From Blastocladiella emersonii ATCC 22665 (lineage: Eukaryota; Fungi; Blastocladiomycota): 64,000 nt of DNA. How positions within the stretch are numbered: the first letter of the stretch is position 1; the number at the start of each line of letters is the position of its first letter. Both the position numbers and the translations under genes were made by a program. The DNA lies in the NCBI GenBank assembly GCA_025594325.1, contig JANHCV010000010.1, positions 1,488,001 through 1,552,000 on the forward strand. The letters are read 5' to 3'. The notes under the pieces are model-generated. The model did not search any database and was not told the DNA's origin. It saw only the letters and a list, made by a program, of their open reading frames with translations. Below are positions 1 to 64,000 of the stretch, one piece after another.

Positions 1-700
1 CAGCCAGGTTATTCATATCAGCCCCGGAGAGTCGCAGACGCAGGTGGCCGAGGCTTTTCGTTCGGCTCCGAGCCCCTGGATGTGGCGCGTGGCTCAGCAG
101 GGCCTGGCCGGATCAGCGGTCCGATCACAGCCCCATGAGGCGGCGCCGCCAAAAGAAGGATCCTGAGACTTTGATCCGGGCTTCGACTGTTTTCGCAGCA
201 TGCGCTCACGGATGCGCCTGGGGCTGGCGCCACGAGAACACAAGCAACGCGACGGCGTATCTGGTGCTCCCGATGGCACGGATGCTGGTGCCCAGCTCGC
301 CGTACGCGCGGATCCGGAACAATCGACGCGGGCTGCCGTGGCGCTAGAGGGCAATGAGTGGGTCCGCATGCCCATGAAACGGTGTCGCGCATCAGGCCTG
401 GCATCACGCGTCGTGCTGCGCATGTCATGCGCGTGCAAACGTTCTTGGCCGCGTCCGTTTCTGGACTCGGTACAGAGCACGTCGTCGCTGAAGCGTTTTG
501 TAGGCCGAGGACGATAAAGAGGCCGCGCCGCCCGCCTCCAATCCTGGCAAGCATGGCACATCCTTAGAGAGCTGGCCTCTTCCATCCACAGCATCTAGAT
601 CGCCCGCCCGGAGCCCACCTGAGTCTTTCAACCCTCCTCGAACCTCCTACACTCCACCACCGCCTACATCTCTCGCACGCGCTGCTAGACCGTAGAAACC

Positions 701-2687
701 ATGGTTGCCACCACGAACCTCTCGCTCGCCCTCGTGGCCACGGCGACCCTCGCCCTCCTCGCCGCATCGGCCGCCGATCCTGTGCTCGCCACCTCGGCCG
801 CCAATGCCCGCGAGATCCCTCTCCCGATCCCCGAGGCCGAGTACATTCGCAAGCCCGCCAACCCCGCCGACGACAAGTTTGTCCTCCGCGCCCACGAGGT
901 ACGCTTATTCTCGAGCAACTACACCTGTAACACTACGAGACGCTGAACCAACGCACGCACACTCGCGATCGTAGAATGGCGAGTTCATGGGCAGCGCGCT
1001 CGGCGCGACCAAGGCCAAGCAGGCCATGAACATGATGCACCCGATGCCCGTCAAGCGCAACAGCTTCGCGCCCGTCATGACCGTCAAGGCCATGTACGGC
1101 GCCGAGGTGCCTTCGCGCGAGAACGTGTTCGGCAAGCCGGCCATGATGGTCGCGAGCTGCGACCTCAACACCAAGATGGCGTCCGTCAACCTCGACAACT
1201 TCCCGCAGATCACCAAGGTCGAGTGCTCGGCCGAGTCGGTGACGCTCACCTTCAACGACGCGGCGACGGCCGCGGCCGCCAGCGCCGAGTGGGCCAAGAC
1301 GCAGGGCAAGTGGGCCGTGATCGTCGGCGGCGAGTGGAAGTGCGACGGCGCCGAGGAGATTGCCACGCGCGAGGTCACGGCCGCGCCCAAGGCCGCCGCT
1401 GACGGCACCGGCAAGGTCGTCCTGGCCACCAAGAAGATGGCCGTCGAGGACGTGGTTGCCGATTTCTCGCTCAAGGTCGCGCAGCACGACATGCCGTCGT
1501 CGTCGGGCGCGAACCTCGCCCGCCGCGACCTCTCCAACTCGGTCAGCTGGGACCTCGCCGTCAACTGGGACAAGAAGAAGCGCAAGCCGCTGAAGCCGTT
1601 CATCTCGCTGCTCAACACGTCCGTGGCCGAGCTCGGCGCCGACATCTCGCTGCACGGCCGCGCGACGTTCAGCCTCGAGGCCACGGGCAGCATCACGTCG
1701 CTCAAGACGTACCGCGTTGCGCTGTCGGGCGACATTGGCGCCAACCTCGACCTGTTCCTGCGCGCGCACAAGGAGCACAAGGCCGACCTGTTCTCGGTCG
1801 AGGTTTTTGTCCTGCCGCTGACCCCGTTCTACATTCCCGGCATTTTCTCCATGTCGCCCGAGCTGCGCCTCAAGGCGGCCGCCACGTACGAGCTGGCGGC
1901 GTCGCTCAAGCTGTCGGCGGGCCTCGAGCTCAGCTACCCGTTCGTGTGGAGCGTCGAGTCCAAGACGGGCCTGTTCGGCAAGCCGATCGCCAAGGCCGAG
2001 GGCGACATGCGTCTCCGCCCGCACCCGCCGACGCTCTCGGGCCAGGTCAGCGCGGGCATCGCGGCGCACGTCATCCCCGCGTTCGGCGTGGGTCTCCGTT
2101 TCTGGCGCATCCCGATCTTTGACCTGGCGCTCGAGCTCGACTCGTCGCTCGGCATGACCATGTCGGCGGGCGGCAAGGCCGGTCTGGGGAACGACGGCAA
2201 GCCGGGCGCGTCGGGCGGCATCAACGTCGAGGTCGCGCACGAGCACTCGCTCGACTTCCACATCCGCTCGGTCATTGCCAACAAGGCCTTCAACATCTGG
2301 TCCTCGGGCAAGCAGCCGCTGCCCGCGCTCAGCTTCAAGCTCGGCGGCGACCCGAACCAGCGCATCGACGGCTCCCCGATCGCCCAGCCAACGGCCACGT
2401 CGACGGCGGGAGCCCCGCCTCGCTCGACGCCCATCAAGCCGGTGACGCGCGTCAACCGCAAACACCCCCTCTTCAACGGCGGCAAGTCCAAGCCCACGTC
2501 CGGCGCCCCGTCCACGGCCCCGTCCACGGCTACGGCCACCGCAGCGAAGCCCGCTCCGACCCCGAAGCGCGGCCACCGCGATTTCGTCGAGCCCGGCAAC
2601 AAGTCGAGCACGCGTGCGGACCGTGGGACTGCCCGCCCGAGCCCAAGTCCGACTCGCCGCCCGAAGCGTGGCGACGCGAACGTTTGA
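701..2687 (+). CDS. Secreted fungal protein, probably DUF7029/DUF7223-type beta-rich family, with a basic Pro/Thr-rich C-terminal tail
   Basis: ATG at 701 with a hydrophobic signal peptide (LSLALVATATLALLAASAA). Intron 899-974 (GTACGC...CGTAG) joins in frame to the 987-2687 ORF. Segments SVNLDNFPQITKVECSAESVTLTF..A..EW and PLTPFYIPGIFSMSPEL resemble DUF7029/DUF7223 (recognised from memory). Confidence 0.7.
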
Positions 2688-5600
2688 GCGTGGCCGCCGA
2701 CATCAGTCGGGCCTTTGCTGCTGTTGATTCTGATAGTTTAAATAGCATGTGTCTACTTGATCAGCCTCCCCTTCAGTCGAGACAAACCAGTTGAATGAGT
2801 GTGCTCAAAGGCGAGCTCCGAGTGGCACATCGATCAATCATCGAGCGAGCGATGGACACGGCAATTGGTCATCGGCCGCCATCTCTCATTCGAGTCGCAG
2901 ATGGCACCGCTAATGCTTGAAAATGGCGATGGCGTTGCGCGCAAAGCCTTGAACTCGACCTTACACAACGTCGTCGCGGGCGAGTCCTGCGCATAAGTAT
3001 GGCGTCGCAGCATTCGGACAGCGGGCGTAATGATCGGGCTGCTAAGCTCAGCAAACGCATGTCAGTAAGCTTTGCATACCGTGCGAACCGTACAAGTACT
3101 TTACGCACCGCCCGACCGAAAGCGCGTGGTTACTGCTCACGTGAGTGGCGCGGCGCGTAAAGTCTGGCGGCGCGGTCCCGTCTCGAGCGAGTGGAACTTG
3201 AGGTGCAGGGCCGTCGTAAGAGTGTATCATCTCAAGACAAGGCTCGAACATTGACTATTTCAATCTAATTGTGCGTGAATCACAATAGAAGCATCAACTT
3301 GGGTATTACCGGTAGCCGCGTCGAGCGGGCGTGATCAAAGCGGGTCGGGCCCATCGTTGAGCCTGTTCAGCGGACGGTCGGGCGGCGCCTGGAACGGCGC
3401 GGCAGAACTGGAATCCACGTCCTCGAGAACGTTGCGCAGGGCAGGTCATAGAGCTCCTCGTCAACTAGCTGTTCCCTTATCACGCTGGTTCCACACGTCG
3501 CGACACGAGCTCACAGGCGGAGACACTCGAGGCCATGTACTGACTGAGTGCTGAGCTTGAGCTGCTGCTGCGTCTACGCCGAGCGGCGTGCAGTGGGTGA
3601 GCGCGAGGCCAAGGTTACGAAGAAGCAAGAGACCACCGGCCGTCATCATTCAAATAAGTTGGCTGGCATCTGCCCTTGAAGCGACGCAACAAGTCGCTGC
3701 GACTGAAGCTGTGCGTGAGGAGGATTCATGGCGGCGGACGAGATTTGGGAGCGAAGTCACGAATCAGACGCCAGAATCGATGGCCTACTAATGTTGACGT
3801 CGGTTACCAGTCGATGCCATGTAGATCGAGAGCAACTGGTGTGCATCCAGCAGCAGCCCAGCACCAGCGTCACGGTCAGGGCCAGCAAGCTTGCACAGCT
3901 TACACACCGAGGTCGGCTGATACACCACTTCACGCATAATCCTCGCCTGATCCTAGCGCTCGCTCGGTTTCCGGCAGGCCTTGCGCCGAGCGTAGCACTC
4001 CGCGTCAGATCGGCCGCAAGGGAGCCAAGTCCGGGCCGGCAGGTGGTCGCCTAGCCCACAGGACAAGAATGCATCGAGTCCCCCATGACATGATACATGG
4101 CCTAGTTCGCGACAGAGTCTCAAGAGAACGGCAGCGACCATCACGGGCCGTCAGATGGCAAAAGCGGTCGCGTTGCGCCACCTGTTGCGCCACTTCTCGC
4201 CGCTCCCCGTTCATCGCCCCACGCTGCGCCCCCGCTCTCCCCCGACCCTCGCGATACGCAATGAATAGCTTGGCGAGATCATGTACAACTTGCAGCAACT
4301 GTTCAGTTAAGCTGCCGTCGGGACGGACTAGTCGTCGCGCGTGCTGAGCCTGGTGAGGCGCGCGCGTCGGTTGGTCATATTTACCTGATCTTCTTGGTCA
4401 AAATGGATCGTTGAGCTGTCTTCACCTCTTTCCTGAGACTTGCTGACGCGGCACGGTGGACTCAGTACCGCGTGATGTTCCTCGAAGCGGCACGTTCAAT
4501 TAGACTCTTCACTCGGACCTGCTTGGCTCTACCCGCACCCGTTGGATCGAGTATTTCATGAAACCTCCGAGACTTCTTGCCGTGCTGTCTCGTTCTACTT
4601 GAGCCATTGAATCGGGTTCCTGCCCATCAGCGAGACGCGCTGCGTCCACGGCGCCGGCCACGCGCAACGCCACTCCGTCAGAACTCTCACGCCGCCGCGC
4701 ATCCCGTCCGCGCTCCGTTGAACTGACCTCCTCGCGATGCAGCACATGAATAGGACGAGCCCACTTGATGCAATCCCTCGTCCTCGCCCTTTTCCCTCGA
4801 ATTCCATGGACGGCCGCACGTTCGGTCCCAGAACATGTTGCGTGTTGCTCGGCTTCTCAGGCGTAACCCCTGAGAAGCTCGTGGACCTCACGCCGAGCAA
4901 CTCTTCCTTGCACTTTACCCTCGATATTGGCCTCCCCGACGTCCTCTCGACGTCCTCTCGACGGTTTTTCACTGGCGAGGCGCTGTTCGGTGGCCTCGCA
5001 CCACCGGAGCGGCGCTGTGCGACTGTTGAACTAACGTCCAAGCGGCCGTTCTCGATCTCCGGCCAGTGGCGGTAACTTTGGGCAGGCCCGGCCTCACCGT
5101 TCGAGCACTTCCTCATGTCGACCCGAACTAGCCCTCAACGCCGTGCGTGACGGCTCAGCCTTGCGCCGAGCCGCATCACCGGGGTTTTTTGAGCAAGACT
5201 TGTTATGTAGGGCAGGCTCGTCTCCTGCGAGACCGGCGTTCGTTCCTCTCATCAAACTCGCGGATCGACGGCACCGGCGTGCTGGCTGCACGTGTGGCGG
5301 TCTCCCTGCTTGCGAAAAAAAAATGTCTCCAAACGCACACGTGATTTTCAGGTGAGCAAAGACGCGTCTCCCACTCTTCTGCGACACATTTTTGCGCGCG
5401 CTTCGGAGCGCGAGAGCGTTCCGCCGGAAGCGGTGCTCGGGCACCCAGCGAACGAGGCACACTTGGCGCAACGGATCCTTCATAATCGCGGGGCGGGCGC
5501 GTGCAGCGCCGGCCGCGCTCGCCCCGCCTCCCCGGCCCGGCCCGCGTACAAATCGCGCGCCCCGGTCCCGTCCCCGCTCTCTCGCTCTTCAGAACCCCGC

Positions 5601-7231
5601 AAGCCTTCCCTCACTACACTGCTCACTCATCCGCTCCCGCCCCATGCAACCCGATCCCAAGTGTACGACGACGACACTTCTTCTCGCGCATCTGCCGCCT
5701 GTCGCGGTCGCTCCGATCCACATCCCCACCCCATGCAACACACACACCTCGCTGCTCGCCGATCCACTGCACCGCGGGCTGCCGTTGTTGGTAGTAAGGA
5801 GTGTCGCCGACCCGGGGGCGGGCGGCTGACTTCCCCAACCCTTCGCTGAAGAGACGTTTGGTCTCGTCGCAGTCTGCTGGCACCGCTCCGGTCCCGCGTG
5901 CCCTGCGCGCGCGCGAGCAGTGCCATTCGGTGGAGGTGTGTGTGCAGCGCCTCGAGCCGTCCGTGACCAACTGCGCCCGGACTCGTACCCGACTGGGGGT
6001 GTCCGGGTTCTCGCCGTCAGTTGCGGCTCCGCGCATCGACGTGCACGCAGTTTTGTTGCGGGCGGCTGGACCATACGCGACCAGTCTCCGGTGCCTCGGC
6101 CCGCTTCCCCGCCGTGCTCATGATACACGCGCGTAAGCGGTTCGGGACTTGGCGCAAGGACGGTGCGGAGGTCGATGCGGGCGTTTGGTGGGTGGTGGTC
6201 GTCGAGCGACGCGGCGCGTGCGCGGTGCGTGGACAGGGGGGTGTCGTTCGACGTGGTCGCTCGCTTGCCGTGTGGGGTTCCACGGCGAGCGTCTGGGTCG
6301 GGTCATTTTTTTTGGAACAATGCTTGCGTTGCTACTTTATATGTGTCGCCCGGTCGTCTTCTCTCTCTCTCTAACAAGTCTCTCAGAACGGTTCGATCTG
6401 GTCTGGTTCGCGGTCTGGGTCTTCGTGACCATGGCCGCCGTCCCGCCTTGATGGCCATCGCGTGGCCGAGTCGCGCCCTTTCACCGCTCAAGTTCGGCTC
6501 TCCCGACTCTCACTCCCGCACGCTCATGGCCCTCACCACTTCTCAGATGCGACGTGACTCTGCCACGGGTAGAGCTTGGAGGCTCAAGCGCGAGACGCGG
6601 CGCGAGACGCGTTCAAGCATCACCTGACGCTGAGGCGAGGCAGTCCCTCCGCCGTGCTGCCCGCCGCTCCCCTCCTTCTCCTCCGACTCAACTCTCGACT
6701 GGTCTCCTCAACCACACTCACTCCCTGCAATGAAACGCTGCTTGATCGAAGATCGAGGCTGTCGTTGACCGGACGCGGCGGGGCCGGCTTGCGCCCACTC
6801 CGACCTACGACCTGCGCCAAGGTTCGGTGCTCCAACAGCCGCGCTGCTCTCGCCACGAACCATTTCTTCGTCGGTTCCACAAGCTTCCGCGGCACTAGCC
6901 ACTGTTGACCATCGCACTGCCTTGCCGCAACCTGGAGGAGCCCTTGAACATGTCGGCTTTCCGCGCCGCTGCTTGTCCCAAGGTTGCCGTTTGCGTCACG
7001 CAACTGTTACCATGCTCGTCTCGTCCTTCAAGTGCGACGCGTTGTGAAACCTCGCCATGTCACGAGAAGCGACCTGCGCGCCCGCATTGGTCGGTATATG
7101 CGACCTTCCTCGTTTGGCGAGCGATGCGGTGGGGCCGGCTTCTCACACACCGCAAAATCGAGAGCGGGTGTCCCCATCATCGCCGACCTCGTGCGCGCTC
7201 TCTCTCCCCGGACGAGTACTCGCACATCACC

Positions 7232-9113
7232 ATGCAGCAGTCTTGCAAAACTTCTTATGGCTCATCCCGGCGCTTTGCTCTTGCCGCGCTCCTCGCGGCG
7301 CTCATGGTCTTTCTAGCCCACGTCACGCTGCCCGCACACGCTCTCGTCACAACTCCAGCGGTCGTCTACTTTCCGAGTTTGAAGCGTGTGTACATCTTTG
7401 GCGGCGAGAACACGCCCGGCGGCGAGCCGCTAGCCACCGTCGTCTCCTACAATCTCAGCAAGCCTTTCTCCATCGACAAACCACCCGTCACCTCGCTACC
7501 CGCGCTTCCCGTGGCAGCCGCACGACTGATCCCGCTCGTGTACTCGGGTGCAAAGGACGGCGAGTACTTTGTCGAGCTCACGTCGGGCTGGTCCCGCCCG
7601 CCGGGCGTCGCCTCGGCGCCCAACCAGGCCGTTGTGCAGTACAGTGTCCCCGCGAACACGGTGCGCTTGCTCGATGCCAAGACCGACACGGACTATACCG
7701 GGTGTGCGAGGTCGGCCGCGGCGCTTCCCGTGCAGGAGTGGTTTGGGCCGACCATGCCGCCGTCCGAGTCGGACAACGCCATGTACTGTTTTGGCGGCCT
7801 GCTGGGCGTGAACGGGCCGGGCCTCACCACGCTGCGGATCCTCGGCGCCAACGGCAAGCTTCGCGTTCCGACGGACTCCAACGGCGGCCCGTCGGCGCGG
7901 AACGGCGGCGCCATGGTCCGCCTCAACGCGACGACCGCGATGCTGACGGGCGGATGGTCAGGCGGCGCCGAGGCGTGGCTGTTCGATATCGCGACGTCGA
8001 CGTGGTCCAGGTACCCGCACTCGCTCAATATCAGCCGGGCGCGGCACCAAATCATCGTGTACACTTTTCCGGACCAGAAGCGGCGCTATGCCATCAACGT
8101 CGGCGACGGCACGCCGTTCATCGAGTACTTTGAACTCACGAGCTCGGGTCCGGCGACCGTTGGCAAGATTATCAACGCGGGCCAAGGGCCGCTGTCGATT
8201 CGGTCGTTTGCGTCCGTGCTTGCTGGGAGTCAGATCCTCTTCTTTGGCGGAGTCGCGGTACGATCGCTCGGAAACGGAACGAATAAATCCGAACGCTGAC
8301 GACTCTCCCGTGTAGGAACCGAGCGACCAACTTGACCTGCACGTCCTCACCATCGTCCCGAACGACACTGGCCTCGAGTTCCAGTGGTCGCCGACCTTTA
8401 CCCCGCCGACCCCCGCCGAGCACGCTCAGGCGTACGGCTTCGCTGCGACCGCGAACGTGCCTGCGGCCCGATCACCCCAAGTGACCAATTCGGCTGGCCA
8501 CGTACCGGGTGAGCCGACTCTCATTCCACCTGATTCATCGTCGTTTCCAGTCGTTCCGCTCGTCCTCGGCGCCGCGGTGGCCGCGGTCCTCGGCGGTGCG
8601 TTTGTCGTTATCAAGCGGACCCGGGGCGGCCTGGCGTTCAAGCGACTCTCATCTCGCAACGTCTTTGGTCGCGGTAGCGCGAGTCCGTCGTTGCCAGTCG
8701 CTTCGATAGACGCGCCTCACGCGACCGCGTCGCTGGCTCCGCGCGCTGCTCCTCCGCGCGAGTCCTCGGCCGCGATGGTGGCCCGCGACCACTACTCGAA
8801 TCAGCTGGTCGGCGACGACGGCGCGAGCTTGCTTCTCCCTACCGTCCCGCTTGTGCCGCGCGGTACGACCCATGCTGGTCGACGGGACCAGTACGGCCAG
8901 TTCTTCCAGTACCTGCAGCAGATCCAGGCGACGGACGGCACGGTTGGCGAGCCAGCGGGCGACGAGCTTTACCTGCCCGGTTTCCGACCGATCGTGAGCG
9001 CCAACGTCGTCAGTGACAACGACAGCGGCCACGCGAGCGAGATCGGTGAAGAAGAGACATCCGCTGGCGACCGTCTTCAAAGACGCGAGCAGAAGCAGTC
9101 GAGCTTCAAGTGA
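7232..9113 (+). CDS. Type I membrane protein with extracellular Kelch-repeat beta-propeller
   Basis: ATG 7232 followed by a hydrophobic signal (FALAALLAALMVFLAHV). Kelch GG motifs (VYIFGGE, MYCFGGL, MLTGGW..WLFDIATSTW, ILFFGG). Intron 8258-8315 joins in frame to the 8457-9113 ORF, which has a TM helix (LVLGAAVAAVLGGAFVVI) followed by KRTR. Confidence 0.8.
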
Positions 9114-9543
9114 GCTCCAACATGTTCGCGTTTTTTGCTTTCATCCTGCTGTTTGAGCGTTTAAAGTCTGAACATTGGGCTCCGATCCATCACGCGCCGC
9201 GTGCCACGGTGTCAACGATTGCCTTCACCGAGTCGCGTCGCGTCCATGGCCGCCGCGTCACGTCAATGACCATCTCTGCTTCCTCACCCTTTCCGACTGG
9301 ACGAGCTTCATAAACATGAAGCGTTTTCGCATTTTTGGTTCTGGCTCTATTCCTTACGAAGTGTTTGAGCCCTATGGACTTGATGATTGAGCTGCGGGCC
9401 ATGCCGCGTCAAACACGGCCATTCCGACGTGTCCGTGGCCACCGCGTCGGGTCGATGGCCATCACCCCTCCCTCCTCACACGAACTCACACGAGCTTTAA
9501 TAACATAAAATATCTGTACACATTTACATGATCCGCTACAACA

Positions 9544-10296
9544 CTACGTCCCCGCGCCGTCGGGCATCCACATCCCCCTCGCCTCCGCAGCCCCACCGCC
9601 GACCTGCGGCGTCCGCGCGAGCTCGGCGGCGACCAAGTCCCCGCTGCCGCCGCCGAACAGCCCAAGCTGCAGCCCGAGCGCGCGCGCGAGCTTTGACGCG
9701 CGGTCGTCGGACGAGTCGCGCACATCGACTGCCGCGGGGGACGGTTTGGTCGGCGTTGCGGCGGAGGTGGAGGTGGTCCGCGGCCACTTCTTCTTTGGCG
9801 GCGTCGCGCCCGCCTCGGCCTCGGCCGTAGCAGGGACGCCGGCCGGTGGCGCCGACTCAACGGAGCGGAGCTGGCTGCGGTCCGCCGCTGTTGCATCCAA
9901 CGCAGACGGTGTGAGCGACGCAGCGCGACGGCGTTTTGTGGCGGGCTTGGTAGGGGTCACGGGCGCGTTAGCGGTGGTCACGGCCGGCGGCGGCAGGTCA
10001 GCGGGCGCCGACTTCTTAGCGCGCGGCGCACGGGGTTTCGTAGCGCGCTTCGGTTTCACGGGCGCCGGGACCGCGATCGGCTCGGGCTCGACTGCAGTGC
10101 CCGTGGCCGTCGTCGTCGCCTGCTGCTGGATCCCGGCAAAGAACGAGTCGAATTCGCTCGGGGCTGCGTGAATGTCGTCGAGCGACGTCACCAACGAGCT
10201 CGCGTTCGCGGCCGCCGCTGTCACAGTCCCAGGAGCGGTAGCGGCGGCGGTGAGGAAAGCAATAACAGGAGGGAACGGCCGCTGGATTTTGTTCAA
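9544..10296 (-). CDS. Low-complexity Ala/Pro/Thr/Lys-rich hypothetical protein (last exon, 5' end not determined)
   Basis: 250-codon ORF with coding-like codon use and basic KPKRATKPRAPRAKK and KRRR patches. No ATG at the ORF start; a pyrimidine tract plus CAG near 10220 suggests an acceptor; AT-rich 3' region near 9495-9530. Confidence 0.4.
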   Translation of the reverse strand: MNKIQRPFPPVIAFLTAAATAPGTVTAAAANASSLVTSLDDIHAAPSEFDSFFAGIQQQATTTATGTAVEPEPIAVPAPVKPKRATKPRAPRAKKSAPADLPPPAVTTANAPVTPTKPATKRRRAASLTPSALDATAADRSQLRSVESAPPAGVPATAEAEAGATPPKKKWPRTTSTSAATPTKPSPAAVDVRDSSDDRASKLARALGLQLGLFGGGSGDLVAAELARTPQVGGGAAEARGMWMPDGAGT

Positions 10297-11311
10297 GGTG
10301 TGAAACTCGTAGAGTCCACGTTTGTTATGCCGGCGCCTCGCGTACGACTATGGTCGGGATGTTTGCACCAGGGGAATGACGGCGCGGGCATCACACTGAC
10401 GTTATCACGCGGGAGCTCCACATTTTATAACTCCCGCATCGAAGACGAATGCCGTGAGCGAGCCGCGCTGTCAAGAATGGCCCATGTCCCGCTCGTTGCT
10501 CCATCCATCACCCAAGCGCGTCTTGACCTACCCTTGCAATCACAGATTCTCGACACGGATTCAGTTGCACAGGTCGCTTCACACGAGTTTTTCGCCGCTC
10601 AAGCTCGAAGTGAGGCTCCTCGATCACCCTGCTTTCTCCCTGCTGGGGGGCCGTCCGCGTGGGTGCCGTGAAAAGGCCGCGCCATTCCTGCGCGCGGTTC
10701 CCTAGGTCTAATTTTGCTGGCAGCGAGAAGCAGGGCAGGGCCGATCCTATGTGGCGGGCGTGGAGGGTGGTGGTGCAAGTCGTCGTCGTTGACTTCTCAT
10801 ACACACGCGGCCAGAGCTTGCCATGATCGGACTCTAAGAGAATGCGCTTGCGTTACCCACTCGCCGAGCCTTCCCGACTGGAAAGTGGTGAGGGGCCGTG
10901 GCACAGGATGCTCTGAGCGAGTACGACGCCCCCGCGCAGCAGGCCAAGTGTGACACAATAAGAGCGAGTTGCGAGAGCTGACATGAAGCCTTGTGCCTCG
11001 CACTACGAGACCCGGAACATCAAAACTTGAAACCATGTCGAGCCGAATGTCGTTTTTCGCGGACGACTCGCCTTCGCGCGCGAAAGCACGGGCAGAGCCT
11101 TTGAGTTTGGTCTTCAACTTGCCGTTGCGGGTACTTCCATCAGCTTAGCATTCTTGTGGAGCCGCATGTGCTAGGCAGGGTGGAGAGCGCGACGTGAAGG
11201 GCGAGTCCGGGTTTGAGCACTCGTGATGGATTTGACAGGCGCCCGAGCCGGACTGCCGAGGTGATTGCCGACGTCGGCGTCGCGGCGTCGGCGCTCCCTC
11301 AGTGTCGAACC

Positions 11312-12050
11312 ATGGGAGGAAAGAAAAAGACGAAAACTAATGGAACTTCCGGCAAGCGCCGCGGGGCCGCTGCAGCTGGGCATCTGGCTTCCGAGGAGCC
11401 CGCGGCCGAGACTGCGCAACAACAGCAGCATCAGCAGGAACAACAGTACTTCCCCCCGCCCTTGACTTGCCGCTCGCGCATCTGCGATGAAATGTCGGAC
11501 GCTTTCCGACCCTACTCCGTCGCTCCACCGCGGGATCTTTTAATGCTAGCTGAAATCCAGACCGCAACGAGCCGTTTGGTCGACGACAGCGTCGTTCAAG
11601 TGCTCTCACTTGGATGCGGAGACCTCCGCGACGTTGCCCGCACCGTGCACGATGCCTCCGCAAAAGCCTCCGTGTCCTCGATTCATTTCTTCCTTAACGA
11701 TATTCGTCCCGAGGTTCTTGCGCGCAACTTGCTCATATTGCATGCGGTCGTCGGACACGATTCGGACGAGCATGAAACTCTGACCCGCCACGTTGCGCAG
11801 CTCTGGTATTCGCTCCTTCTTGAGCCTGACTCTCGTGACTTTTGGGATGACCAGCTGCATGCTTGCCTCAACCGCGACTGGGCCGCTTCGCACACGTATT
11901 CACTTGACGTGTTTGGAACGCACACTCTGCACGCCGTGCGCCACTGCTGGTGGTCATGGCTCAACGTCGACTGTTCCGTCGAGACGCTCCTTGAGCATCG
12001 GTCGCGGTACCTCGCTTCGCACTGGGACCCGGCCGTTCGCGACGTGACGT
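11312..12050 (+). pseudogene. 5' fragment of a DUF4470-domain protein
   Basis: ATG 11312; motifs VLSLGCGDLRDV and FFLNDIRPEVLARNLLIL typical of DUF4470. The coding signal stops near 12050, where the frame runs into the antisense of another ORF. Confidence 0.7.
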
Positions 12051-12051
12051 A

Positions 12052-12995
12052 TCAGGCTGACGAGGACAGGCGGCTGCTGCGGCGCTGCTTGGGCTGCGCC
12101 TCGTGCTCGTCGTTGACAACGCACTCATTGTGCTCGTTGTTGACAACGCACTCCTTGTGCTCCTCCTTGGCGGCTGCGGCGGCGGTTGCCGCCGTGCGCT
12201 TCGTCGCATTGGCGGTAGACTTTGGGACACCAGCTTGGTCGTCACTGATGGCAGCGGGCGTGCACGCTGTGATCGCCGCGGTTGTCGGAGCCGCAGCTGC
12301 AGCCGCGTTGTCCATGTTGCACCCGACCGACACGGAGTTTGAGTCCAGCACCCCCACAACGATCTTGGTGATGCTGCCAATTGCGATAAACGGGTGCGTC
12401 CAAATGGGGTCCGCGCAGCTTGGGAAGCCGCCGTACTTCTTGGTGCTGGTGTTCTTGCCGCCAGCGATCTTGGTGTTGGCGGGCAAGTTGATGGCGGGCG
12501 ACACGACAGCGGGCGGCTGGATCGCGTGCTCCTGCGTCACGGGCGCCGCGGCAGGCGAGACGACGGCGGCTGAGATGTCGATGGGCTGCTGGATTGGGAG
12601 CTGCTGCGCCGCGGGTTCCGCGGCAATTGAGGCGGCGACCTGCTGCACACCATGACCAGCGGCGCCCAATGCGACGCCGTTTGCCGCGGCGCAGGCGGCC
12701 TGGTGCGCGGCGAGGTTGTTGACAAAGTTCTTGAGGCCGTTGCGCATGCACTCGTGGTACACCTCCGTGGCCTCATTGAGCTTGGCCCGCATGCCCTTCA
12801 TTGTGCGCGGCACGCCTGCCAAGGTGAAGGCCTTGTTGCTGGGGAAGCCCAGGTCGTCGTCGGATTCCAACAAGTCCGACGCGTTCACGTTGCAGAGAAA
12901 CCGCGGCCGCAGCAGTGCCATCAGCGTCCCGCAAGCCAGACCCGTGCTTGGCGTTGTTGGGGTCAGCGGCCCCGTGTACTTGGGCTCCTGCGGCT
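12052..12995 (-). pseudogene. Fragment of an unknown gene (helical segment plus Ala/Pro-rich tail), 5' end lost
   Basis: Minus frame is open from about 13023 to the TGA at 12052 with strong G/C-ending codon bias (KAFTLAGVPRTMKGMRAKLNEATEVYHECMRNGLKNFVNNL). It abuts the Rep fragment head-to-head with no promoter space. Short repeat EHKECVVNNEHNECVVNDEHE. Confidence 0.5.
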
Positions 12996-12997
12996 GG

Positions 12998-15900
12998 GCT
13001 GTCCAACATCCACAACGTGCGCGTCATTCAGATGACCAAGCTGCTCCGCGTCAACCAGGAGCACCTCTACCACCACCTCGCCAGCTGCACAAAATGTCAC
13101 AGCAAGGACAATGGCAGCGGCAGGAACGTGTGCCGCTACGGGTTCCCGCGCAATTTCGTGCTCATGTCGCACATTGCGAGTTTCGAAGCTGGGTACGTAA
13201 CTCGAAAGTACATGCGGCCATGAACACCAACTAACGGTTTCCTCACTTAGTGCTCCTCCCGCGTTGGCTGCCAACATGGACGTCAACGGTGCTCTGCCAA
13301 CGGGCAACGGTGCACCACCTTCACAACGCCCTGCAACGTCCACGACGCCGCCGGGAACGTTTGTGCCAAGTCGTAACGTTGCGAGTTGGTGGCTCAACTC
13401 GTATTGCCGCGTCTGGCGAGAAATCTTTCATTCAAACATGGACACACGGTTCCTCACGTCTTTCGGCACGTCCATCGTCGCGTTCTACGCGACCAAGTAC
13501 TCGACCAGGGCGCGCGACATTCTCAAGAATCACGCCGCCATCATCGCCGCGTACAAGGCGCGGCACCTGCGCTTTGACGCCGAGCCCAACGCCTTCTCGC
13601 GCGGGCACAAGAAGCTCCTCTCGCTCGCGTACCACATGTCGGCGAAATGCATGGAGGTCCCCGAGACCATGGCCGCCCTGTTCCTGCACACGTCGGCCGC
13701 GGGCATCTTCTCGCACAAGTTTGCGCCGCTGCTGCTCTACCAGGGCATCAAGTGGGTCGAGCTCGCAGGCGTCGCTGCCGGCGAGGCGACCAACGAGGAC
13801 GTGGAGTGCATCGTGTCCATGATCAGTATTGTTCCCGCAGTGCCATCTGGAGCCTCAACAAACACATCTCAGCATGGTCTCGACCCGGAAATGGCCGTCA
13901 ACGTGCCCGAACCAGAACTCGGACCAGCCGTCGACGTTTGGCGCACCGCCTTCACGACCACGCCAACGGATCCTGACGCGCGCGCGCGGTTCCTCGTCAC
14001 CAAGGCCGCGCACTCAATCAGCAACTTTGCCTACGACACACGCGGCGACGAGTGGAGCAACGAGAAGCAGCGCACTGTGCACACGCCCGCGTACGCGAGC
14101 CTCGCGCAGGTCTCGCTCAAGTTCAACCTCAACGAAGAGCAGCACCGCGCGTTCGTGCTCTTCCTCATGCCGCTCATCGACACCTTCATCGGCGGCAACG
14201 CGGGTATCGCAGACGCTGCGGCCTCGGCCGAGCAGAACGTGATCCTGTATGGCCGCGACGACGTCCAACATGTCGTCGGCACCGCGGCCCTCCCGCCCTT
14301 GAGCAAGGACCGGACGCCGATCATCCTCACCGGCTCGGGCGGCACGGGCAAGTCGCGCGTCGTCGATGCAATCCGATACTTCCTCGCTTCCTGGAACCGG
14401 GAAAAGTGCCTCATGGTCATGGCCATGACCGGGATCGCGGCCGCCAACATTGGGCGGTACGACCATCCACGCCGCGTTCTTCTTCTCGAGAAGGCCGAAA
14501 GAAAACAGCCCGGACGTGGCCCGTTTGCGTACCGATCCTGCGGTTGCCATCGCGTGGAAAGGGCGTCTCGGCGTCGTCATCGACGAGTTCTCCATGTGCG
14601 ACGCGACTTTACTCGGCTGTATCGACGCGAACCTGCGCCTCCTGCGGCGGTGCGACGAACCATTCGGCGGGTGCATCGTCATGCTCGCTGGCGATCATTT
14701 ACAGCTGCCTCCCGTCAACTGAACTGCCCTGTACAAGGTGCCCGCCGTGCTCAACGACGCGCCGGACTCGTTCTACCTGCGCATGCGTCAAATCAATTGA
14801 CGGTCCCCGAGCACGTGGATCGAGGCCAGGTCGCGTACTGGCGCACTACACGCGCTGTTCGTCTCGTGAAGAGCAACCGATTTGTCGACGATCCACCATG
14901 GGGCAACGAAATGAACGCGCTCTGCCTCGTCGAGGCGTCGGACACGCTGTGCGACCTGATCAACTCGCGTACGACCGCTCAGCTTCAGCAGCAGGTCGAC
15001 GAAAACGGCAACAACGTCCTCAAGGAGATCCTCAAGAAGCCCGGACTCACGGTTATCGCGCCTGACAACCACACGCGCCACGCCTTCAACCTGCTCTACA
15101 CGCGGCTCGCAGCAGCAAACCCGAACCGCATCGTGTTCCAGATCAAGGGCAACATCACGCGCCCGCGTGATAGGCGCCGCACGCGTGAACGCGTCGCCAT
15201 CCGCGACAAGGACGTGTTCCGCCTCGGAGGAGAGCCAGAAACCACGACTGAACTGCCGGCCATCTTCGAGCTCTTCGTCGGAATGGAGATGCGCGTCAAG
15301 ACCAACCAGTGCGTAGCAAAGGGGTGCGCGAACGGTGCGGTTGGCGTCGTGCACCACATCGACTGGAAGCCCGAGACCACGTTCACGCGAACCGCGTCCA
15401 ACATGTACCGGCCATCCTGCGCTCCACTCAACGTGTGGATCGACCTGCCCGACGCTCCTCGTGGCCCTCGCTTCCCGGGCATGCCGGCCGCGTGGCCTGA
15501 CACGGTCATCCTGCTTGCCATGGAGAAGAAGGACCTCCAGTACATGGCGGGCGGTTCCACGTCGCGAGAGCGGGTCGTCAGCACAACGGGGGATTCGCTC
15601 CCGCTCTGGGTCAACAACACCAAAACCAACAGGAGCAAGTATCCTAATCATGTCATCGCGCACATCGAGCAGTACCCGATGGTGCCAGCCTTCGCCATGA
15701 CGGTCCACGGGGTTCAAGGTGTGACCAAGAACGCCATCGCCCTGGCAGATCCGCGTCCCGCGGGCATGGAGCGTCTCATCAGCGGCGCTTCCCTGTACGT
15801 GGCGTTATCGCGGCTTCGTCGCCCAAGGTACCTGTGGGTGCTTCAGCCGATCCCAAGAGCCATGCTCAAGTCCATGAAGCCGGATCCACTCGCAGTGGCC

Positions 15901-16300
15901 GAGGACAAGCGGCTCCAGATGCTCAACGAGCTGACCAAGACCGCTTTCGATCAAGGTACAGCCATCGCACCAGGCGACCCGCGCATCGCCAAGCTCTTCG
16001 ACGACGCGATTCTCTTCTCACGTCAGCACGCGGCTGAGAAGCTAGTCGCCAAGCGCGCGTCAGATGCTCTTAACGCAAGGTTTCGGCGATTGGCCAACAA
16101 ACGTGCTGGAGGCGAGGACGGCTCACAGAACGCCAAGAATCAGAAAACACAGTAGAGTATTAAAGTAGTGTATTCCATCATCCAATCCATCAATAGCACG
16201 ATTTCCATAGCTCGATCACCAAAATCTCCTGTGCGGGACGCACGCGACAGCACCTCCACCACTCGTGCACTATACGTGGCGGGGGCTTTAGCCCTCGATT
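12998..16300 (+). mobile_element. Defective Helitron/Helentron-like element: C-terminal half of Rep plus PIF1-family helicase
   Basis: Rep motifs NQEHLYHHLASCTKC..CRYGFPR, LNSY..NMDTRF..FYATKYST and EVPETMAALFL. Helicase motifs LTGSGGTGKS, AMTGIAAANIG(G)TTIH, VIDEFSM, LAGDHLQLPPV, VGMEMRVKTN..NGAVG, QYPMVPAFAMTVHGVQG, LYVALSR. Intron 13193-13250 with ACTAAC branch site. Frameshifts near 14452 and 14795 and an in-frame TGA at 14720. No HUH motif found. Hairpin GGGCTttAGCCC about 130 bp after the stop. Confidence 0.88.
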
Positions 16301-16611
16301 GAAAACCAAACGCGAAGCGTTTAGGTGCCTCAAGTATAATAGGCATTTCGTTTACCATTTCTTTTCAGTTGCACGAAGTTGCGCCTTCAGCCCGACCGCG
16401 GGAGACGGCGAGGGGCAGAGAGGAGACGCGTCGCGAAAATGCGTGATCACCCACGTGACGTGCGAGACACTTTTTGGACGCGTCTCTGACGCTCGTCCGC
16501 GACACGAAGGGATACCAGTAAAAGTGCAACGATCTGTATTCCACATTATACTTGAGGCACCTAGACGCTTCGCGCCTGGTTTTCAATCGAGGGCTAAAGC
16601 CCGCGCCACGT
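16274..16611. repeat. 338-bp MITE-like unit bounded by 67-bp inverted repeats
   Basis: 16274-16340 (acgtggcgggggctttagccctcgattgaaaaccaaacgcgaagcgtttaggtgcctcaagtataat) is the reverse complement of 16545-16611 with 4 mismatches by manual alignment. Confidence 0.85.
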
Positions 16612-16989
16612 TGGGCGCTTGCGCCGTTTCGCGCGTGGCAGCTTTGCGCGTCACAGCACAGCGCGTTCCCCTGCTGCGCGATGCGCGATGCGCGCGCTTC
16701 AACAAAGGATGGTGCGGTTGGTCGCTCGCGTTGAGTGGCGGCAGGGCACCGTCATGTGTCACCGGCGCGGCATCAGCAATCGCGCTGCAGCGAGGGCGCC
16801 AAGCAAGCTCCTGCATGGCGCTCGAGGCGATGGCCCTCGCGGCAGGAGAGCGAGGCGTGTATCGATGAGTTCGTCTCAGTAAAGCTGTTTGAACCACGCG
16901 ACGAGTGGTGCGTCCACGATGGCGGCCACGGTGCTTCATGTGTTTTGGGTTGAGAAGGCGCTCGGCGAGCGATCCGGTGACGCTGGTGC

Positions 16990-17790
16990 AGAGCCCGCCC
17001 CCGATCTAGCCCTTGTCGACCGCCGCGAGGGCGTTTACGATGCGGACGTCGTTCAGTGCCGCGGAGACGATTGCGCGCGAAGAGTGTGCACTCAGATGCG
17101 TACGCTTGAGTGTCGGCGACCTTGCCGCCAGTTTTTGGGCATTCGGCGCAATTGGGGGACTCGTAGCGGTGCGGCCATCAGAGCTGGTGCAAACAGCCGC
17201 GGGTCGGCAGCTGGCCTGCGAGCGCGCGGAGCTGGAAGCACGGGAGCGAGTTCGCGGTGAGGGACTCGCTCGGGTGCATGCGGCGCGTGCTGCCCCGAAG
17301 CGCAGTGACAAGGGCTGGGACATCGATGGGGGAGGACGTGATGCCAGCGGACGCGGTCAGAGCGAGCAGCGGGTCGTGTCGCGCGTCGTGCAGGCGGCGG
17401 AGAGCGCGTCGCGGGACTGAGTTGAAGTCGCAGCCGCGCTTGCGCGCCGTGAAGGACGGGCGCATCGAGGTCCGCGTGGACGGCGGCGGCGATTCACAGC
17501 GGGAGATGCGCGGCAGCCCTTGTTGGCGAGCGCGCCGGCCTCCTCATTCTCCAAGTTCACGGCGTGGCCACGGACCCACTCGACCTGGAGCTCGCGGGCC
17601 GCGATGATCCAGCGGAGAACGGCCCACTCGAGCGAGCACGTTGCGCGGACCCGCACCCACGCGAACAGCGAGTTCCAGCGATCCGCTCACGAAGACGTCT
17701 GCGCCCGCTGCAACGTCTGGCAAACCCAAGCCATGGAGCGACCCGTCCGTGTAACGGACCGCAACTCAAAGAGCGGATCTCTCGACCTCG
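16990..17790 (-). mobile_element. Degenerate 3' part of a non-LTR retrotransposon ORF (RNase H plus CCHC-type zinc region)
   Basis: Minus strand reads YTDGSLHGLGLPDVAAGA (RNase H motif, 17739-17753), then LEWAVLRWIIAARELQVEWVRGHAVNLENEEAGALANKG, then FQLRALAGQLPTRGCLHQL*WPHRYESPNCAECPK..ADTQAYASEC. Frameshifts, an internal deletion of the RNase H middle, and stops. Confidence 0.75.
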
Positions 17791-18280
17791 CAGTCCTCGC
17801 TCGAACTCACGTTCATGGGACCTCGCAAGTCGTTCTCGGTGCAACCGTTGAACTCGCGCCCACGTCAACGAGCCTGCGCTAGCGGCTCCCAGGTGAACCG
17901 CGTCGTGTAAGGATGTGCACCGAACACGGGCTCCGTTTTCCACACGTTTTCCAACACGCACGCCAAGCACGGGCTCCGTTAGCGGTTTACCGCGCTTCTG
18001 TATCTCTCACGCATTCATGTGCTCGGAGTCTCGCGGGCCTGGTCGAGGGTCGGTGCAAAGCGTTAAACGTTCCGCGATGGCCGAGCGGAACAGCGTCAAG
18101 CGACGCGCTTCCGGGGGTTGGGCCGAGGCCGATCACGTGCACAGCCAGGACGCGTTGCGCCACAGCGATCACATGAGAAACGACGCGTCTGTCACGCGTT
18201 TCGAGGACATTCACATGACGAGAGGGCGACATGCTCACGTGAGCGTCGGCACCCTATCCAGCCGCGACGCGGTCTAAAAA

Positions 18281-18300
18281 GAGGGCTTTAGCCCTCGATT
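18281..18300. repeat. Palindromic hairpin GAGGGCTttAGCCCTC, third copy of the 18-bp motif at 16283 and 16583
   Basis: gggctttagccctcgatt at 18283-18300 is identical to 16283-16300 and is the reverse complement of 16583-16600. Confidence 0.8.
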
Positions 18301-18383
18301 CTTCTTTTTCTTCTCATTCCATTTCATGACCGAGTCCGCGGATATCTAGGCGATGCGGCCACCGTCGAGTCGCGCGCGGTCCG

Positions 18384-18745
18384 CTACGCGGCGGCGGCGT
18401 GCGGGTTGACGCCGGCGAGCGGCACGGCGTCCTCGTCCTCAACGAGCGGGAACATGTCGTCGGCGACGTTCCCGGCGATGCGGGCAGCGGCGGGCGCGAC
18501 CTGCTTGGCTAGGCGGTGGCGCAGGAGGTCGTCGCGGACCTCGTCGACCTGCTCGTCGACGGTCTGGTCCACGAGGCCGCGGACCTCGTCCACCTTCTGG
18601 TCGACGAGCGAGCGCTTCTCGCGCAGGACCTCGAGGGCGCGCGCGAAATCGGTCTCCGAGGACCGGCGCTCGAGGAAGGCCACGATCGGGTCGTGGTCGC
18701 GCAGGTGCGCGCTCGACGTCAGGTGGCCGTACCAGTACGCTTCCG
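18384..18745 (-). pseudogene. Short coding exon of an unknown helical protein
   Basis: Coding-like codons (YWYGHLTSSAHLRDHDPIVAFLERR..ALEVLREKRSLVDQKVDEV) after a pyrimidine tract and AG. No convincing upstream exon. Confidence 0.3.
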
Positions 18746-19405
18746 AGAGAGAGCGCAGAGGGGAAGCGGACCAAGAGCGCCTTGGCCCACGTGAACGTGT
18801 TCGACACGGTCGGCGGAAAGAACGACGCGATCGAGCTCGAGCTCGGCCTCGAGAAGCAGACCCACGGGAAGCGAGACACAGATGGCATAATACTAGCAAC
18901 GTATGCTCCCCAGGAGAATGAGTTGGGCGACACCGCGCGCCCATGGTTGTGATACCCCGCAAGCGCCCTTATCAGCCTGACGAGGTAGAGCCCTCAATCT
19001 GAGCTCCGATGTCGGTGCAGCGAGCGTACCCAACTTCTCGCGTCCCGAGGATCAAGCGCAGCGCGTCGACCGCGCCACCGGACCCCACCTCAAGTCTTAC
19101 GGGAGCTCTGACCGCAGTACGCGCTCAGTGCGGCGCAGAACTGCTTGGCGAGCACTCAGGCCCCAAGCGCGGGTGCTGCTACGGCAGGTCCGCGAGCCGT
19201 TCGAGCAGCACGGCGACCGCGTGGATCTCCGGGTTAAGGTACCCGGCGCAGCTGTCATCGTCGGCCGTATCAGAAGGTGGGGTCATGGGCTGCATTCTTT
19301 GCGTCGATGGAAGAGAGTGGAAGGCGCCGCGTGCGTCGTGGCGAGGCGGACGCTGGCAACGCTCTCCCTCGCTCTCTCCCCGATCGCCCATGTATCGCAG
19401 ACTAC

Positions 19406-21267
19406 ATGCAACATGTGCCCTCCACCGCCAACTCGAATGCCGCGGCCGCCATGACCGCGGTCCCGTCCTACGACTTCTTCGGCGCGACCTTGCTCGCCAC
19501 CTTCGAATTCACCGACTTCTCCGACCCAATCGACCTCGCCTTCATCCGATCTGCGGCCCGCTCGTCTCGCGCGCCGGCTACGACTAAATCTACGTCGCGT
19601 GCGCGCCGACCCCACGGCATCGACTTTGCCGAGGACTAGACGCTGCCGGTCGACCACGAAATCGCGGCTACTACAGCCACGACTCGGGTCGCTACACCCG
19701 CACCCATCTGCACCGCTGTGGGCGGTGGCAAGCTATGTAGCCCCGCCCTCCGCGTCGCGACGACGCTGACCGCCGGCCACGCCGCGGCCGTCCTGTCCGA
19801 CCTGTACTCGTCCATCAAGAAGCCGACAGTCTGGACCACCAAGCCCTTCACGCTGCTAAACCTCCGCTCCGCACTCTTCCCGACACCTTCCTCCGCGGCG
19901 ACGCCGCGACACTCGCCAACCCGCTGTACTCCCACCTCCCCGCCGACTTTGCCTCTACCGCCGGCCCTGCTGCCGTGACCACCCTCGACCACATCTCCGC
20001 CATCACCGCCCTGACCCTCGCCGACTGCATCGTCGCCTTCTACGCGCTGCGCCACGCGCGGTCCACCTCCAAGGTCGACTCAGGCATCTCGGGCATCCAC
20101 GAGTGCGACTCGATCGTCGCCGACTCGGACGCCGAGACCCTCGTCGACGCGTGCCCCAGCTACTCCGGCAAACTCAAGTCGGCCCTTGAGACCGACTGGA
20201 GCGACGACGGCGACGTGGCCGTGTCGGGCAGCAGCAGCACCACAACCACCATGTCCGACTCGACTTGCGCCGTCACGTCGGCCTCGGCCCTCACGCAGTC
20301 TATCCTCGGCCATAACGCCAAGTCGGTGATCGTGCCCAAGTCCAAGAACCTGGCTCAGCTGCCGACCGAGGTCCAGATCCCCGCGCACGACATCGTATCG
20401 CGCCCCGCCACCCCAACTGGGATCGCCGCTGACGTAAGTATTGCGCGGTTGATCGCCTCAGCGACGCCGACCATCGAGTGCAAGAACATCAGCAGCAACG
20501 AGTCGACGGCCGTGTTCGGCACCGAGGCCGCGCTGCCGACGGATCTCACGGTCCCGACGTACGGCCTCGTCTCGCGCCCCACCATCCCGACTACTGGGCC
20601 TGAGGTCGACGCATCCATGACCACGTCCAAGGCCATCACCGACGGCTACGAGACCGACTGCGACTCGGACTTCAACGACTCGTGTCTGTTCGGCACTTTC
20701 GAGACCCGCGGCGCCGCCTCGATCGGCCAGCTGTTGTGTTCGGCGCCGTTCCGCAACGGCACCGGCATGCCGCCCGCGGTCTCCGCCGACGTGTTCGCCC
20801 CACCGCGCTCTCCGAGCCGCTCGCGCTCGCCCCGCCGGCCCGCGCCATCTAGGAGTCCAAGAAGTCCAAGAAGAAGTCGGCCGCCAAGATGCCCGCCGCC
20901 GCCACCGCGTACGCGTCGCCTGCGTCGTCCAACAAGGACCTGGCCGCCGCCAACTACGTCGCCGTCAAGTCGGCCAAGTCGTCAGCGAAATGGACCGCGA
21001 CAAGTACGTCAAGGTGGACGTGCACGATCGATCCCGACGCCGCCGTCGACCGACGCCGAGCTCATCGGCGAGTACGACGCGCTCGAGACGGCCAAGGTTG
21101 TGGATGAGATGGACCGGGACGGGTTCGTGCTCCTGAGACCCGCGGCCGACGCCACGGCCGACGAGCGCTACCACTGCGACTACCGGTCGGCGCCGCGTGG
21201 ACGGCACCGTCTACACTACTACTCGGGCGTGTCCACACTCTACCCCCTATTCTTTTGTCAACTATAG
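19406..21267 (+). pseudogene. Disrupted Ser/Thr/Pro-rich gene of unknown family
   Basis: Coding-like segments in shifting frames (19406-19639 ending in TAG; 19975-about 20850; KSKKKSAAKMPAAA in another frame; EMDRDKYVKV and EMDRDGFVLL repeats). At least one stop and several frameshifts. Confidence 0.45.
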
Positions 21268-21539
21268 AATACCCGTCTTAGACTCTACACATGGCATCCT
21301 CGACTCATTCAGCGCGTCGAGCAGCTCAGTCGGCACAGAAGTGCGTCCTCCTTAACTCGGCCACGGCGAAGCCCTGTTGCTCGCGCATGGCTGCGGCCAC
21401 TGACGCTGGTCGCGGACGGGCACGCTGCATCACCCTTTCAACTCCCTCACAAGCGAGGCCGATGTTCAAGAATGTGTGGAATCTCTTTGATCTCTGCAGC
21501 TGCACGACACCGACCTCATCATACATCTCGCGGGCTCCG

Positions 21540-23642
21540 TCACCGACGCGCAGCGACGCCCTGCTGCTGGTACCCGACGCCAGCCGCGGGTCCGTGCCCG
21601 AGCCCGAGCCGCTCACGACCACCGCCGGCGCCGCCAGCCGCGGGCCCTAGCCCGAGCCGCTGCTCACGACCCAGCTCGCGACCACCACCGCCGGCGCCGG
21701 TGCCGCCGTAGCGCGACTCGACGGCCGCGAGCAGCTCCTTGAAGACGATATCCTTGCGGACGAGGACCGAGTGCTACACCCACCCACGATCACCACCAAC
21801 CACGTCAGCCATCACCGTCACACCATCCGACCAACCCACAAAAGAAGCGTACCAGCCGCTGATCAATCGCGCGCTCCTCGCGCGACAGGTCCTGGAGCTC
21901 GAGCGCGAGCTGCGTCGACTGGCGCGCCTGGTGCCGGCCGCTGCGGATCTGCCACAGCAGGTAGCTGTTGCGCTCGAGGAGGACCGCCGGGTCGAGCGGG
22001 TCCTGGCCGAGCGCGGGGATCTTGGACGACGACGCGGCCGCGGTCGAGATGGCGGGCGTCGGCGCCGCGGCGGTTTTGATGGCCGACGCGCTCGAGCGGC
22101 GGCGCAGGGCGGGTTCTGGCTGCTGCTGCGTGTTGAGAACGCGCGGCGGGACGGGCGGCGGGACCGGTGCCGCGTCCTCTACGGCGGGCATGCCGGCGGC
22201 CGTCATCATGGCGGGCTCGAGGTCCGCGCGCGGCGGCGGCGGGAGGTCGTCGGAGGGCCGCGGCACGGGCGACGACGGCGCGTTGGACTCGGTGCTCGTG
22301 GACAGCGGGCTCGAGTCGCCGGCCTGCTGCTGCTGGAGCTCGGCGAACGACTACGCGAGACAGGCGCGCGAGGGAGAGGTCAGTGATCCGCGTCCATTAC
22401 CACCGCCACCCGCCTGCCCACGAACGCACCTTGCCAACCGTCGGCTCGGGGCTGAACGGCGCCGACATGATGGGGCTGATCAGCTTGCCCTCCTCGCTGT
22501 GCCCGTGGTCGTCGCGCTCGACCTGCTGCGCGGCGGCGTCGAGGAACGGGTCGATGAGCGGCGGCGGGGTGCGCGCGAGGACGCGCTGGCCCGTGGCCTC
22601 GGCGACCTCGATGGCGTGGTCGCGCTGCGCGAGCTGGCCGTCGTCGCCGGCGCCCATGGCCGCGGCCACCGGGTACGCGGCGCTCGAGTCGCCGGCAGTC
22701 GACGGACGCGAACCGTACGCGCCAGACGCCGAGTCGCCACCGCTGGTCGACGGGCGCGACGACGACGAGCCCGAGTACGTGGCGCCGGTGCCTGTGGTGC
22801 CCGACTCGGCCGTCGTGGGCCGCGAGTACGCGCCGCTGCCGCCCGACTCTGCCGTCGCGGGCCGCGACCCTCCCTGCCCCATCACCGGCGCGAGCGCGGG
22901 GACGGGGCGCGGGCGGTCGCGCTCGAGGAACGGGTGCGTGAGCGGCTCCACCCCCGGGGACGGGCTACGGCTGCGGATGCGCTGCTCGTGCTGCATGCGC
23001 TCGACCACCTCGATGGTGTGCTCGCGCTGCGCGAGCTGGCCGTCGGTCCCGGACCCCATGGCGGCGCCGACCGGGTACTGGCCGGGCATCGCGGACGACG
23101 ACGCGGTGGATGAGGTGGCGGGCGGGATGTGCGTCTCGTAGAACTCGGTGGTAGCGCTCGACCGGCGCGGGCGGCCGGCGGCGCCGGTGGCGCCGAGAAG
23201 CGCGGACGACGGGGCCTCGGCGCCCGCGGAGCCGCGCGGCGGGAGCGGCGGGTGCGCGCCGCCTTCATCGTCGGGCGACGCCGTCGCGTACGGCTGGCGG
23301 TGCGGCTGCGGGTACCACGGCGGGTAGAGGTCAGACGCGGACGCCGAGGCGGGCGCGGCGCCGTGCTGCTGCGACTGCGCGAACGGGTCCGAGGCAGCGC
23401 CGCCGGCGCCGTGGACGACCTCGAAGCCGCTCGTCGACGAGCGCGAGTGCATGCCCTCCTGGTAGTGCTGTGACATTTCGTTCCCCATACGGCTGCGTGT
23501 GGATTCGGCGGGGCGGGGGAGAGAGGGCGAAGGGAAGGGGGGTTGAGGGTGATCGGCACGATGATGCGCGCGAGTCGGGATGGGTGGTCGGGGGTCCGCG
23601 GCGGTCGAGGAGCGTGGGGCCGGGGCGAGGGCTCGCGCTCAT
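21540..23642 (-). CDS. Multi-exon low-complexity protein with internal repeats and a coiled-coil segment
   Basis: Introns 23493-23559, 22351-22429 and 21774-21852 (GT-AG, all frame-preserving) link ATG 23642 (or 23488) to TGA 21540. Repeats YPVxAAMGxGxDGQLAQRxHxIEV (x2) and SRP(S/T/A)T(A/S) (x4). Confidence 0.6.
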
Positions 23643-24029
23643 GTCCGTGTCCGCATCGCGGCCGGGCGCGCAGCAGCAGCGGGGGGATCGGCAGCGGGGG
23701 CGGTCATGCGGCCGAAACCGCGCGCGCCGCGAACGCGCACGCGCCGCCGCGCGAAAACTGTCTCGCACGCGTCACCTGACCGCGACGCGTCCGGTTTCAG
23801 GTTTTCGGGTCCGTTTCCCGCGCCTTGCCTTGCCCGCGTCTCGCGGCTGGCCGGCCGGGTGCGAGACAATTTCGCGGGCCACTCGTTATTCAGTGCCCTG
23901 CTCGTGCCCCCTTGCAGGCCGCTTCGCTTCTCCGCTCGCTGCTCGACTCGACCGACACCCACACTGCTACGGATCAAACCTTCGCCGATATCGACCTTAC
24001 GACTACCCGCAACGCAACGCAACGCAACC

Positions 24030-25627
24030 ATGCCGACGACCGCGGCTGCCGTCGTCAAGGGGAACGACATCAAGAAGGGTGAGTTGGTCCGCCCGCTTGC
24101 GCCGCGACCACGCGCCGAGCTCACGACCCCCGCTCGCCCCCTCGCGTGTAGCCGGCGGCGAGGCCAGCAAGCCCAAGGTCCACGACACGGTGCAGAAGGA
24201 GGGCTGGCTGACCAAGCAGGGCAACTTTATCCGCAACTGGCGCCCGCGCTGGGTCCAGCTCGTCGACGGCATCCTGTACTACTACAAGGAGCCCGCCCAT
24301 GTACGTCCGCTTCGCTTGCGCCCGGCCGCTCCACCCGCCACTCACATTCTCGCCGTCGTGCGTGTAGGAGACGGAACCGACCAACTACTTCCTGCTGGCG
24401 GGCGCCAAGTGCCAGGCCAACGACAAGGTGGGTGTCAACAGCTTCGAGCTGATCCTGGCCAACGGCGAGCGCCGGTACATGTCGGCAGCAACGCGCGAGG
24501 AGCGCGACGAGTGGATCGCGGCCATCTCGCAGGCCACGGTCGCCAAGACGCGCGCGAGCCTCAAGCCGTCCGCGTCGGTTGAGGCGCCCCCTGCGCCCGC
24601 TGCCGCGCCTGCCGCGGCCGCCGTGACCCCGAGCAAGCGCGAGTTCCGGTCGCCCGACGATCTGGTGTTCCACAAGGTGCTGGGCAAGGGCAACTACGGC
24701 AAGGTGATGCTGGCGACGCCCAAGCACGGTCCGGCCGACGAGTACTACGCGGTCAAGGTGATCAAGAAGTCGTCGCTCGTGGACGAGGAGAGCATCGAGC
24801 ACGTGCTGGCCGAGAACCGCGTGCTGCAGACGCTGAGCCACCCGTTCCTGGTCAAGCTGCACGCGTCGTTCCAGACGCCCGACCGGCTGTATTTCGTCAT
24901 GGAGTACGTGCGCGGCGGCGAGATCTTCTTCCACATTGTCAAGGAGCGCCGGTTCCCCGAGAACCGCGTGCGGCTGTACGTCGCCGAGATCCTCCTCGCG
25001 CTGCAGTACCTGCACTCCAAGGGTATCGTGTACCGCGACCTCAAGCTCGAGAACCTGCTGATCAACGACGACGGCCACGTCAAGATTACCGACTTTGGCC
25101 TGTGCAAGGAGGGCATCGGGCAGGGCGACACGACCTCGACCTTCTGCGGGACCCCCGAGTACCTCGCGCCCGAGATCCTCGAGGAGGAAAACTACGGCAA
25201 GACGGTCGACTGGTGGGCGCTCGGCATCGTCATGTACGAGATGCTGGTCGGCAAGCCGCCGTTCGGCACCCAGGAGTCGGTCGAGAAGCTGTTCCAGGCG
25301 ATCCTGCACCACCCGATCGCCTTCCCGCCGTCACTCTCGCCTGACGCACGCGCACTGCTGCAGGCACTGCTCAACCGCGACTACAAGGAACGCCTCGGCT
25401 CGGGTCCGGGCGACGGCGACGAGATCCGCGCCCACGCGTGGTTCGCGGGCGTCGACTGGGACGGGCTCGCCGCGAAACGCGTCGAGATGCCCTTCAAGCC
25501 CAAGGTCGACGGCGCCGGCGACACGGGCAACTTTGACAAGGAGTTCACCGCGCTCCCCGTCGACCTCACCCCGTCCAACTCGATGCCTGACCTCGCGGGG
25601 CTCGCCGTCGCCGACTCGGGCAAGTAG
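24030..25627 (+). CDS. PH-domain AGC Ser/Thr kinase, Akt/PKB-like
   Basis: Introns 24079-24151 and 24301-24367. PH domain KEGWLTKQGNFIRNWRPRW..LYYYK. Kinase motifs LGKGNYGKV, YAVKVIKK, YRDLKLEN, DFGLCKE, TFCGTPEYLAPE, VDWWALG. AGC tail PFKP..DTGNFDKEFT. Confidence 0.93.
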
Positions 25628-25728
25628 GACGGGTGGGTTGTGGGTGGATGGCGGCTATAGAAACGAGTTTGTATCCGAAGAGCGACCAGACGGGTTTGCG
25701 CAAGGGTGAGGGTGAAGCTAAGTAGAGG

Positions 25729-27408
25729 TTATCCCATTCGCCACGGCGACGCGAGCGCCGCGGGCGCGCTCGACGCGACCTCGGCCGCCGCCGCCGCGCG
25801 TGTCGACGAGAGGTGGTGTTGGTGGACCGGCAGCCGCGCCACGGGCACCGCGCCCGCCGCCGCCGTCGTCACCGTCACCGTCTCTTCGAGGCTGTCGTAC
25901 GACGCGACGCGGCTCCGGTCATCGCCGCCCTCGTCGAGCAGCAGCGGCTGCGCCTCGGCGTCCTGCGCCACAGCCTCGGCGGCGACCCGCTCGCGGCGGC
26001 GCTGGTACCGCTTAACGGCGATCGGGAGCAGCGTGAGGGCGCAGAACGTGGCCATAGCCGCGAGGTTGAGCGGGTTCCAGACCGAGAAATCGTCACTCGT
26101 CAGCGCCTGGATCGACGACCCGAGGCGCGCGTAGACAAAGCTCGGCGGCAGGACCCCGACGAGCGTGCCCAAAAAGAAGGTGCGCAGGGTGATCCCGAGG
26201 TGCGGCGACGCGAGGTTGATGAACCAGTTGGGGACGACGGGGGCGACGCGCAGGAAGACAATGTAGTTGAACAGCTGGTCGTGTTGGGAGGCGAGCTGCG
26301 CGCGCCACCGGTCGACGCGCGCCCGGAGGTACCGGTCGACGAGCGGGCCGCCGCACACGAGCGACAGCGTGTAGCTGATGGACGCGCCGAGCGCGGTGCA
26401 TGTCGAGACCAGGGCGAGCGCGACGGGGAGCAGGAACAGGGCGCCGCCGAGGACGCTACGTGGGGGCACGGGAGGGTGAGTGCTGGTTGGGGCGGGTGGG
26501 AGCAGGGAAGCCGTACGTCATCATGAGGCTGCCGGGGACCGAGAAGGTCTGCAGGAAGGTGTAGCAGGTGAGGTAAAAGCACGCCATGGGCCAAAAGTGG
26601 GACTCGCTGAGCACGGCCGTGGCCGCGGCGAGCCGCTTGAGGGCGTCGACGGACGTGGGCAGCGTGATGTCGGCGCGCAGACTACACATCCCCAAACATT
26701 AGCGGATAGGCGGCGACGGGATCCCATCTCGCAAGACGTACGCTTCGTCAATCGGCGGCGTGAGCACGTAAATCAGCCCGAACAGCGCGGCGTAGACGGC
26801 AAAGATGAGCAGCGCGGCGACCAGCGGGTGGACACGCCGCTCGCACACCCCCAACCCGGGCTCGGGGCTCGCGGGCCGCGACTCACCCCGCCGCGATGGC
26901 GACTGCGGCGCGCGGTCGCACACGGGGCTCCCGTCGACGGCCGAGTACTTGGCCGATGCGGCCGCGGGCGACAGCGACCCGAGGCGGAGGCGGTGCGGGA
27001 CGACGAGCGCGGCGAGCGACGCGAACGGCGATTTCGCGGAGATCGAGTCGACAGCGGAGAGCTGCTTGGTCGGCGTCACGGGCAGGCTCGGGAGCAGCGC
27101 GAACAGCGACGGGGATGTTGGGCGCGACTGCGGCGGGGCCTGGTAGCGCGGGAGGTCAGATGGGGCGAGGAGGACGGCGACGAGGGGGAAAAACGCACCT
27201 CGCCCGGCTTACTCAACCGCGACATGGGCGGCGGCGAGCACAGCACGTCGGCCAGGTCGTCAATGTCGACCATGGTCTCGGCCGACTCGGGACGGGTCGA
27301 GGCAGGGACGGTGGCCGAGCGCGTGCCACGGGCGGCGCCGACGCGCGGAGCCGATGCAAAGTGCGATAGTGCTGGTGGCGGCGGTGGTGGCGGGGCCGCG
27401 TGCGACAT
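25729..27408 (-). CDS. TMEM41/VTT (SNARE-associated, DedA superfamily) membrane protein
   Basis: FLQTFSVPGS, GASISYTLS, YIVFLRVAPVVPNWFINLASPHLGI and FFLGTLVGVLPPSFVY match TMEM41. Three GT-AG introns (first 27140-27198). ATG at 27408. Confidence 0.88.
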
Positions 27409-27759
27409 GGCGGCGAAGCGGTGCGAGGGGAGGGGAAGTGTGCAACTTGCGCAAACGGGATGGGAGGAGAGCGTGGTTCGTCTCTCTCTGGCGGCTCTCA
27501 CGGATTCATCGGCTGCGTGGCGCGGGTTCTGAGGGCGGGCAAAACGTTTGGGGGAGAGGATGCGAAAGAGAGGACGCGTGGGTGGGGGGAACCGCCGTCG
27601 CGGCGCGCGGTCACGTTCGGCGCGCCACGCGTCGCGCGTCAGGTGCCGCCGCTGCTGCGCCTCGCCGCTCCTTGGCGTGTCTCTGTCTCGCGCGCGCGCC
27701 ACTTGCTCTAACCTTGCCTGACTGGATTCGGTCGGCAGGGACTAGCACCAGTTCATTTA

Positions 27760-28913
27760 TCACACGTCGTCATCATCCTCGTCATCCTCGTCCTCGCTGC
27801 TCGACACGCCCGCGATCGCGGCGAGCAGCTGCGCCTCGTGCGCGAGGTTCGAGCTGCGCGCCGGTGCCGCTGCTGCTGCTGTTACCACAGCGGGCCCGCC
27901 GTACGGCGACGACCCGCCAGTCCCGCGCTCCGACTCGACAAAGCTCGACAGGTCTCCGAGATCGCTGCCCACGTCCCCGCCGACCGGTGCCGCCGTGTCG
28001 GTGAGCCGGCTCGACGTCTCCATGGCATCGCTCTCCTCGCCGTCGTCGCTGTCGGGGCGCAGCGACCCGATGAGCGACCCGAGCTCGGACCCGCCGAGCG
28101 CCGAGACTGCGCCCGTGTCGCTGTCCTCGCCTTCGTCCGCGTACGAGACGCCCTTCCCCGCGAGCGCACCGCTGCCGGCGTACGGGTTGCGGTCGTCCTC
28201 CTCGTCGTCACTGCTACTGCTCGTCTCGGCCTCCCCGTCGTCGTCCAAACTCGCCGTCGCCGCAAGCTTACCGACCCCAATCCCGACGCCCGGCGGGACC
28301 TGGCCGCCGACCCCGCGCGCGTCAACGACCGCGTGCGCCGTGTCCGACTGCGCCGCGAGCTGGGAACGCCACCCCGCGAGTTTAACGCGCATCGACGCGA
28401 TCAGCGTGGTTTGGTGCGCGATGTGGGTGCGCAGGCGCGTCTTCTACATTTACACGGGTCGATGAGCGGGAGAGGGACGAGTGGAGTGCTGGGACGCACC
28501 TCGGCCGCAACAGTATCCGTCCTTGCGAGCGGCGCCGCGGCGCTCGTCCGGATCAGCGCGCGCGCGAGCGACTGCGACGCGGCGCGGAACTCGACCAGCT
28601 CACCACCCTCTACAGAAGCAGCGGTCGTGCCGTGTGTCGCGATCGCCTGCAGCGCGCGCGTTACCGACTCGGCGAGGTGCCGCGCGCGGTCCGACAGCGA
28701 CGGGTCCGGCACCGCTTCTGGAGCTGCTGGGTCTGCGGCTTCGCCCGTGAGGAGGAACTCGCCGACGCCGCTTCCGCTGCCGCCCGCGCTGCCGTGCGGC
28801 GGACTCGCGCCGGGCCACGCGAACGCGGGCGCGAGCGGCGGGGAGCCCGCTGTCGAGCTCGCCGTCTCGTCGGCGGCCGCGGCGGACGCGTCGAAGAAGT
28901 CGCTGAAGTCCAT
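27760..28913 (-). CDS. Hypothetical protein with a helical/coiled-coil core and acidic C-terminus
   Basis: ATG 28913 (MDFSDFF). A GTGCGT...ATGTAG intron near 28443-28498 joins to KTRLRTHIAHQTTLIASMRVKLAGWRSQL, followed by an Asp/Glu/Ser-rich tail. Confidence 0.6.
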
Positions 28914-29085
28914 GAGAAGCGTCAAGTGCGTTGTGTCTCCAAGGAGAGGTTAGATGATTCGTGAGAGCCGTGGCGGTGGTGGTCGCGGACGAAGGTCGCC
29001 GAACCGCCGATCACTCTCTTCTCCCGACAACGCCCGCTCTCCTGCAACGCATCAACAATCCACTGCAACGCACTCCACAACCACC

Positions 29086-31237
29086 ATGAGCTTCGTGCAG
29101 GACACTGTGCGGGTGCTCGCCGCGTCCGTGGACGGGCTCGCGTCCGAGATCGCGCTGGTGCAGGCCGGCGGGTCGTCTGCCGCCGCTGCCGCCGCCGCGT
29201 CCGCCGCGCTCGACACGGGCGACCCGTGGCACCGGCACCTCGTCGACGCCATCGACCACATGCGCTCGCTGATCGGCCGCCTGGCCTCGCGCAAGCCCGA
29301 GCAGGTGACGCCCGAGACCCTCGTCGCGCTCGTCCGCGAGGCGCTCGCCCACCACGTCAAGCTCGGCGAGGTCGCGGCTACCGTCGCGGTGCCCGCGGAA
29401 CCGAGCCCGCTGGATACCGAGTTCGAGACGCTCACGTGGTTCTTCCTGGGCAAGGCCGCGGCGGCCGCGTACGCCGCGCAGATGAACCGCATGCTCGGGC
29501 AGACGCTCGAGGTGCAGCGCGACTGCGTGTGGTGGCGCGAAGTCCATCCGATCTGGTACCTGACCATGAGTGCGTACACTTGCCCGTCGCTCTACCGCAG
29601 CGTGTGCTGACGCCGCGTACCCGACGTAGCCGCGCCCGTCCGCGCTCTGGGCCTGTTCAACTCGCCACACCCGTGGCGGCGCATGCTCGCCGCGCGCCGC
29701 TCCCTGGACCTGGGCCTGTTCCGCACCATCTCGCGTCTCACGACCTCGGCCGCCGCGCCGTACCCGTGGCACCTGCCGCTGCACGTTGCGCGCGACGAGA
29801 TCCACCGCCACCTCGTCGCCCTGCAGCGCGTGCAGTACCACGCCGCGGGCATTCTCGGGATCCTGTACGGGCACGTCATGCGCGGGAGCGCGTTCCTCGA
29901 GGAGGCCGATTTCGCGGACCCGATGGCGACGATGCGCCGCAAGGTCGCGGGGCTTGTGCACCTCATGCACTCGCTCGACCCGCACCACCATCTCCCGACG
30001 CATGTGGTGCTGCCTGTCAACTCGACGACGACGTCGGACGATGATGACGACGATGACGACGAGATGATCGGGCCCGGGATGCCCGCGCAGTCCTCGGCAG
30101 CCGCGGCTGCGGCGACCTCGACGAGTGGGCGGATCAGCGGTGCCCGCCGCGCGGCGGCCGCACAGGCCGCGTCCAACGTGCACGCCGCGCTGTCGGCGGC
30201 CGCCGCGGCGTCCCCCGCGGGGTCCGTGACGCGCACCTACGAGACGCTGCTGACCGTGGCCTCGGGTCTCGCGGGCCCGTCGCCCTTCGTCAGCGTTCTC
30301 GCAAACCACGGCCGCCCCGGCGTCCTGACGCGCTCGTGGCTCCCGCTCTCCGCGTCCCTCCTCGCCTTTTCGGTCGGCGTGCAGCAGCTGCGGTTCAACT
30401 GGACCAGCCTGACCGCAACCGCGCGCAGCACCGTGGCGTTCGTGGCGAACGGCGTGCGCGACTGGATCCTGCGTCCCGTCGTCGACATGTACGAGACGGT
30501 GCGGCACCGCGAGCACCGGCTCGCGCTCATGGGCGCGCGGAGTCTGGCGTCGGACCTCGACTCGCTCGAGCGGATGGTCGCCGACTACGCCCTGCGCACG
30601 GGGACGCCCGCGTCAGACCTCCCCGCGGTCCGCGCCGGCGTGCGCGACGGCGACCTGTCGGTCATCCTGCGCGACTACGAGCGCGAGATCGCGACGCCGC
30701 TGAAATCCGCCGTCATGGGCCCGCTGCTCACGCTGATGCTGGTCCAGGTGCAGAAGACCAAGGTCGACCTCGAGCTCGCCATGACCGCCCTCGACAAACT
30801 GCTCAAGTCCAACGAGCTCAATTTCGGGCTCATGGCGCTCCTCCCGACGCTCGCCGTCGCGTACTTGACGCTCCGCGGGGCGCGTCACTGGATCGGCGAT
30901 TACGCTAGCGGGTCCGCCCGCCGCGCCCGGCGTAGGTTCCGGAAGGGGCTGTGGAATATCGAGCGGCTGGGTGCGGCCGAGGGGACGAGCGAGGAGATTC
31001 AGCTCGGGTACGGTTCTCGCTTCCCGGTGGTTGCAAGGCGTGCACCGACTGACCCCGCCACGTAGGCTGACGTTGATCGAGGTCAACTACCTCAAGGCGC
31101 TGCTCCCGGCCATGGGCATCCCGCGCGACCTGCAGGCGATGCTGGCGTCGGACCTGCGCGACCTCGAGCAGTCGACGGTGGACGTGCGGCGGACCATGGA
31201 CCGCATTCTGCGCCTGAACCCTGAGATCGCCATTTAA
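29086..31237 (+). CDS. NCA2: Nuclear control of ATPase protein 2 (mitochondrial)
   Basis: LTRSWLP, WILRPVVDMYETVRH, SLASDLDSLERMVADY, GDLSVILRDYE and LMLVQVQKTKVDLELAMTALDKLLKSNELNFG are characteristic of Nca2. Introns 29570-29629 and 31008-31065. Confidence 0.9.
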
Positions 31238-31284
31238 CTCCCAAACGATGATAGGTTATATATGAACGCCTAGCCCACCCCAAA

Positions 31285-32938
31285 TCACGCGTGCGCGGCC
31301 TGCATCAGGAGACAACACACCATAATCACGACGCCCGTCCCCGTCATCCCCACGGCGCCGACCTTGACCCACGTCCACGGCCGGTCCGCGTACAGCTTGT
31401 AGTAGAAGAGGCCCGGCAGGATGTAGCAGATGGTCGTCGACCCCGTCGCCCCGACCACCGCCAGCACCCGGTCCAGCGACTGCACCGTCATGGCGACCAG
31501 GAACGCCAGCGACACGATCGCGGTGGTCAGCGTCAAGTGCAGCGCCGCGTCGCCGAACCCCGTCGTCGCGGGCGGCGGGACGGGCGGGACCGAGATGGCC
31601 GTGGACTGGCGCGTGCGCGGGGTGTTGGGAGACGCGGGACCGGTGGTGGTGGAGGGAAACGCGCGCGGGTCGTCCTGCTCGATCGACGCGTAGCTCGGGC
31701 TGACGGGGATGATGAGCGGGGCGCGCTCACCCGCGGCCTCGGCCTCCGCGCGCGCCGCGGCGCGCTGCTTGCGGATGTAGTAGGCGATCTTGGTGAGCGA
31801 GTTGCGGCACGGGTGGGCCTGGATCGGGAAGCTGAAGACGAAGAGCAGGGCGAGGGCGAGGCGGCCGTACGTCACGAGCGGGATCACCGGGTACATCTTG
31901 ATGATGTTCCCCGCCACGCTGTCGCCGTACATGATGTACCCGAGCGACCCGATCACGTAGTAGATGATGAGGGCCGAGGAGACCGAGGTCGAGACCACCA
32001 CGTTCAGGTTGGACTGCGAGTTGTCGCCGATCTCGTTGTACACGGCGAAGATGTTCTGGTGGCAGCTACACGGGACGGAGCGGGTGAGATGGGAGCGGGC
32101 CGGGTGGAGCAGCAAAGGGAGCGTACGTGAAGGCAAACACAAAGATGGGCAGCGACTTGAAGAACGCGGGCGAAAACTTGACGAACCCGATCTCGCCGGG
32201 GGTGATCGGGTACTCGGGGCTGACGAAAAAGTAGACCACAATGAACACGAGGTACACGACCGCCGCGAGCGCGACCATGCTCGTGTGGCGGAGCGAGTCG
32301 AGCCGGCGCGCGAAGCTGAGCGGCACGATCGGGACCATGGCGACCGAGATCCAGAACGCGCGGCTTCCGAGGACCCCCACGCGCACCGACTCCCCAAACA
32401 GCCCCGCCACGACCTCGGGCATCAGGTCCCCGATGACCACCAGGTACGACGACGCCACCCCGAAACACTTGACGGCGATCGCCGCGTCAAAGTACACGGC
32501 GGCGTGCGGGTACGTGATCTCGGACAGCGCGAAAAACGACGACGCGTTGCGCCGCCCACCGCGAGACTCGGACCCGGGGAGGTGCCGCGCCACGTGCGTC
32601 AGCAGCCATAGGCCGAACGCCGCGGCAAGGCCCGAGAACAGCACCATGGCGAGCCCGAACGCCAGCCCGACCGACGCGATCGCGTACGGCATCGCCAGCA
32701 TACCCGACCCGAGAATCGTGTTGCTGATGTTGATGATCCCCGAGAACACGGTGCCCGTGGGCCCGCCCGTGCCGGACCCGGACGAGGCGGTGGTGGCCGC
32801 AGACGCGCGACGCGACCGGTCAGCGGCGCCGCCCATGGCGGACGACAGTACGTCTTCCTCGACGGCGACGGGTGACGCCGGGGGGAACGCGCCCTCGGCG
32901 CCCTCGGCGGAGCGCAGCGCGGGAGATGTTCGTTTCAT
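31285..32938 (-). CDS. Amino acid transporter (Aa_trans family, Avt5/6/7-like vacuolar transporter)
   Basis: INISNTILGSGMLAMPYA, IAVKCFGVASSYLVVIGDLMP, PIFVFAFTCHQNIF, VGATGSTTICYILPGLFY. Intron 32066-32126. Confidence 0.92.
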
Positions 32939-33299
32939 GGTCGTGTTGGATGCGTTGCGGTAGGTTACGGAGCGTGTTTCGTCGTTGCGAGCGAGGAATT
33001 CGGGGGGTGAAGGGGGACGGGAACGGAGCCGCGCGCGCGCGCGCTCGGGGAAACAGGCGGGCCGCCACCACGTGAGGTGCGGCGCGTCGCGAAACGCGTC
33101 TCGCGGTTGAGTCCGCTCGGACCGTTCGCAGCGAGCACTCGCACGCCACGGCGCGCGCAACGTCCCGGCTCGCGGCTCGCGGTCGGTCAGCTTGGAGCCG
33201 TACGCGTTGCCTGCAGATGAGGTGGCCCGCGGGGCGGCACCTGCAGGCAACAGCCACGCCGAGCGGAATGGCGCGAGTGACAGACCCGGAGATATACGT

Positions 33300-34400
33300 T
33301 CAGGGGATATATTTACAAACGCTGCTGGGCAAAACAAACGAGACCAAACCGCGCACGGCCACGGGCGTTGGTTGGCGGAGCAAACTCGGATCAGATGAGG
33401 AAGGCCATAGCAGCCTCCTGATCCAGATGAATGATTCGACAAACGTGCGAGGGTGAGCTTCCATGAGCTCGCGGAAAGCCGTGGCCGAGCTGGGACTCAT
33501 ATGTTCTTGCGAAAAACCGATCGTGAAGTGACCCACCCGCGCAGTGCAGTGCCAAGCTCGAACAGGCGCGCGAACCCGGCGTCGCTGAACTCGATGCAGG
33601 CCACATCGAGAGCCTTGACCGACTGTGACAAATGGTCGGCGAGAAGGTTTGCCGCCTCGTCAGTCAAACTGCACCCCATCAGCACGAGGCCTTCAAGCGT
33701 CAGAGGAGCAAGGTCCAGAATCGCTCGAACGCAACTGCCGTCGATGTCGGGACAGCGATCGACATAGAGGTGGGTCAGGAATGGGCCAAGAAGCCTCGGG
33801 AGAAGCTGCAGTGCGGTTTCGCTGCTGCCGAACGGAAATCCACTGAGAATCAGTTTTCGCAAGTCAGGAAGTGGGTGGTCGCTGGTCAGCGTCGCTTCCG
33901 CTTCGAGAACGAAGTCGTTGAGGGCATTCGTGCCGACCGAGTCCATGTCCAGACAGTTGAGCGACGGTGGAGCACGACGGAGCTGCGAAATGAGAGCTGC
34001 GACGTCGGCCCCCACACCGCGAAGCAAAAGTGACTCGATTGAGTCAGGAAGATGGCCGAAAAGACTTTGAAGTCCAAGAACCGGATAAAAAAGACCGCGA
34101 TCAGTGAACGCGTACGCGTCGGTGGTATGCTCCATGGGGAGGTCAAAGGCGATCCGACGTCGAAGTAAGTCAAATCGCCCGGTTTTGCTTGCGCGGTCAA
34201 CCGAGATACGCAGGACAAGCCGCTGGAAGGCTTTGTAGGCCTCGGGGATGTAGGCGCGCGGGGCGACGCGCAGATACGGCGAAAGTACGCTGAGGCCGGC
34301 GCCGCCCGCGATGTCGTCGTCGTGGAGTCAGACGGCCTCGGCAAGGATCTTGTCGACGACGAGCTCCGCATGGTTGCTGCGAGGGCCGATACATGCACAG
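33300..34400 (-). pseudogene. Ankyrin-like/LRR paralog A (pseudogene)
   Basis: N-terminus HAELVVDKILAEAV*LH..LSPYLRVAPRAYIP..SVDRASKTGRFDLL aligns with the 37594-38148 ORF, with a premature TGA near 34326. RNI-like LRRs follow (33497-34135). A frameshift near 33540 leaves the C-terminus (GHFTIGFSQEHMSP..) in another frame. Confidence 0.75.
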
Positions 34401-34486
34401 CGCAACGAGCTCGAGCGCGGCGGCGGCGGCGGCGAGCGAAAATCGACGCGCGCGACGGAGCGGTGACACATTCGCGTCAGCCCGCG

Positions 34487-34520
34487 CTCACGTGGCTGTC
34501 CCATGATATCAGAACGCGTC
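34487..34520. promoter_or_regulatory. Conserved upstream element of LRR paralog A
   Basis: ctcacgtggctgtcccatgatatcagaacgcgt closely matches 35746-35778. Contains CACGTG, GATATC and ACGCGT. Confidence 0.5.
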
Positions 34521-35065
34521 GATTCGAGGCTTTCCGTTTCGTTTGGAGCCGACACGGCTCATGATGGTATTCCGACGTGGCGAGCTTGAAGCGGCCCATA
34601 GGTTCCTTGTTCAGCGAAATTTCGTGATGAACGCGACGCATCTCGCAGTCGACGCGCACTGCGAGTCCAGCCGATGCGAGACTAAGAGGTGAGCAGCAGA
34701 AACATGCTTGAGATAAACGCTGTGCGGGGAACACATAGTGTTGGATGGAGCGCGACTTGCACGTTCCGTGGAGAGACGGTAAGGTCCACAGGTGAATTTA
34801 TTGAGGGCTGGAACAACAAGCGACGGCGAAGGGGAGTAAAACTAGGAGAAGGAATGTACTCACAGCTGTGAGACCAAGAAGCCGGAACTCGAGAAGACTC
34901 GCGTCAGCCTTGGGAGTGCGTTGAGTGTTCGGTTGGGTGATCGAGAGCAGAACGAGCGGAACCGACCGCAAGGATGGGCACGCGCGGGTGGAAACCCCAC
35001 GGGAAGCAACATTCACGGTCACGTCTGATGTTTGGCAAAGTGCGCCGGGATCGACGGAATTAACA

Positions 35066-35698
35066 TTAATGATAGTTGCGAAAGGTACCAGGGTAGCGCG
35101 TGAAGAGTTTGCGGTATTTCTCTAGCGAGTTGGGACCCATTTCCTGCGCCGAAAGGGTCATTTCCAATTGTCCGGCCCGCGCGGCACCAAGCTTGAACAA
35201 GTCTGAGAACCCGGTGTCGCTGAATTCGATCCCAGCTACATTCAAGGATTTGACCGACTGCGGAAGCTGGGCAGCGATGAGGCCTGCCGCCTCGTCAGTC
35301 AAGTTGCATTCCTGCAGCGAGAGAATTTTGAGCGTAGGCGGGGCAAGCTCCAAGATCGCTCGAAGGCAAGCGTCATTGACATCGCGACAAATCTTAAGCT
35401 TCAGAGCCTTCAAGCGCGGACCGATCAGCCGCGGAAGTAGCCGGAGTACGACTTCGCTGCTGCCAAAAGGGAACCCGCGGAGAGTCAACTCCTTCAAGTC
35501 AGGAAGTGGATGGCCGCTGGGCAACGTAGCGTCCTCCGGGAAAATGGGGTCGTCGACAGCCTCAGTGCTAAACGACGTTATTTTGAGAAGTTTGAGTGCC
35601 GGCCGAGAACGGCTGACGAGCGAGACAAGTGCCGGAACGTCGGCACCCACGCCGTTTAACAAAAGCTGCCCGAGCGTGTCAGGAAGATGACGAAACAC
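35066..35698 (-). pseudogene. LRR paralog B, 5'-truncated
   Basis: VFRHLPDTLGQLLLNGVGADVPALVS..HPLPDLKELTLRGFPFGSSEVVLRLLPRLIGP is clearly paralogous to 33497-34135. No ATG and no N-terminal domain. Confidence 0.7.
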
Positions 35699-35745
35699 CA
35701 GTTGAAGACCGGAGCTTCCAATGTCTCTGTTTTAACTGAGGATCG

Positions 35746-35778
35746 CTCACGTGGCATCCCATGATATCAAGACGCGTG
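35746..35778. promoter_or_regulatory. Conserved upstream element of LRR paralog B
   Basis: ctcacgtggcatcccatgatatcaagacgcgtg, paralogous to 34487-34520. Confidence 0.5.
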
Positions 35779-35882
35779 ATTTTTTTACTCGACTCGTCGA
35801 GATCAACAACTCCATCAAAAGACCTTGAATTTTGACCACTAAGGAAACCTGGTGTATTCAAATTTGTTGAAGGCGCTGCACG

Positions 35883-37184
35883 TCAATCATCGTCGTCTGA
35901 ATCATCGTCACACAAATGCATGTAAGGCTGATTCCGCCGCTCAATCAATCGCTGCTTGAGGTCGTCGTTCCTTGCCTTGTGAGAATCAAGGTCAACGCGG
36001 AGCTGATCCAACTTGTTCCACACGGTAAGAATAACCTCGAATCCCGGGTCGACAATCGGATTGTTGCCGATGTCGAGGAACCTCAAGGAAGACGGCAGCG
36101 CTTCGGCCAGCTTGATGGCGCCCAAGTTCCCGATGCAGTTGTTGCAGAGGACGAGCTCCTTCAAGAACGGCGGAATGCTCGCAACCAATGCAAGAACTTC
36201 CTGACTTGTCATTCCGCACCACTCAAACGATATGTGCGTGACCGTGGGCGCCAAGAGTTCCTGGAAGCTGTAGTAACAGTTGGCCGGATGTGTCGAGAAA
36301 GGCAAGCAGGTAACGGAGAGCCGTTTGAGCGAGGGAAAGGCATGCGCAACGCTGCCGGCCAACTCACGGACAGTCCAGTTGGCAACGATTTCCGCCTCGG
36401 TAATCGGTTCAGGGGCAAAGTTGTTCCCACGATCCATGGTCGAATAGTGCCATTTCGGAAGCGGTTTTCCAATAACGATTGTCTTGACGGCAGCACACGG
36501 CTCTGTCCGACCCAACGCAACGAGATCAAGCGCATCGTTGTCGAAGAGCGGGAGATCGTATTGCAGAAGCAAGCGAAGCTTTTCCAAGGTCTTTGGCATC
36601 GAATTCGCGAGAGTCGGGATGAACCGGGAGACAAAGATGTTGTCCACATCAATTTCATCGTCTTCACTATCCTCGTCCTCGTCCTCATCGTAGTAAGCAT
36701 TGGGAGGTCGCGCTGCCCGACAATCGTCAATGGTGAATGAGCGTAATGTTGAAGGAAGGCGGGTCGCAAGCGCGATGAGCGCCGCTTCGGTCAACTCGCA
36801 CTTGGTCAAGCCAAGCACTTCAAGGAGAGGAGGGAGGAACGCGAGGTGGGCCGCCAAAGCACCGTCAAACGTATCGCCTTGGATGGAAAGCGAAGTTAGA
36901 GTACTGGGAAGCCAGGACCTGGCCGGCATGAGGCAGCCGTGGCTGATTCGATTGATGACTAGCATGAGATGTGTGAGAGAATTTGGGAAAGTAAGTGATC
37001 GAAGGCGAGCCCAATCCAAGTCGCATAGGTTGAACCAGGCGAGTTTGATTTGGTCCGACTGAGAAAAAAAGTAGTTGAGGGCAAGGATGCCATCCATCGA
37101 GATTCGTTTTCCTGGTTCGGGGGCCAGGGACGAAGTGGAAGATGACGAGATATCGTGACGAGTGCTGCATCCGTGAACTCGCAC
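35883..37184 (-). CDS. RNI-like LRR protein, probably lacking its own 5' end
   Basis: Repeats of LP.SL..L.L..N.I (LPSTLTSLSI, LPPLLEVLGLTKCEL, IPPFLKELVLCNNCIGNLGAIKLAEALPSSLRFLDIGNNPI). Acidic insert. Homology to the upstream copy starts near 37135, and the first in-frame ATG is at about 37097. Confidence 0.7.
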   Translation of the reverse strand: MRVHGCSTRHDISSSSTSSLAPEPGKRISMDGILALNYFFSQSDQIKLAWFNLCDLDWARLRSLTFPNSLTHLMLVINRISHGCLMPARSWLPSTLTSLSIQGDTFDGALAAHLAFLPPLLEVLGLTKCELTEAALIALATRLPSTLRSFTIDDCRAARPPNAYYDEDEDEDSEDDEIDVDNIFVSRFIPTLANSMPKTLEKLRLLLQYDLPLFDNDALDLVALGRTEPCAAVKTIVIGKPLPKWHYSTMDRGNNFAPEPITEAEIVANWTVRELAGSVAHAFPSLKRLSVTCLPFSTHPANCYYSFQELLAPTVTHISFEWCGMTSQEVLALVASIPPFLKELVLCNNCIGNLGAIKLAEALPSSLRFLDIGNNPIVDPGFEVILTVWNKLDQLRVDLDSHKARNDDLKQRLIERRNQPYMHLCDDDSDDDD

Positions 37185-37198
37185 AACAGGAACTCTAG

Positions 37199-38148
37199 CT
37201 AATCGAGGTGCGGAGGCAAGTACGCGAAGTAAGAAGCCAACGGATCGTCAAAGATGTCTTCTCGAAGGGCGAGCCAAGTGAGACTGTTGGGAAGCCAAGC
37301 TCCGGCAGGCAACGTACAGCCGTAGCCAATGCGATTGTTGCCCAGGACAAGCCTCTTGAGCGACTTGGGGAAACTAAGCGCCCGAAGCCGAGTCCAGTCC
37401 AAGTCGCACGAGTTGAATACAGCCAGCTCGGTTTGATCCGAGTGCAAGCTCAAGTTGAGCGCCGCTATGCCGCGCATCGATATTCGTTTACCCGATTTCG
37501 GAGCCAAGTGCGTCGAAGGTTGAAGCTGCTGAAGTGCCAAGTCGCCCGAGGCGACGCGCGAGCCACGGCCCACCGGAATCTGGGCGTACGCGGTTAATCG
37601 GATGGATCGGGCCAACCGTGTAGAGAAAGGCGTACCATTTTGGTCCAAGTCGTAGGAATGCCATCTTCATCGCCGTAAGGATTCGGTTTCGAGTGGAAAG
37701 TGACCTCAACTTGCAACTCGCTACCCGGGTCAAGGTCGAGCAACACGGTCAGCTTCTCGTTGGGACGATGATAATAGATCTGTAACCCGGAGTCGCGCCA
37801 CCAGTCAATCGCGCAATAGTTCCGTGTCCGAGCCGCCCAAGTGTAGCCGTTGAGCGGCAGGACGATCGGCGCGCCAAGCCGGCGACACGCCTCGAGCAAG
37901 TCGTATCGGCCGTCGCGCGTCGCGCGGGAAATGTCGGTTTCCATCAGCACCGCGCGGACGGCCTTGATGACGAGCGGCACGTCGGCGCGGCGCATCACCC
38001 GAACGTACGCCTCAAGAGCAAGAAAGTCATCAGGCGAGTGCATGCGCGCGGCCGCGACGAGAATACGCTCGACGATGACGTTCGGAATCGGCGCCCGCTT
38101 CGGCGGCCCCGCGGGAGTTGCATCAAGTGTTCGTAGCGCTTCAGGCAT
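37199..38148 (-). pseudogene. F-box-like/ankyrin-like N-terminus plus LRR paralog with premature stop
   Basis: ATG 38148; PIPNVIVERILVAA (F-box-like); ATRDGRYDLL..AARTRNYCAIDWWRDSGLQIYY (ankyrin-like). Intron GTACGC...CCCAG near 37581-37634. LRR exon ends LPPHLD* and continues LEFLLCEFTDAALVTISRHLP past the TAG. Confidence 0.72.
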
Positions 38149-38544
38149 GGTTACATGAGCTGGCTAACATATTTGCAAGTCGAGGTGCTCGATTAAACCC
38201 GCCAGCAAGCCGAGCACGGGGGCGCGAGACACTTTCGTCTCACGCGTTGCGAAATCATGTGACCGATCGGTCAGCCGTGAGCTCCGGCGGAAGCCAGGGC
38301 GGCGGCGCCACGGCCGAGCTTCGATGGCCGGCGAACCCTTTCGGGTGCAGCGCCAAGGCGAAGGCGTTGCGAGATGAGTCGCGCGCTCGCTCGCCATCGG
38401 GCGCGCGTCCGAGCTGGTCAGTCAGCACGGCGGAGGTGGCGGAGCAGCAGACGCGCGGCGCCGAGCCTCGCCATGCCATAAGCGCCCCGCTCTCCCTCTC
38501 CCTCTCCGCTCCCGCACCCCACCTAGCTCTTCGCAACGTAAATC

Positions 38545-40089
38545 ATGTCAAACGAATCGCTGCATGCATCAACCGACGCCCTCGCGGCCAGCACCACCAC
38601 TGCCGTTGTGCCGACTGACGACGGCGACCTCGTCGCGCCCGGGTCGGTTTCCGCGACGTCGACAGCGCCGCACGTCACGGCGCCCGCCGCGGACGTGGGT
38701 CCCGTGCACCTGCTCGTCATCAGCCACGGGCTGTACGGGAAGCCCGACCATACCGGGTACCTCGCCAAGCGGTTCGCCGAGGCGTACCCGGACATTGCCG
38801 TGGTGCGTGACCCTTTGCGGGAGGTTGGAGTGGGTGCAAGGGACTGACGTGATGGTGTCGGTGTAGCTCAACTGCTCGTCGTACTCGACCGAGCTCACGC
38901 TCGACGGCGTCGACGCGTGTGGCGAGCGGATGCTGACCGAGGTGCGTTCTTCCCCGGAAACCCCCCGTCGAGCGGTCGCTCACACCCGCCCCGATACCCG
39001 TAGATTGAAGAATTCGAGGCGACGCGGCCAGTCAAGCAGATCTCGTTCCTCGGGTACTCGCTCGGCGGGCTCATCATCCGGTACACGATCGGCCGGCTGC
39101 ACCAGCGCGGGTACTTTGACCGCGTTGAGCCCATGGTACGCTTCCTCCCTCACAACCGTTCACCCGACCCGCGCTCACACTTGTATATCCCGTAGAACGC
39201 CATCACCATGGCGACGCCGCACCTCGGCGTGTCGGGCCGCCCCGCGTACATCGCGAACCTGATCCTGTACCGTTCGGGGTCGCACTGCACGCTGACGGAC
39301 ACGGACTACGGCGCGCCGCTGCTGTGGGTCCTGTCGGACCCGACCCTCCCGTTCATCCAGGGCCTGAAGCGGTTCAAGCACGTGCTGTTCGTCGCCAACG
39401 CCGTGGGCGACCGCACCGTCCCGTTCCTCTCCGCCTCAGCGCGCACCGCGGACCCGTACCACGGGACGGTGCACGAGCCCGTCGACCCTCTAGTCCCCGA
39501 GATCGTGCGCCCCGCCGCCGAAGCGCCCCCGCGCACGTTCCTGGGGACCGCGGGCGAGACGGTGGGGGCGGCGGCGCGCACGGGCGCGTTCGTGGTGCTG
39601 CTGCTTCCCGTGTTCACGCTGGTGTGGATCTTCCTGGCGCCGTACGGGTACTACCAGTCGCGGCGCGCACACGACCGGTTCACGCGCGGCGCGGGCGGCG
39701 GCGGTGTGGGCGGCGGGATCGCGAGCAAGGTGCAGCCCGTCGTCGACAGCGTGCGGCGCAGCTCCGTGTCCCCCACTCCGACGACCAAACTCGGGCTTGT
39801 GGGGCAGGACAGCCTGAGCGAGCTGGGCCACGGGATGCCTGAGGCCGAGGCGGTCGAGGCGGTGGTGCGCGCCGAGACGGCCGAGACGGCGGCGACTGGG
39901 GTGACGCCCGACGAGTACCGGGCGCGGATCGTGGACGCGCTCGACGCGGAGCTGCCGGGCCTGCGGCGCATCGACGCGCACCTCGGCGAGTGGCGGCACA
40001 CGCACGCCTTCATCGTGGTGCGCAACCCGGCCGTGCACATGGCGGGCGCGCCCGTGGTCGAGTATGTGGTGCGGGAGTTTGTGCGCTGA
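38545..40089 (+). CDS. DUF676 putative serine esterase/lipase (Rog1/Lpl1-like)
   Basis: LLVISHGLYG, TLDGVDACGER, nucleophile motif ISFLGYSLGGLIIRY, TMATPHLG, FVANAVGDRTVPF. Three short introns. Confidence 0.9.
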
Positions 40090-40171
40090 CGCTGATAGAG
40101 ATACCTCCCGCGTGGGTGATACACAAGAATGAGATGCGTTGAACAAAACGTGGGATGCGGGGCGGATACAA

Positions 40172-40348
40172 TCAGGCGGCCATGCGAGCCTCGTCCTCGA
40201 ACATGTGCTCGGGGACGACCTCGGGCTTCTTGCGCCCGCGGCGGGGCGACTCCTTCTTGGGCTGCGGCACGGGCTCGTCGTCCTCGTCGTCGTCGACCTC
40301 CTCGATGATGTTGTCGATATCGTCGTCGTCGCTGTCCTCGGCGCCCAT

Positions 40349-40397
<49 letters not shown>

Positions 40398-40980
40398 CCG
40401 CGGAACTGCGAGAAGTCCATGCCGCCGGGCCCGCCGCGGCCAGCCGCCATGCCGCGGAACATTTCCTCGGCGGTCATGCCACGCGTCGGGTCGGCCTCGT
40501 CGTCGGCGTCCTTCGCCTCGTCGTCGCTGTCGTCCTCGTCGCGCCAGCGGGCAAAGTCGGTCTTGAGCCACGCGGGCTTGGCCTTGCCCGCGAGGAGGCG
40601 CGGCCACCACGCCTCCTTGGCCTTGGCGAGGGTGACGTGGACGAGGCGCGGCTGGACGGTGTAGCGCGAGGCGTGCACGTCGATGTTGGCGTGCAGCGGG
40701 ATTTCGGCGCGGTAGAACTTGGGTTCCATGCCGGCGCCCGTGCCGCCGCCGCGCGCCTCGAAGACGACCTTGTCGGCGGCGAGCTCGACGCGCGGCGACT
40801 CGCAGTCGTGCACCTCAATGGTCAGGTACACGAGCCCCGCGCGCTGCGCCCACAGCACCGTCGGCTGCGCCGGGTGCGCCTTGGAGGTGCCGGGAGTCTG
40901 GACGCGGTGGAGGGGCGGGGCGTGAGCGTCGTCGAGTGCGGGGCGGGGGCGGCACGGCGCACGGTGCGTACGGTAGACAT
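40172..40980 (-). CDS. SBA1: Hsp90 co-chaperone p23 (Sba1/Wos2)
   Basis: PTVLWAQR..VYLTI, WWPRLL, KPAWLKTDFARWRDEDD, and an acidic/GGM tail. ATG TCT ACC, then an intron GTACGC...TCCAG. Confidence 0.93.
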
Positions 40981-41131
40981 GGTTGCGGGGAGTGGTTGAT
41001 GCGTAGCGGGCAGCGTTCAAGGCTGACTGGGTGCGGTCTCAATAGAGCAGGGAGCGGGAGCGAGCGAAGCGTGCACCGCCGGGAGCGATCGCCCGCGGCC
41101 ACGCGAACGCGTCGGCGCGCGTCACGTGTCC

Positions 41132-41146
41132 TGAACGTTCGCGAAA
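41132..41146. promoter_or_regulatory. Perfect heat-shock element (nGAAn nTTCn nGAAn) in a bidirectional promoter
   Basis: tGAAc gTTCg cGAAa lies midway between the p23 ATG (40980) and the Hsp40 ATG (41285). Confidence 0.8.
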
Positions 41147-41284
41147 GAGCAAGTCTTTTCCGCCCGCTCGCCACCGCACCGTTGCCGCCGCCCCTACAAA
41201 GGCGCTCGCTCCCCCGCGCCGTCCCTGATCCGCTCCCGCATCACATCACATCACACCCACACTTTCTGCTACGCAATCAACGCC

Positions 41285-41794
41285 ATGGCCGGAAAGGACT
41301 ACTACGCGATCCTCGGCGTCGCCAAGTCGGCGACCGACGACGAGCTCAAGAAGGCGTACCGCAAGCTGGCGCTCAAGCACCACCCGGACCGCAACCCCGA
41401 CGACCCGTCGGCGCAGCGCAAGTTCCAGGAGCTGTCCGAGGCCTACGAGGTGCTCTCGGACCCCAACAAGCGCACCATCTACGACACGTACGGCGAGGAC
41501 GGCCTCAAGGGCGTGCCGCCGCCCGACGCTGCTGGGGGTGCCGGCGGGTTCCCGGGCGCCGGTGGGATGCCCGGCGGGTTCGGCGGCATGCCCGGCGGCC
41601 ACACCTTCACCTTCTCGACGGGCGGCGGCAGCGGGCGACCGGGCGCCGCGGGCGGGTTCCGCCCATCAGCCGCCGACGATATCTTCCGCCAGTTCTTCTC
41701 GCAATTCGGCGGCGCGGGCGGCGCGGGCGACGACGACGACATGTTCGCGGGTCTGTTCGGCGCCGGCGGCGCGGGACGACGCGCAGCTGGCGGG

Positions 41795-41829
<35 letters not shown>

Positions 41830-42448
41830 TATGGGTGGCATGCCCGGCATGGGCGGCGCCTGGCCACCACGCGCGGGCGGTAACGCGGGACGCGGCGCAC
41901 GGTCCGGGTCGGCGGACCCGTCGGTCGTGTCGCGCAAGCTGCCGCTGTCGCTCGAGGACCTGTACCGCGGCACGACCAAGAAGCTCAAGGTGACGCGCAC
42001 CACGCTGGCCGGCACCGCCTCGGACAAGGTGCTCGAGGTGCACGTGAAGCCCGGGTGGAAGGCCGGCACCAAGGTCAAGTTTCCCGGCGAGGGCGACGAG
42101 CTGCCCGACGGGACGGTCCAGACCATCGAGTTTGTGATTGACGAGAAGCCGCACCCGGTCTTCAAGCGCCAGGGCGACGACCTCGTCGTCGCGCTCGACC
42201 TGTCCCTCGCCGAGGCCCTGACGGGGTTCGCGCGCGTCGTCAAGACGCTCGACGACCGCAACCTCAAGATCGCGTCCGACAAGGTGTCGTCGCACGGCCA
42301 GACGATGCGGTTCCGCGGCGAGGGCATGCCCGTGTCCAAGTCCCCCGGCGCCAAGGGCGACCTCGTCGTCAACATCACCGTCAAGTTCCCAACGGCCGTC
42401 CCCGAAGCCAAGAAGGACGAGATCCGCCGCGTCCTCGCAGGCCTGTGA
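41285..42448 (+). CDS. SIS1: Type II Hsp40/DnaJ chaperone (Sis1/DNAJB-like)
   Basis: J domain with HPD ([23 protein letters not shown]), G/F and G/M regions, C-terminal SLEDLYRG and [13 protein letters not shown]; no zinc finger. Intronless. Confidence 0.95.
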
Positions 42449-42578
42449 TCTGGTGCTCGTTCTCGCACCCAACCCACTCGATGATTGTACATATACAGGG
42501 CGCTTACGACGTCCGAGATTCTGTCTCCTCAGCACCTTTACCGTGGAACTCGAATCTCGGGGCTTGAGCCGCTGGCGT

Positions 42579-44490
42579 TCACCGCGGCGTGCTGCATCGC
42601 GCGCCCGCCCGCCTCCTCGGCGGATCAGCGCGCATCAGCAAGGACGAGAACAAGCGAGACGATGAAGCAGCGCTGCTTCCAGTGCGGACTAGCGCGTCCC
42701 GGATCGTGATGATGATCGAGGCCGTGGCAGCCGCGTCGACGGACGCACGGCGCGGCGGGGACGATGCCGGGGTGCCTGCCACAGCAGCCGTTTCGGACGC
42801 GACCCACACACGGCCAAACTGGACCGCCGTCAGCAGCGCGCGCTGGACCTTGGGCTCCCACGCCTGGATGGCGGACTCGAGGCACGTGGTGAGCGCGCCG
42901 CGTAGCTGCGCCGTGCGCAGAAGCTCCTCGAGCAAGTCGACCGACTGCGCCGCCTTGCGGTTGTAGTGGTCGACGGCGTCCATGAGCACGGCGCCCCGGG
43001 GGTGCGTTGAGCCGATCTTGAAGATGTTCTGCGTCGCGTCTACGGGAAGTTGATCGGGTCAGAAGATATGTCAAGGTGCTAGGTTGAGCGAGCGTACAGG
43101 GGACAATGGAGAAGAGCGTCACGTCCGTCGAGGTGATCTGGAAGCACGACTCGAGCGCAGGGCTCAAAATCACGGGCTCGAAGAGGTCGATACTACAGCG
43201 AAAGTTGGATTAGCTTCACGGCTCCTGCTCAGCAGCTGTGGTGGGAGGCAATCGTACACGTAGTGCTCGCCCGAGATGTGGAAGAAGACGAGGGCCTCCG
43301 AGCAAGGACAGCAGGACGGCCTCCTCGCCGCACCTACACGAGTCAAGCAAGAAATATTAGACTACTGAGTCGAAGCCCATGATCATCACGTAGAGACAGA
43401 CCAGACGAGATCGTCAAAGTCGTTGAGGTCGCAGTCGACCACGGTCTGGAGGTCGAGCGAGCTCGTGAGGTGCATGGACGGCGCGAGCCGGAGCTCGAGC
43501 TTGAACCCATTGGTGACGGAGGCCCAGAAGTTGGCGTTGGGCGAGACGCGGATGTGCTGCAGAGGCGGAAACTCCTGTGACGCGGTACAAGGGCGGTTCA
43601 GCGGTACGTCGAGCGAGTGAGCGAGAGTGGAACGTACGAGCTCCTGGTAGTCCATTTCACTGACCATCTTGACCGAGTTGAGCGTCTGCGCGACGAGGCT
43701 CGACGGACCCCGAGGTGGTGATGATGGCCTCGGGCGTGTAGCTCCAGCAGCTGGGCAGGGCGGCAAGCCCTACGCACGAGCTGAAGCTCAGCGATCATGT
43801 CGGAGTATCGAATGCGGCGGTAGATCGTACCAAAGTGGCAGCAGACGCGCGAACATTGGTCGCACCAGGACCGAACCACGCACGGCACAAACTGGTTGGC
43901 CGCTTTGGTCAGCACCGCAAGCCCGCTTGGCCAGATCTCGGCCGAGTGAATCCCGCTGTCCTTGACCTCCTACTCGTCCAAAGAAGGTCCGTTAGAGCAG
44001 GTCGTGACGCATGAACGAGTGCCAAACGTTGAGTACCTCGCCGAGGGAGAACACGGCCGGGTCGCCGGACAGCGGGTACAGCCGAACGGTCGCGTCGTTG
44101 AGCAGCACGACGAGCCGCTCGTCGTCGGCCCACCCGAGCTTGACAATGGACGCGCGCTCACGGCCCCACGGTTGCGCACGTACGAGATCGCCCTTGGCCG
44201 AGTAGATGGCGAGGGGAACCGACATGGTGGTGGTGGCACGGACGGCAAAGTGCGGCTTGGCCTCGTTACGCGCGGCGCCTGGGCATGGGACCCGAGGTCA
44301 GCACCCCACATCGAGTCTGCTGGACATAAGTAACGGGCGAACCGATGGAAGATCCCGTTGGGGGACACGGCGACGTGGAGGTGGTCAAAGTGGATCAGGT
44401 CCCAGTCGAGCTCGTCGAGGAGGCGGCGCTCACACAGCACGCTGCCGCGCTCGGCGGCAGCCTGCCTTTGCGAGGAGCAGCCGCCGTCAT
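42579..44490 (-). pseudogene. VPS16: Truncated, frameshifted VPS16 (HOPS/CORVET subunit) copy
   Basis: Exonic motifs LDWD..HVAVSPNG, LAIYSAKG..W..IVKLGWADDERLVV, HIRVSPNANF, LVWCGEEAVLL, TQNIFKIGSTHPRGAVLMDAVDHY, QRALLTAVQFG. Apparent frameshifts near the start and near 43300. The C-terminal half is absent because the SIS1 3' end lies immediately beyond. Confidence 0.75.
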
Positions 44491-44951
44491 GTTGCAGGGT
44501 GTGTTGCGTTTAGTTGTTTCGCGCAGAGATACATGGAGGGAGCCTAGTTGCTAGTTGAGGGAGAGCAGGAGGACGAGAGCGGCGGCGCTCAAGGCTGATT
44601 GATCAACGCGACGGCGACCGGGCGTCCTGCCACTTGAATCGCGGCCGTGTCGGATGTGGCGCAACGCGTCCTTCGTTCTCGCCCTCGGGACGGAGCGACG
44701 CGGTCGATAGCTTCGCGAGCTGCAGGCAGGCGATCGGATGTCTCACCAAGGCCACCTGCGGAAGGGCTTCTGACGACGGCGACGGGCGGATCGCCGCCGC
44801 GGCAAGTTACTGATTGGGTCGCACAAGTAGAGCGCGTTTGTGACGACGGAAGTGTGTTTATGACGCGACAAGTGATGATATCAGAGCACATGATACCCGT
44901 CGAGGATGGTCGATCGCAACGACCTTGGCGGCGAGGAAGAGCGCGAAACCG

Positions 44952-45030
44952 GGGGCTTGACGACATGATGGTTGATGCTTGAGGAGGAGGAGGAGGAGGA
45001 GGAGGGGCTTGACGACTTGATGCTTGATGG
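44952..45030. repeat. (GAG)8 microsatellite flanked by a short direct repeat
   Basis: ggggcttgacgac at about 44952 and 45004, each followed by tgatg..tgatg, around (GAG)8 at 44981-45004. Confidence 0.6.
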
Positions 45031-45076
45031 GTGACGATGACGAGGAACTTGAGGGCGAGCGAGACGCGGCCGGCAC

Positions 45077-45804
45077 CTAGAACTCGCGGTGCTTGGGCAC
45101 GTTGAGGACCAACGACGACCTGGGCGGGCACGACTTGTTGACGCGCCAAACTTGGTGTATCTACACAGCACACGGGTGTCAGTTGAAGGATGGATCACGG
45201 AGAGGCCAGGTCAGGACGCGCATACCTTGGTTGAGGCGCGATGGCCGCGTGCGCCGGGTCTCGGACTTGACGCTGATCCGTGAACTTGTTGCTGGCGGCG
45301 ACCTGGCGCGGAGAGCTTGGGAACCTGTCGGCGCAAGCGAGTGTGAGTTGCCTTGCCCGAGCGCGACGACAACAGCGGGCCGAGAGAAGCGTACTTTATT
45401 GTTGACCGTGACCAAGGAAGTCGACCGTGAACTGCTTGCCCGCCGCCACTGCCGAGCCCGGCTCGTGGCGCGGGACCGCGCGACCAGTCGCCCGACACCC
45501 GACGCTATGAATATAGCTCGCCGATATTCCCGACACGTGCCAGGAGGGCAGTGCGTACTCTGAAGGCGTGTCGGGCATGCACGTCGAGCGAGTGTGGCCG
45601 CGATCCCGATCCCGATCCCGTACCGCGAGCCGATCGTGAAGAGCTGGAGGGTGGTGCGGATGGCGCGGATGATGTTCTCGAGAGTCTACACGGATCACCG
45701 AGCGTGAGTTGCCCGCGGACGAGGCGTACCTCGTTGTCGACCGCGACCGAGGACTTAACCGCGAGCTGCGCGGCCGGCCGGAGCTCATGCCCGCCATGTC
45801 GCAA
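45077..45804 (-). pseudogene. Spliced gene remnant of unknown family
   Basis: Several canonical GTACGC/GTATGC...AG introns. Exon pieces AVKSSVAVDNE|TLENIIRAIRTTLQLF and VTVNNK|VPKL..STK|IHQVWRVNKSCPPRSSLVLNVPKHREF*. Frames do not join cleanly in the middle. Confidence 0.35.
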
Positions 45805-46339
45805 GGGTGGCTCGATGCGGACGCGTCGCCGTCGGCGGACCGCACTCGCTGGCGGTGGCGGCGAGGCTGAAGCAGCGTGATTGGGTCGATGTCATAGAGT
45901 GGTGTGCGGTGGGTGGCGAGGAGCACAGCTTTCGGCTCGGATCGAGGCGAGGAGGAGGGGCGAGCGCGGGCGGGTGCCCCGCCGCGGTGCGTGCCGCGAT
46001 GCCCAGGCTCGTATCGTCTCTTGGTGCAACGCGTGGGGACGGGCGGGCATGCTCCACTCGCCGCTGTTGCTCTCGCTCTCGCTCGCAAATTTTCGACCCG
46101 GTTGAGTGCGAGAAGGGAGACGCGTGGCGGAGAAAACAGGGAGACGGGAGACGCGTCTCGGCCTACCACGTGAGCAGCCGCGAGACAATTCCGCGATCAC
46201 TCCGAGTGACCCACATCGGCGCCCCGCGCGCTCTCCGGTCGCTCTACTACGCCCTCGACCCGCGCGTGACTCCCGCCTCGTCCACGCGCGCCCAGGACCG
46301 GACGGCTGACCCGCTCGTCCTCGCCATCGCCCCGTCTAG

Positions 46340-46917
46340 ACCCGTGGAGCAAGCTGTTCCGCAACGTCTCGGACAAGCACCTCCGACACTTTGTCGAGGC
46401 GGTCACCGACAGCGGCCTGTGTAACGTGGGGGTGTGGACCGCCGCCATGGACGAGGGCGCGGCCAAGCGGTGCCTGTCCCGCCGGCTGGGCGCGCGCTTC
46501 GCCATGGCGCGCGTCCCGTACTACTGGGCCGCCGGTGGCGAGTACGCAACGTCCAAGGAGCCCGGGGGCGTCCTGGTCAAGAGCCCCGCCAAGGTGCTCG
46601 CGTGGCCCTACGCGCACGACCACATGCTCATGGTCCTGATTGAGGACTCGGGCGCCGCCGCGCATGCCAACGTGATCGTGGCCCCCGAGTTCGCCGCCGA
46701 CGGGGCCGACGAGGCTGCCGACGCGGGCCAGATCGGGTCGACGCCCGCCCTCACGGCCGCCAAGGTGGTCACGCAGCTCGCCAAGTACCTGCAGGGCGTG
46801 TGCGGGGCCATGCCCGTCGACGTGCGCGACTTTGTCCGTCAGTGCCCGTTCGAGATCGCCACCACGGCGTCGAGTTCGTCGAGCTCGGCCGCGACGTCGA
46901 TTTCGGCGGCTGAGTGA
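46340..46917 (+). pseudogene. FCP1/NIF-like HAD phosphatase-fold fragment lacking the N-terminal DxDxT motif
   Basis: HLRHFVEAV..NVGVWTAA, GVLVKSPAKV and MVLIEDS..ANVIVAPEF parallel NIF-domain motifs. The frame is closed upstream at about 46266. Confidence 0.45.
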
Positions 46918-46993
46918 GCCCCGTCGAGGCGGCGGCGGCGGTCGTCGTGCTCTTCTGGTTGTCATTTGTCTGCCATACCCCCTCGACCCGACC

Positions 46994-47044
46994 ATACCCT
47001 ACCCTACCCTACTCTACCATACCCTACCCTCGTCCCTCGTCCCT
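46994..47044. repeat. (TACCC)n then (CCCTCGT)n simple repeats
   Basis: ataccctaccctaccctactctaccataccctaccctcgtccctcgtccctc. Confidence 0.7.
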
Positions 47045-48931
47045 CGTGCCTAATTTATCCACACTTGCGACTATCCCGCTGCCTCCTCGTCTTGCTTGTT
47101 CTCTTCCTTGCTGAGAGGAGGCGGGCGGGCGATGCAGCACGCCGCGGTGAACGCCAGCGACTCGCTTCTCCCTCCCACCACTTCCCGCAGCACATGCAGC
47201 TCACGAGCACCCATGAAACTTGCCGCACCCGCCGCGAGCTGGGTGAGCCCCGAGCCCCGAGCCCCGAGCCCGAGTCTCGCTCGAGTGGCGGCGGGGCGGC
47301 CTTGCCCACGATCGCGCTGCTGAGGTGAGCCTTGGTCGCTGGTCCGATGGCGTGCGAGTCGTTCTTGCCTTCCGTCGACTCACCCATCGACTCGGTCCAG
47401 CCAGGCCCGCGCGCGGTTGCCTCGAGGCTCCGGTAGGCCTCGGGCCTTCCCGCGCGTCCCGTCGTGCAGCAGTAGTGCTATAACCGCCGTAAGAGCCACC
47501 CACGGCGCGCCGCCGGTGTCCGCGTTCGTGCCGCTCGCGCGTCTCTACCTTTCTTTCCGTGTCCGTGGACAGGAGGCATCCTGGGATGCACTACCGCCAC
47601 GCCGCTGCAACTGTGTCCGGCGGACGCGGCTCGGCTCGCGCCCTCGCACCTTGATCGAGCGAGTCATCGTAGGACCACCGCCGCACAGGCGATATTAGTC
47701 TGGCAAACCGTCCGATCCGCCGGTCATTCAACCCCGTCATGTCCATCTCGTCGTCGAGGCGTTGCTTGCTCAATCGCGTCCTTGTCTCCGAGTTGTACTC
47801 GCTCCGCTATCCATGCTGATCGAGGACCCGCGTCCTGGCCTTCTGGACTTGCCTGGCATCCCTCAAGGCGCCGCGGCGAGCTCGACACGATCGCGTCGGC
47901 TCAGCGGTCGTCGACCAGGGTACTTCCGATTCCACGCAGCGCCTGCGCATCGGCTAGTTGAGTAGAAACTCTGGTGGCTGGTTACCCGCGCTGCCTGCTC
48001 TCATGCCAACTTACTCTTACGAGTACGCCAGTACTTAACAACCAAGTCCCACGATTGCGCAAGTCTTCTGGGGAACTGTCCCATCGAAACAAACTGCTCG
48101 CTCGTCGAGCTCCGTGTGTATACGATACCGAACGATCATCAAGACGCGCACCAACATTTACCGCGCGGCGCAACACCCGCGCGGCGCTTCACAGACCGAG
48201 GGACCAGCTCCCAGCTCCTTCACAAAACCGAGGCGGGAGGAGCTGATCGCGCGAGCGGCCTTTTCACGGGATCCACGCGACCGATTCCCACCGCGACGAG
48301 CCGATTGGAGACTTAAAGTCTTGCATCGGGGGAGAGCGGCGACAGACATCGCTGGAACGGACAGGTGCGTCGGCATCCATGCAACGAGTCGATGGCAATC
48401 AGCAGGACGGCTCGTCGGAGTCGCGTCGACGACGGGTCAACGAAGAATAAGTGAGGCTCGCAACAACCGTTTCGGGCGTGGCGAGACGGGGGAACCCGAA
48501 TTGGTCGCCGGCGCGCATCTTTGACGGGTTCGCGAGATCGACGCGCCAGTCACGGCGCGTTCCTGCATATCCTCGACCTGATGCGGAATGCGCTCGAATA
48601 AAATAAAATATTCTCAAAGGACAATACTAAACCTTGGCGTGGCCCCTCTGTGGAATCCAATTCGCATTGGTGCAGCGGAACGCGTCGCGTTTCAGCCGCA
48701 CGTGGCGGAGGCTGACGCGTCTCGGCTCCGACTTGTCCATCCCCCCTCCCCTGCTGCTGTTCTCAATTGGTCTTGAAAATCTCTGCGACTGACTGCAATT
48801 CATGTATCTCGGCCGTGCTGGCCCGACGTGACCTTCGGTGACCCTCAATGAAGTGACCGCCGGCCGCTCCCGCCTCGCTGTCGTCGCTCCTTCCCTGCAC
48901 ACCTTGCGTTAATCGCACGAGCCTTGCTACT

Positions 48932-51900
48932 ATGACGCGAACCAGAATCCTCCCCCGAGCTCTCGGGGGCATCGGCCCTGCGACCACCGCCGCCGCGCTC
49001 ATACTCGCCGTAACTACCACCCTCGTCGTCTCTTCCACCGTCGCCTTCGCACAACTACAACATGAGCCACGGCAATCCGTCCCGCCACCCTCCTCGTCCT
49101 CTCCACCGTCGTTGCCCTTCACCGGGTGCGCAGCCGCGGGCACCACGGCGCTCCTGTCCGCGCCAGCGGGCACCTTTGGCACCAACTTTTCGCCGCCGGG
49201 GTACCCGAACAATGCGCAGTGCCGGTGGCGGATCGCATCGCTCGACCCGACGCGCGTGGTCCGCGTCACCTTCTCGTCGTTCCAGACCGAGTGCGGCTAC
49301 GACTTCGTCACGGCCTACGACGTGTCAGCCGGTTCCGGCTCGGTGTCGTCGACGCCCATCGCGCGCCTGTGCGGGAACCGCACCGCGCACCTCGCCTACG
49401 ACGTGATCGTGTCGAGCGGGCCCGCGCTCGTCGTCGAGTTTGCCTCGGACGTGGACGTGCAGTCGGCCGGGTTCACGGCGGCCTACCAGCTCGTCTCGCC
49501 GTGCGCTCCCGTCGGGCCCAACGGCGACGTGTGCTCGGGCCGCGGGACCTGCGTTTCCGTCAGTGGCGGCGGCTTGCGTTGCCAGTGCAACCCGACCGCA
49601 TCGGGCACCATGTGCGAGCGCGAGACGGCGGGCTTCGCGGCGTTCGTCCCGCGCGCGAACCTCGCTGCCGCGTACCTCGCCGACGCCGACGCCATGGTCC
49701 TTGCCGGCGGGCAGCGCGACAACCAGGTCCTCCCGTTCGACACGCTGCAGTACAATTTTGGTACGCTCTGTCCTTGCCACTGCCGAGACTTCCAACTTAC
49801 GTCGTCCCTTCCTTAGGCCCAGGATCATGGAGCACCGTCCCGGTAACATTGCCCGGCCCGTCGGACCGCTACTCGCACGGCATGGTCGCCATCAACTCGA
49901 CGGTATACCTGTACGGCGGGATTGGGAACCAGGGCGCGACCACGGACCTTTGGCAGCTGACGCCGGGCTCCGCTTCACCGCAGTGGTCGCGTATCACGCC
50001 GCGGCCGGGACCTCCCGGAAGCGTCGCCGTGACGCCGCCGCCCCTGTACTGGCCGACGGTGGTCGCGGCCGAGGATCTCGGCAAGGTTTTCGTGATTGGC
50101 GGGCTCACGCTGCAGTCGGGGTACTACTCGTACTCGCGGCTCCTGTTCGAGTTTGACACGCGTACGAACTCTATCAAGGTCATCCAGGATGCTCACTAAC
50201 ACTTATCCCGCTCCAACGGAATAGGCACGCTCGTCTGGTCGCAGCGCAACAGCAGCTCGCACCCGATCATCTCGACGTCGGCCGCGGTCGCCGCCTCGGC
50301 CATTTACCGGTCCGCGTCGCGGTTCATCCACGTCTTCACCGAGTACGCGGTGCAGAGCTACCACGTCCCGACCGACACGTGGTTCTTTGACCCCATCGAC
50401 AGCCTGACCTCGCCCACCGATCCGGCCACCGCCATCGACCCGCGCCTGTACCGGTCCGCCACGCTGTTCGGCGACAACTACGCGGTGCTCTTCGGCGGGC
50501 AGATCAAGCCCGTGACGCCGGCCTCGACGGCCCGCGCGTGCTACACGGACGCGCTTCACATCGTGGACCTCGACTGCTGGTCCGTGGTCAACGCGACGTC
50601 GCTGCCGGGGCGACACCGCATGGGCCACGCGGCGGTACGGCGCGGCGACGACGAGCTGGTGATTGCCGGCGGGTTCAACGGCGTGTCGCAGTCGGACGTG
50701 GTCCGCGAGCGGATTGCCCTGCCGCCGGCCAACGCCACAGCGCGCGCCGCGTGCCGCGCGAGGACGTGGTGCGCGCGGTCCAACGACTGCGCCGACTGCG
50801 TGGCCAAGCCCGGGTGCGGGTGGTGCGACAACCAGTGCGTGTACGGGTGCGCGGCCGTGACATCCCCAGGATCGTGCCCGGCGCGCGTCCCGCTGACGCT
50901 CGGCGTGGCCAAGACGGGCCGGATCGCGGGTCTGGCGGCCGTCGAGTTCGGCGCCTTCATCAACGCGCCCGACAACGACCTGTTTATCCGGTTCGACAGC
51001 GACGACGTGGGCAGCGGCGACCCGCCGTTCACGGTCAGCGTGCGGAACCTGCCGCTCAACGCCACGTTCAGCACGCAGTCGACGGCGACCGTGTTTCCGA
51101 GTACCGACGCGCGCCGGTTCGGCGGGTGGCACGTCTTCCGGCTCGAGAACCGGGGGACTGCGGCGCTCCAATTCTCGCTGCTGGTCTCGGCTGAGGGGAT
51201 CTCGTACCGCAACCCGATTGATTACACCGATGCGAACGCGCAGACGGTACGGTGCCTGCCGAAGGGCACACTCCTCATGGATTCTCATCGTCGCGCCCGT
51301 GTGTAGCTCCTCGGCGTCGGGATCATCTGCCTCATGGTCTCGGGCACGCTGGCGATCCGGCGTCTCGCGCGGCGACATCCCGTCAACGCGAACGGCGGCG
51401 CGCTGCCCAAGATCCGGCCGTCCATCTACCAGATCGACGTCAAGGTGCTGACGGACCGCGCGGTGACGATCCCGGTGGCCAAGGCCGTGGCCGCGTCCGC
51501 GAGCAGCGCGCTGTCGACACGGCCGCTACTCGCAAGCCAGATCAAGACGTCGGCGTCGCTGTCGGACACGGACGGCGGCGTCGAGTGGGTTACGCCTGCC
51601 GGCTCAAGTTCGCGCGACGCGGCTATGACCCCGCCGCCAATGCGCGTGGCCACGTCGGGTTCCGTGCCCGTGAGCCCGGCGCGGTCGCTGCACTTTGGGT
51701 CGGGCGAGACCATGTCGATCCCACTGTCGCCGCTGCGCAACGGCGGGAGCGGCGCGCGCGGGAGCGCGGATGTTGGCGGATGGTCGGCGCTGCAGCGGCT
51801 CATCGTACGTCTTCTCTTCCCATGCTCGCGAGCCTGACTGACGCTGAACCCACGCGTAGCCCATGAGCGCCGAAGCCCACATCCTGCCGCCCGAGTCCAG

Positions 51901-52318
51901 ACCCGCTTCACCACCACCACCACCGGGCTCTCCGCCACCACGCCCCACGACACCCTCCCCCTCAACCCCGACCCGCGCCGCGAACGCGCTCGGCACGCGG
52001 TTCCGGTCGCTGTCCCCGACCAAGCGCGCGGCAGCCGCCATGGCCGCGGCAGACGCAGCGCAGGCGCGCGACGTGGTGTTTCTGACGTACCTGGTGACGA
52101 TGCCGGGGTGCCCGCGCGATGCGGTGAGCGGGATCCCGGCGTTCGCGGTGGCCACGGCGGCGGTCCCGCTGTCGCGCGAGGCGGGGGTGCAGCTGCGGCA
52201 GCCGGTCAAGGTCAAGCCGGCCGCGGAGGCGGCGAGGGCGGCGGGGGCGGGAGGGGTGAGGCCGCCGAGTCGTGGGATGGCGGCGGCCGTGGACCGGTTG
52301 CGACGGATGGCAAGATGA
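48932..52318 (+). CDS. Attractin/MEGF8-like type I membrane protein (signal-CUB-EGF-Kelch-PSI-TM-cytoplasmic tail)
   Basis: Signal peptide; CUB (YPNNAQCRWRI, FSSFQTECGYDFV); EGF (CSGRGTC..CQCNP..GTMC); Kelch (RYSHGMV..YLYGG, FGGQI, RMGHAAV..IAGGFNG); PSI (CADCVAKPGCGWCDNQC); TM (LLGVGIICLMVSGTLAI). Introns 49761-49816, 50162-50224, 51247-51306 and 51805-51859 all preserve frame. Confidence 0.88.
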
Positions 52319-52460
52319 GGAGGACGGGGGAGCAGGGAGACAAGACTTGCACGATGACGGGTTAGAGAATAAACATGTTGCTGAACGACAAAGACACAAG
52401 GACATTCCGTGTGATCGAGGCGCTAATCGACCTCGACCACGTACCACGACCGCGGGCCGA

Positions 52461-52921
52461 CTACTTCTCGCGCCACTGGTGCTGGCAGTCGTGGTCGCAG
52501 CATTTATAGAACGTCGACATGGGCTCGTCGGCGGACCGGATCTGGATCTGCAGGAAGTAGGCGCGCGGGTGCTCGCACTTCGGGCACGGGACTACGCGGG
52601 ATGGCGTCAGTGCGGTGCATGCACCCGGAGCGAGGGAGGAGCACGTACCGTCGATCGAGTCGACGTTTTCCCACGCCTTGGCGCCGCCGAGGATATCGTC
52701 GACCTCCTTGCGCTGCATGTACGTCCGGGTGCGCAGCTACGCGGGCGAGTGCAGGGCGCCTCGGTGAGCCGTCGGGGTCCAGCACGGTCCCAGCGCGCAG
52801 CGAGACGCACCTCCTCCGTAATCGGGAAGATATAGGGGCACGTGCGGCAGGCGAACCGCTGCTCGCCGCCGTCCGACTTGAGGGTCAGCATGTTGCCGCA
52901 CTGGGGGCAGAAGATGAGCAT
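52461..52921 (-). CDS. RPC11: RNA polymerase III subunit C11
   Basis: MLIFCPQCGNML..FACRTCPY, KEVDDILGG..AWENVD, CPKCEH..AYFLQIQIRSADEPMSTFYKC. Two introns. Confidence 0.96.
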
Positions 52922-53135
52922 GGTGTTTGGTCGGTTGCTGCGAGTTACATGGAGCGCCGAGCGCGAATGGGAGGGCAGAGCGGGGGGAGAGAGAAAGCTC
53001 GAAGGCCCGCTCCCACTCGCACAGCGATCACGGCTCTCATCAGCTCACCTGACGCGCTGCACAGCAGCGGACGCGCTTCGCCTTGGCCGCTTCCCGCGAG
53101 CTTCCCCTCTCCCCTCCACCGACGACAACGATACG

Positions 53136-54798
53136 ATGCACCCCCATGCGAGCACGCACCATGTAACCGCGCGCAACCGCCCCGCCGCCGCCTTTATCGA
53201 CCGGCTGTCCGACGAGGTCGTGGCGCTGGTCCTCGCGTGCCTGGCGCCCGCCGACATGGCGTGCGCCGCGCGGGTGTCGCGGCGGTGGCACCGGCTGTCG
53301 CGCGACGGCTCGGTACGCCTTCCCTCACCCACACATCCTCCGTACCCGCCATCTCATTCCACCGAAGTAGGTCTGGCGCACGCTCTTCCTGCGTCACTTC
53401 ACGGCGCACGTGCACGACGCGCAGTGGGCGGCGTCGATCGCGGCGCAGTCGGTGCGCGGGCCGCAGTGGCGCGCGCTGTTCCGCGTGCAGCTCAACTGGT
53501 CGCGCGGCGTCGGGCGCGCCGTGCGGATGGTCCCGACGGCGATGCGTGCCGCCGCTGCAGGCGGAGTCGACCTGCCGCGCGTCTACGCCGTGCTACCATG
53601 TGACGACGTGCTGGTTGCGGCGCAGGGCAACGTCGTCGACGTGTTTGCCGCGGACGGGGTAAGGCGGGCGAGCGTGCGGGTCGCGCCGGCCGAGCCGATC
53701 GTCGGCATCTTTGCTGAGGACGGCGAGGTCGCGGTGGCGATGACGCCGACGCACCTGCACCGCATCGGCATCTCCAAAGACTCGGCCACCATCACAACAA
53801 GCGTGCGGCACGACCTGGTCCGCCCGACGCGGCCCGCGCACCGGACTTTGCCCGTCGTCCACGGCCACCTCGCGGGCGGGACGCTCGCCGTCGTCGTGCT
53901 CACCGAGACCGCCGCCTCCCTCTCCCTCCTCGACACGCGCACGGGCCGCGTCGTGCACACGTCGCACGGTCTCCCGACACTCACCCCGCTCACGACGCTG
54001 GCGGTCCACGCGTCGCTCGAATCCACCACCTTCCGCGTGCGCGTCATGTACGCCGCGCAGCTGTACACGCCGGCCCCGCTCCCGCCGCTGCACGAGGTAA
54101 GGGTCCAGCACCTGTCCTTTTGCCCGCGCACCTGGACCCAGACCGAGCCGAGCCGCGTCGCCGTCCCCTCGCCCGCCAACCCGGCCTTCGCCTCCCCGAC
54201 CTGCACCACGCCGGTCCCCGCGACACATGCCGTGACCCCGCGCCACGCGCGCATCACGCACCTCGCGTACGACGCCCACGGCGGGTACCTCGCCGCGGGG
54301 CACGCCGACGCGAGCGTGTCCGTGTACCTTTTGCGGGACACGCGAGTGCACCTCCTCGCGGCGCTCTCGCCGACGCACGCGTGCGCACTGCAGGGCGTCG
54401 CGGTACACGCGGGCACGGGCCGCGTGGTCTCCGTGGGAGCGGACGGGCGCGCGCGTGTGTGGCAGCTCGAGCCCGGGACCGGGATCGCGCGCGCGGGGGA
54501 CGGCGCGGTCGTGTTTCGCCAGCAGCGGCGGGAGGTCGAGGCAAGGAGTAAGGTCGCGGTGCTGCACCTCAAGCGCGATGCGAGGCGGGTCGCACGGGTG
54601 CCTGTTCCCGCGAAGCAGGGCGGGGGATGCGAGTGGCGCGCGGTCCGTGTGCGCGGCGACGCCATGGTGTCCGAGGTGCACGTTAGCGACGCGCCATCAC
54701 AAGAAGGAGAAGGCGAGCGCGTGTGGGTCAGCTTCTCGCAGTCGCGGCTCGTGTGCGGGTACGCGCGGCACGCGGTCGCCGTCGATTTTGGGCATTGA
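53136..54798 (+). CDS. F-box protein with a divergent WD40-like beta-propeller
   Basis: F-box DRLSDEVVALVLACL..DMACAARVSRRWHRL. Intron near 53314-53369. WD-like repeats (LAAGHADASVSVY, VVSVGADGRARVW, FSQSRLVCG). Confidence 0.8.
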
Positions 54799-54841
54799 GT
54801 ACAACAGAGCTCGGGGTGTGTATGAACAAAGAGGGAGGTGA

Positions 54842-55658
54842 TCAGACGGTGCCGAGCCGGACGACAAAGTCGGTGAGCTGGGCGGCGTTGGCGAGGCCGA
54901 ACCCGTCGCCGGTGCCGTCCTCGGACACGGGCTCGGTGGCGGCGAGCTCGCGCTTGGCGGGCGTGTACAGCTGCGTCGCCTCGTCGTAGGTCCATCCGCG
55001 CTCGAGCAGGTCTACAGCGTCAGCAGTCAGTCAGCACTCGCATCGCCAACCGCCCAAAGAAACAACGTACGCTCGCGCGGGTACACGTCCGCGACCGCGG
55101 CGCGGCGGATCGCCGTGTACGTGGCCTCGACGCGCTCGAGGTGGCGGCGCGCGAGAATGTCGGCGGCAGCCGACGCGATCGGGACGAGCGGCGACTGGTC
55201 GGCGGCGGCGGTGACGAGGGCGCGGAACCCGGCGACCAGCGCCACGGTGCGGTGCTCGCGCAGCAGGTGGTATAGCTCGATCAGGCCCGCCGCGATGGGC
55301 GACTTGGCCGTCTGTGCGCGCCGGATGATGTGTAGGCACGACGGGCTAGTGCGACGGGTATGAGTCGAGCGTCGAGGAGAAGGTGGCAGCGTGGGGAGAC
55401 GTACACATCCTCGCTGGCGAGGGTCAGGACGAGGAGCAGCGGGAACAGGTCGTTGGGCAGCGGCTGGCCGAGGTGCTCCATCTGGTACTAGACTCGGGGA
55501 AAGCGAGCGAGGGTGCCGCGTCAGCGCGCCGTGCTGCCGGGTGATGGTCGCGAGCAGGACAACCGGACCTGCAGCTCAAAGTCCTCTGCGTCGGCGAGGG
55601 CCTCGGCGAGGCGGCCCTTGCGCAGGTGGTTGCTGACTTCGGGGAGGAGGTGTTCCAT
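54842..55658 (-). CDS. CSN8: COP9 signalosome subunit 8-like (CSN8/PSMD8/eIF3K family)
   Basis: Spliced product ..PLLLVLTLASEDV|PSCLHIIRR..LERVEATYTAI..RGWTYDE..AQLTDFVVRL matches the CSN8 pattern (AYTSI, GW.D, LTDYVAFL). Three introns. Confidence 0.72.
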
Positions 55659-56033
55659 GGCTTTGCGTTGATGATTCTTTGGGGGAGAGCGAGCGCGTCG
55701 CTCACGGAAGCGAAGCATCGAGTCGACGGGAGCGGGCGGCAGAGGAAACGCGCGCTGACTCGCGTGGCGGCGGCGTCACGTTGGCGATCGCCTTTCTCTG
55801 GAACAGGTCAACAGTCTGCCCGATTCGCCCGGCCTGTCTCCCCTCGCCCCCGACCCCCTGCAACGTATCAACCACCGCCGCGCGAGCTCTGCGACTGCCC
55901 GCACTGCGCTCTGTCCAGGTGTGCGCCGCCCCTGCCGCCACCCCGTGCCCATGCATCGCTCGGAGAGCTCATCCTCTACCTGGCGCTGCGAGTGTAGCAC
56001 AGCCCTTCAGCCACCACCAACTTCTGAATCACC

Positions 56034-56723
56034 ATGTCCCGCCACAACGACCGCATGCGCGACCCCTGGTACGCCCGATGGACGGCTGCCGTCGCTCGAT
56101 ATCAGCGAGGCACTGACCGCTGGTCCCTGAATCTGTAGCCCATGGGTGATCCTCAACGACGCCGGCGGTGCGTTCGCCATGGGCGCCATTGGCGGTGCCG
56201 GCCTGCACTTTATCAAGGGCGCGCGCAACGCGCCTCGGGTACGTCGCTCGGTCGCTCCCCGCCCTACTGCTGCGCCACCCTCCACTCACACGTTTGTCGG
56301 CGGCGAATAGGGCGAGCGGTTCGCTGGCGCCATCTCGTCCATGAAGGCGCGCGCGCCCGTGACGGGCGGCGGGTTCGGCGTGTGGGGCGGGCTCTTCTCG
56401 CTGTTCGACTGCACGTTCGCCGGCCTGCGTGAAAAGGAGGACTCGTGGAACTCGATCATGTCCGGGTTCGTGACGGGCGGCGTGCTCGCTGCTCGCTGTA
56501 CGTGTTTCTCGTTGAGGACGGTCCATGACTTGGAGGCTGACACTCATGTTCTCCCAATCTAGCCGGCTGGAAGGCCTCGCTGACGTCGGCGACGGTCGGC
56601 GGCGTGCTGCTCGCCATGATCGAGGGCGCCATGGTCCTCATGAACCGGACCCAGGCCGACGCCTTCCGCCCGCAGGCCCCACTGCTGCCCGAGGACCTGC
56701 AGCAGCAGTCGTCCATGCAGTAA
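56034..56723 (+). CDS. TIM17: Mitochondrial inner membrane translocase subunit Tim17
   Basis: [70 protein letters not shown]. Three introns. Confidence 0.96.
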
Positions 56724-56954
56724 GTCTGCCGGCCGCTCGCTTGTTTTTGTTCTACTACCTGTTCTCTCCTCTCTGTGATATACGATCCCTCTAGGCTTAC
56801 ACCACATTCACGCGATGCCGACGGTGATGCCATGCCGTGGGAACGTGCACCCTGCCTACACGATCCGCGGACACGCGCGTCTCTCGCCCACCGCGCCTAA
56901 CCTTCGGATCGGCGCGCTTCTCCCGCTGTCTCCCCCACCGTCGCCACTTCTACC

Positions 56955-57797
56955 ATGGACGCTTCTTCTTCTTACGCATCGACGCCTCATGGATCGCCAC
57001 CACGCTCACCCCAACGGCCGCGCGAGCCAGCACCCGCGACGATCACCGCCGATCCGGAACCCCACACCCTCGCGACGTGCCCGCACCGCGCCGACCGGCT
57101 GCTGACCGTCGCTCCCGCCCCGGGCTCTGCCGCGTCGACCGGCGCACCGGTCCCCGCCCCCGCGATCGACGCGTCGCTGCTCCCGCGCGACACGCTGTAC
57201 ATGTCCCTTCCCGACGCCGTGGTCGGCTGCGCGCACCTGCTCCCGTCAGGCCACCACCTCGCCATCGCTCTCTCCTCTGCCGCCGACCTGCTCGCCTCCC
57301 TCCGCCACGCGCCGCCGGGATGCGATCTCGCGCTACACGTCACGCGCACGGGCACGATCCACTTGGCGCTGACCCGGCCCGCCCTCGACGCGCTGTGGCG
57401 GCCATGCACGCGCCTCGTCGCGAGGTCCGTCGCGGCCCCGTTCGCAACGGCGGACGCGGTCAAGCTGTGTCGCGCGATGCACGCCGCGGGGCGGTCGCGG
57501 ACGCGCGTCGACGTGTCAGGGTTGCTGGCGGAGGGTGGAGGGGAGAGGTGTGTGGCCGTGGTCCCAATGGAAAGCGGGTCGATGGCCGTCCTGGTCGCGG
57601 ACGCGCCGCGGCCGGCGTGGTCGATGATTGTTGAACACGTCGCGGCACTGGTCGTGGACGCGGCGCGGTACTCGGCCGAGTACGCCGCGTACGTCGCGCA
57701 CCGAGTCGCAACCGTTGTCGCGTGGCTCGGCTGGCCTGAGATCCTGCTGCTCAAGGCCGGCGCGGCGGCGTCCCTGACAAGGACAAAGGCGGACTGA
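56955..57797 (+). CDS. Hypothetical protein (280 aa)
   Basis: ATG in an ACCATGG context; single ORF with coding-like codon bias; no family recognised. Confidence 0.55.
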   Translation: MDASSSYASTPHGSPPRSPQRPREPAPATITADPEPHTLATCPHRADRLLTVAPAPGSAASTGAPVPAPAIDASLLPRDTLYMSLPDAVVGCAHLLPSGHHLAIALSSAADLLASLRHAPPGCDLALHVTRTGTIHLALTRPALDALWRPCTRLVARSVAAPFATADAVKLCRAMHAAGRSRTRVDVSGLLAEGGGERCVAVVPMESGSMAVLVADAPRPAWSMIVEHVAALVVDAARYSAEYAAYVAHRVATVVAWLGWPEILLLKAGAAASLTRTKAD

Positions 57798-57862
57798 GTA
57801 GACAAAACGTTGGCGGCGCGATGCCCCGCGAGTGTGTATATACGAACAAAACTTCTCCCCAT

Positions 57863-59998
57863 CTACTGGCTCGTCGCCTCGCGGTACACCTTGGTCCCGA
57901 GACACGTGGCGAGATCCACGACGCGCGCGCCGGGCACCCCGCGGACGGCCTTGACGAGGTCGCGGACCATGGACATGCCCCACGGCGTGCCGTCGCGGAC
58001 CCCGACGATCGCCGACCCCTCTCCACCCTCCTTGAGCGCGCGCTCGATCTGCCCCACCACGCCCGCCGGGTCAAACGCGGCCCCCGTCTCGGCGACGCGC
58101 ACGCTCGGCACCACGACCGTGTACCCGTGCGTGGCGAGCATCGCGAGCGGGGCCCCCGACACGGGCGCGCCGCCGGGCGCCATGTACACGGCGGGGATCC
58201 CGGCCTTGGACCCCGCGCGCGCGGCCGACGGGGTGCCCGCGACGGCGCGCCCGATGGCGAGCTCGGCCGCGAGCAGATCCGCGCGCGCGTCGCCCAGCGC
58301 GCGGAACGACGAAGGCGACGTCGCGGCGACGCCCATGGACCCGACGACGTGCCCCGCGCGCGCGAGCGTGACCACGGTACCCGGCAGCGCGGGCGCCGAC
58401 GATCCCGCAAAAAGGAGCTTGTCGGCGGGGACAAAGAACGCGGCCGTGACGTTCTCCACCGCCAAGTCGCGCAGGAGCGCGGGGGTGTAGCTCGTCGGCG
58501 CGTCGTAGAAGACGAGCGCGACGTCGCCGCGGCGCGCGCACGTGCGGCGCACCGGCGGGGTCGCGGGGCACGCGCCGCAGCCCGACGGACAGGTGCCGCA
58601 CGTCACCTTGCGCGTGTCGCACGACGTCGCGGAGCGGATCAGCGGGCACAGCGGGGCCGAGGTGGGGGTGGGCCCGGCGGTGGAGCGGAGGATGGTGGTG
58701 GTCGTTGTCAGCAGGCTCGTGGTCACCGTCACCTTGCCCGGCGCCGCGGTGGGCGCGGGAGCGGCGGTCGCGGGCAGCGTCACCGTGAGCGTGGCGATGG
58801 ACGCGGACACGGTCCCGTTGGCCGGGCGCACGACGGATGTGGTGACCGTGACGCGGGGCGTCGGCGCAGCGGGCTGGGCGGCCGCAGTCCCGGGCAGCGT
58901 GACCGTGACGGGGACAGGGACCACGACGACGGACGTGACGACGGTCCCGTTCCCGCCCACTGGTACGGAAACGTTGGTGTACTTGGCGTCGATCTTAGCG
59001 AGATCCGCGGTGAGCGCGGCGGGGAACGCGACACAGAACGGCGGGTTGGTGCAGCTCGCATGCGGGAAGACGGGCGCGGGGGGCGCGTTGCGCGGCGCCG
59101 TCGGCGTGCACTGGGTAGACGCGGGCGCGCACACGTTGTTGATGCAGCACCCGGCCGGGCACTCGAACGTGAACTTGCACGCGCGCGGCGCGGGGGTGCC
59201 CGTCGGCGAGGGGCGGGAAACGGTGGTCGAGGTGAGCGTGAAGGGCGGGAGCGTCGGGAACAGCGACACGCTCGGCCGGCCGCGGTTCGCGTCTACGATC
59301 AGGGCCACGTCCGAGTCGATCGTGTCGCCGCCCGTGACGGGGGACGCGGTCGCGGTCGCGGTCGCAGCGGCAGTGGGGAGGGTAGGCGCGGTCGGATCGG
59401 CCGACGACGAGGAGGAGGCAGAGGCCGTGGCCGCGGGAACCGACGGGGTCGAGGGTGCCGGGACAACGGGCGACGGCGACGCGATGGGCGAGGCCGGCGG
59501 ACTCTGCGTCGGGCGCGCGATCACAGGCATCGCAGCACTATCATCCGTAGTTGCCGGCGCGCCATTGGACGTGGTGACGACCGGGTTGATCACAGTCGAC
59601 GAGATGCGCGCGACGACCTGGACCGACGTGTGCGACGGCAGCGGCTGGCGGAACAGCTCGACGTTATCGTCGGCGTCGCCGTCACCACCACGCGCTGGCT
59701 TGGAGCCCGCAGCGACGAGCTCGCCCGAGCCGTCGGGGAGCGAGACCCCGCTGCCCGCCGCGGGTTTCGGGTTGGCGCGCCACGCGGTGGGCGCGGGCGC
59801 GACCTTGACGAGGACGGGCGCCGTGGACGTCGCCGCGATGGGCCGGCCATCAGCGCCGAGCGCGCCGGCCGTGGTGTTGGACGCGACGGCCTGCTGCAGC
59901 GCGGCGCCGCTGCCCTGCGACGTGTACACGACGACGGACGTGCCGACGGCGGCCGCGAGAAAGACCGCGGTGATGGCGATGAACTTGTTGGACGGCAT
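57863..59998 (-). CDS. Secreted or anchored mucin-like protein with Cys-rich segments and a degenerate polysaccharide deacetylase (CE4/NodB) domain
   Basis: N-terminal hydrophobic segment, S/T/P-rich stalk, Cys clusters (CKFTFECPAGCCINNVC). C-terminal CARRGDVALVFYDAPTSYTPALLRDL..VTAAFFV..AGHVVGS matches the NodB N-terminal pattern C...g.vALTFDDGP..T..LLD.L....ATFFV..GH.IGSH. Confidence 0.8.
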   Translation of the reverse strand: MPSNKFIAITAVFLAAAVGTSVVVYTSQGSGAALQQAVASNTTAGALGADGRPIAATSTAPVLVKVAPAPTAWRANPKPAAGSGVSLPDGSGELVAAGSKPARGGDGDADDNVELFRQPLPSHTSVQVVARISSTVINPVVTTSNGAPATTDDSAAMPVIARPTQSPPASPIASPSPVVPAPSTPSVPAATASASSSSSADPTAPTLPTAAATATATASPVTGGDTIDSDVALIVDANRGRPSVSLFPTLPPFTLTSTTVSRPSPTGTPAPRACKFTFECPAGCCINNVCAPASTQCTPTAPRNAPPAPVFPHASCTNPPFCVAFPAALTADLAKIDAKYTNVSVPVGGNGTVVTSVVVVPVPVTVTLPGTAAAQPAAPTPRVTVTTSVVRPANGTVSASIATLTVTLPATAAPAPTAAPGKVTVTTSLLTTTTTILRSTAGPTPTSAPLCPLIRSATSCDTRKVTCGTCPSGCGACPATPPVRRTCARRGDVALVFYDAPTSYTPALLRDLAVENVTAAFFVPADKLLFAGSSAPALPGTVVTLARAGHVVGSMGVAATSPSSFRALGDARADLLAAELAIGRAVAGTPSAARAGSKAGIPAVYMAPGGAPVSGAPLAMLATHGYTVVVPSVRVAETGAAFDPAGVVGQIERALKEGGEGSAIVGVRDGTPWGMSMVRDLVKAVRGVPGARVVDLATCLGTKVYREATSQ

Positions 59999-60912
59999 GG
60001 CGGGCAGGCGGGTCTATCGGTCTAGGTTGTGCCGTCGAGGGAGGGGAGGGGAGGGGAGAGTGTGGCGCAAGTCCTGCACGCAGGGACGAGTCGAGTCGAG
60101 GTGCAATGGCGATGGTATCGTCTAGCGAGCGGCGGCGACGGCGGCGGCGTGGAGGCGCCGGGGAGCGCTGTGGAGTGCAGCAAGTCTCGCTCGCGTTAGC
60201 GCGGTATGAGTAGCGTGGGGACGGTGTCCCTTGCAGGAAGAGGGAGCAGTTGAGGTGTGGCGACGACGAGGGCGGACGCCGCAGCAAGCGGGACCCGGAC
60301 AGGCGAGGCGCGCTGGCTGGGTCTGGCCGACCACTGAAAAGCCCGCACCTCGGGTCGCAGCCACGCGACCAACGTCACTCCCGCTTGTCGCTTGTGACGT
60401 TGGCGGACAAGGGCCCACGGTGGCCATGGTCATTTCGTTGCGTGAGAGTTTTATGCAGGATCACGGCGGCGATCAGGCAACGGCCAACACGACGCGAAGA
60501 CGCGCGCGCGTCACGGTGGCCGCGGCCGTGGCCATGGCCATGGCCATCGAACTCAACGAGAAGAAGCATACGATGGACGCGGCCAGGGCCACCGACCTCG
60601 ACGAGAGGAACGACACGATTGACGAGGCCATGGCCGTGACCATCCACCTTGCCAAGTCAAAAGATTCGGCAGTAAATCAGGTCTATTTCGAACAACGCTG
60701 CCCCAACAATGAACGTTCACACAAGCAAATAGTAGTATGGAGGCAATACAGCAGTAGGGGCAGGTGGAGGGGGGGGTTGTACACGCAAAAGAGGGGAAAA
60801 AGAAAGTGATCGAGGGCATCCTGGTCGAAGTGGACCGAGGCCGCCCTCGCTAGTGAGGAAAATGGGGAGGGCACACGCGTAAATCTCCCATGGGGGCGAA
60901 GAGCAAACGAGT

Positions 60913-62568
60913 TTAGGCGAGGATGCCGGCAATCGAGGCCGAGCAGAAGGTGCACATGGTGCCGACGATCATGGCCGACACGGCGAGGCGGGCAATGTCG
61001 CCGCGGCGCGACGGGGCCATGGCGCCGAGGCACCCGATCTGGATACCGACCGACCCGATGTTGGCGAAGCCGCACAGCGCGTAGATGGCAATGAGCTCAC
61101 CACGGGCCGACAGCTGGCGGGGCGGGGCCGGGGCGTCGGGCGAGGGCGCGTTGCCGAGGAGCGCCGACAGGTCGGCGTAGGCGGCGAACTCGTTGACGAC
61201 CATCTTGGTGCCGAGGAGACGGCCGACCTTGAGGCACTCGGACGTGGGCGTGCCGAGGATCCAGGCGAAGGGCCAGAACACGTACGACAGGATGAGGCCG
61301 ATCGAGATGGGCTCGGTCGGGTTGAGGTAGCGGAAGAACTCCATGCAGATGATGTTGCACAGGTTGAAGAGCGAGATGATGGCGAGCAGCGAGCCGGTGA
61401 TGAGACCGGCGAGGTGCATACCCTGGGCGGCGCCGTTGGCGGCAGCGTGCAGCACGTTGGCCTCACGGTGCTCCTCGACGGGGATCGACACCTCGCCCTT
61501 GGTGATCGAGTTCTCGGTCTCCGGGATGCGCAGCTTGGACAGGGCGAGCGAGCAGGGGACCGACATGACGCACGACGTGATGATCGAGGTGGCGTCGATC
61601 TTGAACAGGCCGGTGAAGGCCGACAGGACGGAACCGGAGATGGTCGAGAAACCGGACGTCATGATCGAGTGGATCTCGGACTCGGTCATGAACTCGAGGA
61701 AGGGCTGGACGAGCAGGGCCGACTCACCCTGGCCGACGAAGGGCGAGGCCGCGGCGACCACCGACTCGGAACCGGACGTGTCCATGAGGCGGACCATGAC
61801 CCAGGCGAACTTGATGAGCAGCCACTGCATGGCGCCGAGGTAGTAGACGACCTGGATGAAGGACGCGAAGAAGACGACGGCGGGGAGCACCGTGGTCAGG
61901 AAGATCGAGTACTTGGGTCCGTCGGCCCACAGGAAGCCGAGACCGTAGATCTTGCCGAGGTCGAGGAACTCGGCCACAATGTGGGCGACGAACGAGAAGA
62001 CGGTCTTGCCGATCCACGTCTTGAGCACGATGAGGCCGAGAATGAACTGGGCGAGGATGCCGACCGAGACGAGGCGGAAGTTGACGGCCGAGCGGTGCTT
62101 GGAGGTACCGTACAGGAGGCCGAGGATGACGATCAGGCCGAGGAGCGAGCGGGCGCGCTCGAGCTTGGTGCCGCGGTCCGAGTCGGGGATGATGATGATC
62201 GAGACAACGGCGATGGCGAGGGTCAGGGCGCCGAAGAGCGCGGCCTTGATGAGCGGGGACACGGCCTCGAAGGGCTTGAAGATGGTGCCGAAGACGACGG
62301 CGAAGGGCTTGGTCAGCGTGTCGTTGGAGATGCGCTTGGTCAGGATCTTGGCGATGATGCAGAAGTAGAGGAAGGCCGGGAAGGCGATGGTGTCGGGGTG
62401 GTTGCCCCAGGCGAAGACGAGCCACACGGTCAGACCAATGACGATGATGGCGTCGACGACGCGCTGCAGGGTCGAGTCCTTGAACTCGGCCGCGGCCGCG
62501 GGAGCGGGCGCAGGGGCGGCCACACCGGCCGCCTTCTCGAGCGACTTGGTATCCTCGGATGCGGTCAT
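60913..62568 (-). CDS. Concentrative nucleoside transporter (CNT/SLC28 family)
   Basis: VVAAASPFVGQGES, IMTSGFSTISGSVL, SCVMSVPCSLALSKL, KMVVNEFAAY, YALCGFANIGSVGIQIG. Intronless. Confidence 0.96.
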   Translation of the reverse strand: MTASEDTKSLEKAAGVAAPAPAPAAAAEFKDSTLQRVVDAIIVIGLTVWLVFAWGNHPDTIAFPAFLYFCIIAKILTKRISNDTLTKPFAVVFGTIFKPFEAVSPLIKAALFGALTLAIAVVSIIIIPDSDRGTKLERARSLLGLIVILGLLYGTSKHRSAVNFRLVSVGILAQFILGLIVLKTWIGKTVFSFVAHIVAEFLDLGKIYGLGFLWADGPKYSIFLTTVLPAVVFFASFIQVVYYLGAMQWLLIKFAWVMVRLMDTSGSESVVAAASPFVGQGESALLVQPFLEFMTESEIHSIMTSGFSTISGSVLSAFTGLFKIDATSIITSCVMSVPCSLALSKLRIPETENSITKGEVSIPVEEHREANVLHAAANGAAQGMHLAGLITGSLLAIISLFNLCNIICMEFFRYLNPTEPISIGLILSYVFWPFAWILGTPTSECLKVGRLLGTKMVVNEFAAYADLSALLGNAPSPDAPAPPRQLSARGELIAIYALCGFANIGSVGIQIGCLGAMAPSRRGDIARLAVSAMIVGTMCTFCSASIAGILA

Positions 62569-64000
62569 GCTGGAGGTGGCGGGCGTGGGCGGTCGTTAGC
62601 TGGTTGCTCGAGGAGTGCGAGCGAGCGAGCGAGCGCCACCCGTCGAGAGCAAGCGCGAGTGCTGCTAGAGCGCCGAGGCGCGGCAGCAACAAGCTCGAGC
62701 AGGGACGACGTCGACGAGGTGGGAGACAGCGGCAGCGCTGCGGGACATACGTTGATTCGAGGAGGAAGGAAGCACAAGCGAGAGAAGGGAGGGAGGGCGG
62801 GGGCCCCGGTGGTATTTATGTTGCAGGGGGGACAACAGGGCGGGGCGGCAAGCGGGGCGGCGGCGGCGAGGCCCGGGTGGTGGCGAAAAAGCGCAGTCCC
62901 GAGCCACAGTGCGCGACTGACCAATCACAGGGCCGCCCTCCGCATACCGAATATTCGCCGATCCCGCCCTACTGCTCAAGCTTTAGGTTCCCCGGCCGAG
63001 TCAGGCGGCACACATCGTGACACGGCCGCCGCGATCCCGCTTCAGAGTTTTGGACAGGGACCCGTGCGATCCTCCATCGTCTCGTCGTTGTCGTTGTTGG
63101 CGGTGAGGCCACTCGCTCATCGTCGAGGTCCACGATGGCCATCATCCATCGCGGCGGCCGCGACCATGGCCATCGTGGGTCTCGTGCTTCCCCGCACTCT
63201 GGCGCTCGGCCGCGCCCCACCACTGAACCTGCCACTCCTCCAGCCCTCGCTACGCGCCTCGCCGTGTGCCTCGTGGTCGTCGACGACGAGGGTCAGGCGG
63301 CGTGCCGCGCCAACGTTTCAGATTGCCTGCAACATCGGAACGAACCGGGTGTGGCGTTCCGATCCTGCTTGTCCGCTTCTCCGAACATTCAACCTCGACT
63401 ACGCCGACGACATCACCAGTGTTCGCCGCAGTTCCATGTGGGCGTCGCTGATGCGGTGCGCCGACCGGCTCGTTTGCCCGCGAACATGGCCGCGACGCCC
63501 GCGACGCCCACGGGCGTTGGCGTTGCCTCAAGTTGTGCTTGGACTCGCGCCGGGGCGTCGACTGTGGCGGAGGTCGAGGTGGAGCTACGCCATCATTCTC
63601 GCCGTCTCTTCGTCGCGAGGCCCCGCGTGCTCGACGTGTTGCGCCCGCGGCCGTAAGCGCGGTGGTGGTGGCGGCGCCTGCTGATGCAGCTTCCATCGCA
63701 CCCACGAATGTCGCAGCCTCTCCGTCGCAGCGCGTGATGCGTGCTGTGATCGTCGCCGTGGTGCGGTGCGGGGGCGGCGGCTGCGCCACAAGTTCCCACG
63801 GTCGAGTGTTCGCGGCCGCGTGGGGCCAAGCGGGACCCGTGGGCGCCGCGGGCGCGAGCGACTCGCGAGGGCGCGGCATCCAGGGACGCCAGATGGGATA
63901 TCGCGCGCGCTGCGCCGAGCGAAAGATCCCGGACCGCGACCGCGCGATCCCGAAGGGTGCAGGATGCAGGGTGGAGGGTGTGAATACTAAGTATACTACC

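What the first reader, a model, noticed from the sequence alone, without database searches (positions are those of the whole stretch)
48932..52318. Complete attractin/MEGF8-like receptor in an apparent early-diverging fungus, including the conserved cytoplasmic motif
Seen in the sequence: a five-exon gene encoding signal-CUB-EGF-Kelch-PSI-TM, the domain order of animal attractin/MEGF8. When the last intron (51805-51859) is spliced, the ORF at 51863-52318 becomes the tail and contains DVVFLTYLVTMPG..SGIPAFAVATAAV. From memory, the human attractin tail has AAVLSVFVRLP..SGLAVASALV, and the juxtamembrane KIRPSIYQIDV sits where attractin has MASRPFASVNV. Established knowledge: attractin/MEGF8 tails recruit the RING ligase MGRN1, and the plant ortholog LOG2 binds GLUTAMINE DUMPER proteins, whose tails carry a VIMAG motif that LVTMPG resembles. 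Inference: this could be a fungal attractin-MGRN1 surface-protein ubiquitination module retained from the opisthokont ancestor, perhaps linked to flagellated stages.
Basis: partly seen in the sequence, partly recalled or inferred. Interest (0 to 1): 0.75.

Follow-up and report, generated by a model that had tools for sequence, protein, structure and literature searches.

The report
Fungal mini-attractin with a ligase-docking tail
This water-mould-like fungus has a real, complete gene for a small cell-surface protein related to animal attractin/MEGF8; part of its inner tail resembles the part that docks a protein-tagging enzyme in animals, so this system may be older than animals.

Summary
Window 48932-52318 (+) is a five-exon gene encoding signal peptide, CUB, EGF, attractin-type Kelch propeller, PSI, a beta-sandwich stem, one membrane helix and a 300-residue tail.

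No RNA data could be used. The splicing rests on comparison instead: all five exons map in order onto one Catenaria protein, and Blastocladiella britannica has the last intron at the same codon.

The gene belongs to a family found in Blastocladiomycota, Chytridiomycota and Mortierellomycota. Its outer part aligns colinearly with the first repeat of animal MEGF8.

In the tail, the distal block (PMSAE, then VVFLTYLVTMPG, then IPAFAVATAAV) matches the MEGF8 block that binds the MGRN1 ligase. The profile-profile P is 1e-5, or about 1e-3 against unselected MEGF8 sequence. AlphaFold predicts three strands there.

The MASRPFA motif itself is absent, with no significant similarity. The VIMAG resemblance and the link to flagella are not supported.

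A published tree places MGRN1 in the same fungal lineages. An unchecked scan note reports an MGRN1-type ligase in this genome. The scan also noted attractin-like genes elsewhere in this genome; I confirmed that one of them is a truncated copy.

Verdict: a new, minimal variant of a known family, and a credible but unproven ligase adaptor.

The parts
48932..49760 (+). Exon 1: signal peptide (about residues 1-40), Pro/Ser linker, CUB (residues 77-185, nt 49160-49486), six-Cys EGF (residues 191-228, nt 49502-49615), start of the Kelch propeller
   Evidence: Pfam CUB 5e-14, EGF_2 0.006. PDB cubilin 3e-20. Hydrophobic N-terminus. Maps to Catenaria P0005 37-228.
49761..49816 (+). Intron 1, 56 nt, GTACGC...TAG, phase 1
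   Evidence: The frame changes from exon 1 to exon 2, and the unspliced read hits a stop.
49817..50161 (+). Exon 2: Kelch blades (propeller profile positions 26-124)
   Evidence: PF24981 2.3e-13, 50.5 bits. Maps to P0005 243-336.
50162..50224 (+). Intron 2, 63 nt, GTACGA...CTAAC...TAG, phase 1
50225..50703 (+). Exon 3, first part: remaining Kelch blades (propeller profile positions 135-289)
   Evidence: PF24981 2.5e-19, 70.1 bits.
50752..50880 (+). Exon 3: PSI (plexin-repeat) module
   Evidence: Pfam PSI 0.003, below cut-off. Eight invariant Cys/Trp columns in 22 homologs.
50881..51246 (+). Exon 3, last part: membrane-proximal beta-sandwich 'stem' domain
   Evidence: AlphaFold model pLDDT 87. 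Best PDB neighbours are ColG collagen-binding domain 1NQJ (Z 10.8, rmsd 1.9 over 90 residues) and SIDT1 8JUL (Z 9.8). The cryo-EM preprint names these same two for the MEGF8/ATRN Stem. The sequence profile against the MEGF8 stem is not significant.
51247..51306 (+). Intron 3, 60 nt, GTACGG...TAG, phase 0
51307..51357 (+). Exon 4 start: transmembrane helix (17 residues), followed by basic stop-transfer residues
   Evidence: Kyte-Doolittle 17-residue mean of 2.39. Conserved in the paralog and orthologs.
51415..51450 (+). Juxtamembrane motif RPSIYQIDVKVL. This is the fungal-family motif (Pro, then [ML]-Y-x-V-x-L), placed where MEGF8 has the MASRPFA hinge plus first beta-strand
   Evidence: Family alignment A3. 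No significant similarity to the animal MASRPFA region.
51451..51804 (+). Rest of exon 4: low-complexity Ser/Ala/Pro-rich tail
   Evidence: No Pfam or PDB match. Maps to P0005 up to residue 823.
51805..51859 (+). Intron 4, 55 nt, GTACGT...CTGAC...TAG, phase 0
   Evidence: Same position and phase as the B. britannica intron before PFSVE.
51860..51886 (+). Exon 5 start: predicted strand 1 of the distal tail block (PMSAEAHIL; family consensus PLSxE)
   Evidence: Alignment A1. AlphaFold strand at residues 3-9, pLDDT about 90. Aligns to PITLEP of MEGF8.
51887..52066 (+). Pro-rich spacer of about 60 residues that relatives lack
   Evidence: Alignment A1 shows it as an insertion specific to this sequence.
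52070..52108 (+). Predicted strand 2 plus turn of the distal block (DVVFLTYLVTMPG), containing the one invariant Pro of the family
   Evidence: A1. hhalign to the MEGF8 V-A-T-x-L-L-Q-L-P-G-G segment. AlphaFold strand at residues 70-80, pLDDT 95.
52133..52165 (+). Predicted strand 3 of the distal block (IPAFAVATAAV)
   Evidence: A1. hhalign to MEGF8 C-L-G-S-A-L-V. AlphaFold strand at residues 95-103, pLDDT 97.
52166..52318 (+). C-terminal Ala/Arg-rich end and TGA stop (52316-52318)

Best explanation
This is an expressed-type, complete gene of Blastocladiella emersonii for a minimal member of the attractin/MEGF8 superfamily. It has one CUB-EGF-Kelch propeller-PSI unit, a beta-sandwich stem, one membrane helix and a cytoplasmic tail.

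Shown:
- The gene structure, by comparison with orthologs.
- The domain order.
- Colinear homology of the outer part with MEGF8 repeat 1.
- A fungal family covering Blastocladiomycota, Chytridiomycota and Mortierellomycota.
- Two conserved tail elements in that family.
- Moderate but consistent profile similarity of the distal element to the MEGF8 block that forms a three-stranded sheet clasped by MGRN1.

Inferred: the protein sits in the plasma membrane. Its outer part recognises an unknown ligand or partner. Its distal tail block, disordered on its own, folds together with the fungal MGRN1-type RING ligase. This holds the ligase under the membrane so that it ubiquitinates neighbouring membrane proteins, as MEGF8 and ATRN do in animals and GDU1-LOG2 does in plants. 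The juxtamembrane Pro-hinge plus hydrophobic strand would stand in for MASRPFA plus the first strand, but that correspondence is only positional.
For: Gene model:
- Uniform GTACG...TAG introns and GC3 bias.
- Exon-by-exon colinear mapping on Catenaria P0005.
- Conserved intron position in B. britannica.

Domains:
- Pfam CUB and PF24981; PDB CUB matches.

Outer-part homology:
- The ortholog P0005 scores PF24981 at 154.6 bits over the full profile.
- It aligns with animal MEGF8 over CUB through PSI in order, whereas other Kelch proteins match only single blades.

Stem:
- The confident model has 1NQJ and SIDT1 as nearest neighbours. The MEGF8 cryo-EM preprint names the same pair for the MEGF8/ATRN Stem.

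Tail:
- 23-sequence fungal alignment.
- hhalign against nine holozoan MEGF8 tails gives probability 81%, P 1.2e-5 and 44 colinear columns.
- The score of 26.3 compares with a shuffled mean of 8.6, sd 1.8, max 15.4.
- Against the whole MEGF8 tail, or its last 700 residues, the best hit is again this block (P 8e-4 and 1.7e-3).
- The MEGF8 profile's best local match falls in the block in 16 of 22 fungal proteins that gave any hit.
- AlphaFold predicts exactly three strands at the three sub-motifs, with pLDDT 90-97. The preprint describes a three-stranded sheet in the MEGF8 tail.
- By my numbering, the mutation-sensitive mouse residues T2702 and L2717 lie in PITLEP and in LLLQLPGG. These are the columns aligned to the fungal PLSxE and YLxxxPG.

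Partner:
- Kong et al.'s tree lists MGRN1 in Allomyces, Catenaria, Batrachochytrium, Spizellomyces, Mortierella and Basidiobolus, and none of six checked names of other fungi, including Saccharomyces, Aspergillus, Cryptococcus and Mucor.
- That is the same distribution as the family found here.
- An unchecked scan note reports an MGRN1/LOG2-type ligase in this genome.
Against: - No RNA evidence was available.
- No canonical MASRPFA exists in any of the 108 hits.
- The juxtamembrane profiles are not similar.
- The fungal tail profile does not find MEGF8 in the PDB sequence set at E up to 10, and profile-to-sequence scores are at most 3.4 bits.
- The stem profiles are not significantly similar (P 0.059).
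- The protein lacks the laminin-type EGF and C-type lectin modules of ATRN/MEGF8.
- It has only about seven basic residues where MEGF8 has a 35 Angstrom cytoplasmic helix.
- A single exon 3 search did not reach animal ATRN or MEGF8, only one choanoflagellate MEGF8-like protein at 1.9e-5.
- The ligase gene of this genome was not seen by me, and no binding was modelled or measured.
Confidence: 0.6

Rival explanations
1. The protein is a true attractin/MEGF8 relative in its outer part, but its tail no longer binds, or never bound, an MGRN1-type ligase. On this view the conserved tail blocks serve another partner, for example endocytic sorting, a kinase or a different ligase.
For: MASRPFA is absent. 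Its deletion abolishes MGRN1 association in mouse and fly. The juxtamembrane region shows no profile similarity. The cytoplasmic helix spacer, which is needed for MEGF8 function, is nearly missing here.
Against: The cryo-EM work shows MASRPFA is a hinge, not the recognition site, and that the distal sheet binds the engager. That distal sheet is the part conserved here. The MGRN1 distribution in fungi matches that of the family.
Confidence: 0.2
2. The resemblance is convergent or mosaic. On this view a fungal CUB-Kelch-PSI surface protein assembled independently from common extracellular modules, and the tail similarity comes from composition and strand-like patterns in short segments.
For: CUB, EGF, Kelch and PSI are all mobile modules. 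Tail similarity is weak at the profile-to-sequence level. hhalign probability falls to 15-24% when the template is not pre-cut. I chose the blocks by eye.
Against: The colinear alignment runs over about 560 residues across four modules in the same order. The stem has the same rare fold neighbours. In unselected comparisons the best hit still lands on the same tail block. Column shuffles never approach the score.
Confidence: 0.12
3. The gene model is wrong: exon 5 is a separate or untranslated ORF, and the protein ends shortly after 51804 (read-through stops at 51835-51837).
For: There is no RNA evidence. Exon 5 begins two codons before an ATG and could be called alone.
Against: Catenaria and B. 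britannica carry the same tail block in the same polypeptide. The intron position is conserved. The splice recreates the family motif I-P-[LM]-S-x-E. GC3 favours the frame.
Confidence: 0.05

Closest known systems
MEGF8 (animals and choanoflagellates), the membrane subunit of the MEGF8-MOSMO-MGRN1 ubiquitin ligase
   Same: - Order CUB-EGF-Kelch propeller (PF24981)-PSI, colinear with MEGF8 repeat 1.
- A beta-sandwich stem next to the membrane with the same PDB neighbours.
- A single membrane helix.
- A distal tail block of three strands aligned to the MGRN1 engager-binding block.
   Different: - One repeat instead of two, about 1050 residues instead of about 2800.
- No laminin-type EGF modules.
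- No MASRPFA.
- Almost no cytoplasmic single helix.
- A Pro-rich spacer of about 60 residues inside the block.
- No evidence for a MOSMO-like partner.
Attractin (ATRN), ATRNL1 and Drosophila Distracted
   Same: A single CUB-EGF-Kelch-PSI unit followed by stem, membrane helix and a tail that recruits MGRN1. The 'more economical' ATRN stem is the closer analogue according to the preprint.
   Different: ATRN has a C-type lectin and laminin EGF modules and a fully conserved MASRPF. No ATRN sequence could be retrieved here, so the comparison is by literature only.
GDU1-LOG2 of land plants
   Same: The same logic: a single-pass membrane protein whose short cytoplasmic motif recruits an MGRN1-family RING ligase.
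   Different: GDU1 has no comparable outer domain. Kong et al. compare its VIMAG motif with MASRPFA, not with the distal block.
LZTR1 and other Kelch propeller proteins
   Same: They share the propeller type (Pfam PF24981).
   Different: They are cytosolic BTB proteins without CUB, PSI, stem, membrane helix or this tail. Generic Kelch proteins match only blade by blade.

Membership tests
Attractin/MEGF8 family | CUB-EGF-six-bladed Kelch propeller-PSI in this order | tested here: met
   Pfam hits exon by exon. The ortholog P0005 scores PF24981 at 154.6 bits. Colinear alignments to animal MEGF8 repeat 1.
Attractin/MEGF8 family | Laminin-type EGF modules (PF24973) and, in ATRN, a C-type lectin between PSI and stem | tested here: not met
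   No such Pfam hit in any exon at E up to 1. PSI is followed directly by the stem.
Attractin/MEGF8 family | Membrane-proximal beta-sandwich Stem domain | tested here: inconclusive
   The model (pLDDT 87) has 1NQJ (Z 10.8) and SIDT1 8JUL (Z 9.8) as nearest neighbours, the same as reported for the MEGF8/ATRN Stem. The MEGF8 chain itself did not appear in the structure searches, and hhalign of stem profiles gave P 0.059.
Attractin/MEGF8 family | Single membrane helix continuing as a long cytoplasmic single alpha-helix | tested here: not met
   One membrane helix is present, but only about seven basic residues follow before Pro/Gly. Chytrid relatives have about 17 helix-like residues, and Mortierellomycota have a long acidic-basic stretch.
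Attractin/MEGF8 family | MASRPF(A) motif after the helix | tested here: not met
   No MASRPF-like string in the window protein or in any of the 108 hits. Juxtamembrane hhalign gave P 0.058 and 0.62. The resemblance is positional only.
Attractin/MEGF8 family | Distal tail block forming the three-stranded sheet bound by the MGRN1 engager | tested here: met
   hhalign probability 81%, P 1.2e-5, 44 columns. Shuffle control 0 of 200. Unselected templates hit the same block at P about 1e-3. Three strands are predicted at pLDDT 90-97. Support is moderate: the profile-to-sequence search failed.
Attractin/MEGF8 family | Physical recruitment of MGRN1/RNF157 | not testable with these tools
   No ligase sequence could be obtained by reference, and no complex prediction tool was available.
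Attractin/MEGF8 family | MGRN1-family ligase encoded in the same genome | not tested
   There is only an unchecked scan note (s1-276915) and the published tree with Allomyces and Catenaria MGRN1.
GDU-type LOG2 adaptors (VIMAG motif) | Conserved VIMAG motif in a short tail after a single membrane helix | tested here: not met
No GDU sequence was compared directly.

The most novel reading that the evidence does not exclude
The receptor-type ligase built from an attractin-like adaptor and MGRN1 predates the split of fungi and animals. Its ancient docking element would be the three-strand distal tail block, not MASRPFA. Zoosporic fungi and Mortierellomycota would then keep a one-repeat minimal version, lost together with MGRN1 in Dikarya. 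That gives a genetically simple system in which to find the original substrates and ligands of this pathway.
Probability: 0.5. Interest if true: 0.75.

Novelty: new variant of a known kind. Interest (0 to 1): 0.62.

Why it matters
[quoted passage not shown] A fungal family with the same outer layout, stem and ligase-binding tail block would move the origin of this adaptor-ligase pair back to the common ancestor of fungi and animals. This family occurs in the fungal lineages for which that paper's own tree shows MGRN1.

It would also support the recent structural view that the distal tail sheet, not MASRPFA, is the recognition element. And it would offer a protein of about 1050 residues in transformable chytrids as a minimal model.

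GenBank already labels a few of these fungal proteins 'MEGF8' automatically. I found no paper discussing them.

Tried and rejected
- The joined protein was never built, searched or folded.
- Exon 4 and exon 5 alone: no Pfam family and no meaningful PDB match.
- ESM Atlas with exon 3: no usable hit.
- Word search with exon 3: only short or partial proteins because of the length window. It was still useful for the paralogs and B. britannica.
- Word search with the choanoflagellate tail: only itself, so that search was wasted.
- Fungal tail profile against PDB sequences: no MEGF8 hit.
- Juxtamembrane profile comparisons, including the Mortierellomycota KPMYRVVV motif that looks like RPFAKVTV by eye: not significant. 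I rejected this as evidence.
- Stem profile comparison: not significant.
- Foldseek and VIA searches did not return the MEGF8 chain itself. It may not be in that structure copy.
- No attractin proper (about 1400 residues) was retrieved, so ATRN versus MEGF8 affinity and a rooted phylogeny were not attempted.
- No second copy of the gene exists inside the window.
Full report
**1. What is in the sequence**

Window 48932-52318 on the + strand reads as a five-exon gene.
- The exons are 48932-49760, 49817-50161, 50225-51246, 51307-51804 and 51860-52318.
- The four introns are 56, 63, 60 and 55 nt. Each begins GTACG and ends TAG, and two carry CTAAC or CTGAC branch-like sites.
- Third-codon-position G+C is 0.84-0.94 in the proposed frame of every exon. 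For exon 5 it is 0.84, against 0.73 and 0.70 in the other frames.

**2. Domains**

- Pfam finds CUB in exon 1 (5e-14) and weak EGF (0.006).
- The Attractin/LZTR1-type propeller PF24981 is split over exon 2 (50.5 bits) and exon 3 (70.1 bits), with a weak PSI (0.003).
- The CUB matches cubilin, PCPE and neuropilin in the PDB, down to 3e-20.
- The N-terminus is a plausible signal peptide, and exon 4 opens with a 17-residue hydrophobic helix followed by basic residues.
- Nothing in Pfam or the PDB matches exons 4 and 5. Pfam also has no model for the MEGF8 stem, membrane helix or tail.

**3. Is the last exon part of the gene?**

Three comparative results say yes.
- The five exon translations map in order onto one annotated protein of Catenaria anguillulae (P0005, 973 residues): 37-228, 243-336, 341-670, 672-823 and 821-905.
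- A partial B. britannica gene model (P0004) carries the propeller end, PSI, stem, membrane helix and a tail with the same motifs in one polypeptide. Its only intron lies immediately before the Pro codon of PFSVE. That is the same place and phase as window intron 4 before PMSAE.
- The splice recreates a motif (I-P-[LM]-S-x-E) that is conserved across the family.

**4. The family**

The exhaustive search with exon 3 found only 108 proteins at E up to 1e-3. The named ones carrying the tail motifs fall into three fungal groups:
- Blastocladiomycota: Catenaria, Allomyces, Sorochytrium, Paraphysoderma, B. britannica.
- Chytridiomycota: Cladochytrium, Nowakowskiella, Phlyctochytrium, Gorgonomyces, Gonapodya, Batrachochytrium, Chytriomyces, Kappamyces and others.
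- Mortierellomycota.

One choanoflagellate MEGF8-like protein (Savillea, P0077) was hit at 1.9e-5. Most entries are 'hypothetical' or 'CUB domain-containing'. A few Mortierellomycota and Kappamyces entries carry the automatic name 'MEGF8'.

The organism is B. emersonii. This follows from paralogs at 79-83% identity in strain ATCC 22665 and from an earlier scan note.

**5. Relation of the outer part to MEGF8**

Full-length fungal members align with animal MEGF8 (retrieved) colinearly from CUB to PSI.
- Nowakowskiella 171-744 aligns with Branchiostoma MEGF8 49-601.
- Catenaria reaches E about 1e-40 at a nominal database of one million sequences.
- Bacterial and other Kelch proteins match only blade by blade.
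- The window's own exons 1 and 3 hit the matching parts of MEGF8 repeat 1; exon 2 gives only a weak match there.
- Both MEGF8 repeats score similarly, so I cannot say which is closer.

**6. The stem**

An AlphaFold model of PSI plus stem, built on a 22-sequence alignment, has pLDDT 87. Its stem is a beta-sandwich.
- Its best PDB neighbours are the ColG collagen-binding domain (1NQJ, Z 10.8, rmsd 1.9 over 90 residues) and the SIDT1/2 outer domain (8JUL, Z 9.8).
- The MEGF8-MOSMO-MGRN1 cryo-EM preprint names exactly these two as the neighbours of the MEGF8 and attractin Stem domain.
- This agreement is indirect. The MEGF8 chain did not appear in the structure searches, and the stem sequence profiles are not significantly similar (P 0.059).

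**7. The tail**

The fungal family has two conserved tail elements.

The first lies 20-45 residues after the membrane helix and longer in Mortierellomycota. It is a Pro-containing hinge followed by [ML]-Y-x-V-x-L (window: RPSIYQIDVKVL).

The second is a distal block with consensus PLSxE, a short spacer, hydrophobic-YL-xx-PG, a spacer, then LP-xx-IAT. In the window it reads PMSAEAHIL, DVVFLTYLVTMPG and IPAFAVATAAV, with an extra Pro-rich spacer of about 60 residues.

Evidence on the distal block:
- Against the matching block of nine holozoan MEGF8 tails, hhalign gives probability 81%, P 1.2e-5 and 44 colinear columns.
- The score of 26.3 compares with 8.6 +/- 1.8 (max 15.4) for 200 column shuffles, and with 8.4 for the reversed block.
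- Because I cut the blocks by eye, I repeated the test against the whole MEGF8 tail and against its last 700 residues. The best hit was again this block, with P 8e-4 and 1.7e-3 and probability 15-24%.
- Profile-to-sequence scores are negligible. Even so, the MEGF8 profile's best local match falls inside the block in 16 of the 22 fungal proteins that gave any hit.
- AlphaFold on exon 5 with the fungal alignment predicts exactly three strands, one at each sub-motif, with pLDDT 90-97.
[quoted passage not shown] It reports that T2702R and L2717R abolish function.
- Using Ser2627 of MASRPFA and the PDB construct alignment, I place T2702 in PITLEP and L2717 in LLLQLPGG. These are the columns that align with the fungal PLSxE and YLxxxPG. 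This numbering is my inference.

**8. What is not conserved**

- No family member has MASRPF.
- The juxtamembrane profiles of chytrids plus blastoclads (P 0.058) and of Mortierellomycota (P 0.62) do not resemble the animal one. The KPMYRVVV to RPFAKVTV likeness seen by eye does not survive this test.
- The preprint shows MASRPFA is a flexible hinge rather than the recognition site. Its absence therefore weakens membership more than mechanism.
- The window protein also has almost no cytoplasmic helix spacer, and it lacks laminin EGF and lectin modules.

**9. The ligase**

I could not obtain any MGRN1 sequence by reference.
- Kong et al.'s tree file lists MGRN1 in Allomyces, Catenaria, Batrachochytrium, Spizellomyces, Mortierella and Basidiobolus.
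- It holds none of the six other fungal genera I searched for: Saccharomyces, Aspergillus, Cryptococcus, Rhizophagus, Mucor or Rozella.
- That distribution matches the family found here.
- An unchecked scan note reports a myristoylated MGRN1/LOG2-type ligase elsewhere in this genome.
- The same paper states that MEGF8/ATRN-like proteins are restricted to animals, choanoflagellates and filastereans.
- I found no paper on fungal members.

**10. Verdict**

The MASRPFA correspondence, the VIMAG resemblance and the flagellar link are not supported.

The most likely function is a membrane adaptor for the fungal MGRN1 ligase (confidence about 0.6). This is inferred, not shown.

The scan has also noted attractin-like genes elsewhere in this genome. 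I confirmed that one of them, about 50 kb downstream, is a truncated 83% copy.

Noticed in passing
L002:10500-12860 (GenBank JANHCV010000014.1, about 1146650-1149010; gene H9P43_009491): A truncated paralog, 83% identical in DNA to window 49632-51580. It keeps a stretch of the promoter/5' region, the propeller, PSI, most of the stem, the membrane helix and the juxtamembrane motif. It lacks the CUB-EGF part and the whole distal tail, and it has a frame break in the stem.
   Followed up: yes
P0003 (H9P43_009452, same 1.25 Mb contig, outside the window): A 211-residue annotated protein that joins one Kelch blade to the stem at 79% identity. It looks like a second decayed or mis-modelled copy of the gene.
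   Followed up: partly
L001:4390-7695 (B. britannica MU625033.1): The ortholog is annotated as two separate genes: CUB-EGF at 4390-5130, and propeller end to tail at 6001-7695. tblastn finds the missing propeller exons between them at 5373-5705 and 5797-6825. The public model is probably split wrongly.
   Followed up: partly
window 52461-52921 (-): A convergent neighbour encoding a TFIIS-type zinc-ribbon protein that looks like RNA polymerase III subunit C11. It has two Cys4 ribbons and one short intron. Its stop codon lies about 140 nt from the stop codon of the attractin-like gene.
   Followed up: no
P0022 (Gorgonomyces, 1470 aa) and P0109 (Entomortierella, 2769 aa): After a complete tail, these models continue into a second CUB-EGF-Kelch unit. 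The likely cause is tandem paralogs fused by annotation, which would make tandem duplication of this family common in fungi.
   Followed up: no
P0027-P0071 (Mortierellomycota members): These members have a long acidic-basic stretch after the membrane helix, resembling the single alpha-helix spacer of MEGF8. It is followed by KPMYRVVVGVQ and, far downstream, QPISIEP and LIVFPGD blocks separated by more than 100 residues of low complexity.
   Followed up: partly
window 52368-52373: An AATAAA consensus lies 50 nt after the stop codon. It may be a poly(A) signal, but this is a consensus match only.
   Followed up: no
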